A stretch of 33,465 nucleotides of DNA, taken from positions 9,240 to 42,704 of the forward strand of contig MU271574.1 of NCBI GenBank assembly GCA_021432655.1, in the 5' to 3' direction. Origin of the DNA: Atractiella rhizophila. Its lineage: Eukaryota. The notes beneath the pieces are model-generated. The model was not told where the DNA came from. It saw nothing but the letters and a program-made list of their open reading frames with translations, and did not search any database. This document shows positions 1 to 33,465 of the stretch, piece by piece; positions within the stretch are counted from its first letter, which is position 1, and the number at the start of each line of letters is the position of its first letter. The position numbers and the translations under genes are program-made.

Positions 1-1140
1 CAAAGCTTGGGAACGTGTAGGACATCTTGAATGGTGACCTTTTTCGATTTTTTATCCTCCAATTTTGCCTCAATTACCACCTCTCCAATCCCAGTTGACC
101 AGATCACTTCTCCATTCGCAACTCTGATGGGTGCAACGTGTTTTCGAAAGGATTTGAAGAAGTGGGGGTGTGGAGTCATTGATGAAGTTGCTCCTGTATT
201 GATAAGCCAGTCAGTCCCAGCTTTCTGGTGACTAATGGCATCATCTACCGCTGCATAGCTGGTCTCCCCAGCGAATTCTGACCCTTCCCCATCCACTTGA
301 GCTTCCTTTGCCTCTTCCAGCTTCCCATACTTTGCCCTGTACTTGTCTAGTTCGATCCTATTGCGTCCAATGGGGGGTTTCTGGACAATGGGAGACGAAG
401 TGGCCCTTCCTGTGGCAGTAGTTGCACTCAGGTTGCGAAAAAATGCGAGTTCCACCTCTTCCTCCACCCCTACCACCTCTGGGACGCCATCCTCCTCGTC
501 CTTTGTTGCTGCTGGATGCCTGATTTGCCATTTGAGTGTTGGAGATCACTTCCTCTGAGTTCTTGGTGACTTGGATCGAGTAGAACACTTGTTTGATCGA
601 TTGGAGGTCAGTGGAGGTCATGAGGGTGATGGTCTGGACAAAACTAGCATATTCTGGGCCTAAGGAGCGAATGAGAGCGAAGGATTGAAGATCTTCCTTC
701 AAATCATCAAGGGAATAGTCCTTGGAAAGCGTGTTGGTGAAGTCTAGAAGCAGCTGGTCGCTTCTGGCACACAGGGTGATGAGAGATTCGCTTTCCTTCT
801 TCTGGAGGGCAAGGAGGGTGTTGAGGGCAGTGAAACGAGTTGAGGAGCACTTCTGTTGGTGGATTTCTTGAAGGGTAGACCAGATCTTGACTGGATCTTG
901 AAGGACAGAGACGACATGGGCTTTCTGGGTCGCTTCTAGGCTAAGGAACAGGATCCCAGCCGCTTTGGAGCTGTCCTTTTGCCACTGTTTTTGCTCCTTC
1001 AAATCTTCTGGTTTTGTCTCCACTCCAGAGACTATCTCCCATAACCCCTTTCGCATCAATTCCGCCTGCATATCAATGCACCAGGTGCCATAGTTCTTCT
1101 CTCCAAGGGGGATAATCAAAATTTGACTTTCTTCAGCCAT
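1..1140 (-). pseudogene. copia gag-pol polyprotein (gag + zinc knuckle + protease), disrupted
   Basis: One extra base in the G6 run at 372-377 separates the gag and protease frames. The protease catalytic D-T-G reads N-T-G (position 200). Confidence 0.85.
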
Positions 1141-1312
1141 GGTGATAAAATTCGAGTTTGGATCGTCCGATCTTTGTAGAAATGGGTGGATATAGACGTA
1201 AGGGTTCTCGTTTATGGTCCCAAAGTTTCAAACCGATTGGACTACGGATGGCTGAGTGATCAAAATTTCAACCAACTGGGTGGCAAAACTTATCGGTCAA
1301 TCCCTAGCCACA

Positions 1313-1325
1313 GCTCTTGCTACCA
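1313..1325 (-). promoter_or_regulatory. Primer-binding site, initiator tRNA-Met type
   Basis: Minus-strand TGGTAGCAAGAGC abuts the LTR's terminal CA and resembles the TGGTAGCAGAG/TGGTATCAGAGC iMet PBS. Confidence 0.8.
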
Positions 1326-1491
1326 TGAGAGAGTCTGATGCTGGATGGAGCTAGGGGACAGGAATTGGTGGTCAAAGATGATGACCACCTAAACTGCCCC
1401 ATATGGGGCTAAAACTACGAAGTGAAGCAAACAAAACAGAGGTGGCTGACCACACAACACAACACCATGAAATATAACACCTAATCCAACA
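1326..1491 (-). repeat. 5' LTR of the copia element (166 bp)
   Basis: TG...CA termini. About 12 substitutions by manual count versus the copy at 3144-3309. Confidence 0.92.
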
Positions 1492-2760
1492 AGATCTTCT
1501 GCCAATTGGAATAGAGTTAGGACAAAACTTCCCAATAGGCTTTGAGAGAAAGGTCTTAGCTCTGTTACAAATGTCACACCCTTTAACATAGTGTGAAACC
1601 ATCCTGCTCATCACAGGCCACCAATAGTTCATAGACACAAGTTCATATGTCTTGTATCATCCTCCATATCCAGCAATAGCAGGATCATGGTGCATAGAGA
1701 TGATGCCTTGTTGAAGGGATTCATCCTTTGGTACATAGATTTTGCCTCAATATCGTATGAGTCCATCTTCTTCCACTTTCCACTCCTCCTCTCTAACTGC
1801 CTTCTCATTTCCTTCTTTCAGATCCTTAACTGCCTTCACCACCACGTTATCCCGCTTTTCAATCCTTTGAATCTGATCTAAAGCCCTTCTAACTCTTTAT
1901 CCCCCACCAAGACTGTGGCTGGACTCAGCCCTAAGAAAATACTGCCCAGGGATCCCTGCTTACCTTGAATAAAGTATTCTTCTGGTAAAAGGATAATCTC
2001 TTCATTATCCTTGGAACCATCATCATGATCAGCATATTGGGAGAGAGCATCTGGTTTGCCTGAGCTCTCCCCTGGTTGGTGTTAGAGGATGAAGCTGAAG
2101 TAAGAAAGGTAGAGAAGCCAGCAAGCCTGTCCACAATTGAGCTTCTAAGGTTCCTTGAAGTACTGAAGTGCCTTGTGGTCTGTGAGGACAGTGATAGGAA
2201 TAAGATTGACCTTCAAGGAGATAGCAACATTCTTCCAGAGTTCGAACAATTTCCAGCATTGCCTTGTCATAAATCTCATAGTTACATTCAGCAGAGAGAG
2301 ACTTCGAGAGGAAGGCAATGGGGTGGTACCCGCCATCGTCCTTCTTCTACAAGAGAATAGCACCAAGTGCAAAGCCGGAGCTGTCAGCTTCAGCGAGATA
2401 GGGCTTGTAATCTTCTTGAAAAGACAGAACTGGTGCTGTGGTGACTGCCTTTTTTCAGATTGTCAAATGACTGTTTTTGCTGTTGATCCCAATGAAAGAT
2501 AATACCTTCTGAGATAGATTGGGAAGAGTGTGAGCGATGGACAAGAAATCCTGGATGAAGCCGCAATAGAGTTGGGTGAATCCAATAAAAGACTGAACTT
2601 CTTTGAGGTTCCTAGGGGTTGGCCATTCTATTATTACTCCAGCAACTTTGACTGTGTCCATCTTGATTCTAGTTCCAGAGGGGATCTAACTGAGGTATTC
2701 TATTCCTGTTTTAAAACCCACACTTCTCCACTTTGAGGCATAGACCAAATTGTCTGAATC
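1492..2760 (-). mobile_element. Degenerate Ty3/gypsy pol fragment (RT C-terminus/connection, RNase H, integrase Zn-binding), interrupted by the copia insertion
   Basis: Fragments in shifting frames: [93 protein letters not shown]...NYWWPVMSRMVSHYVKGCDICNRAK. The domain order RT-RH-IN is the gypsy order. Many stops and frameshifts. Confidence 0.9.
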
Positions 2761-3143
2761 ATTTACAGATTTCCCGAATCAACTCCCTGTTTGGGCTTGC
2801 AAGTTGTTGAGAAAAATACTAAGTAAATGAATAGTGCATCTCTCACTGATGGAAGTGAGAGTATAGTCGGTGGCGTTTGCAATCTAATGGTGCTTGGAGG
2901 CAAGATATTGTGAGGTAGTGGCAGAAGGAGTGGACACTGCCTATGGGAGTCGCTCTCAAGATTGTAAGGGTACGATTTAGAGGAATTAGATTGCATCCAT
3001 TATTGGTAAGCTACAAAAAGTATGTTGGCATCTAAAAGGACAGGAGAACCATCATAAGAAGAGTCAATGTGAAATGCAAGCAGTCACCATAGTTGACTTA
3101 GAACTCATAAAGCGACAAAAAGTGATGTTACAAGTGGCTTTTG

Positions 3144-3309
3144 TGAGAGAATCTGATGCTGGATGGAGCTAGGGGACAGAGATTGGTGGTCAAAGATGAT
3201 GACCACCTAAACTGCCCCCTAGGGGGCTAAACCTCCGAAATGAAGCAAACACAACAAAGGTGGCTGACCACACAACACAAGACCACGAAATATAACACCT
3301 AATCCAACA
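3144..3309 (-). repeat. Solo LTR of the same copia family
   Basis: 166 bp, about 93% identical to 1326-1491, TG...CA ends, no adjacent PBS, flanked by TTTG on both sides (3140-3143 and 3310-3313). Confidence 0.88.
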
Positions 3310-3946
3310 TTTGCTGCTCTTAAATTCCTTTAATAGGCTGTATTGAGCACATATGTCAAACTGGGCAGCTTCCTCATGTGTAATCGCTGAGAAACTCAAA
3401 TTACGTGGAACACATCATGCTCTCATTCACTCTGCACGAAAGGGTTCTGTGAGAGCCAACAAGAAGGGAAATTAATCAGTAGGAATTACAGAACTCGCCT
3501 AAAAAAAACTCAGATTCCACTTATTCTGAAGGATCAATGACACATATGGAGGGAGGGACATGTGATTGAAGTTTAAAAAATTCATGTTTTGAGTTTCTCA
3601 CTTTCCCTCTACAAGTACAACCAGACTAAGTGAGGGGGAAATCATAGTCAAATTATTAGGTAAGATACCTTGGTAGAGCACATGACCCACCAACCACCAT
3701 TTCCTCCTCACAAGGTAGGTTCAAGACTACAGGCTCTTACATGTGATTCAAATGACACTTAGAGGTCTGTCCCAGCCATTTTTTCCTTCTGTCATTTTCA
3801 GCTGATCAGCTGATCACAGGCAAAACTCAATCGGCGGTGTTTCAGATGGACATTATAGCTGGCCGTATAGTACGGTTCATGTCGGATGTCTTTCCCTGTG
3901 TTCAGAACCCGTGCACATACAACGAAGGAAAATACAACATGTTTAG

Positions 3947-4227
3947 CCCTGTGGAAAGTCCAGGCAGGTTTGTTGAAGGATTACCAGGTCTGGTTTTTTA
4001 CCAGAGTCCACTCCGGTGAAGTTGCAAGAATACCAGGTGGCAATCCAGGTAATTCAAAAGGGAGGACTGGTAAATTACCAGAGAGAGTGGAGCGGGGATG
4101 AAAGGACCGCACCTCGGTTTCCAGTGCTCCAGACTGGTTATTTACTTGTGTCCAGACTGGACTTCAACAGGTAAATAACCAATTATTTTACCATCTCACC
4201 CAGTTTCTGTTCGATATTCTCACAGGG
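3947..4227. repeat. Left terminal region: TIR plus subterminal CCAG/GGTAA motif array
   Basis: TIR 3947-3965; GGTAAATTACC 4069-4079; GGTAAATAACC 4170-4180; CCAGACTGG at 4129 and 4152; inner CACAGGG 4221-4227. Confidence 0.75.
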
Positions 4228-5064
4228 ACTCCTTATTTGATTACCGGGCACGGTATTCTCAAAATCGCCGCTCTTGCTCACATATTCTCGTAGAAATATT
4301 GTTATAAAAAGAGAAATGATAATTGCAACCCGATGTTGTGTGAATCCCTGGTTCCCTCCTCTAGACACAGGCTATCAGCCTAGCCACAAACAAAGCAAGT
4401 AAGTCGAAGGAAGACAAGCAAGAGAGCACGAACGGAGCCTGCTTTAGCAATCTACTAATACGACGCCTTCGCCTTCGCCTTCGCCTTTCCGCCGTTCGCG
4501 CGCCCCTCGTCCGCCTTCTGCTGCCTCTATCCTGCTTCCACTCCGACTCCTTTCCAAGGCACAATAACGATCTGCATGACCGAGTAACGAGTAATTAGAA
4601 GAAGACAACATTGAACCACAATGAAAATGAAGAGGACAAACCTTGGTACAGTTTCTTGCGCATCGCCGTCGGAGCTTCCTCTTGCGCTTCGCGTCCTCCA
4701 AGTCCTTGTACAAAACTCGCTCGAACATCTCGATTGCTACAAATTAAGCCTACACCCGAGTTAGAGGAAGAAGACGATGAAGGTAGTGACATGACACAAG
4801 AATGAAGGTACTAACCTTCAACTGCTCATCACCAATACCCGGTCTGCTGCTCCACTGCTCTCTTGACGTATTATCGGCTCGATTGGGATGAGGGTTCCTT
4901 GCATAAACGTAAGACAAACGAGTTAGAAGTTGTCTGTGAGAAGGCGAACCGAGATGGGCCGAAAGTGCAAAATGAGTGTTTGAAGGAATCTAAGGAATAA
5001 GGAGTGTTATCAGCGTATTTCAAACGTTTAAAGCAAGGCAAAAGCGTATAGAAATTGAAAGAAA

Positions 5065-5440
5065 ACGCGTCACTTCTTCTTCAAGCTTCAAGTCCCCCCT
5101 CCACGGAACAGCTACACTTTCAAACCAAACCAAAGGTCGCGAAAACGATTTCCACGCCTACAAAGCCATACTATATATTCTAAAACACTCACAGAGTGTG
5201 AAGATGCGGCTAGAGCACCTTCCCATCCCCTTGTACGCGTTCACTACATTCCTTCGAATTCCTTCACTCCGAGACCTTCCCATCAACCGACGCGTCGCTA
5301 CTTAGCTGGAGACATAAGAACCATCTAAGAACCCACATTCATTTGTCATAAAGGAGCCCTGACGTTGAAATGGCATCGAATGTTCGTCGAGGCAGGGTTC
5401 CCAAAAAGTGCTGAAGGCGAGAAAAAACGCGTTTTTCGCG
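5065..5440. promoter_or_regulatory. Cluster of MCB (ACGCGT) and SCB-like (CGCGAAA) motifs inside the transposon
   Basis: ACGCGT at 5065, 5235, 5290 and 5427; CGCGAAA at 5138 (+) and 5434-5440 (-). Confidence 0.5.
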
Positions 5441-7749
5441 TCAAAAACCTGCGATGGGGTAGAAACGAGATGGGGGGATGTCGATATCGATTTAGGAGGA
5501 GGATGGCACGGGAATAATGCCGTTTGAGGGAGTCGAGGAGGAGTCGGGTTCGTCGATTTTGAAAACTTTCTAAGTGCACGGTCTGAGACAAATGTGGCCA
5601 AACATTCCTCGAGTTGCTCAGCAGACAACGGACGCAAAGTCCTCAACTCAACAACAGCTCCAGCTCCAGCGTAGCCTCGGCGCCCTCGAGTACCTGAGTC
5701 AAACTATTCGAAAGAAGGGCGGAAGATTGATGATCTGAGGTGGAAGGGTGGCGAGGTGATTCTCCGGTGTGTTTCTTGTTGACTTGACAGAGAAGTCGAA
5801 AAAGGGTAGCTTCTGCATTGTGGCCTGGGCATCTGTGCGGTGACAGGCGTTTACAGATGCGAAGTTTGCACTTTGGAGACTTCTCTGTGCAAGGAAGTTC
5901 CATTCTCACTTTGTCTGATTGCAGCGCTGTCGCTGTGCAGGAGAGGGGCACAGGTATCTTCCTCATCTGCCTATGCCTATACCTACCACAGCCTACCATG
6001 ACGAGCAGCCCTTTTTGACGATGGACGGCGCTCTTAAATTAACTTCAGCCCATAACGATGACTCCGTCCTCCAGAACTGTGCTTAAGCAGAAGAAGATCC
6101 TCATGTCTGTGGACTGAGAGCTATTGCAACAGTTTTGTAAAAGACAGATAATTTCCTTCTGCTTTGGTACAGTATCTGGAGGCGTACAGGATTGGGATCT
6201 TTATCTGGTATGGTCTTCCTCCGTTTTTTTTTCTCTCCGCTGAAGATTTCTTGTGTTCGGTAGCTCTCATGCTCTCAATCGTCCCCGCCATGACTTTGAC
6301 TTTCCCCTCGCCATCTATCATCTTGCCACCGCCCGTCTTTCGTGGCTTCACAACGATTCCTCTCCACCTCTCCCGCTCCCTTTCCGCAGGAGCAGAATCT
6401 TCTGAGGTGTGGATGTGGATGGACGAAGTGCTGGTCTATTGGGCAAGTTCTCTCCCGTCTCGGAACTTGTTGAGGGCTACGACATGTCGACAGCCGCCTG
6501 GTGCCGAGAGATGGATCACAGAGATAAACCTCAACAGTAAGCTAAGTTCTTTCTTTTGCTCAGGCGTTAACATAACTCGTTCGTTTTGTAGTCCCGACTC
6601 CGCTTTGCCATGGCCCACTTGCTCTCCCTTCGATTGGCCATTCCCGATATCAACCTCTAGCGAGCATCGGCAGGAGTCTCATATGTTGAGATTTCGAAAC
6701 AACGGGATGCAATTATCGATTTGCGATGAGTTTATGAACATCCATGTCTGTTCTCACTCGCACTCATTCAGGACTAATCGCTTCAAACAGACTTTCAATC
6801 ATACTCCGCACAGCATGGATTCTAGCTGGAGTTTGTCCCACATCCCACATGACAGGTATCTCCTCTCGCTTCTACCACCGTTGTGTTCTTTCTCCTTCTA
6901 ACTCATTCTCCTTTTAAGCAGTGTCCGATCTTTTTGGCATGATTCTCACCATCCTCTCTCTTCATCCGCCCCTCCTGTTCGACCGAAACCGACTTGTCAA
7001 CTCCCTGTGTTCCTGTCCCTCCGCAACTTCTCTTACCGACACCTCAGGAACTGAATAACCCTCAGCAATTGAGCGCTTTTGACTGTGGCCACACTCACTT
7101 GTCTTATCTCCATAGCAAGCTCGCTCCGTTTCCCCCCAGTCCGCCACTGTGTGAGGTTATCCGGCTAGAATTCGAAGAGGTCATGCTCATTGTGAGATAA
7201 GGCTTAGAAAGAGGGGATACTGACTTATCACAATACTCCAACAATCATCCTGCTCCCTGTGCTGTTTCCATCTGACCTAGCGGCTAAGCTTCAGAGTCTA
7301 TCAAAGTCGAATCGAGATTCAAGAACGACAAAGTTGAGGTGGAGAACAACATGGCCAGTGCACGGACAATCTTCTCGGTAGGGGTGAACCATTCGAACCA
7401 AGCTCTTTCTGGAGAAAGAGGTGGAAGAGGAAGCGAACGGAGAGATGGGTGGATGATGGGATGGGTGCAGTGTTAAGGTATCGAGATGTTGGAAGAGATT
7501 TGTGAAATGAGACATTTCAGCATTGCCCCCGTAGTTTAGGATGGAACCGGCCGGTTAAACTTGAGCAAGAGAGGACACACCTGGATAGTGGATCGTATTT
7601 ATCATGCAGGCAACCTGCGTCAAACCTTCCTCCAATCAACTTGTATAGTTCTCCTGAGTACTCGTCGCTTCTCCTGGCAATGGCTACGCGATGGCTCATT
7701 GGAAGTCGATGGAGATGCCTTGGGGTGTCACGGTTTCGGAGAAGCCTGT

Positions 7750-8416
7750 TAGCAACGGAGCTTCAAGAATCTAATCTGCCCCAAGATGAAGGCCGTCTTC
7801 TCTCCCCTGCCAACGGCGCCGAAAGTCTCAATTGCGATTTCTTGGATGATCCGTTACGCTTCTGCCACCCCTCCCTTTGCTTCGAGCATCGCAGAGAGTC
7901 GGCGAGTGAGATGAGCTCGTTCAAGTTCTAGGAAGATCTGTTATCATATCAATCCGAAATCAGCTCCTCAGTGCGTAATGTAAGTATAAGAAGAATAGGG
8001 AAAAGCGAACCTTTCCTTCCGTAACATCCCTCAGACAGACCGTCAGTCCCTCTCTCTCATCCTCCTCTGCCTTTCCCGCCTCCCAAACCTCCATCACCGC
8101 TCCAACCATCTTCTTCGTGCTCTCCCTAAGTTGTCCATGCTTCTTATTCAACGCCTGAACCTGCTCCTTCAGTTCATTCCAGTCTCTCCTTTCACTCAAC
8201 AACTTCACGATCACCAAAAGCATTCGTGTCGTCGAAGGCTGGTCAGATGCCGAACTGGTTTGTTTTTCGAGAGCGAGAAGGGCGGAAAGCGCTTCTTAGA
8301 CCTGTAAAATTCTCTATTCAGCATGTTTTGAGCCCTGATAAGTAGAGAAATCGCGACAAACATTGAGAATGGCTAGCGATTCGTATCAGCTCGTCCACCT
8401 GGCTCGTGAAATCAGC
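7750..8416 (-). pseudogene. RPN5: Captured N-terminal fragment of 26S proteasome lid subunit RPN5/PSMD12, introns retained
   Basis: Spliced translation: ADFTSQVDELI/ESLAILN|V*EALSALLALEKQTSSASDQPSTTRMLLVIVKLL...LNKKHGQLRESTKKMV...LRDVTEGK|IFLELERAHLTRRLS.../IIQEIAIETFGAVGRGEKTAFILGQIR. This matches the RPN5 motifs LEKQTR.ASD, VTEGKIYVEIERARLT and ETYGSM...EFILEQMR. GT-AG introns at 8361-8302 and 8010-7938; stops at 8296-8298 and 7854-7856; frameshifts present. Confidence 0.9.
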
Positions 8417-8549
8417 ATGCAGCAGTTAGTTCAGCCTGGCATTTCTGCTCCAAGGAACAACTACTCACCGAGGTGCGTGTACTACTTGATCCTGATTGAA
8501 CTCGGGGTGTCGTCGCAGTGGTTTTGCCTGCAGAAATGCGAATCATTGA

Positions 8550-8727
8550 ATACTGGCTTCCCCAGTAAAAAACAGCTAAAAAACCTGTTTACTCACCAGT
8601 AAAAAACCAGGCTCGACGTTCCCGCTTTCTCGCCCGGTATTGGTTCATTTTTACCAGCCTTGCCCAGGTAAATTACCGGCACTAAAAACCAGTGGTCAAA
8701 AAAAACTGGCCTGGACTGTTCACAGGG
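8550..8727. repeat. Right terminal region: subterminal motif array plus TIR
   Basis: CCAGTAAAAAAC twice (about 8562 and 8597), TTTTTACCAG about 8648, GGTAAATTACC 8667-8677, TIR 8709-8727. Confidence 0.75.
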
Positions 8728-9271
8728 TGTTTAGTTTTATGCCTTCCCTTTTAATCTACCCCTCCATATTGTTGTGCACCTTCCGGCAAGGTCAATCTGT
8801 TGTAGTTTCTTCCTTAGTTACTGCTAACAGATGCTTTGCTTTATTATCTATGCTTCAAGTTATGATCCAGGTTTACGGTCAAAACGGCTTTCATGTGACA
8901 CTCTTTTTTGTTTTTTTTTGGTTCTGTTGGAAACCAATGTGCTGAGGAGTGAAGCTAGGTACCACTTGGTTGCGTTTGGCTGAGCTCTTGCAAATGCATG
9001 AGCACCAGGAAATGTGTGTTTATATCGCCTATAGCAGTGGCAACTAGAAAGTAGTGGAACATTCCAGAAAACTAAGGAACTTTGGCATCGAGTGGCAACG
9101 AAACTAAACTGCAAAATCCAACAGGTTCATATAAGACTTGATTGTTGCGAAATTATACGGATTTGTGTTTCTTGGAGTTGGCCTGTAAATATATTGACCG
9201 GGATAGCAATGCGACAGTTTCAAATTTCATTAGAATAATCAGGCTTAACAACACTTCGAAACATAATCGGG

Positions 9272-10898
9272 ATGGTTGCGAAAGACGACACCCAGTTTGG
9301 TGAACTGTTCTCCTGGCTCCTGGAGCACCAGAAATATCAAAGCTTTCCGTTCAAATTGCAGATCAACCATGGTACGCACACAGCTCATCCATCTTGATGC
9401 CTTTAAGTTAATCCAGCAGCTGGCATTCGTGGACTTGTCGCCACTCGTGACATACCGTTTTCAAGCGAATTAGCAACAATTCCTGCTGGCGCATTGTTAA
9501 ATTCTCACACTCTCAAGTCGTACTACAGCTCTGACTTACAATCTGCCTTTACCACAACACAACTATTGTCGCTTCATTTGGCACGTTATCGCAAAACCAT
9601 TTTGTGTGAAGGAGACTTGTCTGCGCCGGGCTTTGTCGAATGGAACCATTTCTTGAACTCCTTTCCGCAGGAATACAACTGGCCAACCTGGCACCGAGAG
9701 CAGATTTGGAAGAGGCTCCAAGGGTTTGCTCCCGAAACCCTGTCAAAGAAGGTGGAGGATGTAACACACCGACTGGCGATAGACTGGAAAATAGTGGAAA
9801 AACTTTGGGTAGGTACCTTAAAACGCTTCCGAGTACAATAATGACTTCGATATCAGAATGAAGGACGAGAAAGCCAAGACTGCGTTGACATGGAGTATTT
9901 TGAGTGGGGATGGTGGACTGGTACGTGCATTGAATGTCTTAGTCTATGAACCATATGATGTTGGCGCAGTAAATACACGTTGTCTCTACTACGATCTCAG
10001 GAGGAAACCGTCGGTGGATAACAATTTGACTTTGGCACCAATTCTTGAGTAAGCCATCTCAATTTTGGCATGGTAGGATGTGCTTGACGGCTCTGAATCA
10101 GCATGGTGACTGTTATGGACCAAACTACAAAGCAACCACTAATATCTGATGTAGGCAAATCACTCCGCCAAAACTTCAGTCCGTGTGCCGCTTTCATATC
10201 GGTGCAACATGCCTGATTCACTTGGAAGTGCTCCATACTTGTTGGCCCTCCAGAAAGAGCATCTACTTTCCCATCACCGTTGATCATGCATGCACCAGCG
10301 AGCACTTCCTCCGGTACCAGCGGCTTGTTTCTTCGGAAAGGCAGCGAGGTATTGCTGTCATATGGGGCACACAGCAATGCTCTCCTTTTGGCTGAATACG
10401 GATTTGTTCTTTCTACGTCGCCGGAGACACTATCCAGCCTCACTCTCGATGTTTCAAGCCTAATCGAAGCCTTTTTTCAGACCACAGATGCAAAGAGGAA
10501 GGCGCAAACCCTGCAGGAGGAAGGCTATTGGGGGTGCGTCAGTACCGTCTCATGCGGGAGATCTGAGCCTCGTCGACAGAGACTACACCTTGCACTGTGA
10601 CTTTACGTCTTTTCGACTGCTTGTGGCTCTTAGGCTGCTCGTTGCCGACAGCGACGAGCAAGCATGGCGGAGCATGCTGCATGGAGAAAAGGAGATCATC
10701 TCCTGCAGGAACGAAGAAGCCGTGTTCAAGAAAATAGTTTCTGTGTGCACAGTTCTCAAGAGAGACGTAGAAAGGAAGCTAACCCGCTTGAGAGAACTGG
10801 TTGATGATGGCGAAGAAAATGAGCTGTGCAAAAACATTATAGTAATCTGCGAAGAAGAGCTTTATTGTATAGATCAAAATTTGGGAAGGCACACATAA
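9272..10898 (+). CDS. SET-domain protein lysine methyltransferase (RKM2/SETD4-like), multi-exon
   Basis: Spliced motifs GIRGLVATRDIP, VNTRCLYY...LTLAPILD-M-ANHS and GSEVLLSYGAHSNALLLAEYGFV; C-terminal helical region SFRLLVALRLL. Confidence 0.88.
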
Positions 10899-10911
10899 TG
10901 CAATGTAGAGG

Positions 10912-13077
10912 TCATCGAGTCCACTGGACGTTGTCCTTAGTGGCTCTCCCCATGCGATATACCTCCTTCTCCACCATCCTTCTCCCCATAGTCTCTGTCC
11001 GTCTGTTTTTCCCATTGCCATTGCTTCGAAGTGGAACGTTGTCAATAGAATCCTCTTCATCCCCCTCACTGTCCTCATCCCGGTCATCTGCCTTCCTCTT
11101 GCGCCCACGCAGAGCTGCTCCCACGTTAATGTTAACCGCTGGTGGGACCGTAAACCCAAAGGCTTTGCCAACTTTTCGTAGGTCCAGTTCGTGAACGTTG
11201 AAGATGCTTTTTAGCGAGTAAGAGGCGTATGACTGGATATAAGATCGGAACCCATCCCGTGCAGATTGATTCAAATAATAATTTTGGGATATAAGTTTCT
11301 CGAGCTGCAAAAAGCTGTCAGGTCTACAAAGTGAGTTAACAATTTGAACGTACCTGGCCTTGAACGTTAGCCATTTTTTCTTCTGGGAAGCTATATTCAT
11401 TGAGAGGGACCTTTGCAGCTTTGAGAAAACGCAAGAAACCAAGTTCGGACGGCAATAGGAACATAAGGCTCTTTCCATCCTTGCCAGCTCGAGCTGTGCG
11501 GCCAACCCGGTGAATATAATCGCGGGGATCGTCCGGCGGGTCGAATTGGATAATCCAGTCGACTTTGGGGATGTCGAGCCCACGAGCAGCTACATCGGTA
11601 CACAGAAGTATGCCTGACGCAGCGTTGCAAAACTCGAAAAAAGTATTGGTCCTCTTCTGTTGCTTTTGTTTGCCCTGCACGTTTTGCCTCAGTAGTTGAA
11701 TGCGTTGGAAGGGCCAAACCTACATGGAGATCCAGGGTGGGAATGTCAACATAGTTCAACAATTCGGCATGGTATTTAACGGAATGGCAGGAAGAAAAGA
11801 AGACAACAACTTTTTTCTTCAAATTTCGTTTTAAAAACGTAAAAAGGAGCCGGAAGCGCTGATCACTGTCGCAAACAACGTATCCCTGCTCAAGTCTGTC
11901 TGCCGTACTAGATTCTTTTTCGGAGTCCACGCTGATGAAAAGCGGACCAGGACGCAATGAGATGCGTGCGAGATCGGAGACTTTGGTAGTCTGAGTAGCA
12001 GAGAATAGCATGCTCTGTCGGTTCTCTATCCACAACCCAGAATGAGCTCTACCCGCTGGCAGAAAAGAAGTTACGACAAACCACTGGGAAGCAGCGCAAT
12101 GATCTTCTTCATTTCCTCCTCAAATCCAATCTCGAGGATGCGATCAGCTTCATCGATTATCAGCGTCTTGAGATTCTTTGTGACAAATCCTTTGGTATTC
12201 TGTGACAAGAATCAAAGAATGATCAGCGATAACATCTAAATACAAACTTGCAAGTGGTCCAACAGCCTTCCTGGTGTTGCTATCACGAGGTTGACACCTT
12301 TAGCTAACTTTTCTGCCTCAGCTTTCCTATTCGCGCCACCCATGACGAGAGCGAAGGTTTGGCTATGATGTTTCATGAGGTCTTTCGCAACCCCAAAAAT
12401 CTGCATTGTTAATTCTCTCGTTGGAGAAACGACGATCGCTCCGGTCCCTAGCAAACATGAGTCAACACAAGCGCACAATTCTGAGGCAATGCAGTACCAT
12501 TGCGGGGTTTGAACTTCAACTTGGACAGCATTTCCACCGCGGGAATCAGAAATGCTAATGTCTTGCCGCTGCCTGTATGAGCCGCACCTAAGACGTCCTT
12601 TCCTGCGAGGAGAGGAGGGATGGTTCGCGCTTGGACCTCCATCATCGTCTTAAAACCCATCTCATCCAACGCCATTGCAGTTTGTGAAGTAAGAGGGAGA
12701 GTATTAAAAGGAACCGGCTCATAACGACTCTGTGAAGAATCAGAAGTCATCGAGGCTACTGGATCCTGCCCTGCTGCCTTCATAGTCTCGGCTTCGAGCC
12801 GAGGCTCTGTTTCAAGCTCCGAGTGCTTTCTCTTCTTCTTGTTCTCCTCCTCCTTCACACCGTCTTCGAAGAGCTTCTCACTTTCTTCTGTCCTGGTTTT
12901 CCCACTATCTTCAATAGCGATTGCATCGTGCGTCCGCTCTACGACATGGCTATTCTTATCTGTGAGCTCCCCTCTCTTCCTGCGCGTGCGATCCTTCCGT
13001 GCTTTTCGAGAAACGTCGCTTGTTGCAGGATAGGCGGATATGGATTCTTCCCGCTGAGCTTGAGCGTCTGAAGTCAT
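10912..13077 (-). CDS. HAS1: ATP-dependent DEAD-box RNA helicase HAS1/DDX18, multi-exon
   Basis: [78 protein letters not shown], and the HAS1-specific [25 protein letters not shown] and [10 protein letters not shown]. Confidence 0.96.
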
Positions 13078-13524
13078 CTTCACTCCGCGTGAACTGTTGT
13101 AGCTTGGTGGCTGGAGAGCGACAGAAAGTAGTTGAACGTTGAACTTCGATCAAAAAAAGTTGTAGGAAACCCACCCCTCAGGCTGGCTTGGCCCCTCGCT
13201 TTTGTTTCTTCCCTTGTTTGCTAGCCACCACAGTAATTTAGTCCCCAGTAATTATTTTTTTGACATTCCGGGTGCGTTCTTCCTCTACCATGGTTTGTCA
13301 GCCGCGAGCAGGCGGTGGGTGTTCAAGTTATCAAAACCTTCACCTTCTTGGCCGTCAACAGCTTTCCCATGGCGTGCACAATTTCTGTTTCTGACAGCCG
13401 TCCCCAGTTACATTTTAGATGCCAGGCAATGAGCAAAGGATCCATCACAGCAATAACCCATTCACCGTTATGGAAAGAGTCAACAGGCAGCTAACTTGGA
13501 CTTTGCCAGGTGTATCGTGGCCAT

Positions 13525-15160
13525 ATGAACAAGAATTTACCGCCCTCACCTCGTAAGCTCCCAACTTCAAATGTAAACCCAGCTTTCCGGTACTTTGGGA
13601 TTCCACCTTCGGTTCTCGCTTGGAGACCAAAAATACCTTCGAGAAACTGGAGCATATTCTGGGCTATCCTTCTCACCTCTTCATCCTATTGGTACTATGA
13701 CCGTCGCGAATGCCGCAGCATTAGAGAGGAGTACAAGAAGGAAGTCGCATGGATAGGCAAGACGGACATGAAGACTCCACTAGAATGGCCACGTCGGTGT
13801 ACAGTGGTGGCGACCAGTGTATGGGATGATGGAGATGAGGGCAGGAGTGTAACTTGGTTTAAACGACATGTGAAGGTAAGTCGTTTCTCCATCCAAATTC
13901 CAAGCATACGTCACTTCGCGATAACAAGCTTTAATGTCTCTAATTTTGGGTGGTGGATTGGTGTAGCCGTACCTGATTGCAGCTGGCATGGACCTTCGTA
14001 TTATTCATGGCACCCGGCCCGGCGATTTGGCTAGAATCATCCACAAGTCGATTATCGATCAGCGTATTCTTCTGGCAGTACCTGAGACATCGTCACTTAC
14101 TCCCCAAGAAGAAGCCCTACGTGACACAGAAGGTGGAGTGATTGTCATGGGTCGGCAAGCTCTCAAAGAGTATTTCTGGGCATTGAGGCGTGGATGGACA
14201 GATGTCATTGACGTCGAAGAGGAGTTAAAAATTCAAGCTGTAGGAGTGGAAGATCGAGAACAAGAAAGGATTGTGCGAGAGCTTGCGAAGGAAGATGAGA
14301 TGACAAAGGGACCATTCGACGATGCCACCGAAAGCATTGGGACCTCAGGTCGCATGTCATTTCCTCCTCAAGGCATGCTTCCTCCCTATCAACCTGCTGC
14401 GCCGAAGCCTCTATCAACGAGCCAAGTGCATACTATTTTGCCGCCAGATGATTTTCCTCGACAGCCGCCTCTTTTACTTGTGCCCTTCGTCCATCCCGTT
14501 GGGCTGCGATTTTGGCCACGCAAGATTTTTCGTTGGTTCAATCGGCGGTTCGAGGCGCGGGAAGGAGCGGAAGCTGCACTCATGCTAATTCAGAATCAGA
14601 CCAGGCCAGTTTCTCCGCCATCATCTATGTCAGGACTGTTGCGGGAAGAGGAAGTGCAACAAGTTCGTGCTGGTCGAATTACAGAAGCCGATCTAAATAC
14701 GGCTGTCGGATCTGGGTTGACAGGGTCTGTTGATCTCGATTTCCTGTACGAACCTTCAGAAGCGTTCCATGCACGTAGTACCCTTCTTCGTCGACCCAGT
14801 CAGATACACGTCGCCCGCACAGAATACTACGAAAAGACGCTGCCTCCGCTGCTGCGGACTACCAGAGAACTGTCCCGGCACCTTCGAGAACCGACTAAGC
14901 AAGAGGTCAAGTATCCGCCGAAGAGCGAAGCAGAGCTTCGACAACAGCGAGTGGATAATGAACGCCGTTGGAGGAACGAACTAGAAGGATGGGCAATTGT
15001 CCGCAGAGGGAGTGGCATTGCGTGGACCGATGGTATGGAGGTTTTAAACACCTTTCGTCATTCCACAGAGGAGGAGCGAGCTCATTGGAGTGAGGAAAAA
15101 CGGCATTGGGAAGAAGTATGGGCACGTAGAGAAAGTCAATTCGTGGAAGGGGAAGAGTGA
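13525..15160 (+). CDS. TIM54: Mitochondrial inner-membrane translocase subunit Tim54 (start may lie upstream, at 13290)
   Basis: NPAFRYFGIP...KIPSRNWSIFW...YYDRRECRSIREEY, WFKRHVK|PYLIAAGMD, GGVIVMGRQALKEYFWALRRGW, GLRFWPRKIFRWFNRR. Confidence 0.9.
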
Positions 15161-15565
15161 CGCTGGGAACATAGAGGAGCAATGTTCCTAAGCAGCATCG
15201 CAATTGATCTGACAATGATTGTCCCTCTGTTGCTTCTGCCACGACTCAAGAGAGTGGGGATATTGTCAGTCCTAATGTCGGTCCGATACTTGCAAACAAC
15301 TCTCGCATTATTTTGGACTGTAGATGAGGGTAGGCTGAAAGCTGAAACAGAGTGCTTCCTATACATATGTTGGTTTTACTTCAGTCTCCTCAGGATGCTT
15401 ACCAGGGAAAGTATATAACGTGAATGCACCGAGATGCACCTATTTCCAAGAGGAGTCTCCCCATATAAATTTGGTATCATCTAGTGGCCCTACTATAGGT
15501 CATTGCGATGCGCCGGTGCTATGGAATAGTTGTGGATATGGTGCTTGTAGATCTTTCTGTGTAGC

Positions 15566-16384
15566 ATGTGGACTAGGTTGATATATAATGTCAACAAGTC
15601 GGTGCTTTTATCCGCGACCTCAACCCACCTCCATTTCTTTATCACCGTTCCAAGGCCATTCCCATTATTTCTGAAGTGCGGAAAATTGCAGCGAGGATGT
15701 CACGCTTGGCTTATCCGAGTTTGCTTCCCTTCGCAGACTGTCGCACCAGAATAGTGCCTTAGAGCAGTATTACGGCATTCAATCACCAGAAAACTCCTAT
15801 CTTTTTCTGGATTATCCGTGAGCAGTTGGCTGCACTTGGAGGAGGTTAATTTGTCCGTTCAGAGTGGCCAGAATCTCGTCGGGGAGCCCCTGTCGACCTT
15901 GACAGTCGTGCCGCAGTATTGGATGCAAGAGGAACTCCATCAAAATGGAGATTCGCTTTTGAAGACATTAGTTTTCCGCGTCCAGCCCTACAGGCGCCTG
16001 TGTGCCAGTTGGTACGGCCTTAAACCTGACTTTCTGAGCTAACAACAGGATACAGTGTTGCCTCTACCTGAAACAGGGTACAAATATAGAGCAGCTTGAA
16101 CCAAGCCTGAAGAAGACTTTTACCGACCGTTACCTTGCATCTGGCCTTGACGGAGGTGCCTGGAGCCTGGCAGAAAACGATCGCAGGAGGAGTTTCTACT
16201 TTTTAGGTTGGAAGTCCAGAAAGGCGAGCAGGATATCATTATCTTCCCCATTATTCTGACCGGAATGTTGCAGCACCGGAATATGTATGCCGAAACAGAT
16301 CTATTTGATGACGAGATCGATAAACTTACGCCACACACTGAAGAAGGATGGGGTGACTTTGTCATACCCATGCAACCGCATTAG
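15566..16384 (+). CDS. Uncharacterised multi-exon protein, possibly dimeric alpha/beta-barrel (ABM-like) fold; start and exon 2 frame uncertain
   Basis: Consistent short introns give ...EQYYGIQSPEN.../FWII|QWPESRR...KWRFAFEDISFPRPALQAPVCQL|IQCCLYLKQG...GGAWSLAENDRRRSFYFLGWKSRK|HRNMYAETDLFDDEIDKL...PH*. Includes a GC-AG intron at 16224-16273. Confidence 0.6.
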
Positions 16385-16441
16385 ATCGCTGCGGAAAGTA
16401 CACTGTGACACAATCTCTGCAACAGCGACAATTATTTCAAG

Positions 16442-19794
<3,353 letters not shown>

Positions 19795-19844
19795 TTCTCT
19801 AAGGAGAAAAAAACAAAAGGGAAGTATCACGATGGTCGTCGTCT

Positions 19845-19869
19845 CAACGCGTCACGCCGCGACGCGTTG
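19845..19869. promoter_or_regulatory. Paired MCB elements forming an inverted repeat in the MCM6/KAP120 divergent promoter
   Basis: CAACGCGTC-acgccgc-GACGCGTTG; ACGCGT at 19847 and 19862. Confidence 0.7.
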
Positions 19870-19972
19870 TGGGTGGGACAAATTCAGACACATCCAATCC
19901 AACTGATAATCATCCACCATCCACCATCAGCAACTATCAGCGTTCCCTCATCCCAAACATTTCTTCTTCACC

Positions 19973-22900
19973 ATGGACGGTTCTGGCAAGAATACGGTCC
20001 AAAATCTCCTCCTTTTTCTCCAAGCGGCTAGCACAAACCCAGCGAATCCCACCGCCTTAGGTTTTGACCTAAACTACCTTGATAATTTTTTGCGCACAGA
20101 CACCAAGACGTACTTCAGAACCCTCATGGAGATATCCAGCGAAAGGGATCACTTAGGCAGGGAAGTTCGGTTTCAAGCTGCTGTCCAATTCAAGAATGGG
20201 TTAGAGAAAGGCTGGAGAAATGAGTGCGTTTTCATCCTTGCATAGTAGAGGAGAAGTGTTGGCTAGGACATGTTTGCGGGATAATAGGATGGCTTCATTG
20301 ATCTGTTCGATTCCTGCTACTCATTCCTTAATGGCCACTGGGCATTCCATTCCTTTCAATGTTCTGAGTTCTGAGGGCATTGGCATAGGTCACTAGATCA
20401 AGAGACGAAGGCGGCATTACGCGATGCTTTGTTCAATCTGGCTTTGGATGCAGATTCTCTCGTCTGTTTTTTCTGTCCTTTTGAAATCTAGCAGAACATC
20501 ATGCAGATTTCCAAACAAGCGGTTCAATCAGTAGCTCGCGTGGCCCGTTTCGACTTGGATAAATGGTGCGCTCAACTTGTGTCGAACCTCTGTCATCTAT
20601 CTCATTCATTTGCTTAGGCCTCAGCTGTTCTCTAATCTTTCAGATGTATTGACCTTTCATGCCTCACTTGAGACAGACGAGGCACGCATTCTATCGCTCC
20701 GCAGCCTTCAGACCATGAAGGTAAGAACTGCAATTTCCGAACCGAGTTGGTTAATCACAATTCATAAAGGCGGCAATTAAGGCCCTCTGCAGTAATCGCA
20801 TGATGCGGGGCAGGCTCTTCATGGAAAGCATGACGCCTACTCTGTTCCCTACGTTAATGGCTCTCTACGAGAACTACTTTCAGAGATTCAGGGCTCAGGT
20901 TCAGAATGAAGCGGTTGGGGAAGATCAATCGGGCAACGACCTCATGCTGTCGCATCTTTCATTCAGATGCCTCAGCTTATTGTTGGTATATGGATACCCA
21001 AAACCACAAGATATTGCCGAACCTTCTGTGAGCACGCGAGTGTGACGGCCAATGAGCTCGAGCTCAGTTCTATTATAGAGTTTCTTCCGAAGTAGTGTTC
21101 GTGTATTACGGTCGCTTGTGTCGCTGCGGCAGGGTTATTTCTCGAGTACTACTTCGATCATGCGATGCTCTTTCAAGCCGCTGAACAAGCACTTTCTCGC
21201 CTTCGGGAAACTCTACCGCTCCTTTGCCGACAAAGACAACCGATCGCTCCTTGCTATGGGCGAAGGGCACAACATCCTCGCGCTCTATTGGGGTTTGTTA
21301 GAAACAGCTACCTCAGACGGCACCTGGGAGAAGGTACGAGGAGGCGACGACGCTTTCATTCCTGAAAGCTTTGTCCTTCAAGCCATGTTGGTTATCAAGA
21401 ATCTCTTCTTCGACTGGCACGGCGATACAAGTGGGAATGACGGTACTTCCATACATTCCTATGCAAGAACGCCATTGATCAAATTTGACTAGCAATAATT
21501 ACCGATGATCAGGCTGTCAAGCTTCTACAGATTCTTGTTAACAAGTTATTGCCCTTGAGGGAAAAGGACCTGCAAAATTGGCATAATGACCCAGAGACCT
21601 GGATCAGCGACGAGGAGAACGAGCAGTGGGAGGTTGACATCCGTGTAAGTTACCTATGCCACTGTGACACTAACTTAGACAATGACAGCCGTGTGCCGAA
21701 CGAGTGCTGATGAAACTCATTCCAGAACGTAGCGAAGTTGTTTGCTCTCAGTTGGCTCGAATGGTCGAGGAATCATCTGGTTCGTCATTGCTATTGCCGT
21801 ATACTTTAATAAACTTATCCCCTGCAGCGATGCCTTCAAACGTCCTGCTCAAGGTACTACATGCGTTATGTGGATCAGATATCCATGTTGAAAACGTTTG
21901 TTAGGATGGGCTGTATTGTGCTCTACGCCAATCAACCTATCTCGTGCGGTACCTCGACTTCGACAAAGTGACAACGTCTTTTATCTCGGAAGCCCTGGGC
22001 ACCGAAAGAGACCTTCTTATTGTTCGTCGGCGGATCGCGTGGCTCCTGGGGCATTGGATTGGGGAACGTGTTTCAGACAACACCCAGAAAAATATTTACC
22101 AAATCCTGCTTCATTTGATGTCCGACAATCCATCAACAGATCTAGCAGTTCGACTGACAGCTGCTAACTCCTTGGTGAAAGGTGACAGTTGGGATTTCAA
22201 TCCTGACTTCATGGCTCCCTTCCTCAATGACTACTTGAAACAACTTTTTGACCTCATGAGTATATCTGCCCTTGTCGAGACTCGGATCCGCCTACTCAAT
22301 ACGCTCGGCGTTCTCGTGGAAAGAATGGGCCAACATGTCAGTTTCCTTCCTACAGCTCAGCTCTCAGCTTAACTCGGTCTCACCTCATCGTAGTTTTCAC
22401 CCTACGCTGTTCAGTTGATGCAGACTCTCAAACTCCTATGGGAAGGCACTTCGGACGATGAAAATTATAGCCAAATGCGTATCGCAGTGCTTCAAACTCT
22501 CTTGAAACTAGTCAAGGTATGATGCATGAACCCGTCATTCTTGTTTATTTACATGTCCACAGGCAGATGTCGTGTTCGACGAATCTAGCGCTTATCTTTC
22601 TCCACTGATTTATCAGGCTCTCGTAGATGTGAGGTTTCGTCATAAACGCGTACTCTATTCATGTCATAAACAGGAAAGTCAAATTCTGCGGGAGGACGGT
22701 CTCTACCTGCTGTCCAGTTATCTCCAACGGTTGGAGAGTTTGACACCGGAGATTGCCAGTCTTCTACCGCACCTAGCTAGTCTCCTATTGCAAGGTGGTA
22801 CGGACAGTCTGCCGAGCCTGGCACGGATTATTGAAAGCTATCTTCTACTGAACGCCACATACACGTTGGAGGTTAGTTCTCTGTCCATGGTGGCCAGAAG

Positions 22901-23972
22901 GCTAACAGCCGAGAAGAGCGTTGGAAAAACTGTCCTCGCATCGATGGGTAAGCAGAACCTCTTCACTGCTGATCGGACTCAGATCTCCTCTGGAGCCGTT
23001 CTCTTGGAAACCTTAGACGCTCGTGCGATAAAGCTGCTACAACACGTGCTCAAGACTCTGCTCCTATCTTCAAGTCCCGTGACTTGGTCTCCGTTACTGG
23101 ATATCAGTGGCATATTTTCGAGAGTCATTTCGATAGTTACTACTGATGTGAGTATTGCCTGAAAACCTTAGTGCATCTGACGCCTACCGCGTGATCTTCA
23201 GGTGGCCGCAACAACTGTTGTGCTGTCTCGTTACCTCACTCTGATTAGTCGCATAATCATCTACGATGTAGATACTTTCTACTATCTATTAATGTCGTCG
23301 GCGAGATCTCATCACGAAGAGATATTGAATCAACTCTTGCGTGTCATGGTTGACAAGGTTAGCCGATTACCCGTTGAACGAAATTGGCTCCTAAAGCACG
23401 AGTAGTTTGAAAACCTCTCCTCGGCGAGTGGTAGAAAGGTACCTCTACCAATCCTCCTCAAATTCTTGTTGATATGTTCACTAGCTCATATCGCTTGCCC
23501 TCGCACATTTATGCAGCAAACCCAACGTTATTCTGGTGCAGAACCTTCCTTCCTTCGTGGACCTGTGGTGTTTATCACTCGCCGAGTGCCAGGACGAGGA
23601 AGAGGACTTGTCAGTCATTTGAATTGTCTCCTGAATGGCTTCTTCTTGATACATCCCAGATCATTGTACGGCGAGGATGGTCAAAGCGATTTCTTTCCGG
23701 ACGATGAGACGGCGGAAGCTCGTCGTCGCATCAAAGTCTTTCTAGCTCTTGCTCTCAAGACCAAGCTAAATGACTCGTTTCTCAAGGAATTTCAGACGGA
23801 CCCAGCTTTGCTATTACAAACGAGAACAATCATCAATGAGAAACTGCAGGAATTGCAGGCGGCTGGGAGCATCGACATCCATGCCTTGATCATCGCAAAT
23901 TCTACTCGAGAAGGGCAGGACTCATGGAATGAAGTTCGTGGATTGTCTTCATACTATTCCTCTGCGTTCTGA
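19973..23972 (+). CDS. KAP120: Importin-beta family karyopherin, importin-11/Kap120-like, many exons
   Basis: IBN_N-like VRFQAAVQFKNGLEKGWR; LLPLREKDLQNWHNDPETW; LIVRRRIAWLLGHW; DLAVRLTAA...DSWDF...PFL; HEAT-repeat-like helical composition. Confidence 0.8.
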
Positions 23973-24379
23973 ACCTATTTCAGTTGGTCCAGCGCTTGAA
24001 TGGCTCTCTCAGGGGCTAGAGGTGATTTATAGAGCTGAAGCGAGCAGTCGAAAGTTGGAATGGATGGATAAAGGCGGGCAGAGTGGAGTATGCTATTTAC
24101 TGCACATACCGTAAGGAGGAAAAGCATGCTTAAACGCAACAATACCAACTGTTGACATTTAAAGACGCATTGTAACCTCACTACCTTCTGATTGTCTAAC
24201 AATCACGTTCTCTTCTCCTGTATTCTCATTCTGATTCTGATTTAGATAGGTTGAGATCTGATAAGATGAAATATGCAGACGGAGAATGCGCTTCCATAGT
24301 GTGATTAGTTTCGGTTAGTTCGAGAATCCAAACAGCCATCCATCTCCCCCACCACCCAGAAGGATACGAAAGCACAAGA

Positions 24380-26495
24380 ATGTCACCCGTAGCTGTCAGC
24401 ATCAAGCACTCTGGTAAATCCTACCAACTTGACATTCAGCCTTCAGACTCTCTGGACGATTTCAAGAACAAGATCTGGCAGCAGACTGGCGTACCACCAG
24501 AGAAACAGAAAGTTGTGCTCAAAGGTTCAATTCTGAAGGTCTCAGTCTTTTGGTAAATCTTCAACAATGCGCTCATACGTGCTTAGGACCCAAACCTGAG
24601 CGCTCTAAACATCTGTGATGTAGGTTGGCGCGCCGCTGCACGGGTTTCTTTGCTGACAACGGCTTCGCAGGGCCAAATTTTTAACGTACGCAAGCAATAC
24701 TTCCCACAAACATTTGTTTAGTAGTGGAAAGGTCATCGGGAACGCTGGTCCACTGCCCCCGCCACCAAGCGCAAAGCCTATCTTCCTAGAGGACATGGAT
24801 GATGTAACGCTTGCGAATGCGGTTCGTCTTTCGCCATGAGTTTCAGCTCAGCGCTAAACATGGGTGTCTGATGGTACAGACCAAGACATTAGCTGGTCTA
24901 CATAATCTAGGTCAGCTCCGGGTTTCGCTGTATAATATGGTTCTGAGTTGTTGCCACCAGGCAACACTTGTTATATGAACTCCACAGTACAACTTCTTCG
25001 CCAGATACCGGAGCTAACTGATGGATTGAACTTGTGCACCTTCTCGTCACTGTACTAGACCCGCACTGAACGATCTGCAGAATGGGAGTGGCAACAGTGG
25101 TACCTGAACAACAGCGAAGTGGCCGCACCTTAGTTTCGTCCATGAAACACCTCTTCGAAAACCTTGGCTCAACAACTCAGCCATTCACACCTTCAATATT
25201 TCTGACCGCGTTGCGAGATTATGCACCTCAGTTTGGCGAAATGGCACGCAGCAATGTTCCTGGAATGGGGGTTTGTGGATATCTTACTTTCTATTTGCAA
25301 AAAGTGACAGCTATATGATGCAGGGAGGAGGCTATGCTCAACAGGACGCCGAGGAATGTTGGGGAGCAATCCTTGCCGCAATGAAGCAGAATATTCCAGG
25401 AAGTTCGGCAGATAAGAAATGGGTGGAGCAATGGATGCAAGGATCGATAACCACAGTGTGAGTCGTGTTGCATTGGATCTTGCATTGACGATTGTTGATA
25501 TATCATTTTCTTTCTGGGCAGAACCAAGAGCCCAGAGGTGCCTAATGAAGATGCCGTCACAACTAGCGAGCCATTTCTCGAGCTGAAATGCAATATTTCA
25601 GTAACTACTAACTTCATGGTTAACGGTCTGGCGGAAGTGGGCCTTTTTTTCTGCACCGTGTGGTGATGATCTTACGGTTCATTCAGTCCCTGAAGCAAGA
25701 CATCGAGAAACAAAGCCATACTCTTGGCCGCCCCGTTATTTATCACCAAGAGAGTAAAATATCTCGCTTACCAAGGTGAGAGGGAATGGGCAAGGCACCC
25801 CGAGTTTCTCACTTTTTGTAGTTGGTTGACAGTTCACATGGTTCGGTTCTACTGGCGACGAGAAATACGCAAAAAAGCCAAAATAATGCGCAAAGTGAAG
25901 TTTCCTTTCGACCTCGATCTTCTCGAAATGCTGGCCGATGACCTGAAAGCGAAGGTTAAGCCAGTGAACGAGAAACTTCGATCCATAGATAGAGAACGGC
26001 AAGATAGGGCGAATACGCGAAAGAAGCTCATGAGAAGGAAGGACGATGAAGCGAGAGAACGGGCAATCCATCGCAATGCTTCTGATTCGAACGCAGATGC
26101 AGCAATGGAAGTGGACGATATCCTAGACGGGGGTGACGAGTCCGAATTGCAGAAGAGAGAGAAGGAGGAGCTTGAGAAGTTGGTTGACGCATCTATCAGA
26201 GAAGGCGATCCAGGTGCAAACTACACCGGTATGTATGAACTTTGGGGGATTGTAACACATAAAGGGGCCAGCGCGGATGGAGGTAAGTGATCACACATAG
26301 AGACAGTCGCCTGATTTCTCTATTCTAGGGCATTACGTTGCTTGGACCAGAAAATCACCTAGTAATCCAGATGAATGGTACTGCTTCGACGACGAAAAAG
26401 TTTCTGTTGTAAATAAGGACAAGATTGCTTCGCTGGATGGTGGAGGAGAAGACCACACAGCTTATATCCTTCTCTACAGGTCCAGAACAGTGTAA
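24380..26495 (+). CDS. UBP6: Ubiquitin carboxyl-terminal hydrolase UBP6/USP14, multi-exon
   Basis: N-terminal UBL (IWQQTGVPPEKQKVVLKG), Cys box GLHNLG|NTCYMNSTVQ, YAQQDAEECW, LTVHMVRFYWRR...KAKIMRKVKFP, His box THKGASADG|GHYVAW, LDGGGEDHTAYILLYR. Confidence 0.95.
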
Positions 26496-26593
26496 ACAGC
26501 AATGTACTTCAACACATACTGACATATCTAAATGTAGAACTTGGTACATTCATTGACATTCTCGACATTACATTGCTCCAGTCCTTTCTGCGT

Positions 26594-27475
26594 TCATTTC
26601 TTTACCATCTTCTTCTGTGCTTCTTCCGCCGCCTTCTTGGTTTCTTGAGCCTTGACTGGGGTATTGTTAGTGGCGTCTTGACCAAGAATCAAGTGTCATG
26701 GACGCACTCTCTTGGGTGGCGTCTCTCACCGCTTTCGCAGCCTCTCTTTCAGCTCGAATTTTTGCCAGTCGAGCCAAATCAGCTTTGGCTGCTCGGAAAT
26801 GTCAGCCTCGGTGTCGGGTACCGTTCAAGACAAACCTTGACTAGTCTTCCCTTCTTGATGCAGTTTCCAATAGTGCTCCTGAGCAGCTATTTTAACCTTT
26901 AACAGGTAGTTGCTTCGACGAGGTAACACACACCCTTTTTCTCAGCAGCCTCCTTCTCCTTCCTCGAAAGCTCGCCATCATTAGCAACCAGTTCCGAAAT
27001 CTTGACGTTCTTCTTGACGGCCCGATTCAAATTGCCCATGCCATCGTCATCGAGAACATCTCCATCGTCCGATTGCTCTCCTCCAGAAGCAGTTTTGGGA
27101 GCAAAACCGACTTTATTGCCTTTCTTGGCTGCTCTTCTGGCGGCACGCTCCTCTGCGATAGTACGACCATTCGATGGACCAGAGGAGGGATCGCCGACAG
27201 CGGCAATGTTGGATTGTTCGGGCTCAGATTCTTCTTCCTCTTCGGAATGTTCAGATGTTTCGGATGACTCGTCAGATGGGTCGGAAGGGGGGCGGTTCAT
27301 GTGGTCAAAGTTGCTGAAGCTGTTGGAGGCAATCAGTAATAAGGACGTATGTTATAACAAGAAACTAACTTCCTTGCTCCACCCCTGATAGGTTTACCGC
27401 GCTTTTCCCGTCCTGATGAGCATTATCAGGTTTTGAATCGAAAGATCCACTTACCTTCCCAGCATTCCTCACCAT
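26594..27475 (-). CDS. PDAP1/PP28-like heat- and acid-stable phosphoprotein, multi-exon
   Basis: RGGARK|FS, acidic Ser/Glu tract, ELSRKEKEAAEKK|AAQEHYWKLHQEGKTSQ|AKADLARLAKIRAEREAA (PP28 signature). Confidence 0.88.
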
Positions 27476-27759
27476 TTTGTTCACTTAGCTTTCGTTCACT
27501 GGATCAAGCTGACAATCAGAGCCTGTTTGGAGGGTTAATTAAGAAAAGTATCACTCACAACAGTGGACTCCGTACAACAGAGCTGATGCACTGATGGTTG
27601 ACTCGGGTTGAGAAAGTGATCGAGAGAGTTGGGAGGCAAATGGCTTGACTAAGGTTCGGGGCAGCATGTGATCTTCAGAGGAGGACACCAACAACAGCAC
27701 ACGGTTACTGGCAGCAGCTTGTTGCTCGCTAGACCAAAGAGCAAGAAGCCAGGAGAGAT

Positions 27760-29873
27760 ATGGATGCTCTCGGTATTACCATACATTTCGAGTCTCCCCA
27801 GCAGTTCTGGCTAGGCGAGTTCACCGTTCTTCATTCACGGTTGCACTAATCGAATCAGCAGAACTGGAAGAACTCCTCACCATCGATCCATTGTCGCCTC
27901 TCCAGCAGCTGGACTATAATCTCAGATGCTATCTTCAGTGTGCCTCACGTTATCACGGTACGCTTTTGTTTGCAATGCTAAATGGTCTTTCAAGGTATGG
28001 TAGACGAATTCTTGGCTGAGCCTTCACAAGAAGAAGCCTGCGCTTCCCTACTTCTGTCATCCCCTCTTTTCTTCCGTCACCCCGATCGCATGGCAGACAC
28101 GCTCCTCTCAGACCTCTTCTCTCCTCATCCATCTTCTCCAGAAGCGAGTACGAGTACTGTACAGCCGCGTTCTGCCACAGACTTGATCCTCCCACTTCTT
28201 GCTATACACCGCTTAGGACTCGCACAGAACGATGCCAGTGCCTCGACAACGCGCCATATCGCACGCACATCTACTCCTATGTTTCTGATACTGAGAAAGA
28301 AGTGGAATGAGATAGTTCCCTTTCTCATCGAACTTGTGGAACAGTCGGGAACCGTCATCGGCGGGGAGAAGGCGCACCATCTGCATATTTTGAGATGCGC
28401 GGAATTGGCTGTCGAGCTTCTGTATAACATCTGTCGAGTAGAGCGGTCGCAGCTTGAGGAATTGTGTGCGTCATGGTCATTTCGACTGAAGCGTGCTTAT
28501 TTGCTCGTAGCCGTCTTCACTGAGGACTTTATATCTCAGCTCTTCGATCTTGTAGAGTCGACTCGCTATTTCTCAGATGAGACGTATAACTACTCTCTTA
28601 TACGCCTACTTGTCCGTTTTCTGAATACTTGACCTCAGGCACTGAATGGAGACGAACAGATTGCGCTCAACGAACAGTTCATGGTAGCTGTATTGCCTGT
28701 TAACACGCCAACCACTCCCAACTCTGTTTTGAATCATCAAAAGCGAAAGGATCGAAGAAGTGAGCAACATGATGCAAGCCAGAAAAACGAAGAGACCAAC
28801 TCTGTAATTAAAGTTCTCAAGGTCAAAATGAGGGGTAGTAAGACTTTCGGAGAAAATATCATATGGATCCTCAATCGGGCTAGCTCAGGTCCGTCAACCA
28901 TCCTTGGTACTACCGATATTTATTTTAGGAAAGGCACATCTGCGGAAGACCTTTGCGTCGCTTTACTGATTCTCAAGATCCTTTACCTCCTGTTCACCAC
29001 GCAAGGTACATCCGACTTTTTCTACACCAACGATCTCTGCGTCCTCGTCGACGTTTTCATACGTGAGCTCGGGGATCTCCCGGAAGAGAACGAAGGAGTA
29101 CGCTCGCTAGCTCAATCTGGATATGCAAGCGACTTATTATTGCGTTGCAGCTGCGGCATACCTATCTTCGCGTCCTCCATCCCCTCATGACCCATACGCA
29201 GCTCTCAGGTCACCCATATAAACGACCACAGATTTACAGGCTCCTTCATTCCCTGATCGATACCCGGCACAAATTCATCAGGATCGACACCACCACAAAA
29301 CGACTTGTGGAGCGTAACCTGAACGCAAAGTGGTGTAAAGAACTGACGAATTTGGGATTGGGCGTCAGGCCGGAATCAGGTCCCATTGTTAACAGCGCGT
29401 CAAACAGCGAGACATCTCCCACAAGGGAGAAGTCACTGAGGAACGCAACCAGCACCCCAGACATTCGAAGAAGAGCGTCAACCGTTACCAGCGTAACGAG
29501 CGATGGAGCTCTGCTAAGTCCCAAATCTGTTCAAGGGAGTCGCTCTTTCCATAACCTCCCAGACACGGAATGCGAGCCTCCAAGGCGAGTGTCCAGCCCT
29601 GCGACGGGCAGCGATGTCTGTACCCCTATGGATTCGCCGGCGCTCCTCCCACCGGAACTCCCTACCATTGCTGAGCCACAATCTCCTGACGGAGTTCTGG
29701 AGGCACCAAGTAGTCCTTCCCCTTCCCTAGCTTCATTTTCAAGCGGGTCAACAAGCACCAGAAGACGTCCGCCAAAACCGCCAGAGAAGAAAACACCAAG
29801 CCTTGCATCCGCTCCTCTGTTACCTATTCTGGGGAAAAAGCGGCGGCCTCCTCCCCCTGCACCAGTGCGATGA
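27760..29873 (+). CDS. LDB17: SPIN90/Ldb17-family endocytosis/actin regulator with Pro-rich tail, multi-exon
   Basis: ESPQQFW, DETYNYSLIRLL|IALNEQFMV, KTFGENIIWILNR, FFYTNDLCVLVDVFIREL, LRHTYLRVLHPL, C-terminal RRPPPPAP. Confidence 0.88.
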
Positions 29874-30375
29874 AATGACTTGTGTTTTGGACTACATCTT
29901 CCTGGGGTTTTTATTAGTTGTGTGTCCAAAGGTTCAATATATTCCATTCGGCATGTGCTGCATGTGGCTACTGTAAGGACGTGAGGATATTGAACCGTTA
30001 TAGCTATGCTGTTGTGACAAGACAAGAAAACAAGGAACAAGCGCGACTAAACTAAGCTAAGGCTCTCGACATTGCAATATCAACTCTCCCTAGTTTTGGT
30101 TCACGATGAAGTATGATTTGTTTGTTGAAGCTTGCAAAGACCTTTGTTGCCTTTCAGAGTTACAGTAGATGCTTGATCTTGCTTCTGAGAGCATGTGATG
30201 CTGAAGGATATGACAACAAGGGAAGTTCACGCGTCGGACGAACGGCATTGAGACGTAGCTGCCAACCCTTGTTGGTTCCTTCTTATCCCTCTTCCCTTGT
30301 TGTCCTACTTAAGCCTCACTCGTTCTCAAATTTCGAGCACGTAACCACTTCCATCAAGCTTAACTATCTGCGCAT

Positions 30376-32134
30376 ATGTCTTCTACGCCGCCAGAGAGCC
30401 CTCCCACCAGGACGCTTCAGTCTAAATTCTCTTCAGAATCCCTCTTTGACCAGTCAACAAGGAAGTGGTTTTCCAGCTTGACATCCCGACCTGTGAGGGA
30501 GCACAGAAAAACTAGTTCGCAGTCCTCTATCCTTTCGAGCTCATCTTCCAAGAAATCTGATGGCCGAGCTTCACCCTCTGCGATGGTGATATCTTCCCCA
30601 ACTCGTGTGTTTGCCTCAACAGGGTCACATTTGCGTGAAGCCTCTCTCGATTACGGCGCCAAACCGAAGGGGAGATTGGGACAAGGTGCTCGGCCGGTTA
30701 CAAACGCAGATGCTGCTTGGAGGACCTTGTACGAGTTCTCGGACAAAGAAGTTGAATATTTGAACTCGGGACCTTCTCCCGGTTTTGCCAAAGACAACGA
30801 CGCCCATTCATTCCGTTCTCTCGATCTTCACCGCGATCTCCCTCAGATTCCTTCACCTCGTCCAACGTCCAATCCCATATCGCCTTTTTCTCCCAAATCG
30901 GAGCCCATGTGGACGCAAACCTCCGCATCGTCAGCCAAATCGGACCGGCCCAGCATCCCTGAATCTTTTCGAGAAGGAAGAAGCAAGCCGCGAACAGCTT
31001 CCCATTCGTCCGCAGAAAAGCCAAAAATCCCAATTTCCGCTCTTCGACAAGCCCGGATTCTCGCCCCTGAGACATCGAGGGTGGAACTGGAGTCCCCCGT
31101 CACAGCACCATTCAATGCTAAATTGGTGACAGCACCGAAAAAGTTCGACGACAAGTTAATGATCGTGACCTTGGACATCGGGGGCACAAGATTTGAGATC
31201 GGTTTGGACAATCTGCTCAAAGGTGGAAAGGAGGAAGGAGCAGGTTACCTGAGACATTTCGTCGACAATATACTGGAAGAGGGAAACAGAACTGGGAGAA
31301 AGGATTCGAATGAATCATCCGAGAGTAACTATTCCAACTCTCATGGTCAGTCCAGATTGTCAGCCTGAGTTGAAGACCCTAAAGCGCTGCCTTACAGAAG
31401 TCGAAACGTTTTCGCCCCAACCTGAGGACCGCAAGTCATATGCTCTCTCTGAGGTGTTCTCTACGCTTTCCGATTCAGAAGACGAACAGATTTTCAGCCC
31501 TTACGTCGTACCGAAGCGAGATCCTGTCCTTTTCCGAGTGAAGACAAAGGCTCTTCGCCCAAAAGTTGTACGACCCGCGGCAGTGAGCCAGAAGAGCATA
31601 AGCGTAGCAATTGAAGGTGGGAGAGAACAAGAGGATTTCTCCCATGCTATCAAATTGTTTCGAGACTCGGAAGAGGCATTCTCTAGCATTGAACCAGATG
31701 GTGATGCGACTCCCAGCCTAACTTCCAGTCCATCAACCCACGTCGAGCACTCATTTAGGCCGGAATCCCCTGATCACGACGCCTTCGACGTCCCAAGATT
31801 TGAGATATTTTTGGATCGAAACCCGATGGCCTATGAAATAATCACGCATTTCCTGCGAAACTCTCGGTTGCCGCTCTCGCTTGATGTGTCCAGATTATCA
31901 GAGAAGAGTGACTGGAAACTGGATGCATCATTCCTTCTCAATACTTATCTCACTCTCCAGGAGGTGAAGGAAGAAGCAAAATGGCTTGGAATGCATGCGT
32001 TGCGTCAAGTTTGCTCAGAAGAGATCCAAAAGGTGCAGGAATTAGCAAAGGAAGGGAAAGAGATTGGTTCGGGAAGATCCCCAAGGAATTCATCTAAAGT
32101 ACGCCTCAAAGTAGACGAGCATGGCTGGATATAA
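30376..32134 (+). CDS. Ser/Pro-rich protein with a split T1/KCTD-type BTB/POZ domain; one intron (31346-31397)
   Basis: A GT-AG intron joins the two listed ORFs in frame (SHE|VETF). BTB halves: IVTLDIGGTRFEIGLDNLLK and IFLDRNPMAYEIITHFLRNSRLP...EVKEEAKWLGMHAL. Confidence 0.8.
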
Positions 32135-32561
32135 TTTTTACCTTTGTAGATCTACTCACTTTGATATTCATCCGTTGTATACATACCCTCTATTGTTTAT
32201 TGTAGAATAAATGTAGAAGTGTGCTTTCCTGTACGCAGCTATTCATCGTGCTCGTAGATGTAACACACAGAGGGGAATTGTAGGCGAATTGACCATCCCC
32301 AAAGTAAAGATACAACGTTCAATGTTCGAATGGGACGTTACCCAATGAAGGTTGCAGCCTAATGCAATCCTCCGTTGCCAATCTCAGAGCAGGGGATTCT
32401 TCCTCTTTCATGGGATAGTCTGATGCCCCGAAATAATCTATTCAATGAGTAGGCGCGGCGCCATCACTAGTCTACCTAAACATACATGAAAGGAGTTCTC
32501 CTTGGGAGCAAGGGAAACAGACATGCGACTGCGTTTCAGCCTCGCGGCAAGATAGAATTGA

Positions 32562-32941
32562 TCACTTGGAAGGGTCCTGAACAACGACAAGCGTATATTT
32601 CTCATCTTGAACGACCAACCATCACTCAACTGATAGCACAAAAAAGAAAGTTACTCACCTGGTGTAATCATAATTTCCCACTTCCTCGTCCTAACCCTCA
32701 AAAATCTTGGCACGTCACCGATATCCAATCCACCGACAGCATCTTTTGAAGCAGCGACAAGCTTCAAAGCCGCGTTAACGTATTTCGATATAACTTCTGA
32801 GGGGTCTGCGAGGTCGAAGATTTCTCCGGCGTGTCGTATTAAGATACCTTGGGCATTAAGCACAAGTACTCCCCTGACTGACTTGGTGGAAGACAGGCGA
32901 GCGATGGCTGATTCTACTTCTGCGGAAGAAGGTGCACTCAT
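32562..32941 (-). CDS. Dynein light chain Roadblock/LC7 family, two exons
   Basis: EVESAIARLSSTKSVRGVLVLNAQG...PRFLRVRTRKWEIMITP|DEKYTLVVVQDP. Confidence 0.92.
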
Positions 32942-33072
32942 GTCTCATTAATTCATTTCTTGTCCCGTCTCCTGGTTGATTGCGTGTGTTTGTGTCACGC
33001 GAAATCCCAATACCAACACCGGAGATGCTGCATCGATGATGCCTCTGGCCACAAGCTCGAGACTCAAGTAAA

Positions 33073-33465
33073 ATGCCTTCAAGACTAAAAGCGTCGCATC
33101 CACCCCTCTCGAACTCTTCAACCTCTCACCACCGATTCGCTCACACCCCTCGTCCAGGTCCAAGATTCTTCCCTAGTCGTCTGCAGCGAACAACCAATGA
33201 GCCTCAGTCGGAACAAGAGGACAATGATTATTTTGGCGGCCTCAGCGAAGAGATCTCCTCCAGCTCCGGAGATGAGGTCCTTCTGAATCAGAACGAATCT
33301 GGCTCTGAGGAGGAGGATGCACAGAGCCCCGACCTTGGCTCTGATCAATTCGACGGGTCTCTTCCGAGGACTGGTTCGACAAGCAACCTTGCCAGTGGGC
33401 ACTCCCCTCCCCTCAGCTTTGATATAAAACTCAAACGGTCGGAGAGTTCTGGACCTGCAGGCCGA
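33073..33465 (+). CDS. 5' end of an unidentified protein (low-complexity Ser/acidic N-terminus), truncated by the window edge
   Basis: ATG at 33073 opens 131 stop-free codons to the end (MPSRLKASHPPLSN...EQEDNDYFGGLSEE...), divergent from Roadblock. Confidence 0.6.
   Translation, partial: MPSRLKASHPPLSNSSTSHHRFAHTPRPGPRFFPSRLQRTTNEPQSEQEDNDYFGGLSEEISSSSGDEVLLNQNESGSEEEDAQSPDLGSDQFDGSLPRTGSTSNLASGHSPPLSFDIKLKRSESSGPAGR

Follow-up and report, generated by a model that had tools for sequence, protein, structure and literature searches.

A non-autonomous terminal inverted repeat element with a 7-bp target site duplication and a probable captured RPN5 fragment in Atractiella rhizophila

Our analysis of a 33.5-kb stretch of Atractiella rhizophila DNA (contig MU271574.1; the whole stretch is hereafter called the window) points to the segment at 3947..8727 as one copy from a non-autonomous, low-copy family of cut-and-paste, terminal inverted repeat (TIR) transposons, present in this species or a very close relative, in which a piece of the host gene RPN5 was captured and then spread. 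We put the probability of this reading at about 80%. A second, diverged copy of the locus lacks the entire element, 4781 bp in length, as a unit. The original prediction of a 4781-bp segment with 17/19 inverted ends, an exact TGTTTAG repeat and motif clusters at the ends was confirmed by sequence comparison and by shuffling of the window. Elsewhere in the window, MCM6 exons were found to be 98-99% identical to MCM6 of A. rhizophila.

Read from left to right, the locus consists of the left copy of the target site duplication (TSD), TGTTTAG (3940..3946), followed by CCCTGTGGAAAGTCCAGGC (3947-3965), the interior, GCCTGGACTGTTCACAGGG (8709-8727) and the right TSD copy (8728..8734), which repeats the left one exactly; the ends of the element have the form CCCTGTG...CACAGGG. 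The left TIR spans 3947..3974 on the plus strand, with CCCTGTGGAAAGTCCAGGC as its 19-nt core, and the right TIR spans 8700..8727 on the minus strand, where the reverse complement of the core at 8709-8727 is CCCTGTGAACAGTCCAGGC. The two arms match at 17 of 19 positions and at 82% when extended to 28 nt. The terminal pattern was found at two places in the window, both of them ends of the element (0.07 expected; two or more in 0 of 100 shuffles), and no further element copies were found within the window. The TIR by itself is within chance expectation, with five inverted pairs of 19-mers (at most 2 mismatches, 100-10000 bp apart) in the window compared with 0-7 (mean 2.1) in 15 shuffles. However, the element's pair alone is adjoined by a direct repeat of 7 bp, the other four pairs having 0-2 bp. 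An inverted pair with a flanking repeat of at least 5 bp was seen in none of the 15 shuffles, and by our own analytical estimate only about 1e-4 combinations of a TIR exactly abutting a direct repeat are expected per window.

Strong clustering of short motifs was observed just inside both ends. The left subterminal region (3975..4200) is dense in TACCAG/CTGGTA and in CTGGT(A/T)nACCAG palindromes, and the right one (8480..8708) contains two copies of CCAGTAAAAAAC, as well as CAGGTAAATTACC and others. Sites resembling CTGGTAAATTACCAG number 8 against 0.67 expected, a count reached in 0 of 100 shuffles, and all of them fall within 3990-4182 or 8665-8679. TACCAG itself is present at 14 sites in the 33.5-kb window, six of which fall inside the two end regions, ~500 bp in all.

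Public contigs from A. rhizophila or a very close relative revealed the diverged second copy of the locus, in which the flanks are joined at a single TGTTTAG, the empty form retaining the left flank through 3946. The entire segment was therefore inserted as a unit, in support of the proposal that this is a TIR element of the non-autonomous type, flanked by a 7-bp TSD and mobile as one piece, and an empty site with one TGTTTAG was recovered. The joint 3946>8736 was present in one contig each of the contig sets X1, X2 and X3. The contig comparison drew on sets X1 to X4, the shares of X5-X10 being 0.05-0.07. In the X3 contig, 129 letters to one side of the joint and 137 to the other were aligned, with respective differences of 11+7 and 6 from the window. 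This indicates a diverged allele or duplicate of the locus rather than a slip of assembly, and the divergence between the two locus copies is 5-8%. At the joint, 4789 bases are skipped where 4788 were expected, and the empty form seems to be one T shorter in the TTTT run that follows the TSD.

Contig depth suggests that several near-identical copies of the element make up a low-copy family, depth being a weak measure of copy number and X1 and X2 being only guessed to be DNA. In X2, the contig of the left end (3968-4924) had a depth of 773 and that of the RPN5 part (7938-8353) a depth of 848, compared with 135-226 for the flank contigs, and the interior outside RPN5 reached the same several-fold level as the ends. 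With contigs of such depth, the ends are not single-copy by this proxy, in keeping with the original prediction. At position 8577, a form with an extra A accounted for a depth of 1408 of 1523 in X1 and 727 of 832 in X2, and single places in the interior were covered by up to 9 contigs. One interior stretch (6581..7045) is perhaps special to this copy of the element, its contig having roughly single-copy depth and no RNA cover. The bin 6772-7038 has a depth of 0 in X3, and missing RNA cover is no evidence of silence. Internal joints at 5613>6333 and 6636>7938 in X1 and X2 hint at structural variants among copies, with shorter sides of only 25-33 letters against a likeness threshold of 80. The terminal pattern was also found at 31 loci in metagenomes, all 31 of which share just the 19-24-nt pattern with the element and were rejected as chance 19-24-mers.

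A 5' fragment of RPN5, which encodes a 26S proteasome lid subunit, was located near the right end of the element (7755..8443, minus strand) by its match to PF22241, a protein search, tblastn and contig borders. Corresponding to about residues 1-188 of 480-498 and then cut off, the fragment comprises three pieces (aa 10-20 at 8416-8384, aa 42-132 at 8268-7996 and aa 127-188 at 7940-7755), keeps its introns and contains one in-frame stop. PF22241 was matched with an E value of 2.5e-25 in the search of stop-to-stop frames, and the open frame so matched, which lengthens the exon of aa 42-132 to 8295, showed 85% identity to a pair of annotated RPN5 proteins from A. rhizophila, compared with at most 54% for the remaining 82 of 84 matches. 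By tblastn, the identity of the pieces to these two proteins was 84-85%. A start codon is likely near 8442. The points at which contigs of the parent RPN5 mRNA cease to match the window (7939, 8011 and 8297) coincide exactly with exon borders, and one loose end of a parent mRNA contig reads as exon 1 of the parent RPN5. From these comparisons, the RPN5 in the element can be recognized as a diverged, truncated duplicate of a gene located elsewhere, and, going by sequence likeness, this ~0.7 kb of the 4.8 kb is the only verified cargo.

The ~3.5 kb of interior outside RPN5 is transcribed and spliced but is devoid of any long frame. Joints in X3 and X4 contigs delimit a transcribed, spliced region on the minus strand (4072..5554) with GT..AG introns at 4572-4641, 4750-4815, 4898-4949 and 4990-5192, and the longest frame in this transcript region is at most 133 aa. 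When family-majority indels taken from the contigs were applied to the spliced transcript, no frame exceeded 133 aa in any of the 32 combinations, making a hidden intact gene in this region unlikely. None of the 79 stop-to-stop frames of at least 40 aa yielded a transposase domain in Pfam (E up to 0.1 or 1), which bears out the earlier statement that no transposase is recognizable. The search for homologues beyond Pfam covered two frames: 5305-5703(-), for which 0 proteins were found at E <=0.001 among 1.84 billion representatives, and 5646-6038(-), for which none of 311 candidates (longer proteins only) was a homologue; the other non-RPN5 interior frames were compared with Pfam only. The interior had been described as decayed host-like gene pieces including RPN5, and of this description the RPN5 fragment stands, while for the other pieces no homologue or Pfam match was found in these searches. 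Rfam gave 0 matches at E <=0.1 in 2500-10500, and a tRNA scan of the window gave 0 genes.

These interior data also bear on another history, in which the element arose from an autonomous one as an ordinary deletion derivative. Most of 4200-7750 would then be decayed sequence native to the family, such as what is left of an intron-rich transposase gene and its UTRs; RPN5 would be a lone passenger, and there would be no mosaic of host gene pieces in the Pack-MULE style. We regard this as possible, if somewhat short of an even bet. It is favored by the several-fold depth that the interior outside RPN5 shares with the ends, by the minus-strand transcript with its four canonical introns, which ends no more than ~125 bp from the left element end, and by the lack of a homologue among host-type proteins for the two frames searched. 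On the other hand, a transposase-related Pfam domain was absent from all 79 frames even at E up to 1, and the family-majority indels opened no frame above 133 aa in 32/32 combinations.

Two further explanations would do without a single mobile unit. In one, resident DNA was deleted from the other allele between two chance 7-bp repeats, the inverted ends being a coincidence. The frequency of inverted 19-mers in the window, no rarer than chance allows, and a joint one base off the ideal would agree with such a deletion, but we consider it very unlikely given that the TIRs abut the direct repeats exactly (about 1e-4 expected, 0/15 shuffles), that the same motif clusters occur at both ends, that parts of the segment lie on several-fold-depth contigs with many variants and that the RPN5 inside duplicates, in truncated and diverged form, a gene found elsewhere. 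The other, in which two independent small MITE-like elements flank a resident RPN5 pseudogene and mimic one element, is scarcely credible, even if each end is a short module of ~250 bp rich in motifs and other small high-copy repeats are nearby (bins 3034-3300 and 8908-9174), as the empty form lacks all of 3947-8735 including RPN5, its flanks joined at one TGTTTAG, and the RPN5 part is as raised in depth as the ends.

The superfamily of this element is not assignable from this copy, and the same view taken in the original prediction is upheld, the termini matching no family compared. In rough odds, a little over a third goes to some other or undescribed group, a quarter to a P-like element and a fifth each to a MULE-like and an aberrant hAT element. 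Elements of the piggyBac type have CCC...GGG termini and insert at TTAA with a 4-bp duplication; the termini are shared here, but the duplication is TGTTTAG, of 7 bp, and not TTAA. CACTA elements have CACTA-type termini and a 2-3-bp TSD, and CACTA and Pack-CACTA do not fit the CCCTGTG termini and the 7-bp TSD. MULEs have a TSD of ~8-11 bp and usually long TIRs, whereas a 7-bp TSD and a TIR of ~19-28 bp set the element apart from typical MULE and Pack-MULE elements. The ends of hAT elements are usually CA(A/G)NG-like, with a typical TSD of 8 bp, and P-element ends begin with CATG, the P superfamily having a TSD of 7 or 8 bp. Neither a hAT dimerisation domain or transposase remnant nor a THAP or P-transposase remnant was found among the 79 frames of this copy.

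The 7-bp TSD, called uncommon in the original prediction, can no longer be regarded as exotic in this group. In the hAT7 lineage of Pucciniales, it is accompanied by short TIRs and by short motifs that recur over a few hundred subterminal bp (PMC12730594), features that the element shares along with a Pucciniomycotina host; however, all 10 hAT7 consensus starts compared begin with CAAC or CAGC, and the element begins with CCCTGTG, so that hAT7 fits in TSD but differs in its start. Kyakuja (KDZ) of Laccaria bicolor also has a 7-bp TSD and a basidiomycete host, but the same source describes it as having 5'-CA..TG-3' termini and no TIRs (PMC12730594), which does not fit the clear TIRs and CCC..GGG termini of the element. 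In the P superfamily, Galileo and 1360 have 7-bp TSDs (PMC4168063), and the fungal P elements in Repbase are from Pucciniales and Allomyces only (PMC5751038). The element resembles P in TSD length, in the presence of P in the same subphylum and in having sites inside its ends where P transposase-binding sites are expected. Dada, with a 6-7-bp TSD, no TIRs and insertion into small RNA genes (PMC3706591), does not fit the TIRs, and, as neither a tRNA gene in the window nor an Rfam match in 2500-10500 was found, Dada-like targeting was rejected. Judged on sequence, the termini would fit none of the families compared, the 7-bp-TSD fungal lineages hAT7 and Kyakuja included, the comparison with P being based on TSD length, subphylum and subterminal sites, that with hAT7 on 10 consensus starts and that with Kyakuja on its description. 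A search of the literature for transposable elements of Atractiella rhizophila found nothing. There is an outside chance that this is the first member of an undescribed fungal TIR lineage, marked by a 7-bp TSD, CCC...GGG termini and subterminal TACCAG/CTGGTA motifs, a combination unmatched in hAT7, Kyakuja, P/Galileo, piggyBac, MULE or CACTA, and that its transposase would define a new group at or near superfamily rank.

The suggestion of a possibly undescribed fungal TIR family that mobilizes host DNA holds in that RPN5 is carried and the ends match no family compared, but gene capture by fungal DNA transposons is not new, having been described in 2013, when a hAT with histone H3 was reported in Pyrenophora tritici-repentis (PMC3538342). 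A hAT carrying histone H3 is also described in Pseudocercospora fijiensis (PMC6710886), and fungal transduplication includes a Tc1/mariner case in P. tritici-repentis. Pack-type elements and these fungal cases have in common with the element their TIRs and TSD, a piece of a host gene that lies between the ends and moves and multiplies with the element, a transcribed cargo fragment and a non-autonomous form. The Pack-type features found in the element are TIRs with a TSD, no transposase of its own, a host gene fragment and a cargo mobile with the ends, depth serving as proxy for copies. The fungal cases involve hAT or Tc1/mariner elements of ascomycetes, which often retain the transposase and carry a whole gene, whereas the Atractiella element has a basidiomycete (Pucciniomycotina) host, no transposase, a truncated intron-bearing cargo, a 7-bp TSD and CCC...GGG ends.

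Taken together, we would favor a model where a transposase encoded elsewhere binds the ~19-bp TIRs and the TACCAG/CTGGTA sites in the ~250 bp inside each end, excises the element and inserts it at a 7-bp staggered cut, giving rise to the TGTTTAG duplication. An ancestor of this copy would earlier have acquired part of the host RPN5 in genomic form, comprising the promoter-proximal end and exons 1-3 along with introns, most likely by template switching during excision-gap repair, by analogy with what has been proposed for Pack-MULEs. The RPN5-carrying form would then have multiplied to several copies, with the interior outside RPN5 being transcribed and spliced but apparently encoding nothing recognizable.

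With an empty site to back it, the element offers a clean basidiomycete example of a non-autonomous DNA transposon that carries a fragment of a host gene; the published fungal cases found by us are hAT and Tc1/mariner elements of ascomycetes. Because its ends fit no described fungal 7-bp-TSD lineage, recovery of the transposase of this TIR family from the genome of A. rhizophila could add to the known range of fungal DNA transposons. The captured 5' end of RPN5, together with its likely promoter and a transcript that continues into the element, forms a chimeric unit which, speculatively, could affect the expression of an essential proteasome gene. If the lineage were truly undescribed, it would be one that shuffles pieces of host genes in an early-branching Pucciniomycotina fungus.

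Direct reading of the window placed the left boundary at ...ACA TGTTTAG followed by CCCTGTGGAAAGTCCAGGC (3940-3965) and the right boundary at GCCTGGACTGTTCACAGGG followed by TGTTTAG TTTTATG (8709-8741); with both ends read, the element therefore spans 3947-8727 (4781 bp), beginning with CCCTGTG and ending with CACAGGG. An inverted-repeat search gave 19-nt terminal inverted repeats (TIRs) alike at 17 of 19 positions (82% over 28 nt when extended), both adjoined by an exact 7-bp direct repeat. The terminal pattern was found at only two places in the window, the two ends (0.07 expected). Inverted 19-mers alone are not rare by chance: with at most 2 mismatches and a spacing of 100-10000 bp, five pairs were present in the window versus 0-7 (mean 2.1) across 15 shuffles. 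Among these five, however, an adjoining direct repeat was seen only at 3947/8727 (7 bp, against 0-2 bp for the other four), and no inverted pair with an adjoining repeat of at least 5 bp occurred in the 15 shuffles. Analytically, the combination of TIR and target site duplication (TSD) is estimated to arise by chance about 1e-4 times per window. TACCAG/CTGGTA words recur in the inner ~250 bp at both ends, in many cases forming CTGGT-(A/T)5-6-ACCAG palindromes. This subterminal motif had 8 matches versus 0.67 expected, all inside 3990-4182 or 8665-8679, and 6 of the 14 TACCAG sites of the window fall inside the ~500 bp that make up the two end regions. An internal 20-nt inverted repeat (4318-4337 and 6698-6717, 90% matched), which has no flanking direct repeat, may reflect chance or a nested rearrangement.

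Contigs from three public sequencing runs were compared with the window over 2500-10500. X1 and X2, two runs on a single sample, are guessed to be DNA and contain 0.59 and 0.57 of the sampled words. X3 has the character of RNA from the same species: GT..AG joints appear in its contigs across the neighboring gene, and over 9419-10500 these contigs match the window at ~99% identity. A joint from 3946 to 8736 was found in one contig each of X1, X2 and X3. The X3 joint contig differs from the window in both flanks (11 other letters and 7 gaps at 3818-3946; 6 other letters at 8736-8872) and therefore derives from a second, 5-10% diverged copy of the locus without the whole element. X1 and X2 likewise contain this second haplotype in the left flank, where at 3854-3864 they share its variant letters with X3; in X1 these letters have a depth of 118 out of 360. 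Across the joint 4789 bases are omitted versus an ideal 4788, and a TTTT run shortened by one T next to the TSD may account for the extra base. The second copy is an empty site with one TGTTTAG, and the TIR ends and cargo were inserted, or are absent, as a single unit. The original prediction had looked to other strains for such a site; the joined flanks were found as expected, but as two diverged locus copies within one sample (dikaryon alleles or a duplication), not between strains. In X3, the empty-site form had a depth of 23 (3818-3946 / 8736-8872). Its occurrence in an RNA-like run places the insertion site in a transcribed region, ~0.7 kb upstream of a plus-strand gene starting near 9407.

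The cargo was recognizable in one part. No transposase domain was detected in any of the 79 stop-to-stop frames of at least 40 aa, and the sole match above the Pfam cut-off, PSMD12/CSN4_N (PF22241, E 2.5e-25), fell in a minus-strand frame at 7963-8295. This frame resembles RPN5, the 26S proteasome lid subunit, with 85% identity to two A. rhizophila proteins and at most 54% to the other 82 of 84 matches. With these two proteins as queries, tblastn aligned, all on the minus strand, aa 10-20 at 8416-8384, aa 42-132 at 8268-7996 and aa 127-188 at 7940-7755, the last with one in-frame stop; no match was obtained by tblastn past aa 188 (of 480-498). A start codon is possible near 8442, as read directly from the sequence. 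The fragment is a pseudogene. It was taken up as genomic DNA, not cDNA, because the gaps between its pieces are intron-sized and X3 contigs of the parent RPN5 mRNA depart from the window at 7939, 8011 and 8297, and the part that hangs free beyond 8297 reads as exon 1 of the parent. An X3 contig spans 7225-7937 and so extends past 7755, where RPN5 homology ends.

Contig depth, a weak proxy that does not equal copy number, points to several copies of the element, perhaps 3-12, 97-99% alike and including the RPN5 piece. In X2, depth reached 773 in a left-end contig (3968-4924; 6 other letters, 10 gaps) and 848 in a contig across the RPN5 piece (7938-8353; 2 other letters), against 135-226 for flank and 84-132 for empty-haplotype contigs. 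At position 8577, in the right subterminal region, an extra-A form accounted for 1408 of 1523 (X1) and 727 of 832 (X2), so that the form present in the window itself accounts for about 105-115. Up to 9 contigs covered single interior places (place 6358, X2), and contigs over 6581-7045 were at roughly single-copy depth (207 in X2, 371 in X1). Structural variants might underlie the joints 5613>6333 and 6636>7938, but the short sides of these joints span only 25-33 letters, too few to rely on. A (CGCCTT)4 microsatellite at 4464-4487 has one unit missing in other copies (6 letters omitted at 4464). With ~84% protein identity for the RPN5 fragment versus 97-99% among copies, the fragment is older than their spread.

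The interior had been described as a mosaic of host gene pieces, which overstates the case: beyond RPN5, the other ~3.5 kb are not shown to be such pieces. Contig joints delineate a minus-strand transcript from ~5554 to 4072 with four canonical GT..AG introns spliced; it holds no frame above 133 aa, even after applying the majority indels of the family, and its longest frame had no relative among 1.84 billion representatives. Likewise, frame 5646-6038 had no relative in a search among longer proteins, and no Rfam family or tRNA was matched. A 249-codon stop-free frame at 6152-6901 (plus strand), where the sequence is rich in C and T (GC skew -0.17, AT skew -0.20), had no Pfam match and is probably open through composition, not coding.

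The RPN5 and MCM6 identities place the window in A. rhizophila (Atractiellomycetes, Pucciniomycotina) or in a fungus very closely related to it. Around the element lie ordinary host genes for an SPB4-type helicase, Tim54, MCM6, importin-11, a UCH protease and SPIN90; the MCM6 exons share 98-99% identity with A. rhizophila MCM6, and a lower figure of 92% arose where the query frame read through an intron. At 3-1227 on the minus strand, part of a copia-type LTR retrotransposon (gag/pol; Retrotran_gag_2, DUF4219 and Pol beta-barrel domains) extends past the left end of the window. A very high-copy short repeat at 3034-3314 (summed contig depth ~68,000 in X1 versus ~300 in flanks) contains the short hairpins GGTGGTCAAAGATGATGACCACC and GCCCCCTAGGGGGC and resembles a polymorphic insertion of MITE or SINE type; 213 bp of it (3101-3313) are skipped in the second haplotype (joint 3100>3314). 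A second such repeat at 8873-9174 reaches a depth of ~27,700 in X1, and 252 bp (8873-9124) are missing from the empty-site contig (joint 8872>9125; X1, X2, X3). Over 2500-10500, the two locus copies differ by ~5-10%, with skips of 96 (3506-3601), 213, 252 and 4789 bp. The two annotated RPN5 proteins (P0001 and P0002) are nearly identical across their first ~330 aa, which together with the two locus copies suggests separately assembled dikaryon haplotypes or a large duplication.

The ends of piggyBac elements, CCC..GGG, are like those of the element; piggyBac, however, needs a TTAA target, whereas the TSD here is TGTTTAG. The features of CACTA elements and of typical MULEs are likewise absent. 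The rarity first attached to the 7-bp TSD is overstated. Such TSDs are documented for hAT7 of Pucciniales and Kyakuja of Laccaria (PMC12730594), for Galileo of the P superfamily (PMC4168063) and for some hAT families in Repbase (PMC4455052), and Dada, whose targets are small RNA genes, makes TSDs of 6-7 bp and has no TIRs (PMC3706591). All 10 hAT7 consensus starts examined begin with CAAC or CAGC, and Kyakuja is described with CA..TG ends and no TIRs (PMC12730594), so that an element starting CCCTGTG and ending CACAGGG lacks a defining feature of each. P elements in Repbase are listed for Pucciniales (PMC5751038, Table 1). We found no paper on Atractiella transposons. It seems improbable that the transposase, unseen here, defines an undescribed lineage. 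Gene capture by fungal DNA transposons is already known: hAT elements carry histone H3 in Pyrenophora tritici-repentis (PMC3538342) as well as in Pseudocercospora fijiensis and its relatives (PMC6710886), and a Tc1/mariner case is described from the former species (PMC3538342).

The TIRs and TSD, the empty site and the RPN5 cargo bear out the core of the original prediction, a Pack-type gene-carrying TIR transposon: the element has no transposase, made a 7-bp duplication at insertion and carries a truncated RPN5 that kept its introns. Four of the five features listed for the Pack-type kind were found, which are all those covered by the data, the fifth being an autonomous partner. A DDE-type transposase would move the element in trans, recognizing its ends and the TACCAG/CTGGTA sites, and RPN5 was probably acquired through template switching while the gap left by an excision was being repaired. 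Transcripts may start from the 5' end of the RPN5 fragment and read on into the element, as the X3 contig over 7225-7937 would suggest. In its way of working the element resembles the fungal transduplication cases and the plant Pack-type elements.
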